From assembly GCA_963805945.1 (NCBI GenBank), contig CAWDVP010000002.1, positions 608,001 to 672,000 of the forward strand: a DNA stretch of 64,000 nucleotides, given 5' to 3'. Below, piece by piece: positions 1 through 64,000 of this stretch; within the stretch, counting starts at the first letter, position 1, and each line of letters starts with the position of its first letter. The DNA is from Vulcanimicrobiota bacterium (GTDB lineage Bacteria > Vulcanimicrobiota > Vulcanimicrobiia > Eremiobacterales > Eremiobacteraceae). The translations under genes and the position numbers were made by a program. A model generated the notes under the pieces. It searched no databases. It had not been told where the DNA came from and worked only from the letters and a program-made list of their open reading frames with translations.

Positions 1-559
1 CCGCGGGTCGCGTGTAGTGCGGCCAGTCGAGCGCGCCGCTGGCGAACGAGTCGGCCTCGGCGCTGCCCGCGGTGATGGCCCCCGGAAGCAGCCGCACGCA
101 CGCGTCGACGAACGCGAGCGCGGGGATCTCACCGCCGGTGAGCACGAAATCGCCGAGCGAGACCTCCTGCGCCGGCACGAGATCGAAGAGCCGCTCGTCG
201 ATGCCTTCGTAGTGACCGCAGATGACGATGAGACGCGAGAGCCGCGTCCATGCGCTCGCCATCGCGTGGTCGAAGCGCGCGCCCGCCGGCGACGGCACGA
301 TGATCGTGCAGTCCTCGGGCACGGCCAGCTGCGGGCCGAGCAGTTCTTCAAGACACGCCACCAGCGGTCCGAGCCGCATCACCATGCCCGGCCCGCCGCC
401 ATAGGGCGCGTCGTCGGCGCGCTCGCCTTCGGGCACGTAGTCCCACAGGTCGTGGACGCGGATCTCCACCAGCCCCTTGGCCTCCGCGCGTCCGAGGATG
501 CTGCCGGAGAAGATAGGCTCGAGAAAGCCGCGAAAAAGCGTCACGATGTCGATGCGCAT
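1..559 (-). CDS. trmD: tRNA (guanine37-N1)-methyltransferase, runs off the left edge
   Basis: Not in the ORF track. Manual translation from CAT at 557-559 gives MRIDIVTLF...ILGRAEAKGLVEIRVHDL...DDAPYGGGPGMVM, and later GRYEGIDER and SLGDFVLTGGE, all TrmD motifs. Confidence 0.95.
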   Translation of the reverse strand, partial: MRIDIVTLFRGFLEPIFSGSILGRAEAKGLVEIRVHDLWDYVPEGERADDAPYGGGPGMVMRLGPLVACLEELLGPQLAVPEDCTIIVPSPAGARFDHAMASAWTRLSRLIVICGHYEGIDERLFDLVPAQEVSLGDFVLTGGEIPALAFVDACVRLLPGAITAGSAEADSFASGALDWPHYTRPA

Positions 560-1025
560 GGGGCCGAGCCGTTTTCGCAAGAGCCCGCCCACGCCCTTCG
601 AGCTCGGGCTGGAAGCGTACGCCGGACGGCGCTACGAAGAAGCCATCAATTACTTCAGCGCCGCGACCTCAGGCGACAAGGCCGCCGAGGCGTTCTCAAA
701 ACGCGGCGTGTGCAAACTGCGCCTGCGCGACCCTATCGGGGCTGCGGCGGACTTCGAAGCCGCGTTGGCGGTCGATCCTCGCTGCGCGCAAGCGCTCACC
801 AACCTCGGCAACCTTGCGTTAGTGGCCGATAGGCTCGACGAGGCGCGGACGCGCTTCGAAGCCGCGATCGCGGCGGATCCGGCCTACCCGCTCGCGCACC
901 ACAACTACGCCGTGCTGTTGCGCCGCGAAGGCAAGCTGCCCGAATCCGTGCGCGAGCTGCGCCTGGCGGGCAAGCTGGAGGGCGGTTCGATATGGGAGTG
1001 GCTGACCGGGAAACGCCGGCGCTGA
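558..1025 (+). CDS. Tetratricopeptide repeat protein
   Basis: TPR-like repeats (AFSKRGVCKLRL..A..DFEAAL..DP; ALTNLGNL..A...FEAAI.ADP.YPLAHHNYA). Start taken at ATG 558. Confidence 0.8.
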   Translation: MGPSRFRKSPPTPFELGLEAYAGRRYEEAINYFSAATSGDKAAEAFSKRGVCKLRLRDPIGAAADFEAALAVDPRCAQALTNLGNLALVADRLDEARTRFEAAIAADPAYPLAHHNYAVLLRREGKLPESVRELRLAGKLEGGSIWEWLTGKRRR

Positions 1026-1063
1026 GGCCGCAACAAGCGTCGCCGGCGAAACGTTTCTCTGCC

Positions 1064-2870
1064 ATGCGAGGGGCTACTGCATTCGCCCGATCGTTCGTTC
1101 TCGTCGCCCTGCTCACCGGCGGCGTCATCGTCTCGTGGACGCCTATGCCCGCCGGCGGCGCCGGCGTGCCCAGCGGGCCGGCGCCGATCGTGTCCACTCC
1201 CAAACCGTCGCCGTCGCCGACCGCCACCAGCACGCCGCCGTTCGGCGCGCTGCACGCACCGCTCTTGCACGCCGCGCATATCTACGTCAGCGAGGGCAGC
1301 TACGTGCTTGACAAGAGCTACATCGGCGGGCCGATAGACTGCGGCACGGCGCCTGCCAAATGGGGCGGCGCCATGAAAGCCAATCTGCGCGCCGGCTACA
1401 CCAGCGAAAAGGCCTATATCCAGGAGAAAGACGCCTTCGCTTCTCCGGTGCTCATCGGCTTCGTACCGGAGACGACGGGACCGAGCCTGCATCAACTTCA
1501 CCGTCAACGTCGGCCACTACGGCGGCGACAAAGCGGCGTCCGCGTTCTTCATCACCGCGCGCCACAACCTCGGCGGCGCGCTGATCTGCGTCACCTCCAT
1601 CAGCGGCACGCTGGCCAGCGGCGAGGTCGGCGTTTCGAATAGCGGCGCGCCCGTGCTGAATCCCGATCAGTGCGCCGCGCTGCCGGTCTTCGTGCCGTCG
1701 ACGACCTCGTTCTCACCGGAGCTGGTGCGGCCGGCCATCAACCCCGTCCAGACGCCGTCGCATGGCCTGGCGGTTGCGCCGGCGCTGTCGAAAGCGGCGA
1801 CGCCGTACGATCTGAATATCACCAACGATCTCCCGACGTGCACGCAGCACACCGGCGATCAGAACGTATGCGGATTCGACATCGTCAACGCGCGCGCGAT
1901 CATGATCTGGGCCGCGGGGACGAGTTGCGGCACATGGAAATTCTGCACCACGCACGTCGCTGGTTTTCGCATCTACAACGTGCCGCGCAGCATACCCAAG
2001 ACGAGCGTGCCACCGCCGAACACCATCGAGCTGAGCCCACCGGCGGTCAACAACAGCGTTGCGTCGACCGTCCACGCCACGCCGACGCCCAACCCGGCTG
2101 TTATGCAGATGCATCCCCTCATGACGCGCACACTCGTCGCGACGGTGACCGACCCAGACCACAAGGGCGGCATCGCGACAGCCGCCGGCGTCTACTCGAG
2201 CTACGTCAAGACAGGGCAGTGCTTCGTCGTGGTCGCGTATCTGCCCAGCGGTGACGAATCCGATGACAGCCCGCAGTACTGCGTCGCCGGTCCCGTCAAA
2301 GTCGGGCCGCTGATCCTCGATCTCACGCCGTCCGTCCTTGTCACTGCGTACGGCCACGGGAACGGATGCAGCGCCGCCGCGCCTTTCGCGCACCCCGGCG
2401 GTTCGGTGCTCGTCGGCTACTCGGTGACGCCAGGCACGAACGACAACCCTTCGGGCTACCGCTGCCGCCAGAACGAGGGTCTGATGAAGTTCGACTTGAG
2501 CGGCATCTCGCCGCCGCTGGTGTACAAGGCGACGCTCGCGTTCAAGAACCTCCAGAACTACAAAACCGACGGTAGCATCTACTCCTCGCCGGGCGAGTGC
2601 GTGCCAGAGTTCAACAACACCTCAGACGATTGGGCCAGCGGTGCGACCGACCCGCGGGCCGGACTTGTGAAACATGGCGACCCGATCACGGGCGTGGGTG
2701 CCCTGGGATATAACACCGTCGATGTGACGGCGGCGGTCAACGCCATGCTGGGAAGCGGCGTCAACGACGGCTTCGTGATGCACACCACCGATTGGAACGG
2801 CCCCGGCTCGAATTGCTTCACCGCTTACGGCGACTTCCACCTTACCATCACCGCCTATGGCGGCCATTGA
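1064..2870 (+). CDS. Secreted Cys/Pro-rich protein with DNRLRE-like C-terminal domain; one frameshift near 1480
   Basis: Signal peptide from ATG 1064 and a P/S/T linker. The frame of ORF 1653..2870 is open upstream to about 1480 (CINFTVNVGHYGG...). The C-terminus has MKFDLSGI...ATLAF...VDVTAAV...NDGFVM. Confidence 0.6.
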
Positions 2871-3350
2871 CTAGCGTTTCGTCGGCTCGAGCACCTCGAC
2901 CACGTCGGCCTTCTTGATGTCCTCGAGATATTCGAACAATTGCGGCAGCGAGATGCGCTCGAGCGCGTTGCGCTTGGGAGCTTTGCCCTCTTCGCCTTCG
3001 TCGCGCATGTAATAGCGGACGTCGAAGTCACCTTGCTCCTCGGTGTAGAAGGCGACCGCGTAGCCCTTGCCCTCGTCGTAGATGCGCAGGGCGTGCGGGT
3101 TGACGATCTCGATCGAATGGGCGGGATGATCGCCGTCGAAAAGCGTGACGATGAGCTCGTTGGCGCCGCTCACGTCGGCTTGCCCGAGCAGGAAGACGTT
3201 CTTGACCGAGAACAGCTGGCGCGTGCGCCGATGGCGCGCGGACATCTCATAGAAGACGTAATGGTGCACGAAGCGCGCCAATATCTTCTTGAGCGTGGCC
3301 AGCGACGCGACCGGGTCTTCGCGCTGCCCTTTGGTGTAGAATATCTTCAA
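2871..3350 (-). CDS. Hypothetical protein
   Basis: Globular-looking composition with typical codon bias. Probable TTG start at 3350 (MKIFYTKGQRE). Confidence 0.65.
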   Translation of the reverse strand: MKIFYTKGQREDPVASLATLKKILARFVHHYVFYEMSARHRRTRQLFSVKNVFLLGQADVSGANELIVTLFDGDHPAHSIEIVNPHALRIYDEGKGYAVAFYTEEQGDFDVRYYMRDEGEEGKAPKRNALERISLPQLFEYLEDIKKADVVEVLEPTKR

Positions 3351-3460
3351 GAGAGCCGCCCAGAAAGTGAGATATCCGAGAGAAAGCCGGACGCAAGCGG
3401 TCGGCCCACCAGGGACGGGGAGCTGCCTTCCCAAACTTTGTCCAACATCACGGGAAAACC

Positions 3461-3799
3461 ATGCTGAGCCCATCTGACACCATCATCGTGTTCGTCGTCG
3501 CGCTGCTGCTCTTCGGCCCGGAACATCTGCCGAAGGTCGCCCGCCAGCTCGGTGACGCGATGCGTCAGGTGCAGAACACGACCAGCACGTTCATGGCGGA
3601 GATGGACCGGGCGGCCGCGGCCGCCGAGCACCCGACGCAGTCGACGTGGAGCCCGCCGCCGGACGAGCCTGTTCCCGTGCCCGAGCTGCCGCCGCATCCG
3701 GATATCGAACACGCACTGCCGGGAAGCGATCTGCGCGCCGAAGACGCCGCCGATCTGCCGGCCCTGGACGTCAAGCCGAACGAGCAGTCAGCGCCCTGA
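3461..3799 (+). CDS. tatB: Twin-arginine translocase TatA/TatB family subunit (TatB-like)
   Basis: N-terminal TM helix, FGPEHLP hinge, amphipathic helix and a Pro-rich tail. Confidence 0.8.
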   Translation: MLSPSDTIIVFVVALLLFGPEHLPKVARQLGDAMRQVQNTTSTFMAEMDRAAAAAEHPTQSTWSPPPDEPVPVPELPPHPDIEHALPGSDLRAEDAADLPALDVKPNEQSAP

Positions 3800-4366
3800 C
3801 ATGCCGTAGAGCCGGCGCCACAGCGTGATCACCTTCATCACGTAGTTCTGGGTCTCGTCGTACGGCGGTATGCCGTGGTAACGGTCGACTGCGCCCGAAC
3901 CCGCATTGTACGCCGCGATGGCGCGCTCGTATTGCTCTTGCGGGTCGAGGCCCGAGTAGTGCTCGAGGTTGCCTTTGAGTGTGAGCACCGTGCCGTGGAT
4001 GTTCTGATCGATGTTCTCGACGTCGGTGACGTTGTCGAGCGCAGCCGTGCTCGGCATGAGCTGCCCCAGGCCGCGTGCGCCGGCCGAGCTGCGCGCCGTC
4101 GGATCGAACGAGCTCTCGGTCGCGACGACGGCGACGACGAGCACCGGGTCGACCTTCTCGGTCCAGCTCTCGCGCAGGATGGCGCTGACCATCTCGCGCG
4201 CCTCCGGTTCGTCGACGCTCGGATTGAAATAGCGGATCGCCTCGACATAAGCGGATTGCTCAGCGGGGGTGAGCGGTCGGGGCTTGTGGAGATCGGCTGC
4301 GGCCGGCCGTGCGACGCTTACGGTCACGAGCACGGCGAGCAGCGTGTAGAGCACTCTGCGCATCAT
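3788..4366 (-). CDS. Lytic transglycosylase (SLT domain) with signal peptide
   Basis: ATESSF.P.A.S.AGA.GLGQLMP.TA and AAYNAG...ETQNYV motifs. Confidence 0.92.
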   Translation of the reverse strand: MMRRVLYTLLAVLVTVSVARPAAADLHKPRPLTPAEQSAYVEAIRYFNPSVDEPEAREMVSAILRESWTEKVDPVLVVAVVATESSFDPTARSSAGARGLGQLMPSTAALDNVTDVENIDQNIHGTVLTLKGNLEHYSGLDPQEQYERAIAAYNAGSGAVDRYHGIPPYDETQNYVMKVITLWRRLYGMSGR

Positions 4367-4485
4367 GAAGATTATCGGCAGATCTTCCTCCCGTCCCTGT
4401 TCGCCCAGGGAAAGCGCCTTAAACCAGCCGTAAGGAGAACGCAAGGTCGCTTGGTTTCCAAAGCGGCCTCGGAGGGCGATGTCGG

Positions 4486-5222
4486 GTGCTCATCACTGTG
4501 CTTCTTCGCGTGCTGCCATTTATCGCGTCTGTCGCGATCGCGACTCCGACGGTGGCCACGCCCACGCCGGCGCCGATGGGCATGCTCCGAGAAGTGACAT
4601 ATAAAGTCACATGGAGTTCGCTCAGGACCGGGGGCATATCGTCTCGTACGGGGGTCTCTCTCAAGGCCAAGCAGGGCAAGCTGATCACGGCACGGTCGTC
4701 GTCGACGTCATCGCGATCCAAGACAAAAACCTCGGGGTCGAGGTCACGGAGACGATGTGGCGGGGCGGCGGTCCTTTCACGTTCAAGGGCATCATCTCGC
4801 CGGAGGGCATCGTCACATTTCCAGCGGAATCGATCTCGGAAGTCAGCCGGGAGTTGCTGCCGTATTTCGCCACGGACCTCATTCCGCCGGGCGCCGACCT
4901 CACTCCCGGATCAGGATGGAAGAGCGTTCTCGACACCCGTGCACCGAGCGGCCGTAGCGCGGCCCTGCACGATCAATACACGGTGACAAAAGTTGAGGGC
5001 GATCTCCTCACCGTGCGCAAGGTCGAAAACGCTAGCTTCACCGGCGGCGGCGCCACGACGACGTCGGATGGGACCGTTGTCTTGAAGCCGGCGCTCCTCG
5101 TTCCGATCAGGGGAAATATACGTAAGGTGATAGACCAATATACCGGGCAACTCGGCTACAAAGTGGAACTCACCATGACCTTCGAGCGCGTGTCGGACAC
5201 GCGCGACGTGCCCGCGAAATAG
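4486..5222 (+). CDS. Secreted hypothetical protein; probable frameshift near 4612
   Basis: The signal peptide and TPTP linker are in frame 4486, while the beta-rich body continues in frame 4611..5222. GGAGGG RBS upstream. Confidence 0.55.
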
Positions 5223-5477
5223 CTAGAACTTGAACTGGGAGCGGACTTCGCTGACGCGTTCCTCGACGAACTTGGTCACCGTCTTGCGCAGCGCTTCGCG
5301 ATGCTCTTCCTCAAGCCGGTTATAGATGACGTAGCCCGCGGTCGCCAGCACGGCGCCGATGACGCCGGCGACCAAGGCACCTCGCATCTCGCTCGAGCCG
5401 TCGTCGGGTAGTTGTCGGCCTGGATTGCTGCTGCTGCCGTTCGGCAGGGCGGCGTCCTTGTTGGTCATCGAATCCAT
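5223..5477 (-). CDS. Small single-TM protein (YtxH-like)
   Basis: ALVAGVIGAVLATAGY TM segment followed by a charged helix. AAGGAG RBS upstream. Confidence 0.65.
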   Translation of the reverse strand: MDSMTNKDAALPNGSSSNPGRQLPDDGSSEMRGALVAGVIGAVLATAGYVIYNRLEEEHREALRKTVTKFVEERVSEVRSQFKF

Positions 5478-5479
5478 GA

Positions 5480-5878
5480 TCAGGCTCCTTTGCGGGGTTT
5501 GGGCTTTTCCGCGCCGCGACGGCGCGCCCCTGTGCTACTGGTGGTCACGGTCAGATAGCGTGGGTACGAGCGAGCGATCGCACGCAAGCCGGACAGCGTG
5601 GTCTCCAGCACCGCCTGGGCGCGGGCGTTGCCGCCGCCGGCGAGGCGTATGGTGTAGGCGTCGGCATCGTCCTCGATGTGGGCCGCCGCCGCGCAATGGC
5701 GCACGATGCCGTACGCCGCCGTCAGGACGAGCGCGCTCACCGCGGCGCACACGATGTCGTCGCCGACGGACGCGAAACCGGCGTGGCCGGTCACCTCGAG
5801 GCTGACGATCGCGCCGGCCTGGCGCTGTGCGGCGACGCGGAGGCTTCGGTCGGACTTCTTAGAGGGTGATCTTCTCAA
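5480..5878 (-). CDS. prp: Ribosomal-processing cysteine protease Prp (YsxB)
   Basis: VTGHAG...DIVCAAVSAL catalytic His/Cys motif, directly downstream of rplU. TTG start uncertain. Confidence 0.9.
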   Translation of the reverse strand: MRRSPSKKSDRSLRVAAQRQAGAIVSLEVTGHAGFASVGDDIVCAAVSALVLTAAYGIVRHCAAAAHIEDDADAYTIRLAGGGNARAQAVLETTLSGLRAIARSYPRYLTVTTSSTGARRRGAEKPKPRKGA

Positions 5879-6170
5879 TGCGCAGCTCGGTGATCGGCTG
5901 CCGGTGCCCGTTGCGCTTTCGGATGCGCTTCTTCGGCTTGTAATGGAAGACCATGATCTTGCGGTCTTTGCCCTGGCGGAGCACCCGTGCGCTCACCTTC
6001 GCGCTGCCCAGCAGGGGCGATCCGAGGCGCAGTTCTGAGCCGTCGTGGGCGAGCACGACCTTGTCGAAAACGATGGTGGCATCCGGCTCGCCAGCGATGC
6101 GGTCGATACGGATCACATCTCCTTCAGACACCTTGAACTGACGGCCGTTGGCCTCGAAGACGGCGTACAT
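5859..6170 (-). CDS. rplU: 50S ribosomal protein L21
   Basis: MYAVFEANGRQFKVSEGD...KRIRKRNGHRQPITELRIEKI. Confidence 0.97.
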   Translation of the reverse strand: MYAVFEANGRQFKVSEGDVIRIDRIAGEPDATIVFDKVVLAHDGSELRLGSPLLGSAKVSARVLRQGKDRKIMVFHYKPKKRIRKRNGHRQPITELRIEKITL

Positions 6171-6244
6171 GCGTTGTGACCTTCTTAAGAAGCGGAGAGA
6201 GCGATGAAATGGGCTTAAGATTGCATTGCGCGACGCAAAGGGAA

Positions 6245-6274
6245 ATCCTATCACACGACCTTCGTATCAGTCAA
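6245..6274 (-). promoter_or_regulatory. Sigma70-type promoter for rplU
   Basis: TTGACT-18 bp-TAGGAT with a TGn extension, on the minus strand. Confidence 0.55.
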
Positions 6275-6309
6275 ACAGTCTTGTCCCGAAGGGCGGATAC
6301 CGAAAACTA

Positions 6310-6338
6310 TTTACAAAAAGTGTTAAATGGCCTAATAT
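6310..6338 (+). promoter_or_regulatory. Sigma70-type promoter for speD-speE
   Basis: TTTACA (6310-6315)-17 bp-TAATAT (6333-6338) in an AT-rich patch. Confidence 0.65.
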
Positions 6339-6431
6339 TCGTACTTGGTACGTGGGACAACCCGCGTCTTGGCAACCCGACCAATGGAGGTGGGCTCTCC
6401 CTGCTCGTTCACCCTGTGGGGGGTCAATTTA

Positions 6432-6869
6432 TTGAACGCACTCGGCACACACATCATCGTCGAACTGTCGGATTGCAACGCCGCGATCCTCAGCGACGTG
6501 GACCGAGTTGAGAACATCCTCGTAGCAGCAGCAAAAGAAGCCAACGCAGAAGTGCTGCAGACCGCTTTCCACCGCTTCACGCCCCAGGGTGTGAGCGGTG
6601 TCGTCGTCATCGCTGAATCACATCTGTCGATCCACACCTGGCCCGAGCTTGGCTATGCGGCTATGGACATCTACACATGCGGCGACAGCACCGATCCCTG
6701 GAAGGCCTGCCGCTACGCGGCCAGCGCGTTCCAGGCGAAGCAGATGCTGACCACGGAAGTGCGCCGCGGAATGCCCAACGAAGAAGGCGTGTACAGCCAC
6801 ACCGTTGGACGCAAGACGTCCGGAGCCGAACCGGTTGCCAAAAACCGAAAACTTTCAGTGGTACGTTGA
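6432..6869 (+). CDS. speD: S-adenosylmethionine decarboxylase proenzyme (pyruvoyl, class 1b)
   Basis: LGTHIIVEL..C, F.PQGVSGVVVIAESHLSIHTWPE.GYAA.D.YTCG. TTG start 6432 after a G-rich SD. Confidence 0.93.
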   Translation: MNALGTHIIVELSDCNAAILSDVDRVENILVAAAKEANAEVLQTAFHRFTPQGVSGVVVIAESHLSIHTWPELGYAAMDIYTCGDSTDPWKACRYAASAFQAKQMLTTEVRRGMPNEEGVYSHTVGRKTSGAEPVAKNRKLSVVR

Positions 6870-7722
6870 GCAAGTCGCCCCAGGCGAGATCCACGGCCAC
6901 GCGCTGACCGCGACGCTGGCGTCGGGCCGCTCCGAGTATCAGACCTACGCGGTCGTCGCCAGCCCCCTCTTCGGAACCATGCTCGTCCTCGATGGCGATA
7001 CGCAAAGCGCCGCCTTGGATGAGTATATCTATCACGAAGCGCTCGTCCACCCCGCCTGCGCCGCCGCGGGTGCGCCGCAGCGTGCGCTGATCCTCGGCGG
7101 CGGCGAGGGCGCGACGCTGCGCGAATTGCTGCGCGTGCCTTCCATGCGCAAAGTCACCATGGTCGACATCGACGGCACCGTCGTCGAGGCGTGCCGCAGA
7201 CACATGCCGGAATGGAGCGCCGGCGCGTTCGAAGATCCGCGCAGCGAGCTTATCATCGGCGACGCCAAGGCCTATATCGAACGCTCGGACGAGCTGTTCG
7301 ACGTCATCATCGGCGATCTCACCGAGCCCGTCGAGGACTCGCCATCCTACGGCCTGCACACGGTGTCCATGTATACCACGATCCGCAAGCGGCTCACGCC
7401 GCAGGGCCTCTACGCGCTGCAGACATCCATGGCGGGGCCACACAATTTCGCGCTGCATGCGCGTATGATCGCGACGCTGAGGGCTGCGTTTCCAAGCGTG
7501 GCGGCGTATTGCGTCTACGTGCCGGCCTTCGACACGGAGTGGGGGCTGGCGCTCTGCGGCGCCAAGGTGGCGGCGCAGACGGACGCGGCGGCGGCCCGGG
7601 CCGACGCGCACGCGGCGGCGTGCGGCGGCTTGCGTTTCTACGACGCCGAGTCGCATCGCGGAATGTTCAACGTGCCGCGCTACCTTCGCGACGCCTATGG
7701 CGCGGCGGTCCCGCTGACCTAG
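6835..7722 (+). CDS. speE: Polyamine aminopropyltransferase (spermidine synthase family)
   Basis: SEYQ, LVLDG.TQS..DEYIYHEALVHP, LILGGGEGATLRE, VDID, DVIIGDLTEP. TTG start 6835 after GGAG. Confidence 0.92.
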   Translation: MPKTENFQWYVEQVAPGEIHGHALTATLASGRSEYQTYAVVASPLFGTMLVLDGDTQSAALDEYIYHEALVHPACAAAGAPQRALILGGGEGATLRELLRVPSMRKVTMVDIDGTVVEACRRHMPEWSAGAFEDPRSELIIGDAKAYIERSDELFDVIIGDLTEPVEDSPSYGLHTVSMYTTIRKRLTPQGLYALQTSMAGPHNFALHARMIATLRAAFPSVAAYCVYVPAFDTEWGLALCGAKVAAQTDAAAARADAHAAACGGLRFYDAESHRGMFNVPRYLRDAYGAAVPLT

Positions 7723-7734
7723 TCTGTCGACGGA

Positions 7735-7759
7735 TGGAGCGGTCGAATTTATTCGACCG
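7735..7759 (+). repeat. REP-like palindrome, family 1 (single copy)
   Basis: TGGAG-CGGTCGAAT-TT-ATTCGACCG between convergent speE and methyltransferase. The same unit recurs at 20860, 34891 and 45078. Confidence 0.85.
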
Positions 7760-7780
7760 AAGAAGCGCACCTTTGGGTTG

Positions 7781-8554
7781 TCACCGCCTCGCAACTAGAA
7801 GAACTTCTCGGACTCGTGGTGGCCTCTTGGCCTTTTCGAGTCCCTCAAGCGCCTCCGTGATGAGCTCCTCAGCCGGCGGTCCGATCTCGCGGCGCAGCTC
7901 GTCGGCGCGCTCCAACCATGCGCGATAGACACCAAGAGAGCTGGCTTCAAAGTCTGCGACCTCCTCGCGAACCTCGACAGTGAATCCGGCCGCTTCAAAT
8001 ATCGGCCTGTAGTCGCGCACGAGCGTGGGAAGAAACGGGTCCACAAGGGTTTCGGCCGCCCGAACGACAGCCGTGCCGTTAGGCTTGAGAATGCGGGCGA
8101 TCTCATGGACCGCACATGGATGAATGAACATCAGCGCATCGATACTCATGACGCCGTTCACAGATGCGCTTTCGAGCCCGGTGGCCACAGCCTGCGCGAC
8201 CACAAATCGCGCTCGCGTCGTCAATCCCCGCTGCTGGGCAAGCGTTTGTGCGGCCTTCACGGCCGCGGCGGAAAAATCCACTCCCACGAGCGCCGCGCCG
8301 GTATGCTCGGTAACCCAAATGCCAGGACCGCCAAGCCCACAGGCTAGGTCCACGAACGTGTCGCCCGGTCCCACCTTCAAAAGACTGGCGATCCGAGTAA
8401 GGTCCTTGAACGTGACGGTACTATATGGTGCGAGCCAGTCAGGCAGCTCAGGATCAGCAGCGTGCATCGCCTCGCGATAGACTTGGCTTGTGGCCAATGC
8501 CGCAAATATGCGATCAAAATGGTCGGCCGGATACGCTTGCTTGGGCTCCTTCAT
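7781..8554 (-). CDS. Class I SAM-dependent methyltransferase
   Basis: FVDLACGLGG motif I, GVDFS, ARILKPNG. Confidence 0.88.
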   Translation of the reverse strand: MKEPKQAYPADHFDRIFAALATSQVYREAMHAADPELPDWLAPYSTVTFKDLTRIASLLKVGPGDTFVDLACGLGGPGIWVTEHTGAALVGVDFSAAAVKAAQTLAQQRGLTTRARFVVAQAVATGLESASVNGVMSIDALMFIHPCAVHEIARILKPNGTAVVRAAETLVDPFLPTLVRDYRPIFEAAGFTVEVREEVADFEASSLGVYRAWLERADELRREIGPPAEELITEALEGLEKAKRPPRVREVLLVARR

Positions 8555-9063
8555 ATAATGTCTGGCTTGACATAGGCGACGGCGCGGTCCACGCATTCGG
8601 CGACAGAACGGGTGCCGTTAAGGACGAGGCGCGGATCATGCCACGGCTCATAGCCGCGTGCGAGGACCTCGGCCCACGTCGGCTGATGCAGTTCGGGCAG
8701 ATCCCATTCTCGCCGTTCCACGCGCCGGCGACGCTCGATTTGGTCATCGCACGTGAGCTCAATGACCCTCAGCTTCACGCCACAACGCTGCGCAAGAGCA
8801 CGCCATTGAGCGCGCGGCGCTTCGCTGTCATTAACAGCGTCGATGATGACCGTGGCGCCAGCGCGCAAGCTTGACTCCGCGACTGCCTCGGCGATAATGT
8901 AGTCTGTCTGTCCGACCGGATCGGGTACCGCGCCGGCGCGACGCAAGGCTGCCCCGATCGCGTCAATCCGTAGGTGCGCGCAGCGCAACTCTTTGGCGAG
9001 TGCGGCGGCCAACGTTGTTTTCCCAGTTCCGGGAAGCCCTGCTACCACGATGAGCACAATCAC
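8551..9063 (-). CDS. AAA_33-like P-loop nucleotide kinase
   Basis: GLPGTGKTT Walker A, VIIDAVN, ERRRRVERR lid. Start approximate. Confidence 0.85.
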   Translation of the reverse strand: MIVLIVVAGLPGTGKTTLAAALAKELRCAHLRIDAIGAALRRAGAVPDPVGQTDYIIAEAVAESSLRAGATVIIDAVNDSEAPRAQWRALAQRCGVKLRVIELTCDDQIERRRRVERREWDLPELHQPTWAEVLARGYEPWHDPRLVLNGTRSVAECVDRAVAYVKPDII

Positions 9064-9161
9064 CAACTTGGCGGCACACGGGCTGTTCTCATACGCTCGC
9101 CCGGACAAGGGGATGCTATGCGGTCGTTGGCGTGAGGCGGTACGCGAGTTAGCATGACGGT

Positions 9162-9235
9162 GGGCCGAGCGCGCTAGCGCGGGTCGCCTTTTGACGGTAG
9201 GACGACGCCGGGTTCGATTTCCCGGAGGTCCACCA
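9162..9235 (+). ncRNA. Non-canonical tRNA-like element or pseudo-tRNA (tmRNA TLD-like 3' end)
   Basis: GGGCC/GGTCC-A-CCA acceptor, CCGGG-TTCGATTT-CCCGG T arm, and two further hairpins (see findings). Confidence 0.55.
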
Positions 9236-9248
9236 ACTTTGGAGGGGA

Positions 9249-9503
9249 GTGATGATCGATGCGGCGACGATCCGGGGATTCGTGGAGGCGACGGCGCGGC
9301 GTAATCGTGCCGCGGGGCGCCGGTTAAGCCCTACGGCGCTGGTGGCAGCGCTCGAAGGGTTTGTCAAAGCGCGCGCGATCGCGTACGGTGGGCGAGCGTC
9401 TTTGCCACGTGGCGCACGGACCGCAGCGGTCAAGCAATACCGCGCCTTGATGGGCGGCGCACGTGCGCTGGCTAAAGGGAACGGCGTAACATACGTTTCT
9501 TAG
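9249..9503 (+). CDS. Small basic hypothetical protein
   Basis: Strong GGAGGGG SD at 9241. Arg/Ala-rich 84-aa ORF with no recognisable family. Confidence 0.5.
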   Translation: MMIDAATIRGFVEATARRNRAAGRRLSPTALVAALEGFVKARAIAYGGRASLPRGARTAAVKQYRALMGGARALAKGNGVTYVS

Positions 9504-9623
9504 TCACGCTTGCGTGTGTGGGCACGTTTGCGCTGTGCAGCGTGCTCCCGTTGTCGTCGCGAACAGCCTGAAACCGATCGAGTCCGCGGGGACGCACTCA
9601 CGTAACGCCGCAGCAAGCGCGGT

Positions 9624-10448
9624 TTGAGCAGAAAGACTGCCGCCACTTCCTTTAATCGAGAAGCTAGGACTAGGCGCGACGCGAACGAAGCTCCTCCCAT
9701 TCTAAACAGCACGCCCGCCCTGCAAAACATCGCGACCGATATCTGGCTGGTCGACGGTCCAAGCGTCCGCGCGGCCTTCGTGTCGTTCCCAACCCGGATG
9801 ATCGTCATCAGGCTCAGCGAGGGATCGTTATGGATCAACTCACCAGTTGCTGTGCCACGCGAAACGCTCGACCAGATCGTGGCGCTCGGCCCAGTTCGGT
9901 ATCTCGTGGCGCCCACAGCGCTTCACGCGTGGAGACTGAAGCGATGGCACGCGCTTTTTCCCGAAGCGCAGATTTGGGTCGCCCCGAAGATCGCGCGCGG
10001 GTTTGCACGTAGTACCTTTGCCGCCCTAGCTGGGATCGCCCGATCGCCCGACCCACAACTGACGAGTTGGAACATTTTAGAAGATGCCCCGCCGGCTGCA
10101 TGGGCACAAGACCTCGACCAACTCGTGTTCGGTGGCAACTACTTCGTCGAAGAGGTAGAGTTCTTGCACAGGAAGTCGCGCACGCTCATGGTGGCTGATT
10201 TCATCCAAAACTACAGGGCTGAGAACGGAGACTTCCTCGGCAACATGGCGAGACGTGCGGCAGGCGTGTTGAACGGCGGCGTGCCACGTGACATTCGGTG
10301 GTCATTCACCAACAGGCAGCGTGCGCGAGCAAGCCTCAAGAGGTTGCTGTCATGGGATTTCGATAAATTGATTGTTGCCCATAGCTTCTGCGTAGAGCAC
10401 GATGCCCAGGCATTTGTGGAACGCGCCTTTCGCTGGTTGAGCGGTTGA
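9624..10448 (+). CDS. DUF4336 domain protein (MBL-fold-like)
   Basis: IWLVDG...TRMIVIRLS.GSLWINSPV...LGPVRYLVAP..LH...EVEFLH.KSRTL.VAD...WDFDKLIVAH. Start uncertain. Confidence 0.85.
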   Translation: MSRKTAATSFNREARTRRDANEAPPILNSTPALQNIATDIWLVDGPSVRAAFVSFPTRMIVIRLSEGSLWINSPVAVPRETLDQIVALGPVRYLVAPTALHAWRLKRWHALFPEAQIWVAPKIARGFARSTFAALAGIARSPDPQLTSWNILEDAPPAAWAQDLDQLVFGGNYFVEEVEFLHRKSRTLMVADFIQNYRAENGDFLGNMARRAAGVLNGGVPRDIRWSFTNRQRARASLKRLLSWDFDKLIVAHSFCVEHDAQAFVERAFRWLSG

Positions 10449-10530
10449 CGAACGCGCTGCGGGAAGCGGCGATAAGCTTTGCGCCAGCGCAGAAGTCTGG
10501 ATGGTGAAAAGTTAACGGAGGAGAGCCGCG

Positions 10531-10788
10531 ATGAAACTTGACATCAGAAGGTTTTCTCGTGCTGCTGCGATCCTGTGGGGCGCAGGCGTCTTTAGCCTCG
10601 GGATACTCGGCCACTATGGTTGGGGCGCGAAGATCGTGGACGTATTGGGCAGCGGATATATCGGCTACTCAACGTCCCTTACGGGAGCGCTCATCGGAGG
10701 CGTTTGGGGCTTTTTCGACGGGTTGGTCGGCGGCGCGCTCTTCGCTTGGCTCTACAATCGGTTGCCTGGAGAGCAAGCCTCCTCGTAG
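10531..10788 (+). CDS. Small membrane protein (family often annotated bacteriophage holin-like)
   Basis: GGAGGAG RBS. YIGYS.S..GALIG..WGFFDG..GGA.FAWLYN signature. Confidence 0.75.
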   Translation: MKLDIRRFSRAAAILWGAGVFSLGILGHYGWGAKIVDVLGSGYIGYSTSLTGALIGGVWGFFDGLVGGALFAWLYNRLPGEQASS

Positions 10789-10893
10789 TCCTTAGCGACG
10801 ACGCATTGCGTGAGCGAAGGACAGTTGCAATGCCGATCCAATGAGATAAAGGGCAGTGGCGAGGAACCTCAGTGCGTGCGCCTCACTGACCGC

Positions 10894-12072
10894 TTACTCT
10901 GCCTGTGGCAAGAAGCTCTTGACTGCGAATTGCTGGCGAAGCAGCGGAGTGAACGGCTTGCTGAACAAGACTCTCAGGACGATCGCCTGAAGTGCGACCG
11001 CTAGCCGGCTGCCAGGTACGACGGACTTAACGAATCCCTTGGCGCTCTTTTGTTGCGCCTCGACATGTGGACGCATCAAAGCCTCGTAGCGCTCGAACGC
11101 TTTTTGATAGTCTGGCGTGTCGCGCAGCGCGCTCGCCAAAAGGTAGGCGCCGCCCATCGCAAGCGACGCGCCTTGACCGGATACCAGGGTCGGGCAGTCG
11201 CATGCATCCCCCACGAACACGATACGGTCCTTATGCCAGCACGGCATTCGGATCTGAGCTATCGCGTCCATGAAGATGTCAGCCGAAGGATCGGCACCTG
11301 CTAGCATGTCCTTCGCGATCCACTCGGCATCGCTGAAGACGCGCCGCAGCGTCTCAAGTCTTCGCTCGCGCGGCACATACGTGGTCTCGTCGGTTCGCCA
11401 CAGGAAGAACGCGAATATCGACCCCGGCTCATCGGCCGCATACGCGCCCACGACGCGGCCTGGCTCGTTATGCATGGTCCAGGTGCGTCCGATGCCGAAG
11501 CGATCGGGGAGTCGATAGCTGGCGATAGCGTACCCCAAGTGCCGTTGAAAGGCAGACTCCCGTCCCATCACAAGAGCTCGCGTCGCGGAATGGACGCCGT
11601 CCGCGCCCACGAGCAAATCGTACTTCTCGGACGCGCCGTTGTCGAAAGTCGCGATGACGCCATCGCGGTCATCCTTGATGTCGCGTATCACTCGCCCGAA
11701 GCGGATCGAGACGCGATCCTTGACGCAGTCGTACAGCGCGCGCTCCAAAGTCTGATGCATGAGCGGCACGTACTTGCCGTCAAGCAACGTCCGGATGCGC
11801 TCCACGTCGAGCGCGGCGAGCTCCCTGCCTCGCGGGTCGACGTAGACGATGCGATCAACAGGCACGCGGCGAGAAGTCAGCTCTTGGTCGATACCCATGC
11901 GCGCAGCGACATCGAAACCAGTGCCGAAGAAGTCAATCGCGTAGCCGTCGCGCCGCAGCTTCGGAGCTCGTTCCACCACGACAGGCGAATCGCCGTGCTC
12001 CGCCAGCCAAAACGCCAACGTCAGTCCCGCAATACCACCGCCGGAGATAAGCGCCCGTCGGCCCTTCACCAT
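10894..12072 (-). CDS. FAD-dependent monooxygenase
   Basis: LISGGGIAG, LLVGADGVHS and VFVGDA...SGQGASLA motifs. Confidence 0.92.
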   Translation of the reverse strand: MVKGRRALISGGGIAGLTLAFWLAEHGDSPVVVERAPKLRRDGYAIDFFGTGFDVAARMGIDQELTSRRVPVDRIVYVDPRGRELAALDVERIRTLLDGKYVPLMHQTLERALYDCVKDRVSIRFGRVIRDIKDDRDGVIATFDNGASEKYDLLVGADGVHSATRALVMGRESAFQRHLGYAIASYRLPDRFGIGRTWTMHNEPGRVVGAYAADEPGSIFAFFLWRTDETTYVPRERRLETLRRVFSDAEWIAKDMLAGADPSADIFMDAIAQIRMPCWHKDRIVFVGDACDCPTLVSGQGASLAMGGAYLLASALRDTPDYQKAFERYEALMRPHVEAQQKSAKGFVKSVVPGSRLAVALQAIVLRVLFSKPFTPLLRQQFAVKSFLPQAE

Positions 12073-12263
12073 ATCGACGACTCCCGAACGCAAGGCTTGG
12101 AGATCCTAGGTCTTCGCTCTTCTATCGGCTCTTGAACGCAGTGCTCAGTAATTCTTGGTCGGAGCACGCATTGCCCGTACGATAAGCTGACGGGGGTGCA
12201 GGCAGTGAGCTTTGCACGGGTTATCCGCTGCCCTCACGTAACGCACGTGGGCGTGTATATGCT

Positions 12264-12461
12264 ATGCGCACCGACGGCCACGCGGGCCTTATCGCCGCGG
12301 CGGGCGGTAACGCCGACGATGCGGCGCGAAACGACTACCTATACTTAAGCGCGATCCTGTCGCGCGTACTCGAGAGCACCGACGACGAGCTGGTGCTGGT
12401 GGAGAGCATGGAGTGCGACTTCGTCGACGTGCTGGAGCTTGACCGACAGGACGCAGCTTGA
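12264..12461 (+). CDS. Small acidic hypothetical protein
   Basis: 65-aa ORF with plausible codon usage and no recognisable motif. Confidence 0.3.
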   Translation: MRTDGHAGLIAAAGGNADDAARNDYLYLSAILSRVLESTDDELVLVESMECDFVDVLELDRQDAA

Positions 12462-12730
12462 GGAGAGTGAGCTAGGCAGCCGGGGTGGGTGCGCGGCGCG
12501 TTTACGGCGGGCCGCCTAAGATGATTCCTTTAGCCTCGCTCGCACGCTTTGGCGTGTACGTGCTATGCGGCGTGATCGCGGTCGTGTTGGTAACGGCGCT
12601 TGGAAGCACGCCATGGATGTCCTGTCCACTTCGACAAAGGTCGGCGTACCGCGAACCAAGGGCCGAACAATAGTTCGGCCCAAAAACCAGTGACGCATGT
12701 ATTCCCCGGCGCCGAGGCGAAAAAAGACCC

Positions 12731-13864
12731 GTGACCACATCCCAAGGCGAAGCGCGGACGGCATTGTTCGCGACGCATGAACGGCTTGGCGCCAAGATGT
12801 CCCCCTTTGGGGGATTTCTTATGCCCATCGCAATACGCCGAGCATCCTCGACGAGCACCAAGCCGTCAGGACCGCCGCCGGCATCTTCGACCTTTCGCAC
12901 ATGGGGCAGTTCGTCGCGACCGGCGAGGGCGTGCCGCCTGGCTTGACGGCCTCACGGTCAACGAGGTCGGCACGATGCTGCCGAACCAGGCGCGCTACAA
13001 CATCTTCACCAACGAGCGCGGCGGCGCGATGGACGACGCGATCATCTACCGCTTGAGCGGGCGCTGGCTCATCGTCGTCAACGCCGGCAACAGCGCGAAG
13101 ATGTGGGAGTGGCTGTCGGCGCGCGTGCCGGCCGGCGTGTCGCTCGTCAACCGCACGGCGCAAAGCGCGCTCATCGCGATCCAAGGGCCGCGCTCGCTCG
13201 AACTGCTGCAGCCGCTCACCGACGCGGACCTCACGAACCTGAAGTACTATCACGCCGTCGGAAGGTTCGGTCAGCGGCATGCCCGCCGAGATCGCGCGCA
13301 CCGGCTATACCGGCGAAGACGGCTTCGAGCTGTTCGTCAAAGCGACCGCGGCCGAGTGGCTGTGGAACACGCTGCTGCGCGAAGGCGAGCACGCGTCGGC
13401 CTGCAGCCGGCCGGCCTCGGCGCGCGCGACGTGCTGCGGCTGGAGGCCGGCATGCCGCTGTACGGCCACGAGCTCGAAGAAGATATCACGCCGCTGCAGG
13501 CCGGGCTCGACTATGTCGGTCAAGCTCGGCAAGCCAGACTTCATCGGCAAGGCCGGCGCTCGAGGCAGCAAAAGGCGCGACGGCAAGTACGATCGCATCG
13601 TCGGACTGATCATGGAAGGCAAGGCCCCGGCGCGCGCCGGCTATCCGGTGTTCCTCGTCGACGAGCGCGTCGGCGAAGTGCGCAGCGGCTCGCCCGCGCC
13701 GGCGCTCGGCAACAAGAACATCGCGACTGCGCTCGTACGCCCAAGGCGCCGCCATCGCCGGGCGCGCAGCTCGAGGTCGAGATCCGCGGCAGCGGCATCC
13801 GGCGACGGTCGTCGCGCTGCCGTTCTACAAGCGCCGCAAACGCGCGTTACCGAAAAAAGGATAG
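12731..13864 (+). CDS. gcvT: Glycine cleavage aminomethyltransferase T (multiple indels)
   Basis: Fragments across frames: [73 protein letters not shown]. Confidence 0.9.
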
Positions 13865-13870
13865 ATCGAC

Positions 13871-14266
13871 GTGGCCTTGCCGCAACGATCTCAAGTACAC
13901 CAAAGAGCACGAGTGGGTGAAGATCGACGGCGCGAACGCCGACCGTCGGCATCACCGACTACGCGCAATCGTCGCTCGGCGACATCGTCTACGTCGAGAT
14001 GCCCAAGCCGGGCGCGCAGGTGGAGCAGTTCAAGCCGATCGGCGTCGTCGAGTCGGTCAAGGCCGTCTCCGACATCTACGCGCCGTTGTCCGGCACGGTC
14101 GTCGAGATCAACGGCGAGCGTGGAAGAAGATCCGGCCAAGGTGAACAACGATCCGTTCGGCGAGGGCTGGCTCGTGAAGATCAAGCCTCGCCGACGCGGC
14201 CGACAAGACCGGCCAGCTCTGGATGCCGCCGCGTACGAGGCCGTGGTGGACGAGGCCGCGCACTGA
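13871..14266 (+). CDS. gcvH: Glycine cleavage H protein (multiple indels)
   Basis: [41 protein letters not shown] (lipoyl Lys), [14 protein letters not shown]. Confidence 0.92.
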
Positions 14267-14270
14267 TCGC

Positions 14271-15634
14271 ATGTACACGCCCCACACACCCGACGAGATT
14301 CAGGCGATGCTCGCCGCAGATCGGCGCGCCGTCCCTCGAGGCGCTGTCTCGGACCCGCCCAAGGGTCTGAGATCAAGGGCGCGCTCGACGTCGCGCCCGC
14401 GCTGCCCGAATCCGAGGCGTACGCGCACATCAGCGCGATGGCCGACAAAACGATGCCGCGTCGATGCTGTCGTTCTTGGGCGCCGGTGCCTATCGCCACT
14501 ACCAGCCGCCAGCCGTGCCGTGCTTCGCGTTCGCGCTCGGAGTTCCTCACCGCGTATACGCCGTATCAAGCAGAGGCGAGCCAGGGCAGCCTGCAAGCGA
14601 TCTTCGAGTGGCAGACCTACATCTGTCTGCTCACCGGCATGGACGTGAGCAACGCGTCGCTGTACGACGGCGCGACCGCGCTCGTCGAAGGCGTCATCAT
14701 GGCGGCGCAGGCGACCGGCCGGACGCGGGTCGGCGATCAGCCTAGCCGTGCACCCGCTCTATCGCGCCGGTGCTCGCCACGTACGCGCGGGCATGGGCAT
14801 CGAGATCGTCGGAGCTGCCGGTCGCGCCGACGGCGGCACCGACCTCGCCCGCGCAGCGCGAGAGCGTCAAGAAGGCGTCGTGCGTGATCGTGCAGAGCCC
14901 CAACTTCTTCGGCGCATCGACGACGTCGGCGCGGCCTGCAGAGCTCGCGCACGCGAACGGCGCGCTGCGCATCACGTCTCGACCGAAGCGCTCTCGCTGG
15001 CCGTGCTGAAGACGCCGCGCGAGCTGGGGCCGACATCGCCGTGGGCGAAGCGCAGTCGTTCGGCCTGCCGGTCGGCTACGGCGGTCCATACGTGGGCTTC
15101 ATCGCGACCACGAAGGAGCACGTGCGGCGCTTGCCCGGCCGGCTCGTCGGCGAGACGCCGACGTCGACGGGCGGCGAGCGTTCGTGCTCACCCTGCAGGG
15201 CCGCGAGCAGCACATCCGCCGCGAGCTGGCGAGCTCGAACATCTGCACGAACCAAGCGCTGTGCGCGCTCATCGCGACCGTCTACCTCGCGACGGTCGGC
15301 GCCAACGGGCTGCGCTCCATCGCGACCGCCAATCTGAGCACGGGCACGCGAGCTGTGCCGATGCGCTCACCTCGCTGACCGGGTTCTCGCGGGCCGTATG
15401 CGACGGCGTTCTTCAACGAGTTCGCCTGCGCACGCCGCATGCCGGCCGACGGAGCTGGCGCAAGCGGCTGAAGCGTCGCGGCATCCTCGCCGGTCTGCCG
15501 CTGTCGCGCTTCTATCCGCGACACTGACCCACCAACTGCTGGTCTGCGCGACCGAGCTCACGACGCCGGACGAGATCCGCACGTTGACGCGCGCGCTCGC
15601 AGAGGAGACCGCCCGTGCCGTCGCTGCTGTTTGA
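14271..15634 (+). CDS. gcvPA: Glycine dehydrogenase subunit 1 (multiple indels)
   Basis: [66 protein letters not shown]. Confidence 0.92.
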
Positions 15635-17087
15635 GCGCGGCGCCCCGGCCGCGGCGACGACGTTCGTGCGCCGACGCGGCGCCGCCGGCCGCTAGTTCCT
15701 CGACGCGTCGCTGCTGCGCAGCGAGCTGCCGATGCCCGATCTCGCCGAGCTCGAGGTCGCCCGCCACTTCACAGAGCTCTCCGGCCGCAATTTCTCGGTC
15801 GACCGCAACTTCTATCCGCTGGGCTCGTGCACGATGAAGTACAATCCCAAGCTCAACGAGGCGGTCGTCGGCGTTCGCGGGCTTCACCGACCTGCATCCG
15901 TTCGCGCCCGACGCCGGCGCGCAAGGCGCGCTGCACCTGCTCTGGGACATGGAGCGCACGCTCGCGGCGCTGTTCGGCATGACGGAGTTCTCGCTCATGC
16001 CCGCGGCAGGCGCGCACGGCGAGATCACGGCCATGCTCATGGCGAAGAAGTATTTCACCGAGATCGCGGCAAGCGCGAGCGCAACGTCTGCCTCGTGCCC
16101 GACACCGCGCACGGCACGAATCCGGCGAGCGCGGCGATGGTCGGCTACCGCGTCATGTCGATCCCATCGACGAGCCGCGGCCGCACCGACTCGCCGCGCT
16201 GCGCGCCAAGCTCGACGGCTCGATCGCCGTGTGCATGATGACCAACCCCAACACGCTCGGGCTGTTCGAAGACGACATCATCGAGATCGACGCAGGCGGT
16301 GCACGCCGCCGGCGGGCTCATGTACTACGATGGTGCGAATGCCAACGCCATCGTCGGCCTGTGCCGGCCGGGCGACATGGGCTTCGACCTCATGCACCTC
16401 AACCTGCACAAGACGTTCTCCGTGCCGCACGGTGGCGGCGGTCCGGGCTCGGGTCCGGTCGGCGCGCAACGCGAAGCTCGCCAAGTATCTGCCGCGACCG
16501 CTTGTCGTCCGTGACGCCGACGGGAGCTTCGCGCTCGATTGGAACGGCGATATGCCGCGAGCATCGGCCCCGTGCGCGTGTTTCTGGTCGCACTTCCTCG
16601 CCGTGGTCCGCGCCTATGCCTACATCATCGTGCACGGCGAAGAAGGGTCTGCGCCGCAACAGCCAGCTCGCCGTGCTCAACGCGAACTACGTGCGCGCGA
16701 AAGTCAAGGATGTCCTCACCGTGCCGTACGACGACTTCTGCCGTCACGAGTTCGTGTGCTCGGCCGAGGACGCTCAAGAAAGAGACCGGCGTGCGGGCGC
16801 TCGATCTGGCCAAGGGCTTGCTCGACGCCGGCGTGCACGCGCCGACCATGTACTGGCCCCACGTCGTGCCCGAGTGCCTCATGATCGAGCCCACCGAGAC
16901 GGAGACGAAGGAGACGCTCGACGCGTTCGTGGCGACGCTGCGCACGAACTCGTCGCGCTCAGCGCACGCCGATCCGGCGTCAAGGTGCAGCAGATGCCGC
17001 TGCACACGCCGGTGCGCCGCGTCGACGAAGCGCAGGTGGGCCGTCAAGCGAACAAAGGCATCGGCCTGCGCTGGAAGCCGCATAGTG
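15615..17087 (+). CDS. gcvPB: Glycine dehydrogenase subunit 2 (multiple indels; end approximate)
   Basis: [69 protein letters not shown] 15615 after GAGGAG. Confidence 0.92.
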
Positions 17088-17551
17088 AAGGATGCGCGCC
17101 GCCGGCGAGCAGGTCAAGCACGAGCGATCCGCCGGCGGTTTCGTGCTAGCGCGCGGGCGACTGCGTACTCGGCGCTCGTGATCGGACGCAGCACGCCGCG
17201 CATCTGGTCGCTGCCCAAAGGGCACATCGAACCCAATGAGACGATCGAGGACGACCGCGCGTGCGCGAAGTGCTACGAAGAGACGGGCGCGCACGCAACG
17301 ATCATCGAGAAGCTCGCCGACATCAGTACTGGTTCTACAGCAGCCGGCTCAAGCACAGCAAGATCGTCCACTTCTACCTCATGCGCTACCTCAAGGGCGC
17401 GCTGGTGCCGCAAGAGGGCGAGGTCGAAGAGGTCGCATGGGTGCCGCTGGCCGAGATGGCCAAGCGCTGACGCATCTGAACGAGCGGCGGCTGGTCATGC
17501 TGATCGAGAAGATCGTGCAAGAGAAGTCCGCGGCCGACCTCGGGCTTTTGA
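17085..17551 (+). CDS. NUDIX hydrolase (multiple indels; ends approximate)
   Basis: [21 protein letters not shown]....REV.EETG Nudix box, KIVHFYLM. Confidence 0.8.
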
Positions 17552-18578
17552 GAGATTCGCCGCATCGCCGGAGCGCTCGCCGCGCTCGCGCTCGCCTCGC
17601 GGCTGCGCGGGGCACGAGCAAAGCCCGGCGCCGACGCCCGCACCGACGCCCTCGCCCACGCCTGCGGTCGCCAATCCGCTCAACGGCGCGATGACGCCGC
17701 CGCGCAGCATCCGTCATCGCATCGCCGCGATCATGATCGACAACTATCCCGACGCGCGGCCGCAGAGCGGCTTGCACGACGCCGACGTCGTCTACGAAGT
17801 CGAAGCCGAGGGCGGCATCACGCGATACATGGCGCTGTTCCTGAGCACGCCGGCCGCGGAGGTCGGCCCGGTGCGCAGCGCGCGCACGTATTTCGTCGAT
17901 CTCGCGCGTCCCTACGATCCGTTCTTCGCCCATGCCGGCCAGAACGACGACGTCATCGACGTGCTGCGCGACCTGCGCTCGGGCGGTTTCCCGGATATGG
18001 ACGAGATCCAGCAGACGCCCGACGCGTTTTGGCGCGACAACTCGCGCGACATGCCGCACAACCTCTACACCAGCGTGCCGCGCATCCGCAGCGTAGGCCC
18101 CAAGAGCGGCTATCCGGACCACGTCTACGACGGCAAGCAGTTCGCGTTCAACGCACCCGGCCCCGCGCCGTCGCCCACGGCGGTGCCCGAGACGGTCGCC
18201 TCCTTCTGGCTGGACTATGACGTCCATTTCGTCTGGGATGGCCGCGCCTACGAACGCTTCATCGACGGGCAGGCGCAGCACGATCGCGACGACGACCGGC
18301 CGTACGAGGTCGCGGACATCATCGTCACGTGGATACCGGCGACCGTCAAGGACAAACTAGGCGATCTCGACATGACCGTCTACGGCACGTTTCCCGCGCT
18401 GCTCATCGTCGACGGTCGCGTCACGAAGGCGCAATGGATCGCCGCGGGGCCGACGACGTTGCCGACCATCGTCGGCGACGACGGTTCGACGCTCACCTTG
18501 CGCCCGGGGCAGATCTACGTCGAGGTCCTGCCGCAGGGCAGCACCGTGAAAACCGGGAAACTAGTCGTCTCGCATTAG
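17548..18578 (+). CDS. DUF3048 domain lipoprotein (indels in N-terminus)
   Basis: [33 protein letters not shown]...[13 protein letters not shown]. Lipobox-like GC near the start. Confidence 0.85.
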
Positions 18579-18663
18579 ATCCGCCGAGAGGAGACCGATC
18601 CCAATAGCCGCTGGCGCCCCGACCGCAGCCGCACCGGCCGCCGCGATCGCCGACCGCAAGAGA

Positions 18664-19396
18664 TTGCTGGTCAAACTCGACGTCTTCGACGGTCCCCTCG
18701 ACCTGCTGCTCCACCTGGTCCTCGAAGCCGACCTCGACATCACGAGCGTCAGCCTTGCCGACGTCTGCGAACAGTACATGGCCTACCTGTCGCTCATGGA
18801 AGGCCTCGATATCGACGTCGCGAGCGAGTATCTCGTCATGGCCGCGACGCTGCTCTTCATCAAGTCGAAGAAGCTGCTGCCGCCGCCCCCGCCGCCGTTC
18901 TCCGACGACATGGAAGACGAAGCGGCGATCGCCGAAGAGACGTTGCGGCAGCGGCTCATCGCGTATCAACATTTCAAACGCCTGGGCGCCGCGTTCCGCG
19001 AGCGCATGGAAGAGAACGCCGCATACTATCCGAGCGGCGCGTTCGCGGAGAGCGGGCTGGTCCAGCATTTCCAGATCGAGGGCGGGTCGCTCGCCATCGC
19101 GTTCGCGCGCGCGCTCGCCAACGCTGAGGCGCGTCCGCAGGTGGTGAAGCGCGAGACGTTCTCGATGGTCGTCAAGATGAACTACGTGCTGCACCAAGTA
19201 GCGCGAATGCGCGACGCTCGCGTTCTCCGAGCTCATCGCGGGCTGCCGCAGGCTCGAGGTCGTCGTCACCTTTCTCGCGCTGCTCGAGCTGGTGAAGGCG
19301 CGCAAGGTGCACGCCGTGCAGCCCAAGCTCTTCGCCGACATCGTCATCACGCCGGCGCCCAAACAGGTCACGGAGCGGCTTGGCAAGTCTGCGTAA
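18664..19396 (+). CDS. scpA: Segregation and condensation protein A (frameshift near 19220-19250)
   Basis: FDGPLDLLLHLV, ASEYLVMAATLLFIKSKKLLP; VVTFLALLELVK in the shifted frame. Confidence 0.9.
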
Positions 19397-20053
19397 CCGC
19401 GTCGAGGCGGTGCTCTTCGTCGCCGACAAGCCGGCGTCCGAAAAGGAGATCTGCGCCGCCACAGGCGCCGCGCCCGCCGAAGTGCGCGCCGCGCTGCGTG
19501 AGATCGGCGCCGGGCTCGACGGTCATGGTCTCGCGCTGCGCGAGGTCGCGCGGCGGCTGGCGGCTCGTCACGCATCCCGACTGCCGCGACGACGTCGAAC
19601 GCTTCCTCTTGCCGCCGAAGACGCACATGTCGCAGGCGTCGCTCGAAACGCTTTCCATCGTCGCCTACCTGCAGCCGGTGACGCGCGCCGAAGTCGAAAG
19701 CCTGCGCGGCGTCAACGTCGACGGCGTCATGCAGACGCTCGAGGATCGCCGGCTCATCAAAGAACTGGGGCGCAAAGAGACGGTCGGCAGGCCGATCGAA
19801 TACGGCACGACCGACGGTTTCTTGGAAGCGTTCGGACTGCGTTCGCTCGACGATCTGCCGCCGCTGCCGGAAGGCGCACCGCGCCGGATCGGCGGCCAGG
19901 TGATCCCGATGCCGCTGTCCGCGCGGCGCCAAGAAGAGATCGGGCAGATCCACGAGTCGGTGGAAGGCCACGAAGGCGACCAGGTGCCGCATTCGCGAGT
20001 CGAAGCTCGAGCACAGCGTCGCAGAAGAACTCGCGCACGCCCTCGACGAGTGA
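19380..20053 (+). CDS. scpB: Segregation and condensation protein B (frameshifts)
   Basis: VEAVLFVADKP, SQASLETLSIVAYLQPVTRAEVESLRGV, GRPIEYGTT.GFL..FGL.SL.DLPPL. Confidence 0.9.
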
Positions 20054-20844
20054 GGTATCCGTCGGATTTCGATACGCTCGTCGAGGAGTACGTGCGCTAT
20101 CGGACATCCTATTCCAGCGAACTGTTCGACGTCGTCGCGGAGTACATCGGCCGGTCGCCTGACAAACGCGTGCTCGACGCGGCATGCGGCACAGGGCTTG
20201 CCACCCTTGGCCTGCTCGAGCGCGGCTTCGCCGTCACCGGCATCGACGTCGCAGAGCGGATGCTCGAGGTCGCGCGTTCGAGCATGCCCGCCGGCGCCGA
20301 CGCAGCGTTCTATCCGGGCCGCGCGGAGGCGCTGCCGTTCGCGGACGCCGCCTTCTCCGGCGTCATCTGCGCTCAGGCGTTCCACTGGTTCGACGAGGCG
20401 CTCGCGCTCGCGGAGTTCGCCCGGGTGCTGCAGAACGGCGGCGCGCTCGCGATCTTCTGGAAGCACGCGCGCCCCGACGACCGCTATGCGCGCGCGGTGA
20501 GAGAACTGCTCACGCAGTGGACCGGCCGCTCTGAGGCGCCGATGGAGAGCAGTTTCCGCGACTCGCTCGCCGCGTTCTGGTCCGAGATCGGCGGTTCGGG
20601 CGAGGGCCGGCACGGCTCGCTGTTCGGCGAGGCCGAACTGCGCATGCTGCGCTTCGGGTTGCGCTACGACGTCGATTCCTACGTCGGCTATCATCGCTCG
20701 CGGGAGAACCTGCGCATCGCGCTCGGCGATCGGCGCGAGCAGTTCCTCGACGAGGTGCGCAAGGAGATCGAGGCGTTGGCGCCGTCGTCGGGCGAGTTCG
20801 AGGTCGAGCAGGACCAGTTCTTATATCTCGCGCGCAAGCGCTGA
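20050..20844 (+). CDS. Class I SAM-dependent methyltransferase (Methyltransf_11-like)
   Basis: GTG overlaps the scpB stop. VLDAACGTG, AEALPF, AQAFHWF. Confidence 0.88.
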   Translation: MRYPSDFDTLVEEYVRYRTSYSSELFDVVAEYIGRSPDKRVLDAACGTGLATLGLLERGFAVTGIDVAERMLEVARSSMPAGADAAFYPGRAEALPFADAAFSGVICAQAFHWFDEALALAEFARVLQNGGALAIFWKHARPDDRYARAVRELLTQWTGRSEAPMESSFRDSLAAFWSEIGGSGEGRHGSLFGEAELRMLRFGLRYDVDSYVGYHRSRENLRIALGDRREQFLDEVRKEIEALAPSSGEFEVEQDQFLYLARKR

Positions 20845-20859
20845 GAATCCCAACGGACT

Positions 20860-20930
20860 TGGAGCGGTCGAATTTATTCGACCGACCCTCACGTAAAAAA
20901 AAAGACGGTCGAGTAAACTCGACCGCTACA
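20860..20930. repeat. Inverted REP doublet (REPIN/BIME-like), family 1
   Basis: TGGAGCGGTCGAATTTATTCGACCG (20860-20884) and the inverted copy CGGTCGAGTAAACTCGACCGCTACA (20906-20930, GTAG head on the minus strand). Confidence 0.85.
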
Positions 20931-20965
20931 TAGGAGAACCCGTACGGCAGGCTAACCAGGTGCGC

Positions 20966-21835
20966 ATGCGATTCGGCGTGCACGTCGGCATCGGCGCCGG
21001 CTTTCCGCGCAAGACGATCGACGAGGCGCTCGCCGCCGGCTGCGATTGCATCCAGATCTTCGCCGGCAACCCGCGCGGCTGGCGGCGCGCGCCGTACGAC
21101 CCGAAGCCATGGCAAGAGTTCCTACGGCTGCGCGAGGAGCACGGCATCGCGCCCGTCGTCATCCACACCTCATACCTCATCAATCTAACCACCGCCGACC
21201 GCACGCTGCACGCCAATAGCGCGCGGCTCGTCGCGTACGATCTTGACGTCGCGGCCAAGGGCGGCATCGAGTACGTCAATACCCATCTCGGCAGTTACGG
21301 CGATCAGGACCGGGCGAAGGGATTTGCGCGCGTCTGCGCCACCATCGAAAAAGTCGTGAGCGCCGCCAAACCCGGTCCGATGCTGCTGCTCGAGAACTCG
21401 GCCGGCGCGGGAAATCTGTGCGGCGGCACGCTCGAGGAACTGGGCGCCATCCTCAAAGCGGTCGGCAGCGCGCGCGTTGGCGTGTGCCTGGACACCGCGC
21501 ACGCCTGGGCGTCCGGTTATGATATCCATACCGCCCATGGGGTCGACGACTTCGTCGCCGCGATCGACAAGCATATCGGCAGCGCGCGCGTGCGCGCGCT
21601 GCATTGCAATGACACCAAGGTCGAACTCGGGGCGAAGCGCGATCTGCACTGGCACGTGGCAAAGGGGCGCATCGGCAGCGCGGGTTTCCGGGCCTTGCTG
21701 CGGCGTCCCGAATTCGCACACGCGGCGGTCATCTGCGAAACGCCGAAGACTCCAGAAGATGACAAGGGCAACGTCGCGACCGTACGGCGTTTGGCAGGTG
21801 CGCCGCCGCGCCGCGCGCGGGCGAAGAAAGCTTGA
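20966..21835 (+). CDS. nfo: Endonuclease IV
   Basis: GVHV, QIF..NPRGW, HTSYLINL, HLGS, LLENSAG, CLDTAH, HCND, ICETP. Confidence 0.93.
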   Translation: MRFGVHVGIGAGFPRKTIDEALAAGCDCIQIFAGNPRGWRRAPYDPKPWQEFLRLREEHGIAPVVIHTSYLINLTTADRTLHANSARLVAYDLDVAAKGGIEYVNTHLGSYGDQDRAKGFARVCATIEKVVSAAKPGPMLLLENSAGAGNLCGGTLEELGAILKAVGSARVGVCLDTAHAWASGYDIHTAHGVDDFVAAIDKHIGSARVRALHCNDTKVELGAKRDLHWHVAKGRIGSAGFRALLRRPEFAHAAVICETPKTPEDDKGNVATVRRLAGAPPRRARAKKA

Positions 21836-21891
21836 TCGACGAGGCGCCCGGGACGTGACATTTTGGGCATTGGGAGAGTAAGAGAAGCGAT

Positions 21892-22851
21892 ATGAACAGC
21901 ATGAGAAACGCTGCCTTGTGGGCTGCCACGTGCACGCTTGGCGTGCTCGCGCTCGAGTTGGCCGGTCCGCTCGAGGCGATGGCGCGCGCGGGCGGTGGCG
22001 GGCACTACGGCGGCGGCGGCGGCGGCTCCCACAGCGGTGGTGGCGGCTATGGCGGCGGCGGCTATGGCGGTGGCGGCGGCGGGCTCTTCAGCCTGTGGCC
22101 GTTGTTCTTCCTCGGCCACGGCAGCTTCGGCGTCATCATCGTCCTGATCGTCATCTACTATCTGTGGAACCGCATGCAGGCGAACGCGCAAGCGCAAGGC
22201 GGCGTCGCGCCGTTGTTCCAGCCGGGCAGCGAGGCGGCGCCGGTGACGAAACAGTTCATGGACCAGCCGACGCGGACCGTCGATCCTGCGGCGATCGCCG
22301 CAGGCGAAGCTGCCATCAAGGCGCACGACCCGGGCTTCGACGAGCGCACGTTCCTCGACCGGGCGCAGACGGCGTTCTTCAAGATCCAGCAGGCATGGAT
22401 GGCGCGCAACCAGGACATCGCGCGCGATTCGATGAGCGACGCGCTCTACATGCGCCACAAGATGCAGACCGACCAGCTCATCGCAGCGCATCAGATCGAC
22501 GTCCTCGAGAACATCGTCATCGGCCATGCGAAGGTCGTCGAGGTCACCGCCGGCAAGCCGTTCGATTCGATCGCGGTGGCGTTCACCGCGAGCATGACCG
22601 ACTACACCATCGACGAGAACACGAAACAGGTCGTCGACGGCGAGCGCGCGCCCAGCACCTTCACCGAGTTCTGGACCTACATCCGGCGTGCCGACGCGAC
22701 CACCGCGGTCGGCGCGACCGGCCTCGCGTCGACCTGCCCGTCGTGCGGCGCACCGCTCAAGCTCACCAACGGGGTCTGCGATTATTGCGGCGCGCCGGTG
22801 CGCACATCGTCGTCGGACTGGGTGGTCGACCAGATCGAGCAGGCGTTTTGA
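21892..22851 (+). CDS. TIM44-like domain membrane protein with Gly-rich N-terminus and C-terminal zinc ribbon
   Basis: RAGGGG.YGGG, DPGFDE..FL..A...F.KIQ.AW, FTEFWTY.R, CPSCGAP...CDYCG. Confidence 0.85.
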   Translation: MNSMRNAALWAATCTLGVLALELAGPLEAMARAGGGGHYGGGGGGSHSGGGGYGGGGYGGGGGGLFSLWPLFFLGHGSFGVIIVLIVIYYLWNRMQANAQAQGGVAPLFQPGSEAAPVTKQFMDQPTRTVDPAAIAAGEAAIKAHDPGFDERTFLDRAQTAFFKIQQAWMARNQDIARDSMSDALYMRHKMQTDQLIAAHQIDVLENIVIGHAKVVEVTAGKPFDSIAVAFTASMTDYTIDENTKQVVDGERAPSTFTEFWTYIRRADATTAVGATGLASTCPSCGAPLKLTNGVCDYCGAPVRTSSSDWVVDQIEQAF

Positions 22852-23189
22852 GCGATACGGACGGCGAGCTCAACTTCGAGCGGCGCCGCTACCCCCGTTT
22901 CAACGTCAAGCTGCCGGTCGAGTTCACCATCGTCGCGGAGAGCCGGCGCTGCCGGGCGATCGTCGATAACATCAGCCTCGCCGGCGTGCTGATCCTCACC
23001 GACGAGAAGCTCGAGCAGGGCACGCCGGTGATCGTGCATCTGCCGGGCGGCCCGACCGGGCTGTTCGACATCGAGGCGAGCATCGTGCGCACCTCGGTGG
23101 TCGGCGAGTTCGGAGTGGCGTTCGGGGCGATGAGCGAAGACGAGATCGAGTGGGTGACGAGCTTCGTAGAGAACCGCTCGGCGCTCTAG
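22848..23189 (+). CDS. PilZ domain protein (c-di-GMP receptor)
   Basis: TTG overlaps the upstream stop. RRRYPR (RxxxR) and NISLAG (D/NxSxxG) motifs. Confidence 0.85.
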   Translation: MSDTDGELNFERRRYPRFNVKLPVEFTIVAESRRCRAIVDNISLAGVLILTDEKLEQGTPVIVHLPGGPTGLFDIEASIVRTSVVGEFGVAFGAMSEDEIEWVTSFVENRSAL

Positions 23190-23196
23190 ATAGCGC

Positions 23197-24870
23197 CTAG
23201 CGCTCGAGGATGAAGCGCCCGCCGCTGTAGTCGAGGAAGACCGCGGTGAAGCGCGAGAGCACGCCCGCGCCGACCAAGCCGTCCGATAGGGTGGGCACGA
23301 ACGCGCCGGTCGGCTGCATGACGATCTCCGTCGCGACGCGGTCGACCTCCAGATTTCCGAGATTCAGCTTCGAGACATATGCGGTCTTGATGTGGATGCT
23401 GCCGCCCGCGCCGCTGGCCTGTGCCATCGAGCTGAAGTACGACGACACGTCGGTGTGGCTGGACGCGTCGGTGCCCGCCACCGTCTGCCCGCGCGAGCGC
23501 TGGCTGCCGGCTTGGTTCGGATCCAGCGGCGCACCGGCGTCCGTCGCGAGATCGCCGGGTCGCAGAAAATCACGCGAGTGCGTCGACGCGAAATCCTGAT
23601 ACAGGGTGAGCCCCGAGTTGCTGCCAGTGTCGATGGTGAAGGTCACCGGATCCTTGTCCCCGATCGTCGCCGCGACGTAGGGTAGGCGGTTGGTCGCATC
23701 GAGCGACAGCACGAGGCCGTTCCCCGCGTACCTGAACGCGCTCGGCTCGATGAATTGCACTTGTCCGCGCCCGTAGCTGATGCGCGTCACGACGTGCGCG
23801 AGCACGTCGAAGCCGAGCACGCCTTTGATGCCATAGCCGCGGATCTTCGCGGGTAGGCCGAGCGGCACCGCGGTGAGCACGATCGGGTGGAAGCGCAGCC
23901 CGCCGAGGTCCAGGCTGTCCGCGAGCGCCGACTCGCCGGTGAGCATAGTGGCGCCCGCCACGTGTGAGCTGCCGCCCATCGGCAGGCCAAGCGTCTTGGC
24001 CTCGTCGAGATCGATGAGCGACGTCGAACTGCCAGAATCGAGCAAGAACTTGGCGTTCTGACCGTTGATGCGCGCGCTGATCACGATGAGCGAGAGCGGC
24101 GAGTCGAAGTTCAAGGAGACGTCGCTTCGCCCGGCGGGGAACTCGGGCAAACGCGGCGGCGGAGGGGCGAAGCTCACCGTGGGCGGGTCGAAGACGACGT
24201 CGGTCACGGTGGTGGTGACGCTCGAACCGTCCTGCGTCTCGACGATGCGCGTCGGCAGCGTGAGTCCGCCGAAGCGGGCGTACTCGGGATAGCGGACGAC
24301 GCGCGCGCCGACGTCCACGCCGTCGACAAGCGCCGTCTGCTCGTCGACGTAGAACAGCGCGGGGTATGAACCGAACTTCGTGCGCAGGCGGTAGACATCG
24401 CGGCCGTCGAGCTGTGCGGTGCCATCCATCGTCCAAGCCACGGCCTCGTCGAGCAGCGCGCCGTTGAAGCCGAGCAAGCGGATGGAGAGCGCGCGCCGGC
24501 GCGTGTTCGCATCCGTGGTGACGTTGCCGTTGACGTCCTGCACCCAGTGGACGATGCCGTCGCTGCCCTCGACGCGTTCGCCGAACGGCATCGACAGCGT
24601 CGTCTTGTAGTGGCCGCTGTCGTCCGAGATCGCCGCATACTTTATCTGGGTGTCACTACGGCTGATGACGCCGTCCCATGACGCGCTCGAACCGGTGAGC
24701 GCACCGATCGCGTGGCGATGGCGCAGCAACAGCGCGCCGAGCTCGGGCGAGCGTGACGCGGGTTGCGCGCTTGCGGGCGCTGCGCTGGGAAGCGCTGGTT
24801 GCGCGGATGGCATCGCAGGGCCGGGCGCCAGCACGAGGGCCGCGACGACACCGATCCAAAGGCCGACCAT
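23197..24870 (-). CDS. Secreted retropepsin-like aspartyl protease (two Asp-protease domains)
   Basis: Signal peptide. FLLDSGS...GVLGFD and FTIDTGS...GLVGA motifs. Confidence 0.85.
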   Translation of the reverse strand: MVGLWIGVVAALVLAPGPAMPSAQPALPSAAPASAQPASRSPELGALLLRHRHAIGALTGSSASWDGVISRSDTQIKYAAISDDSGHYKTTLSMPFGERVEGSDGIVHWVQDVNGNVTTDANTRRRALSIRLLGFNGALLDEAVAWTMDGTAQLDGRDVYRLRTKFGSYPALFYVDEQTALVDGVDVGARVVRYPEYARFGGLTLPTRIVETQDGSSVTTTVTDVVFDPPTVSFAPPPPRLPEFPAGRSDVSLNFDSPLSLIVISARINGQNAKFLLDSGSSTSLIDLDEAKTLGLPMGGSSHVAGATMLTGESALADSLDLGGLRFHPIVLTAVPLGLPAKIRGYGIKGVLGFDVLAHVVTRISYGRGQVQFIEPSAFRYAGNGLVLSLDATNRLPYVAATIGDKDPVTFTIDTGSNSGLTLYQDFASTHSRDFLRPGDLATDAGAPLDPNQAGSQRSRGQTVAGTDASSHTDVSSYFSSMAQASGAGGSIHIKTAYVSKLNLGNLEVDRVATEIVMQPTGAFVPTLSDGLVGAGVLSRFTAVFLDYSGGRFILER

Positions 24871-24951
24871 GCGGCAGACTTCGGGATGCAGGGTCGCGAT
24901 TACCCTGGCCGGCGCAGGCTGGGCGCGGTGGCGGACGGGAGGTTCGGAGGG

Positions 24952-26712
24952 CTAGCTCGCCTTGATCTTGCGCCCGGCCACCCACGTCTCGGTGACCTTG
25001 ATCTTCTGGATCTGCTCGATCGGTATGGCGCGCGGGTCGTCCGCCAATATGACGAGGTCTGCTTGTTTGCCGACTTCGAGCGAACCGAGGCTTTGCGCCA
25101 TGCCGATCTGCGCGGCCGCGTAGATCGTCATCGCCCGCAGCGCGTCGCTGGGCGGGATCACCTGCTGCGGGCCGATGACTGACGAATCGGCGGAGCAGCG
25201 GCGGGTGACCGCCGTGCCGATGAGTTGCAACGGGCCTGGTTTCGTCACCGGTGCGTCCGAGTGCAGCGTGAACGGCAAACCGAGCGCGACGCACTGCCCG
25301 GCCGGGTCCATGTGCGCCGCGCGCTCGGGCCCGAAGAGCTCATCGCGATACGCGGCGCCGTAGTAGTACACGTGGTTCATCAGGAAACTCGGTTGGACGC
25401 CGAGCTTCTGCATGCGTTGGATCTGATCGGGCCGCGCCATCGTGCAGTGCTCGATGCGGTTGATGCCGGTGGCCGGGTTGGCGCCGTAGACCTGCTCGAT
25501 CGCGTCGAGCGCCACCTGGATCGCGGCGTCACCATTGGCGTGGATCGAGACCGGCCAGCCAAGCGACTTGACCTTCTGGCACTTCGCCACGAGCTCCGCG
25601 GCGGAGAAGTTGAGCATGCCCTTCTCGGTCGTGTTCAGATAGGGGATCGTCTGGGCGCCGGTCTTGGTCTGGTTGGAGCCGTCTGCGATGATCTTGACCG
25701 CGTAGAACGAGAGCAGCGAGCCGGGCACCTGCACGGCCTGGGCCCCCGGTTTGCCGTACTTGATGACAAATGCATTGCCCTCATCGAGCTGATCGAATAA
25801 CGGACTGGAACTGAGCCGCACCGGCGTGGTGCTCGCCTCGGCGAGCCGCTCGTATCCGCCGAGCAGATCGTCGGTGCGTCCAGGCACGCCGCTGCCTGCC
25901 TCGTGCAGCGTCGTCATGCCGGTCGAGGCGCAGTGCTGCATGAACTGCTTGAACGCGGTCGCGACGCCCGCCGGCGTGATCTGCAAGCCGCCGTAGAAAT
26001 AATCCATATTGGTCTCGAACGCGACGCCGGTGAGCTCGCCGTTCGCATCGCGCGAGAAGTGACCGCCGCCGGGCTTGTCCGGCGTGCTCTTCGTGACGTT
26101 GCTCGCGCGCATCGCGGCGCTGTTGAACGACGCGGTGTGCCCGTTGTTGTACTGCACGTAGATTGGAATGGTCGCCGAGGCGTGATCGAGCTCTTGAAGC
26201 GTGAGCTCTCCGCCTTGCAGCAGGTTGTCGAAATCGGCGGCATAGATCCACTCGCCGGCCTTCTTCTTGGCGGCCGCGGCTTTGAGGGCGGCGAGCAGCG
26301 TCCCTTTGTCCGTGTACAGATCGGGACCGCACGGCGAGAAGAACGTGTTGAGGATCGCGGCGCCGATCGGGTGGAGGTGCGGATCGATGAAGCCGGGCAG
26401 CACGGTGCGGCCGCCGAGATCGATCACCTTGGTCGCGGTGGTCTTGTGCGGCATCACGTCGGCCTCGTCGCCGAGCGCGACGATGCGGTCACCGGCGATC
26501 GCCATCGCCCGGACATCGGGCTGCGTGCCGGCCATGGTGATGAAGACCGCGTTGCGCAGGATGATCTGCGGCTGCTCCGCCGCGCGCGCGCCACGCACGC
26601 CGGCCGCGAGCAGCGAGAGCAGTGCGCCGGAGCCGGCGAGGAATTCGCCGCGCGTGGGCAACGCCTTGGCGAAGATGTCGGTGAAGGCCGGGGAGACGCA
26701 CGTGCGGCACAT
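24952..26712 (-). CDS. Amidohydrolase 3 (YtcJ-like), exported
   Basis: DLGGRTVLPGFIDPHLH, KIIADGS, IHANGDAA, RIEHC, HSDAPV, GSLEVGKQADLVIL. Confidence 0.92.
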   Translation of the reverse strand: MCRTCVSPAFTDIFAKALPTRGEFLAGSGALLSLLAAGVRGARAAEQPQIILRNAVFITMAGTQPDVRAMAIAGDRIVALGDEADVMPHKTTATKVIDLGGRTVLPGFIDPHLHPIGAAILNTFFSPCGPDLYTDKGTLLAALKAAAAKKKAGEWIYAADFDNLLQGGELTLQELDHASATIPIYVQYNNGHTASFNSAAMRASNVTKSTPDKPGGGHFSRDANGELTGVAFETNMDYFYGGLQITPAGVATAFKQFMQHCASTGMTTLHEAGSGVPGRTDDLLGGYERLAEASTTPVRLSSSPLFDQLDEGNAFVIKYGKPGAQAVQVPGSLLSFYAVKIIADGSNQTKTGAQTIPYLNTTEKGMLNFSAAELVAKCQKVKSLGWPVSIHANGDAAIQVALDAIEQVYGANPATGINRIEHCTMARPDQIQRMQKLGVQPSFLMNHVYYYGAAYRDELFGPERAAHMDPAGQCVALGLPFTLHSDAPVTKPGPLQLIGTAVTRRCSADSSVIGPQQVIPPSDALRAMTIYAAAQIGMAQSLGSLEVGKQADLVILADDPRAIPIEQIQKIKVTETWVAGRKIKAS

Positions 26713-26749
26713 GAGGGCTACCGATCCAGCTCTGTTCCGAAGAGCGACG

Positions 26750-26843
26750 TGGCGGGAGAAGATAGGAATCGAACCTACCGGTCCCCTTGCGAAGACCAAC
26801 TGGTTTTGAAGACCAGCAGGGGCACCAGCCCCATGCTTCTCCC
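26750..26843 (-). tRNA. selC: tRNA-Sec (anticodon TCA)
   Basis: 94 nt. GGGAGAAG/CTTCTCCC-G-CCA 8-bp acceptor, GGGGC-TGGT-GCCCC D arm, CTGGT-CTTCAAA-ACCAG anticodon arm, long variable arm and GGTTCGATTCC T loop. Confidence 0.97.
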
Positions 26844-26904
26844 ACGAAGCATCAGTCGTGCCCGGACGAAGTTCGGGTCACGCATGCCATCTCTTGCTTC
26901 TCGG

Positions 26905-28035
26905 CTACGCCGGGGCGGGCGGGGGCGCCGGCGCGGGTTGAGGCGGCGGCGGCGTTGCTGGTTCCGGCAGCGCGTAGCGCGGCACGAGGTTGACGAACAA
27001 CACCTTGATGATGCCGGCGATCGGCACCGCGACGAGCAGACCCAACAGTCCGAAGAGCTCGCCGAAGGTGAGCAGCGCGATGATGACCACGAGCGGCGAG
27101 AGGCCGACGCTTTGCCCGACGACGAGCGGCGCGATGACATGCCCCTCGAGCTGGTTGATGATGACGAAGCCGATGATGACGAAGAGCGCGTTGAGCGGGC
27201 TATTGGTGAACAGCGCGATGAGCACCGCCGGCGCCGCGCCGGCGAACGCGCCGATGTACGGGATAACGTTGAGCACGCCCGCGATGACGCCGATCAAGAT
27301 GGCGAAGCGGACGTGCAGCAGCGTCAGCATGATCGCGATGAGGGTGCCAACGACGATCGCGACGAGCAATTGGCCGCGGATGAAGCCGCCGAGCACCGCG
27401 TTGATCCCATCGATGATCGCCACCGCCTTTGGCTGCGACGGCGGCGGGAACAGGCTCAAGGTCCCGCGGTAGAGCTTGTCGCTGTCTGCCATGAGATAGA
27501 TCGCGACGATAGGCACGATGACGAACAGCACGAGGATCGAGACCGCGGACATGACCACGCCGAGGAAGCCCTTCGTCGCCTCGCCGCCATAGCGGTCTGC
27601 GAGCGTGACCAGCTCCGTCGGCAGCGCCGCGATATAGTCGCGGAGGCCCGGCGTAAGATGCGAGCCGATGGGACTGGCGGGGTCGGAAAGCGTGGCTTGC
27701 GCGTTTTGGGCGATCGCCGGCGCGTCCTGGACGAACTGCCTCACGTTGTCGCTCACCAGGGGCACGATGAACGCGAGCCCGACGCCGACGATCACAATGA
27801 CGACCGCATAGACGATAGCGATGGACGCCCACAATGGCAGACGGGTGTTGAGCCGGCGCACCGCCGGCAGGACCACGTAGCATAAGAAGACGGCGCCGAT
27901 GACGATCACCGTCACGGTGTGGACGCGTCCGAGCAGCTGCAAAAAGCCGATTAGCACGAGCGCAGCGAGCACGACCACGCCGAGCACCTTGAGGGCCGTC
28001 GTCAAGCGCGCGTCGCCAAGCGTCAGGTTCTGCAT
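26905..28035 (-). CDS. AI-2E family transporter
   Basis: GFIRGQL, LNVIPYIGA, NQLEGHVIAP..VG..VGLSP, G.LGLLVAVP. Confidence 0.92.
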   Translation of the reverse strand: MQNLTLGDARLTTALKVLGVVVLAALVLIGFLQLLGRVHTVTVIVIGAVFLCYVVLPAVRRLNTRLPLWASIAIVYAVVIVIVGVGLAFIVPLVSDNVRQFVQDAPAIAQNAQATLSDPASPIGSHLTPGLRDYIAALPTELVTLADRYGGEATKGFLGVVMSAVSILVLFVIVPIVAIYLMADSDKLYRGTLSLFPPPSQPKAVAIIDGINAVLGGFIRGQLLVAIVVGTLIAIMLTLLHVRFAILIGVIAGVLNVIPYIGAFAGAAPAVLIALFTNSPLNALFVIIGFVIINQLEGHVIAPLVVGQSVGLSPLVVIIALLTFGELFGLLGLLVAVPIAGIIKVLFVNLVPRYALPEPATPPPPQPAPAPPPAPA

Positions 28036-28104
28036 ACCGACTCCCATACGGCAGGGGCCGCGGCCCCATCCGGAACACACCCGCTCACACGGGGGAAGCA
28101 TCTT

Positions 28105-29745
28105 GTGACTATAGCCGCGTTTCTCCTCATCCTTGCGATCATCGTCGCGCTCGTGGCGCTCGCGAATCGCATCCGCGTCGCCTTTCCGATCGTGCTCGTG
28201 CTCGGCGGCATGCTGCTCGGCTACATACCGGGGTTCCCGGTCATCCTCATGCCGCCCGAACTCGTCCTCGTCGTCTTCTTGCCGCCGCTGCTGTACTGGG
28301 AGAGCGTCACCGCCCCGACGAGCGAGTTCCGTTCGGGGGCGTGGTGGATCTTCCAGATGGCGGTTGGTCTCGTGATCGTCACGACCTGCGCGGTCGCGGT
28401 GGTGGCGCATTGGCTCGAGCCCGCGCTGGGCTGGGCCGCCGCATTCGTGCTCGGCGCCGTCGTCTCATCGACCGATGAGGTCGCGTTCGCGCCGATCGTG
28501 GAACGGCTGCCGCTGCCGCGGCACGTCGTCGCCAGCATCGAGGGCGAGGCGCTCGTCAACGACGCCACGTCGCTCGTTCTGTACGCGGTCGCGGTCGCAG
28601 CCGTCGTCACGGGCACGTTCTCCGTGCGGCAGGCGATCGGAGATCTCGCGCTTGCGGTCGTCGAGGCCGTAGCCATCGGCATCGCCGCCGGCGCGCTCGC
28701 GGTGCTCGCGTGGCGTTTCATCAAAGAAGACGCGTTGCAAGCGATCATCTCGATCTTGACGCCGTACCTCGCCTACCTGCCGGCGCAGCACCTCGGTGCG
28801 TCCGCCGTGCTCGCCGTCGTCACCGCCGGTTTGTTCGTGAACCGCTACACGCCGACCGTCCTCACGCCGAGCGCGCGCGAACGCGCCACCGGTTTCTGGG
28901 GCACCATCACCTTCACCGCCAACGCGCTGATCTTCATCCTCGTCGGGCTCCAGTTCCATCCGGTGGTCGAAAGCCTCGCGCAGTACACCGTCCCGACGCT
29001 CATCTGGTATGGTGTGGCCGTGTCGGCGGTCGTCATCATCGTCCGCGTGCTCTGGACGTTCGGCCAAGCGCTGCTCCCGATCACAAACGAGCCCGAACAC
29101 GTCGGTGGAAAGGCCGAGTGGTCGCACGTGTGGCTGCTCTCGTGGGCGGGCATGCGCGGGGGTGTGTCGATCGCGGCGGCGCTCGCGATCCCCTTCGAGA
29201 CCGCGGCCGGGGAATTTCCTGGCCGCAACCTCATCATCTTCCTCACCTTCTGCGTGCTGTTGGCGACGCTCGTCGGACAGGCGGGCACCATGCCGCTGTT
29301 GATCCGCTGGCTGCATATCGAGGACGACGGAGCGGGCAAGCGCGAAGAGCGGCTCGCGCTCGCCGCGATGGCGCGCGCCGCCCTCACGCGGATCGACAAG
29401 CTCGGCAAGAGCGGTGAGCTGAGCAAAGAGATGTGCGATTTCCTACGCGTGCGTTTCGAGAAACGCTGGCAGGAGTTCAAGCGATCCGACGCCGCCGACG
29501 CGGCCACGAAGGGCGATGCCGCCGAAGGTACTGCCGCGACGGCGCTCTACCGCAAAGCGTCGGCCGATCTGGTCGACGCGCAGCGCACCAAGCTCATCGC
29601 GCTTCGCGACAAAGGCAAGATCGACAACACCGTGATGCGCCGGCTGCAGCGGCTGCTCGATCTGGAATCAGAGGAGATCGTGCTGCTCGGCAGCGCTGGC
29701 CACTCGGCACTCGACGAGGAGATGGGAACGGACGAGTCGTCCTAG
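28105..29745 (+). CDS. Na+/H+ antiporter (CPA1, YjcE-like)
   Basis: FLPPLLY, LGAVVSSTD, EGEALVNDA, SWAGMRGGVS.AAAL.IP. Confidence 0.92.
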   Translation: MTIAAFLLILAIIVALVALANRIRVAFPIVLVLGGMLLGYIPGFPVILMPPELVLVVFLPPLLYWESVTAPTSEFRSGAWWIFQMAVGLVIVTTCAVAVVAHWLEPALGWAAAFVLGAVVSSTDEVAFAPIVERLPLPRHVVASIEGEALVNDATSLVLYAVAVAAVVTGTFSVRQAIGDLALAVVEAVAIGIAAGALAVLAWRFIKEDALQAIISILTPYLAYLPAQHLGASAVLAVVTAGLFVNRYTPTVLTPSARERATGFWGTITFTANALIFILVGLQFHPVVESLAQYTVPTLIWYGVAVSAVVIIVRVLWTFGQALLPITNEPEHVGGKAEWSHVWLLSWAGMRGGVSIAAALAIPFETAAGEFPGRNLIIFLTFCVLLATLVGQAGTMPLLIRWLHIEDDGAGKREERLALAAMARAALTRIDKLGKSGELSKEMCDFLRVRFEKRWQEFKRSDAADAATKGDAAEGTAATALYRKASADLVDAQRTKLIALRDKGKIDNTVMRRLQRLLDLESEEIVLLGSAGHSALDEEMGTDESS

Positions 29746-29758
29746 GGCCGCGCGATCG

Positions 29759-30244
29759 CTAGATGTGGCAGGTCGGCGCGATGCCGCGCTTCTCGAAGTA
29801 GCGCTGATGGTAGTCCTCGGCCTCGTAGAACTTCGACGCCGGCGTGATCTCCGTGACGATGGGCCGCTTGAAGCGGCCTGACGTCTGGAGTTGCTCCTTT
29901 GAGCGCTTCGCCGCCGCCTCTTGCTCGGGCGTGTAGAAGAAGATGGCGGAGCGGTATTGCGGCCCCACGTCTGGTCCTTGGCGGTTCAGCGTCGTCGGAT
30001 CGTGCAGCTTCCAAAACGCGTCGAGCAGTTGCTCGTAGCTGACCTTCTTCGGGTCGTACGTGAGCTGAACGGTCTCCGCATGGCCGGTGCGGCTCGTGCA
30101 GACATCCTCATAGGTGGGATCCGCAAGCGTGCCGCCGAGATAGCCGACGCGCGCGTCGACGACCCCGGGGATCTGGCGGAAATTCGATTCGACGCCCCAG
30201 AAGCAGCCGGCGCCGAAGGCCGCGGTCTCTAGTCCATCAGGCAT
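29759..30244 (-). CDS. msrA: Peptide-methionine (S)-S-oxide reductase
   Basis: [38 protein letters not shown]. Confidence 0.96.
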
Positions 30245-30344
30245 TGTTCGTGCTCATCCTCCACCAAGAGATACGCTGTTACGCCGTTCTTGGATGTACG
30301 CCCTTGCCACAGAGGGCATGCCATAGGCGCGGGTACAACTCATC

Positions 30345-31597
30345 GTGACCATGACCTCACCCCAGCGACCCGAACGGCTTGAGGTCGCCTGCGCCATCGC
30401 CGGCGGCGGACCCGCCGGCATGGTGCTCGGATACTTGCTGGCGCGCGCCGGCGTCGACGTCGTCGTGCTGGAGAAGCACGCCGACTTCTTCCGCGATTTC
30501 CGCGGCGACACGATCCATCCGTCGACGCTCGAGATCATGTACGAGCTCGGCGTGCTCGATGCGGTTCTTGAAGCTGCCGCATCAAGAGATCACGCAGCTC
30601 AGCGGCCAGATCGGTCCGACGCTCATCCCCATCGCGGACTTCACCCACCTCCCGACGCATTGCAAGTTCCTCGCCTTCATGCCGCAATGGGATTTCCTGG
30701 ATTTCATCGCGGCGCAAGCCAAGCGCTATCCGGCCTTTCGCGCTGCGGATGCAAGCCGACGTCACCGATCTGATCGTCGAGGACGGTCGCGTGGCCGGCG
30801 TGCGCGCGTCGATCCCCGGCGGCGAGCTCGAGGTGCGCGCGAAACTCGTCGTCGGTGCGGATGGCCGCCATTCGACCGTGCGGGCCGCGGCGGGGCTGGT
30901 CTTCGATGATTTCGGCGCGCCGATGGACGTCATGTGGTTCCGCATCTCGCGGCGGCCGGACGATCCGGGCCAGGTGTTCGGCCGGATCGACCGCGGCCGC
31001 ATGCTCATCATGATCGATCGCGGCGACTACTACCAATGCGGTTATCTGATCCGCAAAGGCGCGTTCGACGAGATACGTCAGCGCGGGCTACCCGCGTTTC
31101 ACGACGACCTCGTCTTGCTCGCGCCGTTCTTGCGCGATCGTCTCGGTGAGATCGCGGATTGGGACCACATCAGCCTGCTCACCGTGGTGGTCGACCGCCT
31201 GCGCCGCTGGTATCGGCCGGGGCTGCTGTGCATCGGCGACGCGGCGCACGCGATGTCGCCGATCGGCGGCGTCGGCATCAACCTCGCGATTCAAGACGCG
31301 GTCGCCGCCGCCAACATCCTGGCGCAGCCGCTGCGCGAGGGCCGCGACACGGACGGTTCGCTCGCAGACGTGCAGCGGCGGCGCGAGTTCCCCACGCGCG
31401 AGACGCAGCGGCTCCAGGTGATCATCCAGAACAACGTGATCCGGCGGATTCTCGGCGTCGATCGCCCGCTGACGCCGCCGTGGCCGCTGCGTTTGCTCGC
31501 GCGCTGGCCGCTCCTACGACGTATCCCCGCGCGAGTCGTCGGCGTCGGTTTCCGGCCGGAACACATCCGGACGCCGGATCTAGCAGCCGATCTTTAG
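30345..31597 (+). CDS. FAD-dependent oxidoreductase (FAD_binding_3); two indels near 30560 and 30740
   Basis: IAGGGPAG, DFRGDTIHP, MPQWDFL, VGADGRHS, IGDAAHAMSPIGGVGINLAIQDA across three frames. Confidence 0.88.
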
Positions 31598-33486
31598 ATC
31601 GGCGTGCTCGGTCTCACCTTGCGCAGCCGCCGCAGATCGCCGTCGCGCAGCGTCACCCCGATCCCGTCGAAGTGCTCCATGAGCGGGAGCGCGTAACGGC
31701 GCGAGGTGCCGAAGGCGTCGCGCATCTGCGCCATGGTCGCGCCCGCGCCGTCCTTGAGCAGCTCCGCGAGGATCGCGCGCGCGCGCTGGATCTGCGCTCG
31801 CCGGTATAGGTCGTCGCCGATGCGGGTGAGCGCTCCGGTGGCCAGCAGCGCTTCGACGGCGTCGGCGAGTCCTTCGATTCGAGCGCCCGTCACCTGCGTC
31901 ATGAGTGCGTCGTAGGAGCCCGGCAACAACGGATTCGTGGGATCATCGCGCAGCGCGCGGGCGAAGAACTCGCGCTGCGGTTGGCTCAGCGACGGCGTCG
32001 ACGCGGGCAGATGCCAGAAGCGTCCGGTCAGCGCCAGGCGGCCGTCATCGTGCCAGGCGGCGAGCAGCCGCGTCGCAAGCGCGTCAGCGATCGATAGTTC
32101 GCGCGCGATCTCTTGTGCGGTGGCGCCGAGCATCCACGGCGTCTTCGCGTGCCGCCGTTCGAGATACAGCGCCAGCCTGTCGAATGCGGCATCAAACGCG
32201 CTGCGGCTGACGTACGCGAGCGGCTTTTGCAGCGCGACGACGCTGCCCGCCGCGACGAGCGCTTCGATGTCGGAGTGCGCCTTTGCGAGCACGACGTTGA
32301 GCGCGGCGGCCACCTGCGCGGGCTGCATCGGCTCGAGCCCGGATGCGGCGATGATGCGCAAGGCGTTGTCGCCGGCCACCTCCGGGCCAGCGCCGCCCGT
32401 AGCGTCGCGAACGCCGACCGAGCCGCCGCGCGAGAGCGCGACCGCGCCGCCGAGCAGATCCTTGGGACTCATGCGCCGTACGATGAGCCGACTGCCTGGA
32501 TAGAAGACGGTGGGCCGCTGCAGCACGAGGCGAGCCTGTTGGGGTTTGGTGTCGACCGGCGGCACGCGCTCGAAGATCAAAACACCCGGGATCTCATCGG
32601 AGCCGATGTGCGCGCGCACCGGCGTGCGGCGTTTGAGCAGCCGCACAGCTTGTGGCAACGCGGTGAACTCGACGAGCAGTTCCGAGGTGGGAATGAACTC
32701 GCGCGGCGCGACGAGCGCCTCGCCACGTCGTATGGCGCCGACCTCGATGCCCGGCAGGTTGACGGCGACGCGCGCGCCGCCGCTCGCGGATCGCAGCGCG
32801 ACGCCGAAGGTCTGGATGCTGCGCACGCGCGCTTCGAGAGCGCTCGGTTGCAGCGCCAGCGTATCGCCCACGTTGATCGTGCCTTGCATCAGCGTGCCGG
32901 TGACGATGGTGCCGTGGCCCGGCAGCGCGAACACGCGATCAACCGGCAGATATGCGGGCGCGTCGGGATCGCGAGCCGGCAGCGCGGCGAGCGCATCGTG
33001 GATCGCGGACTTGAGCTCCGCGATGCCTTCACCGGTCACATTTGACACCGCGATGACCTGAGCGTCCTGCGCCACCGTGCCCGCCGCCGCATCGCGTACC
33101 AGCTGCGCGGCGAGTTCAAGTTCGTCCGCGCCGACGAGGTCGCGCTTGGTGAGCACGATGATCGCGCGCCGCACGTTGAGCAGATTGACGATGTTGAGAT
33201 GATCGAAGGTCTGTGCGCGTGGGCCTTCGGCCGCATCGACGACGAGCAGCAGCAGTTCCATGCCTGCCGCGCCCGCGAGCATGTTGTGCAGGAAGCGCTC
33301 GTGGCCAGGCACGTCGACGATGCCCGCCTCGATGCCATCGTCGAAGCGCAGCGGCGCGAAACCGAGGTCGAGCGTCATGCCGCGCTGTTGCTCTTCGATG
33401 AGGCGGTCGGGATCGTGCCCGGTCAGGGCGATGACGAGCGAGCTCTTGCCGTGATCGACGTGGCCGGCGGTTCCGATTATGTGCAT
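31594..33486 (-). CDS. selB: Selenocysteine-specific elongation factor
   Basis: IIGTAGHVDHGKSSL, RGMTLDLGF, DVPGHERF and C-terminal winged helix GTSRRYALPLMEHFD..G.T.R.GD.R. Confidence 0.96.
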   Translation of the reverse strand: MHIIGTAGHVDHGKSSLVIALTGHDPDRLIEEQQRGMTLDLGFAPLRFDDGIEAGIVDVPGHERFLHNMLAGAAGMELLLLVVDAAEGPRAQTFDHLNIVNLLNVRRAIIVLTKRDLVGADELELAAQLVRDAAAGTVAQDAQVIAVSNVTGEGIAELKSAIHDALAALPARDPDAPAYLPVDRVFALPGHGTIVTGTLMQGTINVGDTLALQPSALEARVRSIQTFGVALRSASGGARVAVNLPGIEVGAIRRGEALVAPREFIPTSELLVEFTALPQAVRLLKRRTPVRAHIGSDEIPGVLIFERVPPVDTKPQQARLVLQRPTVFYPGSRLIVRRMSPKDLLGGAVALSRGGSVGVRDATGGAGPEVAGDNALRIIAASGLEPMQPAQVAAALNVVLAKAHSDIEALVAAGSVVALQKPLAYVSRSAFDAAFDRLALYLERRHAKTPWMLGATAQEIARELSIADALATRLLAAWHDDGRLALTGRFWHLPASTPSLSQPQREFFARALRDDPTNPLLPGSYDALMTQVTGARIEGLADAVEALLATGALTRIGDDLYRRAQIQRARAILAELLKDGAGATMAQMRDAFGTSRRYALPLMEHFDGIGVTLRDGDLRRLRKVRPSTPI

Positions 33487-33502
33487 CGCGCCGGCGATCG
33501 TG

Positions 33503-34879
33503 TCAGCGCGTCGGGCCGCCGTCCGGAGGTGCGTGCTCTCCGGCGGTCGCGAGGGCGTGCCCAAGCGAGACCAATTCTCCCTCGCGGACCGTGCGCAGGT
33601 CGATGACTAAGCGTTCGCCGTCGACTTTTCCGATCACGGGCGGCTGATGCCGGCGCAGGCGCATGGCATAAGCGTCGGGCCCGCCAGCATAGGCGACCGC
33701 GACGCCGGCGGACGGGATCGCCACGTCCGGCAGCGTGCCGCCGCCGGTGGTGGAGACGGTCTTCACGGTCGTGATCTGCAGCGCCGGGTTGCGCGCGTGC
33801 ACGGTGAGCCGGAGCTGCTCGGCCCGCGCCAGCAGCGCGTCCTGGGTGAGCGCGAGCATGGCGAAGAGCGGCAGATCGGTGAGCTGCCCGTCGACGTATG
33901 CGGTGAGCGTCGCGCCCAACGCCGCCAGCGTCATCTTGTCGACGCGCAGCGCGCGCAGCAGGGGGTTGCGCCGGATCGCGGCGATGAGATCGGCGCGACC
34001 GGCGATGATGCCGCACTGCGGCCCGCCGAGCAGTTTGTCGCCGGACACCGCGACGAGGTCGAGACCCGCGGCGATCTCTTCCGCCAGCGTCGGCTCGTGC
34101 GGCAGGCCGAACGCGTGCAGCTCCACGAGCGCGCCGATGCCGAGGTCCTCGAACGAGATCACCTCGAGCTCGCGCGCCAACGCGGCGAGCGTCGCCGCGG
34201 AGACGCCGGCGGTGAAACCGCTGACGCGATAGTTGCTCGGATGCGTGCGCATGAACATCGCGGTGCTCGGGTTCCACGCATCGCGATAGTCGCGGACGTA
34301 GGTCTTGTTCGTCGTGCCGATCTCTACGAGGGTGGCGCCGCTCTTGCCGAGCACGTCGGGCAGACGGAATCCGCCGCCGATCTCGATGAGTTCGCCGCGG
34401 CTCACCACGACCTCGCGGCCGCGCGCGAAGGTGTCGAGCACGAGCAGCACCGCCGCCGCGCAGTTGTTGACGACGAGCGCCGCTTGCGCGCCGGACACCT
34501 CGCGCAACAGCGAGGCGACGCGGTCGTAGCGCGTGCCGCGCTCGCCGCTGCCGACCTCGTATTCCAGATTGGTGTAGCCTGCGCTCAAGGTCCGCACCGC
34601 ATCGAGTGAGGCGTCGGAGAGCGGCGCGCGGCCGAAGTTGGTGTGGAGCAGCACGCCCGTGCCGTTGATGACGTGGATGAGGCTTTCGGTGTGGGCGGCG
34701 CCGAGCCGCTCCAGCACGCGTTCGCGCAGCGCGTCGAAGCCGACCTCGATCGTGCCGCTGCGCGCTTCCTCGAGCACCGCCTGCACGTGCGAGCGCACGC
34801 CGCTGCGGCCGATGATCGAACCGTAGGTGGCGATCGCCGGGTCGGTGGTGAGGCGATGGACGGCGGGGATGTCTCTCAT
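33503..34879 (-). CDS. selA: L-seryl-tRNA(Sec) selenium transferase
   Basis: VINGTGVLLHTNFGRAPL, VNNCAAA, SRGELIEIGGGFR, HPSNY, SGDKLLGGPQ.G, RALRVDK. Confidence 0.96.
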   Translation of the reverse strand: MRDIPAVHRLTTDPAIATYGSIIGRSGVRSHVQAVLEEARSGTIEVGFDALRERVLERLGAAHTESLIHVINGTGVLLHTNFGRAPLSDASLDAVRTLSAGYTNLEYEVGSGERGTRYDRVASLLREVSGAQAALVVNNCAAAVLLVLDTFARGREVVVSRGELIEIGGGFRLPDVLGKSGATLVEIGTTNKTYVRDYRDAWNPSTAMFMRTHPSNYRVSGFTAGVSAATLAALARELEVISFEDLGIGALVELHAFGLPHEPTLAEEIAAGLDLVAVSGDKLLGGPQCGIIAGRADLIAAIRRNPLLRALRVDKMTLAALGATLTAYVDGQLTDLPLFAMLALTQDALLARAEQLRLTVHARNPALQITTVKTVSTTGGGTLPDVAIPSAGVAVAYAGGPDAYAMRLRRHQPPVIGKVDGERLVIDLRTVREGELVSLGHALATAGEHAPPDGGPTR

Positions 34880-34890
34880 TGAACAACCCT

Positions 34891-34943
34891 TGGAGCGGTC
34901 GAATTCATTCGACCGCCTCGGTCGAGTAAACTCGACCGCTCCA
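34891..34943. repeat. Inverted REP doublet, family 1
   Basis: TGGAGCGGTCGAATTCATTCGACCG (34891-34915) plus CGGTCGAGTAAACTCGACCGCTCCA (34919-34943). Confidence 0.88.
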
Positions 34944-34952
34944 TTTCAGGTT

Positions 34953-35285
34953 CTAGGCTGCGGCGAGGTGTTTCTCGACCATCGTCGAGAGATGCTTCTC
35001 CGGCACGTAGCCGACGATGCGGTCCACCGGCGCGCCGCCCTTGAACAGGATGAGGCACGGGATGCCGGACACATCGTATTGCGCCGCGAGGTTCGGATTC
35101 TCGTCGGTGTCGAGCTTGACGACCTTGAGGCGCCCTTTGTAGGCGTCCGCGATCTTGTCGACGATCGGCGCGATCATCTTGCACGGGCCGCACCAGTCGG
35201 CCCAGAAGTCCACGAGCACGGGCTCGTTCGACTTGAGCACTTCGGTGTCGAAATTGGTCTGATTGACGGCTGTTGCCTGGCTCAA
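34953..35285 (-). CDS. trxA: Thioredoxin
   Basis: VLVDFWADWCGPCKMIAP. Confidence 0.96.
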   Translation of the reverse strand: MSQATAVNQTNFDTEVLKSNEPVLVDFWADWCGPCKMIAPIVDKIADAYKGRLKVVKLDTDENPNLAAQYDVSGIPCLILFKGGAPVDRIVGYVPEKHLSTMVEKHLAAA

Positions 35286-35330
35286 AGTGGTTTGCTTGCT
35301 CCTTCGAAAACGGGTGCCTTAGACGTGCGG

Positions 35331-37862
<2,532 letters not shown>

Positions 37863-37994
37863 GGTTAAAGGTCGCCTTTTCTAGGTCAAACGGGTAACGT
37901 GACTCAGTTCGATTTGCGGTCGCGGCGCTCCCGCTTTTTAGGCCCTATGGTGGCCCAAAGGTCGCGCTTGCATGTCCGAGAAATGGGCCCGCGG

Positions 37995-38453
37995 ATGTCT
38001 GAACTGTCTCTATCACTCCCCGACGCGGCCGCGACCAGAGCCCTGGGCAGGGCGATCGCCACGGCATGCCCGCGCGGCACGGTCATCTTGCTACGCGGTC
38101 CGCTCGGCGCCGGCAAGACCACCTTCGTGCAGGGATTCGTCGAAGCGCTCGGCACGGGCCCCGCGGCCAGTCCGACATTTGTGCTTGCGCACGACTATTC
38201 GTCCGCCACCCTGCCGTTATGGCACCTCGATCTCTACCGGCTTGAAGATCCGCGCGAAATCGAGCAACTCGACCTCGCGCAGTACATGCCGTCCGACGGC
38301 ATTACGCTCGTGGAATGGCCGGAACGTGCGCCGCATGCGTGGCCCGATGACCGCATCGAGGTGGATCTCACCATCAGCGGTGAGTCGCGCACGGCGCGAG
38401 TGCGTGGTCACGGCGGCGCCGAGGCCGCGCTGCAGACCGCGCAGCCGCGATGA
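37995..38453 (+). CDS. tsaE: t6A biosynthesis ATPase TsaE
   Basis: LRGPLGAGKTTF, SPTF, HLDLYRL, VEWPE. Confidence 0.95.
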   Translation: MSELSLSLPDAAATRALGRAIATACPRGTVILLRGPLGAGKTTFVQGFVEALGTGPAASPTFVLAHDYSSATLPLWHLDLYRLEDPREIEQLDLAQYMPSDGITLVEWPERAPHAWPDDRIEVDLTISGESRTARVRGHGGAEAALQTAQPR

Positions 38454-39130
38454 TCGTGTTGGGCATCCTCACGTCGGGGCCGGTCGGCGCCGCCATCGTC
38501 GGCGGGCCGCGCGAAGCGGCCATCGCCGGCACCGGGCAAGCGCTCAGTTCGCTGCTCGACTGCGTCACCGGCGCGCTGGCGCAGACCGAGCTGTCGCTCT
38601 CCGAGGTGCAGGGCGTCGCCGTCTGCACGGGACCCGGTTCTTTCACCGGACTGCGCATCGGCGTCGCGTTCGCCGCCGCGCTCGCGCAAGCGCGCGACCT
38701 GCCATGCATCGGCGTCTCGACGTACGATGTTGCGGAGGCCGGCAGCCGCGCGCTCTACCCGCATGCCGCGATCGTCGCCGGCAAGCGTGGCTACTACTAC
38801 GCGCGTCTGCGCGCCGCGGCGGATGCAGAACCGCAGTTCGCTCGCGGCGATGCGGCGGAGATCGCGGTCGCCGTCGAGGCGATGGCGCGCGAAGCCGGGC
38901 GGCCGGTGGCGATGCACGGTGAAGGTGCGGTGGTCAATGCGCCGCGCGCGGGGATCATCGCGGGCGGCTCGATGGCGCGCGGCCCGGCGGAACTCGCGCG
39001 CGCGGTCGCGCTCGCGGGCGCCGCGGCGCTCGCTTCGGGCGCGCCGGCGGACTGGCGTCGCGTCGCCATAGATTATGGCCAGCGTCCGAACGCCGAGATC
39101 AATTGGGAGACCCGCCGGGCCAGGCCGTGA
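38450..39130 (+). CDS. tsaB: t6A biosynthesis protein TsaB
   Basis: GPGSFTGLRIG motif, between tsaE and rimI. Confidence 0.9.
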   Translation: MIVLGILTSGPVGAAIVGGPREAAIAGTGQALSSLLDCVTGALAQTELSLSEVQGVAVCTGPGSFTGLRIGVAFAAALAQARDLPCIGVSTYDVAEAGSRALYPHAAIVAGKRGYYYARLRAAADAEPQFARGDAAEIAVAVEAMAREAGRPVAMHGEGAVVNAPRAGIIAGGSMARGPAELARAVALAGAAALASGAPADWRRVAIDYGQRPNAEINWETRRARP

Positions 39131-39183
39131 AAGGTCTTTGTCAGAGGGGGCCGTCGTTTTGCGAGGGCGAATCTATCGTCCGA

Positions 39184-39696
39184 ATGAAGGCGCTGTCACG
39201 GACTTTGGACATCTCGCCGATGCGCATGGAGGATCTCAACGACGTCCTGCGCGTCGAGGCGCTGTGCTTCACCACGACCTGGCCGCGCAACGCCTTTGCC
39301 AACGAGCTGACGGACAACAAACTGGCCCACTACTTCGTCGGCCGCAACGATGACGCAATCGTCGCCTACGGCGGCCTGTGGGTCATCTTGGAAGACGCGC
39401 ACATAACCACGGTCGCCGTCGATCCGGCCTATCAGGGCGCGGGCTACGGCGAGCGGATGCTCGCGCAGCTGCTCGACGAGGCGATCGAGCGTGGCACGTC
39501 GTGGATAACGCTCGAAGTGCGCGAGTCGAACACCGTCGCGCAGAACCTCTATAAGAAGTACGGCTTCACCGTCGTGAACACGCGCCGCGCATACTATTCG
39601 GACAACGACGAGAACGCGCTCGTCATGTGGGCCGGCAACCTCAAGGGGACGATCTATCGCAACCGTCTGGCCTTGCTGAAAGAGAGCACGCGCTGA
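39184..39696 (+). CDS. rimI: Ribosomal protein S18 alanine N-acetyltransferase
   Basis: AHITTVAV.P.YQG.G.G, TLEVRESN..AQNLYKKYGF, R.YYSDN.ENALVM. Confidence 0.93.
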   Translation: MKALSRTLDISPMRMEDLNDVLRVEALCFTTTWPRNAFANELTDNKLAHYFVGRNDDAIVAYGGLWVILEDAHITTVAVDPAYQGAGYGERMLAQLLDEAIERGTSWITLEVRESNTVAQNLYKKYGFTVVNTRRAYYSDNDENALVMWAGNLKGTIYRNRLALLKESTR

Positions 39697-40316
39697 CGGT
39701 TCCCGCCGATGTCGATGCACGCACTGACGCCGGCGCCGGCGCGCAGTTCGTGTCGTTGTGCGCCGCGGTGCGCGGCCGGCTCGCGCCGCAGCGCTACCGG
39801 CACGTGCTCGGCGTCGCGCGCATGGCGGAGAAGCTCGCGCGCCGCCACGGCGTCTCAACGCTCAAGGCGCGCACCGCCGGCGTGCTCCACGACGTCGCGC
39901 GGCAATGGAATCCCGACGAATTGCTGGCCTATGCCGCGGTGCACGGTCTGGCGATCGACGAGACCGAGCGCGCGGCGCCGATCCTGCTCCACGCGCGCGT
40001 CGGCGCGGACGTCGCGAGGCGCGAGTTCGGCGTCGACGATCGCGACACGCTCGCCGCGATCGAGACGCACACGGTCGCCGTCCCCGGCATGTCCGATCTG
40101 CAGAAGATCGTGTTCATCGCCGATTCGTGCGAGCCGTCGCGCCGTTTCGAGGGACGCGCGGCGCTCGAAGCGGCCGCGCTCGTCTCCCTGGACGAGGGCA
40201 TGCGCGCATGCCTGAGCTCATCTTTTGGGTACCTACAGGCGAGAGGCATTCCCATCGCCCCGCACTCTTTGGAGGTCTACGATCAATTGATAGGACACGA
40301 TGAAAAAGCGATCTAA
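39693..40316 (+). CDS. yqeK: HD-domain Ap4A hydrolase YqeK (start uncertain)
   Basis: RYRHVLGV, AGVLHDVAR, LLHARVGA, HT, IVFIADSCEP.R, directly upstream of rsfS. Confidence 0.88.
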   Translation: MTVPADVDARTDAGAGAQFVSLCAAVRGRLAPQRYRHVLGVARMAEKLARRHGVSTLKARTAGVLHDVARQWNPDELLAYAAVHGLAIDETERAAPILLHARVGADVARREFGVDDRDTLAAIETHTVAVPGMSDLQKIVFIADSCEPSRRFEGRAALEAAALVSLDEGMRACLSSSFGYLQARGIPIAPHSLEVYDQLIGHDEKAI

Positions 40317-40833
40317 GCCTGCGTCGGCTCGCCGCGCCGCACCCAAGCGCGCGAAGCCGCGCGCTCATGTCCCGCCGTCGGCGCGCCCGAAACGTGCGCC
40401 CAGCGTCGCCGCGCGCCGCGAGTCGCTCGCGCCGCGCAACAACGGCATCGCGAGCACGCGCGACACGATCGGTCTGCTCAGCGACGAAGACGCCCAGCTG
40501 CTCGCCCGCCGCTGCCGCGAAGCCGCGCTCGCGAAGAAGGCCGAGAACGTCGTGATGCTCGACATCCGCAAGCGTTCGAACTTCTGCGACTACTTCGTGG
40601 TGGCGACCGGCCGTTCGCTCATCCAGGCCCGTGCGGTCGCCGACGCGGTCGTCGAGGCGTGCGAGGACGAGTTCGGCTCGCCGGTCCGCACCGAGGGCTA
40701 CGACGAGGGCGGCTGGATCCTGGTGGACTACGGCCCGGTCATCGTACACGTGTTTCTGCCGCAGACGCGCGAGTTCTACAATCTCGAGCGCTTGTGGGGC
40801 AAGCCGCCCGCTGTCGCGAAGAGGGCGACATGA
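40300..40833 (+). CDS. rsfS: Ribosome silencing factor with basic N-terminal extension
   Basis: KKAENVVMLD, DYFVVATG, WILVDYGPVIVHVF..TREFYNLERLW. Confidence 0.93.
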   Translation: MKKRSKPASARRAAPKRAKPRAHVPPSARPKRAPSVAARRESLAPRNNGIASTRDTIGLLSDEDAQLLARRCREAALAKKAENVVMLDIRKRSNFCDYFVVATGRSLIQARAVADAVVEACEDEFGSPVRTEGYDEGGWILVDYGPVIVHVFLPQTREFYNLERLWGKPPAVAKRAT

Positions 40834-40961
40834 TCTTCGGCAAGATGAAGAAACGCACGCGCGAGAAGGTGTACCGCATCTTCACGGCCGCCTTTCTTGT
40901 CCTCTTCGTGCTCTCCGTGGCCGCCGCGCTGCTCATCACCGGGTTGCAGACGCCTAAGTAG
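40830..40961 (+). CDS. Small single-TM protein (43 aa, DUF4044-like)
   Basis: ATGA overlap with the rsfS stop. MIFGKMKKRTREKVYRIFTAAFLVLFVLSVAAALLITGLQTPK. Confidence 0.6.
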   Translation: MIFGKMKKRTREKVYRIFTAAFLVLFVLSVAAALLITGLQTPK

Positions 40962-40973
40962 GCGAGGTCCACT

Positions 40974-41591
40974 GTGATGCCCACGCGTTCGCTCACCTCA
41001 GCCGCGGCGATGTTCGCGGTGGTCGCCTGCGTCTGCGCGACGGCTAGCGCCGCCGGCGATCATGTCTTCGACGGCGCGCACCTGCTCAAGCCCGAGACGA
41101 TCGCCGGCGTGAACACGCGCGTGGATCGGCTACAGGCGCAGACGGGCCAGACGATCACGGTCGTCACGGTGGACACGACCGGCAGCATGCCCGTGCAAGA
41201 CGCCGCAGCCAAGGAGGCGCAGGCGCGACATCTCAACGGCGCGATCGTCTATATCGCGCGGAAGGACCGGCAGCTTTCGATCGCTTACGGCGCGCGCACG
41301 AGCGAGATGTTCCCCGAAGCCATCCGAACATCGATCAAGCAGGCGATGCGCGCCTCGATCCGTGCCGGTGAGTACGACGCCGGCGTCACCACCGGGGTGA
41401 ACGCGATTTCGGACATCATCGCGCAAGGCCAATCCGGCGGGCACGGCGCGCCGCTCACGCAGCCCATCCAAAAGGCGCTGGTCCCGGCGCAAAGCGGTTC
41501 CGACTGGGGCTGGCTGTGGTGGGCGATTCTCCTCGTGGTCGGCTTCGTGCTCGTCCGCATGCTTTTCAGACCACGAGCGGCTGGTAGATGA
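40974..41591 (+). CDS. TPM domain protein
   Basis: Signal peptide, VFDGAHLL, TGQTITVVTV, GEYDAGVTTGV and a C-terminal TM helix. Confidence 0.85.
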   Translation: MMPTRSLTSAAAMFAVVACVCATASAAGDHVFDGAHLLKPETIAGVNTRVDRLQAQTGQTITVVTVDTTGSMPVQDAAAKEAQARHLNGAIVYIARKDRQLSIAYGARTSEMFPEAIRTSIKQAMRASIRAGEYDAGVTTGVNAISDIIAQGQSGGHGAPLTQPIQKALVPAQSGSDWGWLWWAILLVVGFVLVRMLFRPRAAGR

Positions 41592-41716
41592 CGGAGTACG
41601 CCATCACCGCGATCGCGGTCCTCGCGTTTATCGCGGTCGCGAGCGCGATCGCGATGGTGATCATCGGCAGCGTGCGGCATGAACAGGACGACGAGCGGGT
41701 CGAGCATGATCCGTAA
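41588..41716 (+). CDS. Small membrane protein (42 aa)
   Basis: ATGA overlap with the TPM stop. MTEYAITAIAVLAFIAVASAIAMVIIGSVRHEQDDERVEHDP. Confidence 0.5.
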   Translation: MTEYAITAIAVLAFIAVASAIAMVIIGSVRHEQDDERVEHDP

Positions 41717-41858
41717 GCTCGGCCCGGGCAAGTATCGGCTGTATTCGCGCAAGATCGACCCACGGACCGGCAAGCGCAGGAACCTTGGCACGTTCGGGAC
41801 TCGCGCGGCCGCCGAAAAGCACGAGCGCGCCGTGCAATTCTTCAAGCGCAAGGGCTAG
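41706..41858 (+). CDS. Small basic conserved hypothetical protein (50 aa)
   Basis: MIRKLGPGKYRLYSRKIDPRTGKRRNLGTFGTRAAAEKHERAVQFFKRKG. Below the ORF-track cutoff; resembles a recurrent uncharacterised family (from memory). Confidence 0.75.
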   Translation: MIRKLGPGKYRLYSRKIDPRTGKRRNLGTFGTRAAAEKHERAVQFFKRKG

Positions 41859-41879
41859 AGGTCGTTGGCGCGCCTGCTG

Positions 41880-41913
41880 TTATATTGACAAATGTCAATA
41901 TAAGCAGTAGGAT
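41880..41913 (+). promoter_or_regulatory. ars promoter with ArsR/SmtB-type operator
   Basis: 11-2-11 inverted repeat TTATATTGACA-AA-TGTCAATATAA (41880-41903) overlapping TTGACA-17 bp-TAGGAT. Confidence 0.85.
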
Positions 41914-41919
41914 TGGCCC

Positions 41920-42252
41920 ATGCCGATACCTCGCTGCTGCCCGCCGGCGACCATCGTCCGCGCGGATTATACCGAAGAAGCCGAGCTGCTCAAGGCCGCC
42001 GCAGATCCGCATCGATTGCTGATCATGGCGACTCTCGCGCGCAACGACGACGCCGTCTGTGCATGTGACTTCATCGATGCGCTCGGGCTCAACCAAGCGA
42101 CGGTATCGCATCACTTGAAGATCTTGCGCGACGCCAAGCTCGTGCGCGCCGAGCGCCGCGGCACATGGGTGCACTACACGCTCGCGCCGCGCGCGCGCCG
42201 GCGGCTCGTCGACGTGCTTGACGCGCTGCAGCCGAAAAGGATCGCCGCATGA
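41920..42252 (+). CDS. arsR: ArsR/SmtB metalloregulator
   Basis: LKAAADPHRL.I, VCACD, QATVSHHLKILR.A.LV...RRGTWVHY and an N-terminal CC. Confidence 0.92.
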   Translation: MPIPRCCPPATIVRADYTEEAELLKAAADPHRLLIMATLARNDDAVCACDFIDALGLNQATVSHHLKILRDAKLVRAERRGTWVHYTLAPRARRRLVDVLDALQPKRIAA

Positions 42253-42680
42253 AGACCCATCTCAATCTCGCCACGCGCGATCTCGACGCGAGCGTCGCCT
42301 TCTATCGCACGCTCTTGGACGCCGCGCCCGCCAAACACCATGCCGACTATGCGCTGTTCCTGACGGAGGCTCCCGGACTGGAACTTGCGCTCTCGCTGAA
42401 TGCCGGAGCGAGCGCGGGATCAGATGTGCACTACGGCATCGCGGTCGATGCGCCCGCCGCCGTGGATGCCGCAATCGAGCGTCTACGGAACGCCGGCCTT
42501 GCGGTTGACATCGAAACCGACGAGACGTGCTGCTACGCGACGCAAGACAAAGTCTGGGCGACGGATCCGGACGGCCGCAGATGGGAGACGTATTACGTCA
42601 TCGCGGAGAGCGAGCAGCGCGACGGCGACAATGCGACCTGCTGCCGCGAAGCCGGCGCCGAAGCCGCGGCGTGCTGCTGA
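42249..42680 (+). CDS. arsI: ArsI/CadI family VOC metalloenzyme
   Basis: HLNL...DL.ASVAFY, HYGI.V, TCCYA.QDKVWATDPDG..WE. Confidence 0.88.
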   Translation: MKTHLNLATRDLDASVAFYRTLLDAAPAKHHADYALFLTEAPGLELALSLNAGASAGSDVHYGIAVDAPAAVDAAIERLRNAGLAVDIETDETCCYATQDKVWATDPDGRRWETYYVIAESEQRDGDNATCCREAGAEAAACC

Positions 42681-42705
42681 ACCAGGCCGCTTTAGGAGGC
42701 GACTC

Positions 42706-43344
42706 ATGTCTTCCGACAAACGGACGCTCGTCGATCTCGCGCTCTCAGGCGCGTCGAACCTCTACGTCGAATTCAAAGGCATCTATTCCGTGGAGACGAT
42801 CCGGCGCTTTCTCGAGGAGAGCGCGGATGCACTTAAAGAATGCAAAGTCACCGACTATCTGCCGATCTTCGCCTATCGCTTCGCAAAAGAGCGCCTGACG
42901 GCGATGGCACAGGTGTCCGGGAGCATCCCCAAGACCATGCCTGAGGTGCTCTTCGTCTGCATCCAAAACGCCGGGCGCAGTCAGATGGCCGCGGCGCTGC
43001 TCGATGCCAAAGGCCAGGGCAAGGTCCACGTGCGCTCTGCGGGCAGCGCGCCGGCCGGCTCCATCAATGCGACGGTCGTCGAGGCGATGTCCGAGCTCGG
43101 GCTCGACCTCTCCAAGGAGTTCCCCAAACCGATGACCGACGATGTCGTCCAGGCCGCCGATGTCGTGATCACCATGGGCTGCGGCGACGCCTGTCCGATC
43201 TATCCGGGCAAACGCTACGAAGACTGGGATGTGGCGGACCCGGCGGGCCAGGACTTGGCGACCGTGCGCGCGATCCGCGACGATATCGGGCGGCGCGTCG
43301 ATCGGCTCATCGCGGACCTGGCGCCCGTCAAACAACCATCGTAG
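42706..43344 (+). CDS. arsC: LMW-PTP-type arsenate reductase with N-terminal helical extension
   Basis: VLFVCIQNAGRSQMA, ITMGCGDACP, DPAG. AGGAGG RBS. Confidence 0.92.
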   Translation: MSSDKRTLVDLALSGASNLYVEFKGIYSVETIRRFLEESADALKECKVTDYLPIFAYRFAKERLTAMAQVSGSIPKTMPEVLFVCIQNAGRSQMAAALLDAKGQGKVHVRSAGSAPAGSINATVVEAMSELGLDLSKEFPKPMTDDVVQAADVVITMGCGDACPIYPGKRYEDWDVADPAGQDLATVRAIRDDIGRRVDRLIADLAPVKQPS

Positions 43345-43998
43345 ATGGCCCTTCGCCAAGCGTTGGTCGCCGAGTTTATCGGCACGTTTTTCCTCGTGTT
43401 CGCCGGCGCCGGCGCGATCGTCGTCGACGCGATGACGCACGCCATCACGCACGTCGGCGTCGCGCTCGTCTTCGGTCTCGTCGTCGCGGCGCTCGTCTAC
43501 GCGCTCGCGCACGTCTCGGGCGCGCATTTCAATCCGGCGGTCACCATCGGCTTTTGGACCGCGGGTGAATTTCCGGGCAGACGGGTGCCTGCGTATATCG
43601 CCGCGCAGCTCGCGGGTGCGATCGCCGCAGCCGCGGCGCTGCGGGGGTTGTTCGGTACCGTGGCCTCTGTCGGCGCGACAGTCCCAAGCGGCGCCGTGAG
43701 CACCTCGTTCTGGCTCGAGCTGTTGATGACGTTCTTGCTCGTGTTCGTGATCTTCGGGTCGGCGGTCCACGGGCGTGCGATCAAGAGCTTCGCCGGCATC
43801 GCCATCGGCAGCACGATCGCGCTCGATGCGATGTTCGGCGGTCCTATCTCGGGCGCGTCGATGAACCCGGCACGTTCGCTCGGCCCCGCGCTCATGGCCG
43901 GACTGTGGCAGGACCAATGGCTCTATGTCGTCGCGCCCATCGCCGGCGCGCTGCTCGCGGTCGTCGCTTACAAGCTGATATCAGAGCGCGGCGAGTAG
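43345..43998 (+). CDS. MIP family aquaporin (probable arsenite channel)
   Basis: SGAHFNPAVT and SGASMNPARS NPA motifs, inside the ars operon. Confidence 0.92.
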   Translation: MALRQALVAEFIGTFFLVFAGAGAIVVDAMTHAITHVGVALVFGLVVAALVYALAHVSGAHFNPAVTIGFWTAGEFPGRRVPAYIAAQLAGAIAAAAALRGLFGTVASVGATVPSGAVSTSFWLELLMTFLLVFVIFGSAVHGRAIKSFAGIAIGSTIALDAMFGGPISGASMNPARSLGPALMAGLWQDQWLYVVAPIAGALLAVVAYKLISERGE

Positions 43999-44937
43999 CG
44001 CTTGCGCATGTGCGGTGACGTCGCCGACAAGTAGGTAGTCCGCGATCTGGGCGATCGCCGCGTTGTCCGCGCCCACGAGGGCGACGATTGTGCCCGCGCC
44101 GCGCACCGCGGCGTTGTGTTCGGTCGAACCATCCACGCCGAACGCGATATAGAGCTCAGGCGCAACGTTCTGACCTGAAAGGGTCGCCGGGTCGATGACG
44201 ATTGCGCCGAGCGTCTTCGCGCACTCGCGGGCTGCCACGAGCGTTTCGGGCGTGTTGTCGGCGGCGACGGCGACGACGCAGTTCGCAGAACCTATCGGTG
44301 CCGCCGGCGCCGCTCCGACGATCTCGCCCGCAGCCTTCATGTCCAACGATTGCGCTGCGAACGGAGCATTGCGTCGCGGCACGAGCGTCACGATTGCCCG
44401 ACCGGGTCCGACGCGGCTTGTTGTCTTCACTATGCCGCCATAACGCAAGCGTACGGCGCGCAGACCGCCGCTGTCCTCGAGTTGCAGATCGCTGCATCCG
44501 GCGAGCAGCGTGGCGCCCGTTTTCGCGGCGAGCCGCGCCGCGATGGCAGGACCCGCGCCGTCGTGGGGCAGCGCTACAAGACCGGTGCTGTTCTTCTCGA
44601 TTTCTGTTGCAAGCGCGTCTGCCGCTGCGCCAGCATCGCTTGGATCGACACGCAGCGCCGATGTGCTCGAACCGGCGCGTTTTGCGGCACGTTCGATGAC
44701 CGAGACGATGGCGGATCGCTCGCCGAAGTCGACGATCGCGACGCCGCTCGCGGACGTGCTCGGCGCGGTGGCCGAAGCGATGGCCGCGGTCGGACACGCG
44801 CGTACGCAGGCGTCGCAATCGACGCAGTTCTCGAAGACGACCGCCTTGCCGTCGCGCACCTCGATCGCGTTGAAGGCGCACGCCTTGACGCACTCACCCG
44901 AACCGATGCACTTGCCGAGGTCGATGCTGACAGGCAT
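43981..44937 (-). CDS. Ferredoxin-fused, divergent electron transfer flavoprotein alpha-like protein
   Basis: N-terminal CIGSGECVKAC / CVDCDACVRACP. C-terminal APELYIAFGVDGS..H...ADYLLVGD resembles EtfA domain II. Confidence 0.75.
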   Translation of the reverse strand: MPVSIDLGKCIGSGECVKACAFNAIEVRDGKAVVFENCVDCDACVRACPTAAIASATAPSTSASGVAIVDFGERSAIVSVIERAAKRAGSSTSALRVDPSDAGAAADALATEIEKNSTGLVALPHDGAGPAIAARLAAKTGATLLAGCSDLQLEDSGGLRAVRLRYGGIVKTTSRVGPGRAIVTLVPRRNAPFAAQSLDMKAAGEIVGAAPAAPIGSANCVVAVAADNTPETLVAARECAKTLGAIVIDPATLSGQNVAPELYIAFGVDGSTEHNAAVRGAGTIVALVGADNAAIAQIADYLLVGDVTAHAQALLAAL

Positions 44938-44939
44938 CG

Positions 44940-45725
44940 CTATACTAGCTGACGTTCGCGCAGCGCAGCGACGAGCGTCATCGCGCGTGCGGCCGCATCC
45001 GGGCCGTCGACGATCTCGTTGGCGCGTTTCTTGCGATTCGACTCAAGCGGACCGTCCGACGCGCCGGTCGTCGGTAATGGAGCGGTCGAATTTATTCGAC
45101 CGTCCGAAACATCGGCGAGCGATACTTCTTCGATCGGCTTCTTGGACGCGCGCATGAGCAGGATCGGCGAGATCGACCGCACGCTGATCCCGTAGGCGGC
45201 AGCCGCGATGACGATAGGAGCCGGAGCGCCGGAGCGCACGAGATCGGATCCGCGGATACAAGTCACGTCGAGTGAGTCGCCTGCCGCACCGACCTCGACC
45301 GCCTCGCACCGAAGTCCGGCGCCGAGAAACGCGGAGAGATAGCCGGCGACCGATCCGCTGCCGAGCGACGCGGTCGAGGCGCCGCAGAACACGACGTCGG
45401 CGCCGTCCTCTTGAAGCGCGGCGGCGAGCGCCGCGGCGATGCCGGCTTCGTCTGCCTGCTCGAGCAACGGATCTGTGATCGCGACGAGCCGCGCCGCGCC
45501 GAACGCGGCCGCCTCGCGCAGCGCCGAGGATGCGCCCACGCCCGCGCTATACGCGTCGAACGTCGTCTCGCGCGCCTTCGCCAAACGCGCCGCGAGCTCC
45601 ACAGCCATGCGGTCGGCCGGGTTGAGCAGCATCTCGGCGTCCTGCACGTCGAGCAGCTGACGAAAACGGTCCCACTTCACCTTGTCGGGATGTGGGACCG
45701 CCGCGACGCAGACCGCGATGCGCAC
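44940..45725 (-). CDS. Divergent electron transfer flavoprotein beta-like protein
   Basis: MRIAVCV..VP, LNPADRMAVELA, LREAAAFGA, DVVFCG..T...SG.V. Lies between the acyl-CoA dehydrogenase and EtfA-like genes. Confidence 0.78.
   Translation of the reverse strand: MRIAVCVAAVPHPDKVKWDRFRQLLDVQDAEMLLNPADRMAVELAARLAKARETTFDAYSAGVGASSALREAAAFGAARLVAITDPLLEQADEAGIAAALAAALQEDGADVVFCGASTASLGSGSVAGYLSAFLGAGLRCEAVEVGAAGDSLDVTCIRGSDLVRSGAPAPIVIAAAAYGISVRSISPILLMRASKKPIEEVSLADVSDGRINSTAPLPTTGASDGPLESNRKKRANEIVDGPDAAARAMTLVAALRERQLV
45078..45102 (+). repeat. REP family 1 copy inside the EtfB-like CDS
   Basis: TGGAGCGGTCGAATTTATTCGACCG, identical to the intergenic copies at 7735 and 20860. Confidence 0.88.
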
Positions 45726-45726
45726 G

Positions 45727-46896
45727 CTACTTGAGGAGCTCTTCCGCGATGATCATCCGCTGGATCTCGTTCGTGCCCTCGTAGATCGCGAGGATGCGCG
45801 CGTCTCGATAGCCGCGCTCGATGCCGGTCTCCTTCATGAAGCCCATGCCGCCGAAGATCTGCAGCACACGGTCGACGACATGGATCGCCATGTCTGAGCA
45901 GTAGCGCTTCACCATCGCGGCTTCCATCGAGAAGCGTTCGCCGCGATCGGCCTTCCACGCGCCGTTGTACACCATGTTGCGCGCCGCGTAGATCTCGGTG
46001 GCGATGTCGGCGAGCATGAACTGCACCGCCTGCTGCTTCGCGATCGGCTTGCCGAACTGGATGCGCTCCTTGGCGTGCGCGATGGCCTTCTCGAGCGCGA
46101 ACTGCGACGCGCCGACGCAGCCTGCGCCGAGCGACAGCCGTCCGAGGTCGAGCGTCTTCATCGCGGTGATGAAGCCCATGCCGACTTGACCGATGACGTG
46201 ATCGGCCGGCACTTTGGCGTCGGTGAAGATGAGCTCGCATGTGTGGCTGCCGTACAGCCCCATCTTGCGGTCGTTCGGTCCGCGCTTCACGCCCGGCTGG
46301 TTGAGATCGACCCAGAACGCGGTGATGCCGCCGCGCGCGCCGAGGCTCTTGTCGGTCACCGCGAACACCGTCGCGAAGTCGGCGATGTCGCCGTTCGTGA
46401 TGTAGTGCTTCACGCCGTTGAGCAGGAACGTGTCGCCGTCGCGCATGGCGCTCGTCTGGATGTTCGCGGCGTCCGAGCCCGCTGCGGGTTCGGACAGCGC
46501 GAAGCACGCGATCTTGTCGCCGGCGCTCAGGGCGGGGAAGTACTTGTCCTTGAGCTCCTTGCTGCCGTCGAGGTAGAGCGCCATCGCGCCGATGCTGCAA
46601 TGCGCGCCGATGAGGTTCGAGAAGCACGCGTTGGTGCGGCCGAGCTCCTCGAGCGCGACGCAGTAGCCGAGCTCGCCGATGCCCGCGCCGCCGTACTCCT
46701 CGGAGAACGACAGGCCGAACATGCCCATCTCTTTCATCTTCTCGATGGTCGCCTTCGGGATGTCGTCGGTGTCCTCGACCTGCTGGCTGATCGGCCACAG
46801 CTCTTTTTCCACGAACTCGCGGATCGAGCGCCGCAGCAGCTTGAGGTCCTCGGGCAGTTCGAAATTCAGACCTTCGGATTTGGTGGCGATTGCCAT
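45727..46896 (-). CDS. Acyl-CoA dehydrogenase
   Basis: FALSEP.AGSD, LNGVKHYITNG, KMG, R.QFGKPI, QIFGGMG, RDARIL.IYEGTNEIQR. Confidence 0.96.
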   Translation of the reverse strand: MAIATKSEGLNFELPEDLKLLRRSIREFVEKELWPISQQVEDTDDIPKATIEKMKEMGMFGLSFSEEYGGAGIGELGYCVALEELGRTNACFSNLIGAHCSIGAMALYLDGSKELKDKYFPALSAGDKIACFALSEPAAGSDAANIQTSAMRDGDTFLLNGVKHYITNGDIADFATVFAVTDKSLGARGGITAFWVDLNQPGVKRGPNDRKMGLYGSHTCELIFTDAKVPADHVIGQVGMGFITAMKTLDLGRLSLGAGCVGASQFALEKAIAHAKERIQFGKPIAKQQAVQFMLADIATEIYAARNMVYNGAWKADRGERFSMEAAMVKRYCSDMAIHVVDRVLQIFGGMGFMKETGIERGYRDARILAIYEGTNEIQRMIIAEELLK

Positions 46897-46909
46897 GATG
46901 CGAACCTTT

Positions 46910-47704
46910 CTACGATCCGGTGAACTTGGGCTTGCGCTTGCCGAGGAAGGCGGCCACGCCTTCCTTGGCGTCGTTGCTCGCGAATATCGTGTGGACGCTG
47001 TCGGCTTCCGCTTTCAATCCCGCGGCGAAGCCCTGCTCGAGGCCGGTGTTGGTGGCGTCTTTGATGTGCTTCATCGCCAGCGGCGCGCCCATCGCCAGCT
47101 TGCGCGCGAGATTGCGCGCCTGCGTGAGCACTTCGTTGTCGGGCACGACTTTGTTGACCAGGCCGTAACGCATCGCGTCGTCGGCCTTGACGAGATCGCC
47201 GGTGAGCATCATCTCAAGCGCGCGACCTTTGCCGACGAGCCGCGGCAGACGCTGGCTGCCGCCCCAGCCGGGGATGATGCCGAGGTTCACTTCCGGTTGG
47301 CCGAACTTGGCCGACTCGGCGGCGATGCGGATGTCGCACGCCAGCGCGAGTTCGTTGCCGCCGCCGACGCACACGCCGTTGACCGCGGCGATGACCGGTT
47401 TGGGGAAGTGCTCGATCTTCGAGAAGAGGTCGTGTCCGCGCTGCACCGAGGCGCGCGCGCCCGCTTCGTCGAGCCCCACGAATTCGGAGATGTCGGCGCC
47501 GCCGACGAACACGTACTGACCTGCGCCGGTGATGACGATGGCGCGCGCATTGGCATCGCTTGCAAGTGCGTCGAAGGCCGCGTTGAGCTCTTCGAGGGTC
47601 GCCTTGGACAGCGCGTTGGCCGGCGGACGGTTGATGGTGATGACGGCGACGCCGCCTTGGACGTCGACGAGGATGTTGGAGTAGGTCGCGGTGGCCTCAG
47701 GCAT
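46910..47704 (-). CDS. Enoyl-CoA hydratase (crotonase)
   Basis: FVGGADI, KPVIAAVNG.CVGGGNELALACDIR, FGQPEVNLGIIPGWGGSQRL. Confidence 0.94.
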   Translation of the reverse strand: MPEATATYSNILVDVQGGVAVITINRPPANALSKATLEELNAAFDALASDANARAIVITGAGQYVFVGGADISEFVGLDEAGARASVQRGHDLFSKIEHFPKPVIAAVNGVCVGGGNELALACDIRIAAESAKFGQPEVNLGIIPGWGGSQRLPRLVGKGRALEMMLTGDLVKADDAMRYGLVNKVVPDNEVLTQARNLARKLAMGAPLAMKHIKDATNTGLEQGFAAGLKAEADSVHTIFASNDAKEGVAAFLGKRKPKFTGS

Positions 47705-48030
47705 CACGAGTACTCCAAGAAGCCGCGGCCGGTCTTCTTGCCGAGCGCGCCTTTGGCGACGAGCTGTTCGAGCGTGGCGCTCGGTTTGTAGTTGTCGCCG
47801 TACTTCGCGTGCAGCGTGCGCAGCGTCTCGAGCACGGTGTCGAGCCCGACCGTGTCGGCCTGCTCGAGCGGCCCGGTCGCGAAGCCCGCGCCCGCGCGCA
47901 GCGCGAGATCGATGTCCTTGGCGCTTGCGATGTTCTCATCGAGCAGTCTGCCCGCTTCGGCGATCGCGGCGTAGGTGAAGCGCTCGACGAGCGCGGTTTC
48001 TTTGTCTTGTGTGACGGCCATGATGCTCAC
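47704..48030 (-). CDS. Stand-alone 3-hydroxyacyl-CoA dehydrogenase C-terminal domain
   Basis: EA.RLL.E.IAS.KDID.A...GAG...GPL..AD.VGLD...LGKKTGRGF. Confidence 0.8.
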   Translation of the reverse strand: MSIMAVTQDKETALVERFTYAAIAEAGRLLDENIASAKDIDLALRAGAGFATGPLEQADTVGLDTVLETLRTLHAKYGDNYKPSATLEQLVAKGALGKKTGRGFLEYS

Positions 48031-48890
48031 TCGCCTTTCGCGCTGGTGTGGGTGTAGAAGCCTTTGCCCGTCTTCACGCCGAGATTGCCGGCGGCGACGA
48101 GGTCGCGCAATTCCTTGGGCGCGGCGAAGCGCGGGCCGTACGCCTTCTCAAGCGTCGCCGCGACGTCGGCGGAGATGTCGAGCCCGAGCATATCGGCGAG
48201 CAGGAACGGCCCCATCGGCACGCCGCCGCGCTCGACGACGATCTTGTCGACCGTCTCGTGGTCGACGCCGAGCTCTTCGCGCGCCTTGATGATCTCGACC
48301 ATCGATGCCATGAGCACGCGGTTGACGACGAAGCCGGCGCACTCTTTGACCTTGACGGGGATCTTGCGCAGCTCTTCGGCGAACGAGACCGCGGTGTCCA
48401 TCGTGTCCTGGCTCGTCTGGGCGCCGGCGACCACTTCGATGAGCTTCATGACCGACGCCGGGTTGAAGAAGTGGAAGCCGACGACTTGACCGGGGCGCTT
48501 CGTCGCGCTTGCGAGCGCAGATATGGAAAGCGCCGAGGTGTTGCTCGCGAGGATCGCCGTGCTCTGACAGCGCTTGTCGAGCTCGGCGAAGACCGCCTGT
48601 TTGATCTCGAGCTTCTCCGGCACCGCTTCGACGACGAAGTCGACGTCGCCGAACTCGTCATAGGTGAGCGTCGGCGTGATGAGCGCCATCTTCTCGTCCA
48701 TCTCGGCCTGCGTGAGCTTGCCGGCCTTCACGCGCCGCGCGTACACGCCGCTCGCGGTCGCCATGCCGTGGTCGAGCGCCTTCTGATCGACGTCCTTGAG
48801 CAGCACCGGCAAGCCGGCCCACGAGATCACCTGCGCGATCTCGCCGCCCATCGCACCCGCGCCGACGACGGCGCACTTGAAGATATACAT
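48027..48890 (-). CDS. 3-hydroxyacyl-CoA dehydrogenase
   Basis: VVGAGAMGG, VEAVPEKL.IK, ILASNTS, HFFNP, GFVVNR. Confidence 0.94.
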   Translation of the reverse strand: MYIFKCAVVGAGAMGGEIAQVISWAGLPVLLKDVDQKALDHGMATASGVYARRVKAGKLTQAEMDEKMALITPTLTYDEFGDVDFVVEAVPEKLEIKQAVFAELDKRCQSTAILASNTSALSISALASATKRPGQVVGFHFFNPASVMKLIEVVAGAQTSQDTMDTAVSFAEELRKIPVKVKECAGFVVNRVLMASMVEIIKAREELGVDHETVDKIVVERGGVPMGPFLLADMLGLDISADVAATLEKAYGPRFAAPKELRDLVAAGNLGVKTGKGFYTHTSAKGE

Positions 48891-48894
48891 AGGA

Positions 48895-50104
48895 CTACGC
48901 GGCCTCCATGTTCTCGATGACGAGCGAACCGCCCTGACCGCCGCCGACGCACATCGTCACCAGACCGTAGCGTTTGCCGCTGCGGCGCATCTCGAAGACG
49001 AGCGTCGTGGTGAGGCGCGAACCGGTCGCGCCGATCGGGTGGCCTAAGGCGATCGCGCCGCCGTTGACGTTGACGATGCTGCGATCGAGCTCCATGAGCT
49101 TCTCGCAGGCGAGGTACTGCGCGGCGAACGCCTCGTTGAACTCGATGAGCTGGATGTCGTCGAGCGTGATGCCGGCGCGTTGCAGCGCTTTGGGCGTCGC
49201 CACCGTCGGTCCGAGGCCCATCGTCTTGGGGTCGCAGCCGGCGAACGCGTACGAGAGGATGCGCGCGATCGGCTTCAGGCCCAGTTCGCGCGCCTTCGCC
49301 GCGCTCGCGACGATGAGCGCCGCACCCGCGTCGTTGATCGGGCACGAGTTGCCCGGCGTCACCGTGCCGCCTTTCTTGAAGACGGTGGGATAGAGCGCGA
49401 GCTTCTGCACCGAGAGACCTGCCTGCGGCCCCTCGTCCTTGGCGACGGTCTCAGGCTCGCCGTGCTTCTTTGGCACTTGCACGTGCACGAGCTCGTCTGC
49501 GAACTTGCCGGTGCGCTGCGCGCGAAACGCTTTGTTGTGGCTCTCGACCGCGAGCTGGTCCTGCTGCTCGCGCGTGATGCCGAACTCTTCGGCGAGCACT
49601 TCGGCCGTCTGGCCCATGAGCATGCCGGTGTGATGATCGGTGAGCCCGGTCCAGATCGGGTCGAGCATCTCCGCCGGGCGCAGCCGCGCGCCCCAACGCG
49701 CCGACGGGATGATGTATGGCGCCATCGATTGGTTCTCAGTGCCGCCGACGAGATAGACGTCGCCGTCGCCTGAGGCGATGGCTTGCACCGCGTTGGCGAT
49801 CGATTGCACGCCGCTCGCGCAATTGCGCTGCACGCTGTACGCCGGGCGTGCCGATCGGGATGCCGACCTCGAGCGAGATCTGACGCGCGATGTTGGCGAA
49901 CTCGATGGGCTGGCCGCCGCTGCCGATGATGACTTCGTCGATGTGCTCGACGCCGATGCCCGCACGTTCGATCGCCGCCTTGGCGGCGGTGGTGCCGAGC
50001 TGGAGGGCGTCGTATTCACGATACGCGCCGCCGAAGTTGCCGACGGGCGTGCGCGCCGCGCTGAGGATGACCGTGTCGCGGTCGTTCAAGGATCCGTTCT
50101 TCAC
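48895..50104 (-). CDS. Acetyl-CoA acyltransferase (thiolase); frameshift near 49845
   Basis: SAARTPVG, VQRNCASG, NEAFAAQ, GGAIALGHPIGATG, MCVGGGQG. Confidence 0.93.
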
Positions 50105-50565
50105 GATGCGAGCTCCGATGCGGCCGCGCGCGCCTTGCGGCGGCGGGTCGGTTTAGCCGGGGGTAGGTCGAGCACTTCGCTGCGCAAGCGCAGCATGGCT
50201 TCAATGAGGGCGTCTAAATGTGGACGCATGCGCACCTTGATCTGTTCGTAGCGGTCCTGGCCGGCGCGCGTGATGCGGTAGATGCGCCGGCTGCGGCGGT
50301 CCGGATGCTCCCAGGTGCCGACGACGAAGCCGCGCTCCTCGAGCCGGCGCAGCAGCGGATACATCGTGTTGGGGTTGACGGGCATGACCGAGCCGGTCAG
50401 CTGTTCGATGCGCTCCATGAGGCCGTAGCCGTGGTCGGGGTTCTTTGAAAGCAGATGCAGGATGAGCAGCGGCACGATGGTCTTGGTCTTCACCGGCCCG
50501 CGGAAGATGGCGGAGCCGAAGACGGCGTCTTGGATCGGGACGGTGCTATTACTTTTAATAATCAT
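50101..50565 (-). CDS. PadR family transcriptional regulator
   Basis: LILHLL...HGYGL, TMYPLLRRLEERGFV, RRIYRIT.AG. Confidence 0.92.
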   Translation of the reverse strand: MIIKSNSTVPIQDAVFGSAIFRGPVKTKTIVPLLILHLLSKNPDHGYGLMERIEQLTGSVMPVNPNTMYPLLRRLEERGFVVGTWEHPDRRSRRIYRITRAGQDRYEQIKVRMRPHLDALIEAMLRLRSEVLDLPPAKPTRRRKARAAASELAS

Positions 50566-50630
50566 ACAATTGGAATGATACGAGTATAGCGGCCAGGGTC
50601 GCCCCGGTCAAGAGCGAACACCGATTCGCT

Positions 50631-52145
50631 GTGCTCGAGGAGATCCGCGACGCCCCCGTCTGGAAGCCCACGAAGCCGTGGGCCGACTGGCAGGCGGAAC
50701 GGGATGCGCGCCTCCACCGCTTCATCAATGAGCAGCTCTACCCGTACAGCCCCTTCTATAGGCGGCTGTTCGACCGCAATAAGCTCGACCCCAAGAGCAT
50801 CCGCACGATCGCCGACCTGCGACGCATCCCCTTCACCACGAAAGTCGATATCGCGCCCACCGCCGACAACCCCACGCGGCATCTCGATCTCGTGTTGCAA
50901 CCCGACGCCGAGAAGATACGCGCATTCGCACCCAAATCGAAACTGCTCGGGCTCGCGCTCACGCGTCTGCTGCACGGCGCGAAGGCGGCCGAGCAGCAGG
51001 TCCGCAACGAGTACGGCCCGCTGCAGGTGATCTTCACCACCGGGCGCACCGCATTGCCGACGCAGTTCGTGTACGCGATCGGCGACATGGATCGCTTCTA
51101 TCGGGTGGGGCGCCGGCTCATGGACGTCTTCGGCATCGAAGGCGACAACCGGTGTCTGAACATGTTCCCGTTCGCGCCGCATCTCGCGTTCTGGCAGACC
51201 TTCGCCGTCGGCATGGCGGGCGGCACGCTCACGCTCCACACGGGCGGCGGCAAGGTGATGGGAACGGCCGGCAACATCATGGCTCTCAATCGCATGCAGC
51301 CGCACGTGATCATGGGCGTGCCGGGCTATATCTATCATCTGTTGCGCCAAGCCGACAGCGAAGGGATCAAACTTTCGCAGCTGCACACCATCGCGCTCGG
51401 CGGCGAGCGCGTACCCATCCCACTGAAGGCCAGGCTCGGCGAGATCTGCGCGCACATGGGTCGCCCCGACGTGCGGGTGCACAGTGTCTACGGCTTCACC
51501 GAGTCGAGACAATGCTGGGCCGAGTGCAAGCCGCCGGACGCCGAGACGTCATATGGCTTCCACACCTATCCCGAGCTCGACGTGTTCGAGATCGTGAACC
51601 CAGAATCGGGCGAGCCGGTCGCCCCGGGCGAGCGCGGCGAGCTCGTGTACTCGACCCTGGAAGGGCGCGGCTCGTGCGTGCTGCGCTATCGCACCGGCGA
51701 TATCGCGGAGACCGGCATCGTCTACGATCCGTGTCCGGGCTGTGGCCGCGTCGTGCCGCGCATCTCGACGACGCTCTCGCGCCGCACGGATATGGGCGAG
51801 CTGCAGCTGACCAAAATCCGCGGCACCTTGGTGGATCTCAACAATTTCCTGCCCTCGATGGCGGCGATCCCCGAGGTGATCGAGTGGCAGCTCATCGTCA
51901 AGAAGCACAACGACGACCCCAACGATCTCGACGAGCTCGTGCTCTATATCGCGGTCGCGCCGCATGTGGATCACACGGCGATCAAGGAGACGGTGGCGCG
52001 CAAGCTGATGGCCGACACCGAGGTGACGCCCAACCATATCGAAGTGATCCCGCTGGCGCAGCTCGAGGAACGTCTCGGGCTGGACACGCAGATGAAAGAA
52101 TTGCGGATACGCGACTTGCGGGGTCATGCAAAGCCCGCCAAGTAA
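50631..52145 (+). CDS. Phenylacetate-CoA ligase (PaaK)-like adenylate-forming enzyme
   Basis: SPFYR, DLRRIPFTTK, TTGRT..P, GGE, YGFTE, GELVYSTL, LRYRTGD. Confidence 0.85.
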   Translation: MLEEIRDAPVWKPTKPWADWQAERDARLHRFINEQLYPYSPFYRRLFDRNKLDPKSIRTIADLRRIPFTTKVDIAPTADNPTRHLDLVLQPDAEKIRAFAPKSKLLGLALTRLLHGAKAAEQQVRNEYGPLQVIFTTGRTALPTQFVYAIGDMDRFYRVGRRLMDVFGIEGDNRCLNMFPFAPHLAFWQTFAVGMAGGTLTLHTGGGKVMGTAGNIMALNRMQPHVIMGVPGYIYHLLRQADSEGIKLSQLHTIALGGERVPIPLKARLGEICAHMGRPDVRVHSVYGFTESRQCWAECKPPDAETSYGFHTYPELDVFEIVNPESGEPVAPGERGELVYSTLEGRGSCVLRYRTGDIAETGIVYDPCPGCGRVVPRISTTLSRRTDMGELQLTKIRGTLVDLNNFLPSMAAIPEVIEWQLIVKKHNDDPNDLDELVLYIAVAPHVDHTAIKETVARKLMADTEVTPNHIEVIPLAQLEERLGLDTQMKELRIRDLRGHAKPAK

Positions 52146-52158
52146 GGGCAATTGAGCG

Positions 52159-52785
52159 ATGAACAAGGCGCGCTTCGAGGCGTTCTCCGATGGAGTCTTC
52201 GCGTTCGCGATCACGCTGCTCGTGCTGGGTTTCGTCCTTCCAGCGATCTGCACGCGCGCCTGACTCGAATCACGATCTGGCCGCGGCGCTGTTGGCTCTG
52301 GCCGAATCTCATCGCTTACGCGCTCAGCTTCGGCGTCATCGGCATCATGTGGCAGAACCACCATGCGCTGTTCCGCCAAGTCGAACGCATCGATCGCCGC
52401 ACGATCTTCTGGAACCTGCTCTTTGCTCGGCGGCACGGCGTTCATCCCGTTCGCGACGAGCGCGCTCGGCGACTACCCGACGATGCGCGCGTCCGCGTTC
52501 CTCTACGGCCTGACGCTTTCCACCACCGCCACGGCCTACAATCTCATGCTCGCGCACTTGGTGCGGGCGAAGGCGTTCCATTCGGTGAGCGAGCAGACCA
52601 TCAACGCGACCGTGCGCGCGTATCGCACCGGGTGGATCGTCTACATCGCCGCGACGCTGCTGGCGCTGGTGTTTCCGGTCGTCAGTTTCGCCGCGTACAT
52701 CATCATCGCGGCGTATTACCTCGTGCCGCGCGGGCTCGATTCCGACACGGGGGGGTTTGTGGTATTGGGGTGGTATAGAGTATAA
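52159..52785 (+). CDS. TMEM175 family potassium channel (indels; 3' end corrupted)
   Basis: RFEAFSDGVFAFAITLLVL signature and YALSF.VIG.MW.NHH. Confidence 0.82.
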
Positions 52786-54100
52786 GAATGGTAAAAGAGT
52801 GGGATTGAGATGTTTGGGAGTTGAGGGTGAGGGTGGGGTGAAGAGGGTGGTAAAGAAGAGTGTGTGGTAAGGGTGGGTGTGGATGTGGGAGGGGGAGATG
52901 AGTGTGGAGATGGTTGGGGGTGGGGGGGAAAGGGAGGCGGGGAGGGGGGCGGTGAGCGGGAGGGGGGCGGAGAAGGGGGGAGGGGGGCAAGCGGTTTTCG
53001 CGGGGGGGGGTGTTGGTGGGGGGGGTGTGGGAGGGTGGGAGTGTACAAGCGTTGAGAGTTCGCGGGTTGGTGGGGGAGAATAAGGTGCGTGCGGTGAGTG
53101 GAGGGGGAGTGAGCTGTATGCTGAGGTGGTAGTGGCGCTATGGGGCAAGTGAGGTGGGGAGGGAGTAGGAGAAGCAGCAGTAGCGTGTGGAGGTGTTGCG
53201 CGGTGCGTTGGGTGGCAAGGAGTGCGCGCTGGAGGATGTGCTGCTGGTGCGATTAGGTGTTGATTTGAGCTGGGTGGGTTGCTTTGGTATGGCGCTGGTG
53301 TGTGCTGCTGGTGTGTGTTGTCAGCGGTGTGGCGCGGAGATAGCATGAAGCGTAGCTGCTGCGTTAGTTGGCTGCGGGCACGCGGTGCTGTGGAGCATGG
53401 GTACTAGGTGTGGGGGTATGAAAGAGTGAGCGCGCAGCGGGTGGTGCGGTAGAGTTGCGGTGCGATGTAAGGCAGAACAGCGGTTTGGAGAATGCGTATA
53501 GACGATATGGAGAAGGAGTGCGTCGATAGACTGGCACGCGCGGCGCTAGAAGTGTGGAAAGAGGCGACGCTTGGAGCGGCTGTTGGCAGTACACGCAGTG
53601 GTGCTGACGTGGCGCACGCGGGTGCTGCACACACGCTGCGATGATGGTGGAGAGAGAGAGAGACTTAGAGTGGGTGCGTTGAGCGAGAGACGATGGAAAT
53701 GGCGCGTGGTGCGCGAGCGCGCAGATTTGCTGCGCGGATGCATTGAAGGTACAAAAGTGAGTTGGAGAGTGGTGCGCTGGCTGGGTGCGAGTGTAGATGG
53801 CAGCGGCGCTTTGTGAGGTGTGAGTGTTTGCGAATTCTGTGACGAGAGCGCAGGTGCTGCGCGGTATGTTGAAAGCGCTGCGGTGCAGAGCTGGTTGATG
53901 CGATTGGGTGTGAAGGAGTGCGGTGAGAGTGTTGTTACGCAGCGCAGCAGAGTTACGGTGTGCGGTGAGTGTGAGCGACGATGGTAACTGGAGGAGGTGC
54001 GCAGGTGATTCTAGCGAGTGTGGTTGTGGAGTAGCTGTGGGTGAGTGCGCAGGTGCGGGGCTACTGGTGCGTGACGTCTACATCGCACGATGCCGATGAG
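52750..54100. other. C-depleted G/T-rich low-complexity tract, probable base-calling artefact
   Basis: Abrupt loss of codon structure, long G runs and strong top-strand C depletion. It grades back into coding sequence near 54100. Confidence 0.8.
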
Positions 54101-54109
54101 GGCTGCACG

Positions 54110-54412
54110 CGCGTCTGCTCACGACTCCTCGATACGTGGTTTCAAGCAGAGCGGGCGCAGCTATTTCGTGCTCTACGGGAACAGCCGCGCCCGGCGCCCG
54201 TGTACGACTTCGCATCGCTCACCACGCGCGCGCAGCGCGACGCCGCCACGGTCGTCGCCGTCCGTGCAGAAAACAGCAATGCCGCATACCAGAGCCCGGA
54301 GCCTTGGACGGAGCGAAACGGCTGGGTGCTGTGGGTGGCGTTGCTCGCCGCGGTCGTCATCATCGGCGGCCTCGCCATCCGCATGATGCGGACGCCTCCG
54401 CCTGCTGCGTAG
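54110..54412 (+). CDS. C-terminal remnant of a DUF3999-like membrane-anchored protein
   Basis: YFVLYGN..A.APVYDF...PWTERNGWVLWVALLAAVVIIGGLAIRMM. The N-terminus is lost in the garbled tract. Confidence 0.55.
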   Translation, partial: RVCSRLLDTWFQAERAQLFRALREQPRPAPVYDFASLTTRAQRDAATVVAVRAENSNAAYQSPEPWTERNGWVLWVALLAAVVIIGGLAIRMMRTPPPAA

Positions 54413-54439
54413 CTGGCCGACTGAAAGGTCGGCCCCTAC
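54409..54439. repeat. GTAG-type REP-like palindrome, family 2
   Basis: GTAG-CT-GGCCGAC-TGAAAG-GTCGGCC-C-CTAC between convergent genes. Only one copy seen in the window. Confidence 0.55.
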
Positions 54440-55069
54440 ATCATCCCCTTCGCTTGGCAGCGGGATGACCGCCGCGCGCACGTTGCGCGGCATCGCGTAG
54501 AAACACGTCAGCAGGAAGAACGCTATCACCGCGCCGCGCGGCCAGACGAAGGCGATCAGCGTCGCGGCCGGATACGCGAGCAGCCCCACGACGTTCCACG
54601 CCGTGTGCCTCACCGAGCGGCCGCCCGGACCATGGACGGACCGCCAGGCCTCGTGCCACAGCAGGTTATAGAGCAGCGACAAGACGGACAGCGTAACGCC
54701 ATAGAGGATGACGGCGGGCCGCGTGGTGCCGAACGAGCCCAACACATGCATCACGAACGGCACGAAGCAGACGACCAGCAAGAAGATCAGGTTGAGGATC
54801 GCGATCGCCAGCGTGATCCGGCTGACGTTCTTGAACATGGCGTGGTGATTGACCCAGAAGATGCCGATCGTCGCAAAGGCGACGACGTAGACGAGAAACG
54901 TCTCCAGCTGCGCGGCGAGCTCGTGCCACTGCGCCGCTTCGCCCGCACCTCTCATGTTCTGGACGCGCAGCTCCAAGATCAGCAGCGTGATGGCGATGGC
55001 GAAGACGCCGTCGGTGAAGGCCTCGAAGCGGTTCTTGCTGATGTTGAGGGTCTCATCGCGCAGCAGCAA
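54440..55069 (-). CDS. TMEM175 family potassium channel (true stop unclear; ORF reads on to 54173)
   Basis: RFEAFTDGVFAIAITLLILEL and YVVAF.TIGIFWVNHH. Confidence 0.88.
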
Positions 55070-55075
55070 CCGGCC

Positions 55076-55588
55076 CTACCTTTCGCTCGCCTCGAGCGGC
55101 GGACGCCGGAACATCATGAGCAGGCCGGCGATCTGCAAGAGCACGAGCACGAAGTAGATGATGAGCGGGATCAGCACGCGGTCAGTCGGCAGGCGCGGAT
55201 CCGGGGTCGTGTTCGCAACCAGCACGGCCTGGATCACGACGTCGAACAAGACGATCGCGAACACTCCAAGCCACTGAAAGCGCGCGGCGAGTTCGCCCAG
55301 CGTCCGCTCGCGGCGCTCGGGCGCGAGCCAGTACTCCTTATACGGCATGTTGACGGATGCCGGCAAGCGGTAGAGCAAAGCCGGAAACCCAAGGAATATG
55401 GCGCTGAGCAGCGCGAGCATGACGCCGCACGAGGTGAAGAAGACCTCTTTGGTCTGCCAGCCGTTCGGCACGCCCGCGACGTTGAAGTGCGACGCCATCG
55501 GATCGGCGAGGATGAGCGGATAGTAGTGCACCATCTGCACGCAGGCCACCACCGCCAGGACGATGATGACGACGCCCGGGAAGCGCAT
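55076..55588 (-). CDS. DUF1648 domain membrane protein
   Basis: L.DPMASHFNVAG.PNGW and VNMPYKEYWLAPERR. Confidence 0.8.
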   Translation of the reverse strand: MRFPGVVIIVLAVVACVQMVHYYPLILADPMASHFNVAGVPNGWQTKEVFFTSCGVMLALLSAIFLGFPALLYRLPASVNMPYKEYWLAPERRERTLGELAARFQWLGVFAIVLFDVVIQAVLVANTTPDPRLPTDRVLIPLIIYFVLVLLQIAGLLMMFRRPPLEASER

Positions 55589-55665
55589 CGCCCTGGCGAT
55601 TCGCGCTCCAAGGGGTGCCTGCCTCGCGGGCATCCAATCCGGCCCGCAGAGCGTAGACAGCACAT

Positions 55666-56442
55666 ATGAAGCAACGCGTGTATCGCCATCCGATCGTCGT
55701 CCGCGTGACGCATTGGGTCATCGCGCTCGCCTTGCTCGTGCTCACGATGAGCGGGCTGCAGATCTTCATGGCGCATCCGAACCTCTATGCGTCGGACGCA
55801 TCGGTCTTCGACCATCCAGTGCTCTCGATCTACGCCGACTCAGACGCATCCGGCAACCCCGTGGGCCATCTGCAGATCGGTTCGCACGTCTTCACCACAA
55901 CGGGTTGGCTCGGCTGGACCAGTGACGGCATGGGTGGCCTCGACGCGCGCGCGTTCCCGGCCTGGACGACCATCCCGGCGTATCGCGCGCTCGCCGATGG
56001 CCGCCGCTGGCACATCTTCTTCGCCTGGCTGCTCGGCCTGTGCGCGCTCGCGTACGCGTATTGGGCGTTCGCGCTCGTGCCCAAGAAAGCGGATATCGAA
56101 GAGCTGCCGCACGCGCTCAAAGAGCACGCGCTGCCGTGGAAAGTGAAATCCAAAGCCGAGTACAACCCGATGCAGAAGATCGCGTACTTCTCGGTCGTGT
56201 TCGGGCTCGTGCCGCTGGCGATCGTGTCCGGCCTCGCGCTCTCGCCGTCGGTCGACGCGCACGCGCACTGGCTGCCGTGGCTTCTCGGCGGCCGGCAGTT
56301 CGCGCGCATCTGGCACTTCATCGCGATGTTCGGCATCATCGGCTTCTTCATCGGGCACTTCGTCATGGTCGCGTTGACCGGATTTTGGAACAACCTGCGC
56401 GCCATGATCACCGGCTGGTTCGTCGTGGAGAGAGCATCATGA
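55666..56442 (+). CDS. Cytochrome b/b6 domain protein (Ni-hydrogenase cytb-like)
   Basis: RVTHW...MSGLQI, RRWHIFFAW, YNPMQK.AY, ARIWHF...H. Confidence 0.9.
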   Translation: MKQRVYRHPIVVRVTHWVIALALLVLTMSGLQIFMAHPNLYASDASVFDHPVLSIYADSDASGNPVGHLQIGSHVFTTTGWLGWTSDGMGGLDARAFPAWTTIPAYRALADGRRWHIFFAWLLGLCALAYAYWAFALVPKKADIEELPHALKEHALPWKVKSKAEYNPMQKIAYFSVVFGLVPLAIVSGLALSPSVDAHAHWLPWLLGGRQFARIWHFIAMFGIIGFFIGHFVMVALTGFWNNLRAMITGWFVVERAS

Positions 56443-57188
56443 ACGTGCGCCGCGCCCAATTCCTCGCGCTGCTCGCCGGTTCGACGCTCACCGGCTGCGC
56501 GCGCGTCGCGACCTCGCTCAACGACACCCAGTGGTTCCACGACCTGCTCGGATCACCGGAGCGGCTCGACATGGCGCTGCTCGGCGCGGGCCAGCCGCTC
56601 GCGCGCGAGTATGCGGATCGGTACATCTCGACTGATTTCCGCCACAACGGCTTCGATCCGCCCAGCGACGCCACGTACGTGCGCTGGACGCGCGACGGCT
56701 TCACAGGCTATCGGCTCTTCGTCTCGGGGCTCGTCGACAAGCCGACGTCGTACAGTTTGGCGGAGCTGCGCAGCCATTTCACGCCGGCGACGCAGACGAC
56801 GCGGCACGATTGCGTCGAAGGCTGGAGCGTCATCGGCAAGTGGCGCGGCGCGCTGCTGCGCGATGTGCTTGCCGCCTCAGCGCCGCAGGCAAACGCGAAG
56901 TACGTCGTCTTCCACTGCCTCGATGATGACGGTGCCGGGAACAAATACTACGAATCATTGGACCTGCGCCAAGCCGCGCATCCGCAGTCGCTGCTCGCCT
57001 ACGATCTCAACGATGCGCCGGTGCCGCCGAAGAACGGCGCGCCGCTGCGGCTCAAAGTGCCGGTGCAGCTCGGCTACAAGAGCGCGAAGCACGTCGCGCG
57101 CATCGAACTGGTCGCCGGATTAGGCGGCGAGCTCGGCAAGGGCGGCTACTGGGAAGACCGCGGCTACGAGTGGTTCGCGGGCATCTAG
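56439..57188 (+). CDS. Molybdopterin-dependent oxidoreductase (sulfite oxidase/MsrP family), Tat lipoprotein
   Basis: MNVRRAQFL...LTGC, TRHDCVEGWS, NGAPLRL.VP.QLGYKSAK, GGYWEDRGY. Confidence 0.9.
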   Translation: MNVRRAQFLALLAGSTLTGCARVATSLNDTQWFHDLLGSPERLDMALLGAGQPLAREYADRYISTDFRHNGFDPPSDATYVRWTRDGFTGYRLFVSGLVDKPTSYSLAELRSHFTPATQTTRHDCVEGWSVIGKWRGALLRDVLAASAPQANAKYVVFHCLDDDGAGNKYYESLDLRQAAHPQSLLAYDLNDAPVPPKNGAPLRLKVPVQLGYKSAKHVARIELVAGLGGELGKGGYWEDRGYEWFAGI

Positions 57189-57193
57189 ACCCG

Positions 57194-57568
57194 TCAGGCG
57201 GTCTTGCGCTTGTGGAACGTCACCAAGTTACCCTCGGTGTCGTTGACCATCGCCATGCGGCAGGCGGGCGTCTCATGTTCCATTTGCACTGCGAGGCCGC
57301 GCGCCTTGACCGCCTTGACGGCCGCATCGAGATCGTCGACCGCGAACAGGATCCCATTGCTGGGCTGGAAGGGCATCACTGCGCCGCCGCCGCCCCATAA
57401 GCCGAACGCCGTGCCATCCGCGAACTCGTATTCCGCGCCGCGATTATCGGGATAGACCCTGGTGGGTTCCAGCCCGAGCACGTCGCGATAGAAGCCGATC
57501 GCGCGCGCAGCGTCTTTGACCATGTAACCGCTGAGGTCCAGTCCGGTGACCTTGAAAGGATGACTCAC
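57194..57568 (-). CDS. VOC/glyoxalase family protein
   Basis: A.GFYRDVLGL, FAVDDLDAA, DTEGN. Confidence 0.88.
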   Translation of the reverse strand: MSHPFKVTGLDLSGYMVKDAARAIGFYRDVLGLEPTRVYPDNRGAEYEFADGTAFGLWGGGGAVMPFQPSNGILFAVDDLDAAVKAVKARGLAVQMEHETPACRMAMVNDTEGNLVTFHKRKTA

Positions 57569-57615
57569 AATCGCTCTCCCGTCGTCTCGTGCCGGCGGTC
57601 GCGACCCGTGCGCGC

Positions 57616-58137
57616 CTAGCTACCCTCGCGGAGCAGCTGATTCACCGTCGCATCGACCACGTCGTCCTGCGAGTCGCCGATGACGGTCTTGCGCAGCACG
57701 CCGTGACGATCGAAGATCATCTGGGTCGGCCAGCCGGTGATGCCGTACGCGTTCCAGAGAGCGAAATCATTGTCGATCGCGACCGGCCAGGCGACGCCCT
57801 GCGCTTTCGTGGAGGTGATGACCGCCGAGCGGTCATGCTCGTACGTGGTCTCCGGGCTGTGCACGCTGAGGATCACAAGATCGCGCCGCGATTCGTTCTT
57901 GTAGAGCGCGCGCAGGTTCGGCTCGACGTTCTTGCAGTTGTAGCAGCCGAAGGTGTAAAAATCGAGCACCACGACCTTGCCGCGGACGTCGGCCGCGGTC
58001 GGCTTGCCGTTGAGCCAATCCGTGGCCGCGAGCACGCGGGTGAGGCTCGCCGAGGGGGCGGTCTGCGCCGCATGCGCTGCGTAGGCGGCGCCGCCGGCGA
58101 ACGCCAGCGCCGCGAGCGCGAGAACGAGCTTTTTCAT
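57616..58137 (-). CDS. Exported redoxin (TlpA/DipZ-like)
   Basis: Signal peptide, RGKVVVLDFYTFGCYNC, VHSPE, VAIDND, WP. Confidence 0.88.
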   Translation of the reverse strand: MKKLVLALAALAFAGGAAYAAHAAQTAPSASLTRVLAATDWLNGKPTAADVRGKVVVLDFYTFGCYNCKNVEPNLRALYKNESRRDLVILSVHSPETTYEHDRSAVITSTKAQGVAWPVAIDNDFALWNAYGITGWPTQMIFDRHGVLRKTVIGDSQDDVVDATVNQLLREGS

Positions 58138-58209
58138 ATCCCTTGGTACGTCGTCTGCGGCCGGATGGATGTTTAGGAGAAGGGCCGCGGGGCAAAGAAG
58201 CGGTCCGCC

Positions 58210-59016
58210 ATGTTCCGAGGTGCGAAAACCGGCGCGACGTATGTCGGCGAGAACCGGGTCCTGCTCAAGACCGCCAACGGGTTCAAGATGTACGTGGACG
58301 GGCGCGACGTCTCGATCGCGCCGCACCTCATCCTCGACGGCGTGTGGGAGGAGTGGACCGAGGCGGTGCTGCGCACGCTGCTGCGGCCGGGCATGACCGT
58401 GTTCGAAGTTGGCACGAACGTGGGGTTCTTCACGTTGATCATGGCGGCTGCAGTAGGGCCAGGCGGCAAGATCTTTTCATTTGAAGCGGACGCCGAGCTG
58501 GCGCAACTCGCGCGCGACAACATCGAGATCAACGGTCTGCATCGCACCGCGCGGGTCGTCGAGCGTGCCGCGGGTGAACACGCGGGCACCGTCACCTTCT
58601 ACAAGACCGATCGCCACCTCGGCGGCGGTTCGATCGTCGAAGGGCTGGAGCAGATCCCGCACAACCCATCGGACCATCGCCGCGCGGTCGAGGTCGCGAT
58701 GACGACGCTCGACGTGTTCTGCAAAGAGGTGAGCGCGCAGCCGGACGTGCTGAAGATCGACGCGGAGGGAGCAGAGTCGGCGATCCTGCGCGGCGCGAGC
58801 GAGCTGTTGGACTCGAAGCGGCCGCTTGCGATCGTCATGGAGTTCTTCCCGCGTTTCGTGCGCGCGGCGGGCGATGAGCCTGACGCGCTGTTGGCGCGCA
58901 TGGAGCAGCGCGGCTTCTCGCTCTACGTGATCGACGAGCGTCGCCGGCGCTTGGAACCCGTGAGCGCGCAAGCGCTGCTGCAGCGGGAGAACGCGGAGAT
59001 CGTCCTGCGCCGCTAG
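58210..59016 (+). CDS. FkbM family methyltransferase
   Basis: FEVGTNVGFFT, SFEA, TLD, LKIDAEGAE. Confidence 0.9.
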   Translation: MFRGAKTGATYVGENRVLLKTANGFKMYVDGRDVSIAPHLILDGVWEEWTEAVLRTLLRPGMTVFEVGTNVGFFTLIMAAAVGPGGKIFSFEADAELAQLARDNIEINGLHRTARVVERAAGEHAGTVTFYKTDRHLGGGSIVEGLEQIPHNPSDHRRAVEVAMTTLDVFCKEVSAQPDVLKIDAEGAESAILRGASELLDSKRPLAIVMEFFPRFVRAAGDEPDALLARMEQRGFSLYVIDERRRRLEPVSAQALLQRENAEIVLRR

Positions 59017-59041
59017 ACGACATCGCCCGGAACGCGGAGAT

Positions 59042-62000
59042 CTAGGTCGAGGTCGGCGTCGCCTTCGCGCGGCGCTCGCGCCAGCGTTCCTCTGCGCCTG
59101 CGATGATGATGTAGAGCAGCGGGATGACGAGCAGGTTGAGCAGCGTCGAGATGAGCATGCCGCCGACGACCGCGGTGCCGATGGAGTGGCGGCTCGACTC
59201 GCCGGCGCCCGAGGCGAACACGAGCGGCATGATGCCGAAGATGAACGCGAACGACGTCATGAGGATGGGACGCAACCGTGTCATCGCGGCTTGGACGGCA
59301 GCTTGCGCGACCGGCATGCCCTGCTTGCGCAGCAAGTTGCCGAACTGCACGATCAGGATCGCGTTCTTGCTCGCGAGGCCGACCAACATCACGAGGCCGA
59401 TCTGGCAGAAGATATCGTTCTGGACGTCGTTGGTGCTGGGGAGGATGTGCAGCATCGTGAGCGTATGCCGTATCCAGATGCCGCCGAGCGCCCCGAGGAT
59501 CGCCAGCGGCACCGCCAAGATGATGATGAGCGGATCGACGAGGCTCTCATACTGCGCGGCGAGCACGAGGAAAACGAAGAGCACCGCTAAGCCGAAGATG
59601 ATGATGGTGACGCTGCCGGCCTCGATCTGATCGAGCGACGTGCCCGTCCACTCGTAGCTCATGCCCGGCGGCAGCGTCTGCGCCGCGACTCTTTGCATCT
59701 CAGCAAGCGCTTGACCGGACGAGGCACCGGGCGCCGGCTGGCCGTTGAACTCCATCGAGCGGAAAAGGTTATAGTGCGAGATGGTCGGCGGGCCGAGCGT
59801 GCGCTGCACCGTCACGAACGCCGACAGCGGGATCATCGCGCCGCTGTCGTTGCGGACGTACATCCGGCTCAGGTCGCCGATCTGCGACCGGAACGGCGCG
59901 TCCGCCTGGACGTACACGCGGTACGACTTGTCGAGATAGTTGAAGTCGTTGACGTAGTCCGAGCCCAACATGATCTGGAGCGTGTCGAACACGTCGCCGA
60001 GATTGACGTGCATCGCCTGCACGGCGTTGCGGTCGACGTTCACCTGCACTTGCGGGCTGTCGGCGCGGAACGTCGTGAACACCGAGCGCAGCATCGGGTC
60101 GGTATTGGCGTGGTATTCGATCAAGCCAGCGGCCTGCGCGAGCGCCGGAATGCCAAGCCCGGTCTGATCCTCGACCTGGAAGTCGAAGCCGCCGATGTTG
60201 CCGGCGCCTTGGATGGGCGGGAAATTGAAGGCGAACGCGGATGCCCCGGTGATGCCGAAGAGCTTGCCGCCCGTCCGCTCGATGATCGCGGCGACCGAAT
60301 GGTCGGCCCGCTTGCGCTCCGACCACGGTTTGAGCGTCGCGAACATGATGCCGTTGTTAGGCCCGACGCCGGTGAAGCTGAAGCCGGCGACGCTGAAGAT
60401 ATTGACGACGTCGGGTTCGGAGCGCACCACGCCCTGCACCTGAGCCATGATCTTGGTCATGTACTGGAGCGAGACGCCCGGCGGCGCCTGCGCGATGACG
60501 ACGAAGAAGCCCTGGTCTTCGTCGGGCACGAACGCGGTCGGCACGATCTTGATCATCAGCACGGTCGCGCACAGCAGCGCGGCGAACACGACCAGCACGA
60601 CCGCGGGCTTCGCCAGCACGGCGGGGAGCAGGCGCTTATAGCCCGCGCGGACGCCGGTGATGAAGTTGCCGATCGCCTGCATGAACTTGTTGTGGTGCGG
60701 CTCTTCTCTATCGAGCAGGATCGCCGCCAGCGCCGGCGCCAGCGTCAAGGCGGTGAAAGCGGAGATGGTGATGGTCGAGGCGATCGTCAGCGCGAACTGC
60801 TTGTAGAGCTCGCCCGTCGTGCCGGGGAAGAACGCGACCGGTATGAACACCGCCAGCAGCACGAGCGACGTCGCGATGACCGCGCTCGTGATCTCCGCCA
60901 TCGCCAGAGGCGCTGCCGTCTTCGCGTCCATGTTGTGCTCGTGGATATAGCGCACGATGTTCTCCACGACCACGATCGCGTCGTCGACGACGAGCGCAGT
61001 CGCGAGCGTGAGGCCGAAGAGCGTCAGCGTGTTGATCGAGAAGCCGAACGCCTTGAGCAGCGCGAACGTGCCGATGAGCGAGACGGGGATGGTGATCGCC
61101 GGGATCAGCGTCGCGCGCCAATCCTGCAGGAAGAAGAAGATGACGAGCACGACCAGCGAGATCGCCAGCGCGAGCGTCGTCATGACCTCCCTGATGGATT
61201 GGTTGACGAACACCGTCGTGTCGAAGGCGACGTCGTACTTGATGCCGGGCGGGAATGATTTCGAAAGCCGCTCGAGCGCCTGGTGGACGCCCTTGGAGAG
61301 GTTCAGCGTATTGGCGTCCGAGAGCTGCAGCACGCCCATGCCGACCGCGGTCTTGCCGTTGAAGTTGAGATTGGTCGAGTAGTCCTGCGCGCCGAGATCG
61401 ACGCGCCCGACGTCGGAGACGCGGACCAGGTAGTTCTGCCCCGATTTGACCACGATGTTCGCGAACTCGGCCGGCGAGGTGAGCCGGCCGGCCACCCGGA
61501 CGTTATAGGTGTACGCCTGCGTCGCGGGCGCGGGCTGCTGTCCGATGGCGCCCGCGGCGACCTGGACGTTCTGCTGCGAGAGCGCCGCGATCACGTCGTC
61601 CGGCGTGAGCTTGAACGCCTGCAGCCGCGCGGGGTCGAGCCACAGCCGCATGGCGTACTTGCGCTCGCCGAAGATGATGACGTTGCCGACGCCCTTCACG
61701 CGCTTGAGCGCTTGCGTGATGAAACGATCGGCATAGTTGCTCAAGAAGGTGTCGTCGTATTTCGGATTGTCCGACGTCAAGGCGATCGCCATGACGAACG
61801 ACGATGAGTTCTTGCTCACCGTGATGCCGGTCTGCTTGACCTGAGCGGGCAGCAGGCCTTGCGCCACGTTGACGCGCGTCTGCACGTCCTGAGCCGCTTT
61901 GTCCAAGTCGCGGCCAAGATTGAAGGTCGCGTTGATCGTGCTCGACCCGTCGTCCGAGCTCGCCGAGGAGATGTAGCGCAGCCCTTCCGCGCCGTTGATC

Positions 62001-62206
62001 TGTTCTTCCAGCGGGTTGGTGACGGATTGTTCCACCGCTTGCGCGTTCGCGCCGATGTACTCCGATTGCACGGTGACGGTGGGCGGCGCGATGTTCGGGT
62101 AGTCCGCGACCGGCAACGTCGGGATGGAGATGGCGCCGGCGAGCAGGATGACGGCCGAACACACGGCGGCGAAGATCGGCCGCGAGATGAAGAAATTGCC
62201 CGACAT
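59042..62206 (-). CDS. RND efflux permease (HAE1/AcrB family)
   Basis: FFISRPIFA, P.IAPP.V.V, LVVDDAIVVVEN, GLASKNAILIV, RLRPILMTS. Confidence 0.97.
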   Translation of the reverse strand: MSGNFFISRPIFAAVCSAVILLAGAISIPTLPVADYPNIAPPTVTVQSEYIGANAQAVEQSVTNPLEEQINGAEGLRYISSASSDDGSSTINATFNLGRDLDKAAQDVQTRVNVAQGLLPAQVKQTGITVSKNSSSFVMAIALTSDNPKYDDTFLSNYADRFITQALKRVKGVGNVIIFGERKYAMRLWLDPARLQAFKLTPDDVIAALSQQNVQVAAGAIGQQPAPATQAYTYNVRVAGRLTSPAEFANIVVKSGQNYLVRVSDVGRVDLGAQDYSTNLNFNGKTAVGMGVLQLSDANTLNLSKGVHQALERLSKSFPPGIKYDVAFDTTVFVNQSIREVMTTLALAISLVVLVIFFFLQDWRATLIPAITIPVSLIGTFALLKAFGFSINTLTLFGLTLATALVVDDAIVVVENIVRYIHEHNMDAKTAAPLAMAEITSAVIATSLVLLAVFIPVAFFPGTTGELYKQFALTIASTITISAFTALTLAPALAAILLDREEPHHNKFMQAIGNFITGVRAGYKRLLPAVLAKPAVVLVVFAALLCATVLMIKIVPTAFVPDEDQGFFVVIAQAPPGVSLQYMTKIMAQVQGVVRSEPDVVNIFSVAGFSFTGVGPNNGIMFATLKPWSERKRADHSVAAIIERTGGKLFGITGASAFAFNFPPIQGAGNIGGFDFQVEDQTGLGIPALAQAAGLIEYHANTDPMLRSVFTTFRADSPQVQVNVDRNAVQAMHVNLGDVFDTLQIMLGSDYVNDFNYLDKSYRVYVQADAPFRSQIGDLSRMYVRNDSGAMIPLSAFVTVQRTLGPPTISHYNLFRSMEFNGQPAPGASSGQALAEMQRVAAQTLPPGMSYEWTGTSLDQIEAGSVTIIIFGLAVLFVFLVLAAQYESLVDPLIIILAVPLAILGALGGIWIRHTLTMLHILPSTNDVQNDIFCQIGLVMLVGLASKNAILIVQFGNLLRKQGMPVAQAAVQAAMTRLRPILMTSFAFIFGIMPLVFASGAGESSRHSIGTAVVGGMLISTLLNLLVIPLLYIIIAGAEERWRERRAKATPTST

Positions 62207-63528
62207 CAGTGCTTCGCTGCGCTTGCCGTGGGAGAGGCGCCAGGCTTGGTGGCGGCGCCCGGTTTACTAGGACCACCTGGCGGAGCCGCGCCTGGCGGCG
62301 GCATGACCTGCACCGGCGTCCCCGGTTGCAGCAGCGCCGAGTGGTTCAGGATCGCCTGCACGCCCGGCTTCAATCCAGCCCCGGTGACTTCGGCCTGTTC
62401 GTCGTTTTGGAGGCCGACCTCGACCGGCACCTCCTTCGCCTTGCCATCCTCGATGATGAACATCGAATAGCCTGCAGGCGTTTGATAGACGGATGCGCGC
62501 GGCGCGAGCAGCACGCCGGATTTGTGCGCGCGCGCGAACTGGACGGTCGCGACCATGCCGCCGTGCAGCACCAAGTCGGGATTGGGGAGCGGGATGCGCG
62601 CCGTATAGATCAACGTGCCGGGCGTGGTGGCTTCATTGAGGTACGCGACCTTGCCGTTCCACGTGCGCCCGGACGCGCCGGCGATAGAGACGTGGACGGG
62701 CGTGCCGACGTGCACGTAGGACATGTCCTCGCCCGAGATGCCGGCGTCGATGTACACCGGATCGAGCTGCGACACTTCCATCAGCACCGTGCCTGGCGAC
62801 GCGAGCGATCCGGGATCGACGTTGCGCGCGGTCACCACGCCGTCGAACGGTGCGCTCACCTGCGACTGCGCGATCTGGCGCTCCACGAATGCGAGCGACG
62901 CTTCGGCGTTGCGCAGCGAAGCGTTAGCGGCCGAATTGTTCCCACTCAGGCTGGCGTTGCGGGCCGCCACTTGTGCAGATTCATAGGCGGCGAGATCGGC
63001 ATTCGCCCGGCTGTGCGCGTCGTCGAGCGCCGATTGGGAGACGTAGCCTTGCTTGAACAGATCTTCGTCGCGCTTGAGGTTGAGCGCAGATGCTTGATAT
63101 GTCGTCCGAGCGGAGATCAGGTTGGCTTGGGCCGTCGTGACGCCGCCTGTGGTGTTGGCTTGGACCAGCGAGAGGTTCGCCGCTTGTTCGGACTGTTGGG
63201 CGCGCAGCGTGCTATCGTCGATCTGGACGAGCAGCTGACCTTTGTGGACGTGCTGGCCGATCTGCGCGCCGACCGTGAGCACGGCGCCCGAGACCACGGA
63301 TGAGAGCGAGGCGGAGAGCTTCGGCACGACGCTGCTCGTTACGCTCGCGTAATCGGCGATGTCGCCGCGCGTGATCGGCGCCGCCGCGACCGGGAACGCG
63401 AAACCGCCCGCGCCGCCGCCACCGCCTGGATAACCGCCCGGCTTGCCGCAGCCCGACGCGACGAGCGCGACCAGCGCCACGCCTAGGGCGGCCGTCGTAT
63501 AACGCCGGCGTTTGAAACTGTTTTGCAT
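62206..63528 (-). CDS. RND periplasmic adaptor (MFP), lipoprotein
   Basis: Lipobox VASGC, V.KGQLLV.ID, APFDGVV, V.VGL. Confidence 0.92.
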   Translation of the reverse strand: MQNSFKRRRYTTAALGVALVALVASGCGKPGGYPGGGGGAGGFAFPVAAAPITRGDIADYASVTSSVVPKLSASLSSVVSGAVLTVGAQIGQHVHKGQLLVQIDDSTLRAQQSEQAANLSLVQANTTGGVTTAQANLISARTTYQASALNLKRDEDLFKQGYVSQSALDDAHSRANADLAAYESAQVAARNASLSGNNSAANASLRNAEASLAFVERQIAQSQVSAPFDGVVTARNVDPGSLASPGTVLMEVSQLDPVYIDAGISGEDMSYVHVGTPVHVSIAGASGRTWNGKVAYLNEATTPGTLIYTARIPLPNPDLVLHGGMVATVQFARAHKSGVLLAPRASVYQTPAGYSMFIIEDGKAKEVPVEVGLQNDEQAEVTGAGLKPGVQAILNHSALLQPGTPVQVMPPPGAAPPGGPSKPGAATKPGASPTASAAKH

Positions 63529-63657
63529 GGCGTGGCGCATTCAAGCCCGCGGCGCGAATACCCCGCCGATTCGGCCGACGAAATCGAGCGGGACGCGCGA
63601 CCCGGCGCTAACTATCTCTTCGGGTAGGTAGCGGCCGCGTGCGCCGTGGCGCGAACG

Positions 63658-64000
63658 CTACAAGCGCACGTAGGGCGCGAGGCGGTCGAACTTCGACGGC
63701 CCGATGCCCGGCACGTTCTGCAGATCGTCGATGGTCTGGAACGGGCCGTTCTGCTGGCGGAAATCGACGATGCGCCGCGCCAAGCCCGGACCGACACCGG
63801 GCAGCTGCACGAGTTGCTCTTCGCCGGCGGTGTTGACGTCGAGCGTCTGTCCCGGCGCCAATTTGTTGGCGCCTCGTCCGCCGTGCGATCTGCTATGACG
63901 CGAGCGATGCACGGGTACGCCGGTATCGGCGGTGTACGGGCCTGAGTCAGTCGCGATGGTCTGGCCTTTGTGCGGCACGGTCACCTTCATCGCGTCGCGC
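63658..64000 (-). CDS. comEA: ComEA-family helix-hairpin-helix DNA-binding protein, 5' end beyond the window
   Basis: DVNTA.EEQLVQLPGVGP.LA.RIVDFR.QNGPF..IDDL.NV.GIG. Confidence 0.85.
   Translation of the reverse strand, partial: RDAMKVTVPHKGQTIATDSGPYTADTGVPVHRSRHSRSHGGRGANKLAPGQTLDVNTAGEEQLVQLPGVGPGLARRIVDFRQQNGPFQTIDDLQNVPGIGPSKFDRLAPYVRL

Follow-up and report, generated by a model that had tools for sequence, protein, structure and literature searches.

tRNA-shaped modules are found on RNA in a number of well-known settings. The tufB operon of E. coli gives a tRNA-mRNA co-transcript, and in the tyrT-tpr locus of E. coli a small basic ORF lies 3′ of a tRNA. The thrS operator is a tRNA mimic that lies beside the Shine-Dalgarno (SD) sequence and is bound by a protein, and mascRNA is a tRNA-shaped module that derives from MALAT1. 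It is also established that alanyl-tRNA synthetase (AlaRS) charges acceptor minihelices carrying G3.U70. The locus described here resembles tyrT-tpr, tufB, thrS and mascRNA in that a tRNA-shaped module is associated with a transcript with a coding region. These known tRNAs and mimics are either recognizably derived from tRNA or mimic only the anticodon arm, whereas the present element, by sequence, resembles the acceptor and T half only.

Two further groups of sequence are relevant. One review (PMC7609411) describes irregular tRNA-like sequences from soil and peat bacteria, some of which may not serve translation; among the allo-tRNAs covered there, some carry G3:U70 (Mukai et al. 2017). The second group comprises tRNA gene fragments and att duplications left by integrative elements (PMC9897764). 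The present element is like these in that its sequence is low-scoring and non-canonical while the 3′ T arm and the CCA are intact. It differs in that both halves of the acceptor are present, that its surroundings contain neither a repeat nor an integrase or island, and that the adjoining ORF is not recombinase-like.

We have analyzed a stretch of 64,000 nucleotides from the genome of a Vulcanimicrobiota bacterium (assembly GCA_963805945.1, contig CAWDVP010000002.1, positions 608,001 to 672,000), which we call the window and in whose coordinates all positions are given. A first-pass annotation had drawn a four-armed cloverleaf at 9162–9235 and suggested that it might be a stand-alone RNA that can be charged with alanine, or equally the scar of an att site. 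Our tentative preference, held at a little less than even chance, is that the element is a tRNA-shaped structured 5′ leader of the mRNA of a small basic protein, and that it acts in cis. A full-text search of the literature found no description of a tRNA-shaped leader of this kind.

A tRNA-like element in front of a small gene

The element is located within a gap of ~140 nt between divergent genes, and has the orientation of the downstream gene. The intergenic stretch that carries it has a GC content of 66%. The features of the region are as follows.

7781–8596, − strand: class I methyltransferase, upstream neighbor
8551–9108, − strand: AAA_33 P-loop kinase, upstream neighbor
9127–9155, + strand: promoter-like site (TTGGCG, 17 nt, TAGCAT) found with a relaxed rule; predicted RNA start ~9161–9164
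9127–9132 and 9150–9155, + strand: its hexamers TTGGCG and TAGCAT, 8/12 matches, weak
9159–9234, + strand: four-way junction with an 8-bp closing helix GGUGGGCC/GGUCCACC, minimum-energy (MFE) fold
9162–9235, + strand: 74-nt tRNA-like unit of the first-pass annotation; 5-bp acceptor with G.U as third pair, then A and CCA
9162–9166 with 9227–9231, + strand: acceptor-like pairing of GGGCC with GGTCC; third pair G9164.U9229
9170–9181, + strand: D-like mini-hairpin CGCG-CTAG-CGCG; 4-bp stem, 4-nt loop without GG
9183–9206, + strand: central arm; 7 bp, bulged A9202, 9-nt loop UUUGACGGU
9208–9225, + strand: T-arm-like hairpin CCGGG-TTCGATTT-CCCGG; 5-bp stem, 8-nt loop
9232 and 9233–9235, + strand: discriminator-like A9232 followed by encoded CCA, read from the sequence
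9241–9247, + strand: Shine-Dalgarno sequence GGAGGGG, separated from the CCA by 5 nt and from the ATG by 4 nt
9252–9503, + strand: ORF of 83 aa beginning with ATG, for a basic protein with three predicted helices; alternative start GTG 9249
26750–26843, − strand: genuine tRNA-Sec gene (ARAGORN default and Rfam), which encodes G and CCA

Farther upstream lie speH/speE and the genes for L21 and Prp; the downstream neighbors are a DUF4336 gene, an FAD monooxygenase and a GcvT-like gene.

The bases that had been assigned to the acceptor, the D-like arm, the central arm, the T-like arm and the CCA are all present, and we agree with the earlier reading of a 9-nt loop on the central arm in place of a 7-nt anticodon loop, of a D loop without GG, and of a strong SD five nucleotides 3′ of the CCA. 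The palindrome that forms the D-like hairpin can also pair in the register 9169–9180, and its 4-nt loop is CUAG or GCUA depending on the register, with no GG. The linker in this region is GAG, and the central and T-like arms are separated by G9207 only. The loop of the T-like arm, UUCGAUUU, is the canonical GTTCGA motif plus one extra U before C61, giving 8 nt, and the arm has equivalents of G53, T54, T55, C56, G57, A58 and C61. In the ensemble fold the base pair probabilities are 0.91–0.98 for the central arm and 0.89–1.0 for the T-arm-like hairpin. Apart from this hairpin and that of the tRNA-Sec gene, the window contains no TTCRA hairpin that has a closing helix. Over all the stems of the element the imperfections amount to one bulge and one G.U, and the remaining pairs are perfect. 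Stems as intact as these are more to be expected of a maintained structure than of a pseudogene in decay, and the position of the element also argues for maintenance.

A decayed origin has nevertheless to be weighed. The element could be the relic of a former tRNA, or a tRNA fragment left behind by a mobile element, that has lost its canonical loops and lies beside an unrelated gene; we regard this as improbable. The preservation of the T-arm nucleotides with a single inserted U is consistent with it, as is the resemblance of the 74-nt length and ACCA end to the encoding of CCA by the tRNA-Sec gene of this genome. Partial non-canonical tRNA genes from integrating elements are moreover common in prokaryotes (PMC9897764). 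Yet both acceptor strands are present and, apart from the imperfections noted above, the stems are still fully paired, while descent from a tRNA would require several independent insertions or deletions, affecting the D loop, the variable loop, the anticodon arm, the T loop and the length of the acceptor. There is no direct repeat in the window: a second copy of the 28-nt 3′ half with three or fewer mismatches is absent from the 64 kb, as is any telling 12-mer. The ORFs scanned across 1–23 kb of the window gave no match to an integrase, a transposase or a phage domain. Thus, within the window, outside which the ssrA and tRNA-Ala genes of the host lie, the att scar offered as the alternative by the first-pass annotation finds no support. 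As described in the next section, no tRNA model scores the element above noise.

Comparison with tRNA, tmRNA and tRNA-Sec models

ARAGORN with default settings, applied to the whole window, made no call at 9162–9235 and identified the tRNA-Sec gene at 26750–26843 only. The same gene was the only match in the window in Rfam at gathering scores, the element again giving none. A permissive Rfam search (E ≤ 10) of the 201 nt from 9100 to 9300 aligned the tRNA-Sec model, minus its anticodon arm, with positions 9159–9234; the score was 18.1 bits, where the threshold is 47, and E was 0.26. The other match in this search was to a miRNA and is meaningless. When the tRNA-Sec match is rescaled by our own arithmetic to one family and the whole window it corresponds to E ~0.02, which is suggestive and not significant genome-wide. 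Two readings draw on this result. The rescaled value is in favor of a structured leader, while a best score so far below threshold, with E = 0.26 even over 201 nt, is what might be expected if the fold had arisen by chance in GC-rich intergenic DNA.

The alignment reflects a likeness to tRNA-Sec in the 8-bp acceptor, the 5-bp T stem and the 4-nt D loop, and this is the best of the Rfam alignments. tRNA-Sec and the allo-tRNAs have an anticodon arm plus a long variable arm, where the element has one central arm only, and its 8/5 arrangement with a bulged A differs from the 8/4 or 9/3 of allo-tRNAs.

With relaxed settings ARAGORN did call the locus, and we have discarded these calls. A ‘tRNA-?’ at 9161–9234 appeared at -ps80 only. 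At this setting 157 calls were made in the real window, compared with a mean of 117 per shuffled window (60 shuffles); the call is therefore worthless as evidence. The element was not among the 55 calls made at -ps85 or the 10 at -ps90, so that 55 other places in the window are rated as more tRNA-like, which is a point against a selected tRNA-shaped leader. That the site is reached only at so noisy a setting is in accord with a chance fold. The relaxed model has a seven-layer stem beginning at U9161, so that the G.U falls at 4:69 and the CCA is lost. An intron-mode ‘tRNA-Ala’ at 9122–9235 suffers from the same noise problem and was likewise disregarded.

No tmRNA was found by ARAGORN at the default setting or at -ps60, nor by Rfam at E ≤ 10, and an element of 74–77 nt is without the tag reading frame or pseudoknots expected of a tmRNA. 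Of the searches proposed with the original cloverleaf, those with ARAGORN and Rfam give a uniform answer: no model accepts the element as a tRNA, a tmRNA or a tRNA-Sec.

Inspection of the individual arms is in keeping with this. A canonical tRNA has a 7-bp acceptor stem and single-stranded NCCA, whereas here there are either 5 bp and a G.A followed by ACCA, or seven layers without the CCA. The canonical G18 and G19 of the D loop, U8 and a variable loop of 4–5 nt are absent, as is an anticodon arm with a 5-bp stem, a 7-nt loop, U33 and a purine at 37. Of the T arm, the 5-bp stem and GTTCGA are present, with a loop of 8 nt instead of 7. No loop of the element is canonical, which speaks for a chance fold. 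Nor does the element have the two arms, anticodon and long variable, that typify tRNA-Sec and allo-tRNA, there being one central arm.

In the register that begins at G9162 the element has in common with tRNA-Ala and the tRNA-like domain of tmRNA the pairs G1-C72, G2-C71 and G3.U70, A73, CCA and a T arm of the GTTCGA type, and like the tmRNA domain it is without a canonical D loop. It differs from tRNA-Ala in its acceptor (5 bp and G.A, not 7 bp), its 8-nt T loop and the lack of an anticodon loop, and from tmRNA in having neither tag reading frame nor pseudoknots. It differs from both in being rejected by ARAGORN and Rfam, and in having an ACC that can pair with the 5′ flank.

The stable fold and the alanine identity elements

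The last point has a large effect on folding. GGU at 9159–9161 is complementary to ACC at 9232–9234, which had not been considered in the first-pass annotation. The 77-nt piece 9159–9235 has as its MFE fold the four-way junction closed by 8 bp, with a free energy of −40.7 kcal/mol. The junction makes up 60% of the ensemble. The corresponding z-score is −3.23 and none of 200 shuffled sequences folded as well, whereas the opposite strand (z = −1.44) folds no better than shuffled sequence. For the choice of strand, the main grounds are the T-loop motif, the one G.U pair and the direction in which the downstream gene is read.

By contrast, the 74-nt unit 9162–9235 taken alone has an MFE of −33.9 kcal/mol with a pairing other than the cloverleaf, and a z-score of −1.41, with 18 of 200 shuffles folding as well; this too is compatible with a chance fold. 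The cloverleaf with the 5-bp acceptor has −30.7 kcal/mol on this piece. The same distinction is seen when the RNA is extended into the mRNA. For 9162–9270 the cloverleaf (−36.0 kcal/mol) loses by 5 kcal/mol to another fold at −41.0 kcal/mol, while for RNA beginning at 9159 the cloverleaf is the MFE fold at −43.6 kcal/mol. The four-armed cloverleaf of the first-pass annotation can thus be drawn from the sequence, but it is not the MFE fold of 9162–9235 either alone or within 9162–9270. It becomes the minimum-energy fold only in the version that includes GGU 9159–9161.

These results bear on the proposal that a 74-nt CCA-ended RNA corresponding to 9162–9235 is released, charged with alanine by AlaRS by virtue of G1-C72, G2-C71, G3.U70 and A73, and acts as partner of the basic protein in the role of a decoy, an aminoacyl donor or a rescue-type module. 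Several observations are in its favor. The 9162 register contains A73, an encoded CCA and the first three pairs of the acceptor, the promoter-like site would give a 5′ end at ~G9162 without a step of RNase P processing, and the charging of G3.U70 minihelices by AlaRS is well known. In addition, irregular tRNA-like genes of soil bacteria with G3:U70 can insert alanine (PMC7609411).

On the other hand, between the T stem and the ACCA there are six layers only (5 bp and G9167.A9226), so that acceptor and T stem stack to 11 layers as against the canonical 12. Since GGU 9159–9161 pairs with ACC 9232–9234, the discriminator A and the CC of the CCA are themselves paired in the robust fold, and the 9162 register is outdone by other folds both in isolation and as part of the mRNA. 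The D-loop GG and an anticodon-type loop are missing, no detector recognizes the element, and release of the RNA requires an assumed 3′ cut exactly after A9235. The set of alanine identity elements pointed out by the first-pass annotation is therefore in the sequence as far as G3.U70, A73 and CCA are concerned, but it exists in one register only, one that needs a 5′ end exactly at G9162 and is not the best fold. We consider a released and alanylated RNA very unlikely. There is a slighter chance still that such a mimic, formed by the 5′ end of the mRNA and cut after the CCA, constitutes a two-part RNA-protein module with the arginine-rich 83-aa protein. The logic of such a module would be like that of tmRNA-SmpB or of dedicated non-ribosomal aminoacyl donors, and its host would be an uncultured lineage.

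How often such a fold arises by chance

It may be asked whether the structure is selected at all. Chance folding, in which a GTTCGA hairpin and some complementarity have come together in GC-rich (66%) intergenic DNA, stays a serious rival, although we judge it somewhat unlikely. Stability alone is ordinary for a window of this composition, with 558 of the 31,962 sliding 77-nt windows at −40.7 kcal/mol or lower, which is an argument for chance and against a maintained leader. Nor are the component parts rare. A TTCRA hairpin with a 5-bp stem and a closing helix of at least 5 bp is found 1.8 times per shuffled window, and 13% of 300 shuffles contain one with a closing helix of at least 8 bp.

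The combination is considerably less common. We shuffled the window 1500 times with its dinucleotides preserved and searched the products with a descriptor requiring TTCRA in a 7–8-nt loop on a 5-bp stem, a closing helix and a three-hairpin MFE fold. There were 17 hits in which the closing helix had at least 8 bp, two of them as stable as the real element; this is a point against chance and for a leader. With at least 5 bp the hits numbered 119, 16 of them stable. The probability of a T-arm cloverleaf per window is then 0.1–1% for the 8-bp helix and 1–8% for the 5-bp helix, and roughly one such object would be expected by chance per few megabases of similar DNA.

The four helices are all intact and the element is intergenic, shares the strand of the gene that follows and begins just past a promoter-like site, all of which count against a chance fold; the intergenic place and the strand of the next gene would probably reduce the likelihood of that reading further.

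Transcription and the context of the putative leader

The promoter-like site was found using a relaxed rule, requiring at least four of six matches in each hexamer, with A2 and T6 in the −10 hexamer. Over the 64 kb of the window this rule gives just 22 sites on the + strand, and one of these ends 6 nt before G9162. Such a site would agree with a transcript that has the structure at its beginning and continues through the ORF. The match is weak, however, and a stricter scan of 8900–9700 gave no sites. There is also a conflict over the 5′ end, as the predicted start at ~9162 would exclude the nucleotides 9159–9161 that the robust 8-bp helix needs. A leader starting at 9162 would have the 5-bp version, which arises 16 to 119 times in 1500 shuffles, according to whether equal stability is required.

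No terminator-like site is present within 8900–9700. There is consequently none between RNA and ORF, and co-expression of the two is plausible. The co-expression put forward in the first-pass annotation is supported in so far as there is no intervening terminator and both lie on the same strand; the start of transcription and the co-transcription are inferred.

We also considered whether the structure might act as a switch that sequesters the SD, and this is unsupported. In ensemble folds with several 5′ ends, the first five bases of the SD are mostly unpaired (probability unpaired 0.37–0.92) and largely open for most of the ends tested. They are least open with a 5′ end at 9160 (0.37–0.53). 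The last two G nucleotides (9246–9247) are mostly paired, with a probability of being unpaired of 0.09–0.47.

The only named close relative of the upstream kinase comes from a Candidatus Eremiobacteraeota genome (59% identity), which is a hint as to the lineage of the host and no more. In NCBIfam the kinase is nearest to PSTK, which phosphorylates Ser-tRNA(Sec), but the score of 32 bits, where the cutoff is 290, denotes generic P-loop similarity and we do not assign that function. A module made up of kinase, RNA and ORF was dropped: among the 67 kinase homologues with E ≤ 1e-10, from 2044 candidates, one is possibly linked to a homologue of the ORF, and that is a frame-broken copy.

The downstream protein and its relatives

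The ORF had been described as encoding an Arg/Ala-rich protein of 84 aa. It is a real basic, arginine-rich gene, but the start is at ATG 9252, because the relatives all begin at MID, and the product has 83 aa. Seven proteins match at E ≤ 0.01 among 115 candidates, that of the window included. Five are full-length relatives with 73–88% BLASTP identity. One relative is frame-broken, having the first ~26 residues in common and then continuing in another frame, which is a point against the leader we favor. A profile search of 1.84 billion protein representatives gave six clusters in all, with proteins of 65–96 aa. Four distant small relatives (E = 3e-9 to 9e-4) retain the pattern F..A...R.R..G.R ... 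ARA.A.G ... LPRGA ... YR. The AlphaFold2 model of the product has a pLDDT of 77.7 and helices at residues 4–21, 27–45 and 55–76.

There was no match to the product in Pfam, NCBIfam, PHROGs, PDB or BFVD, and no usable lead from the ESM Atlas. We thus regard the ORF as a real gene, belonging to a very small arginine-rich family without known relatives. An apparent likeness by eye to SAM-like N-terminal domains had raised the idea of an integrase remnant. We rejected this, as Pfam gave no match even at E = 10, there is no PHROG, and neither PDB nor BFVD contains a similar fold.

We have also looked for related loci, and these searches provided no comparative support for the leader. Searching genomes with the ORF alignment yielded two loci, both spurious. 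The one in Rhodoplanes, from a profile search of genome contigs, is a false, pattern-forced match that forms part of a longer reading frame, and nothing tRNA-like precedes it; that in Segatella is weak (E = 6e-4 over 36 residues). With 9150–9510 as query, blastn gave no match in phages and, in plasmids, just three that are short and due to chance, and tblastn against plasmids with two protein queries, one a relative of the ORF, gave nothing. The joint search for RNA and ORF in phages that the first-pass annotation had called for therefore met nothing similar in the phage and plasmid collections. Finally, the antisense ORF at 9149–9433 was used as a query for proteins of the relatives that overlap the RNA, and none was found.

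Discussion

The reading that we prefer, while holding it to be only a possible one, is that of a structured leader acting in cis. It draws on the four-way junction as the MFE fold of the + strand, with a z-score of −3.23 as against −1.44 for the complement, on the rarity of an equally stable T-arm cloverleaf with a helix of at least 8 bp in shuffled windows, and on stems that are perfect save for one bulge and one G.U. To these may be added the location in a ~140-nt intergenic gap 5 nt before a strong SD, the promoter-like site and lack of a terminator, and the membership of the ORF in a real family whose proteins are basic and helical. The rejection by every tRNA model and the conflict between the registers call for caution.

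The leader might work as follows. A sigma-70-like promoter at 9127–9155 would start the transcript at ~9161–9164, and the first ~75 nt would fold during synthesis into a compact, multi-hairpin, tRNA-shaped body. This would comprise the D-like mini-hairpin, the long central arm and the T-arm-like hairpin, closed by a helix between its 5′ and 3′ ends, and would stop 5 nt short of the SD of the 83-aa gene. With the 5′ end paired from nucleotide one, the short mRNA would be shielded from decay that depends on the 5′ end. The tRNA-like body would then be a candidate operator for an RNA-binding factor, and the most economical candidate for the binder would be the arginine-rich protein, with its three predicted helices, encoded next. 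Any function of the leader, and any binding of protein to it, are inferred. The likeness to a T arm may be due to convergence on the T-loop motif, or to descent from a tRNA.

If this is a chance fold, the locus provides a caution. A GTTCGA hairpin with a closing helix would arise about twice per 64 kb in GC-rich DNA, and relaxed tRNA detectors give more than 100 calls per window. Should the structure prove to be real and conserved, the 5′ end of a bacterial chromosomal mRNA would here mimic the acceptor/T half of tRNA. The locus would then provide a handle on the recruitment of RNase P, the CCA-adding enzyme and AlaRS to transcripts that are not tRNA, and on the function of this family of small basic proteins.

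Relatives of the small ORF and the divergent kinase

The small-ORF copy in one relative (P0009) switches frame past approximately residue 26. The kinase homologue on the 31,487-bp contig (P0023) matches only in its C-terminal 80 residues, and its N-terminus is unrelated. In the relatives, these two represent either pseudogenes or errors of assembly. A Rhodoplanes segment (positions 10001-10192 of locus L001, in that locus's own coordinates) has the stretch MIDPATIRAFVE in common with the small ORF. We rejected this segment as a homologue; it is part of a longer reading frame, and the match is a chance one forced by the pattern.

Other genes and open frames in the window

Two regions lie within 5223-7794, with the following features.

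5859-6254, (-), L21
5480-5878, (-), Prp protease
6345-6869, speH (AdoMet decarboxylase)
6805-7722, speE (NCBIfam, 232 bits)
6661-7794, (-), 377-aa ORF

In the first (5223-6254, minus strand) the expected L27 gene is not the next after L21 and Prp; an unrelated hydrophobic ORF of 84 aa is found there instead. In the second (6345-7794) speH and speE overlap by 65 nt. The 377-aa ORF has no family match and its codon-position GC is atypical, so this antisense frame is probably spurious.

Domain matches reveal two composite open frames downstream.

16539-18578, (+), 679-aa frame: glycine dehydrogenase C-terminal domain (residues 77-135), DUF3048 N- and C-domains
18664-20844, (+), 726-aa frame: consecutive ScpA, ScpB and class I methyltransferase domains

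The combination of domains in the 679-aa frame suggests either an over-extended ORF or a broken gcvP gene located upstream. The 726-aa frame may be a fusion, or neighboring genes read through in GC-rich DNA.

Stable predicted folds and a tRNA-Sec gene elsewhere in the window

The highest GC-corrected stabilities of 77-nt folds in the window, with a minimum of -45 kcal/mol, arise from long near-perfect hairpins at three sites.

~20848-20940, seen on both strands
~34868-34965, seen on both strands
~41837-41935

These may be terminators, inverted repeats or the ends of mobile elements. The window also contains a genuine tRNA-Sec gene.

26750-26843, (-), tRNA-Sec (Rfam, 78.4 bits; ARAGORN anticodon TCA)

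Its CCA is encoded in the DNA itself, and the discriminator is G.
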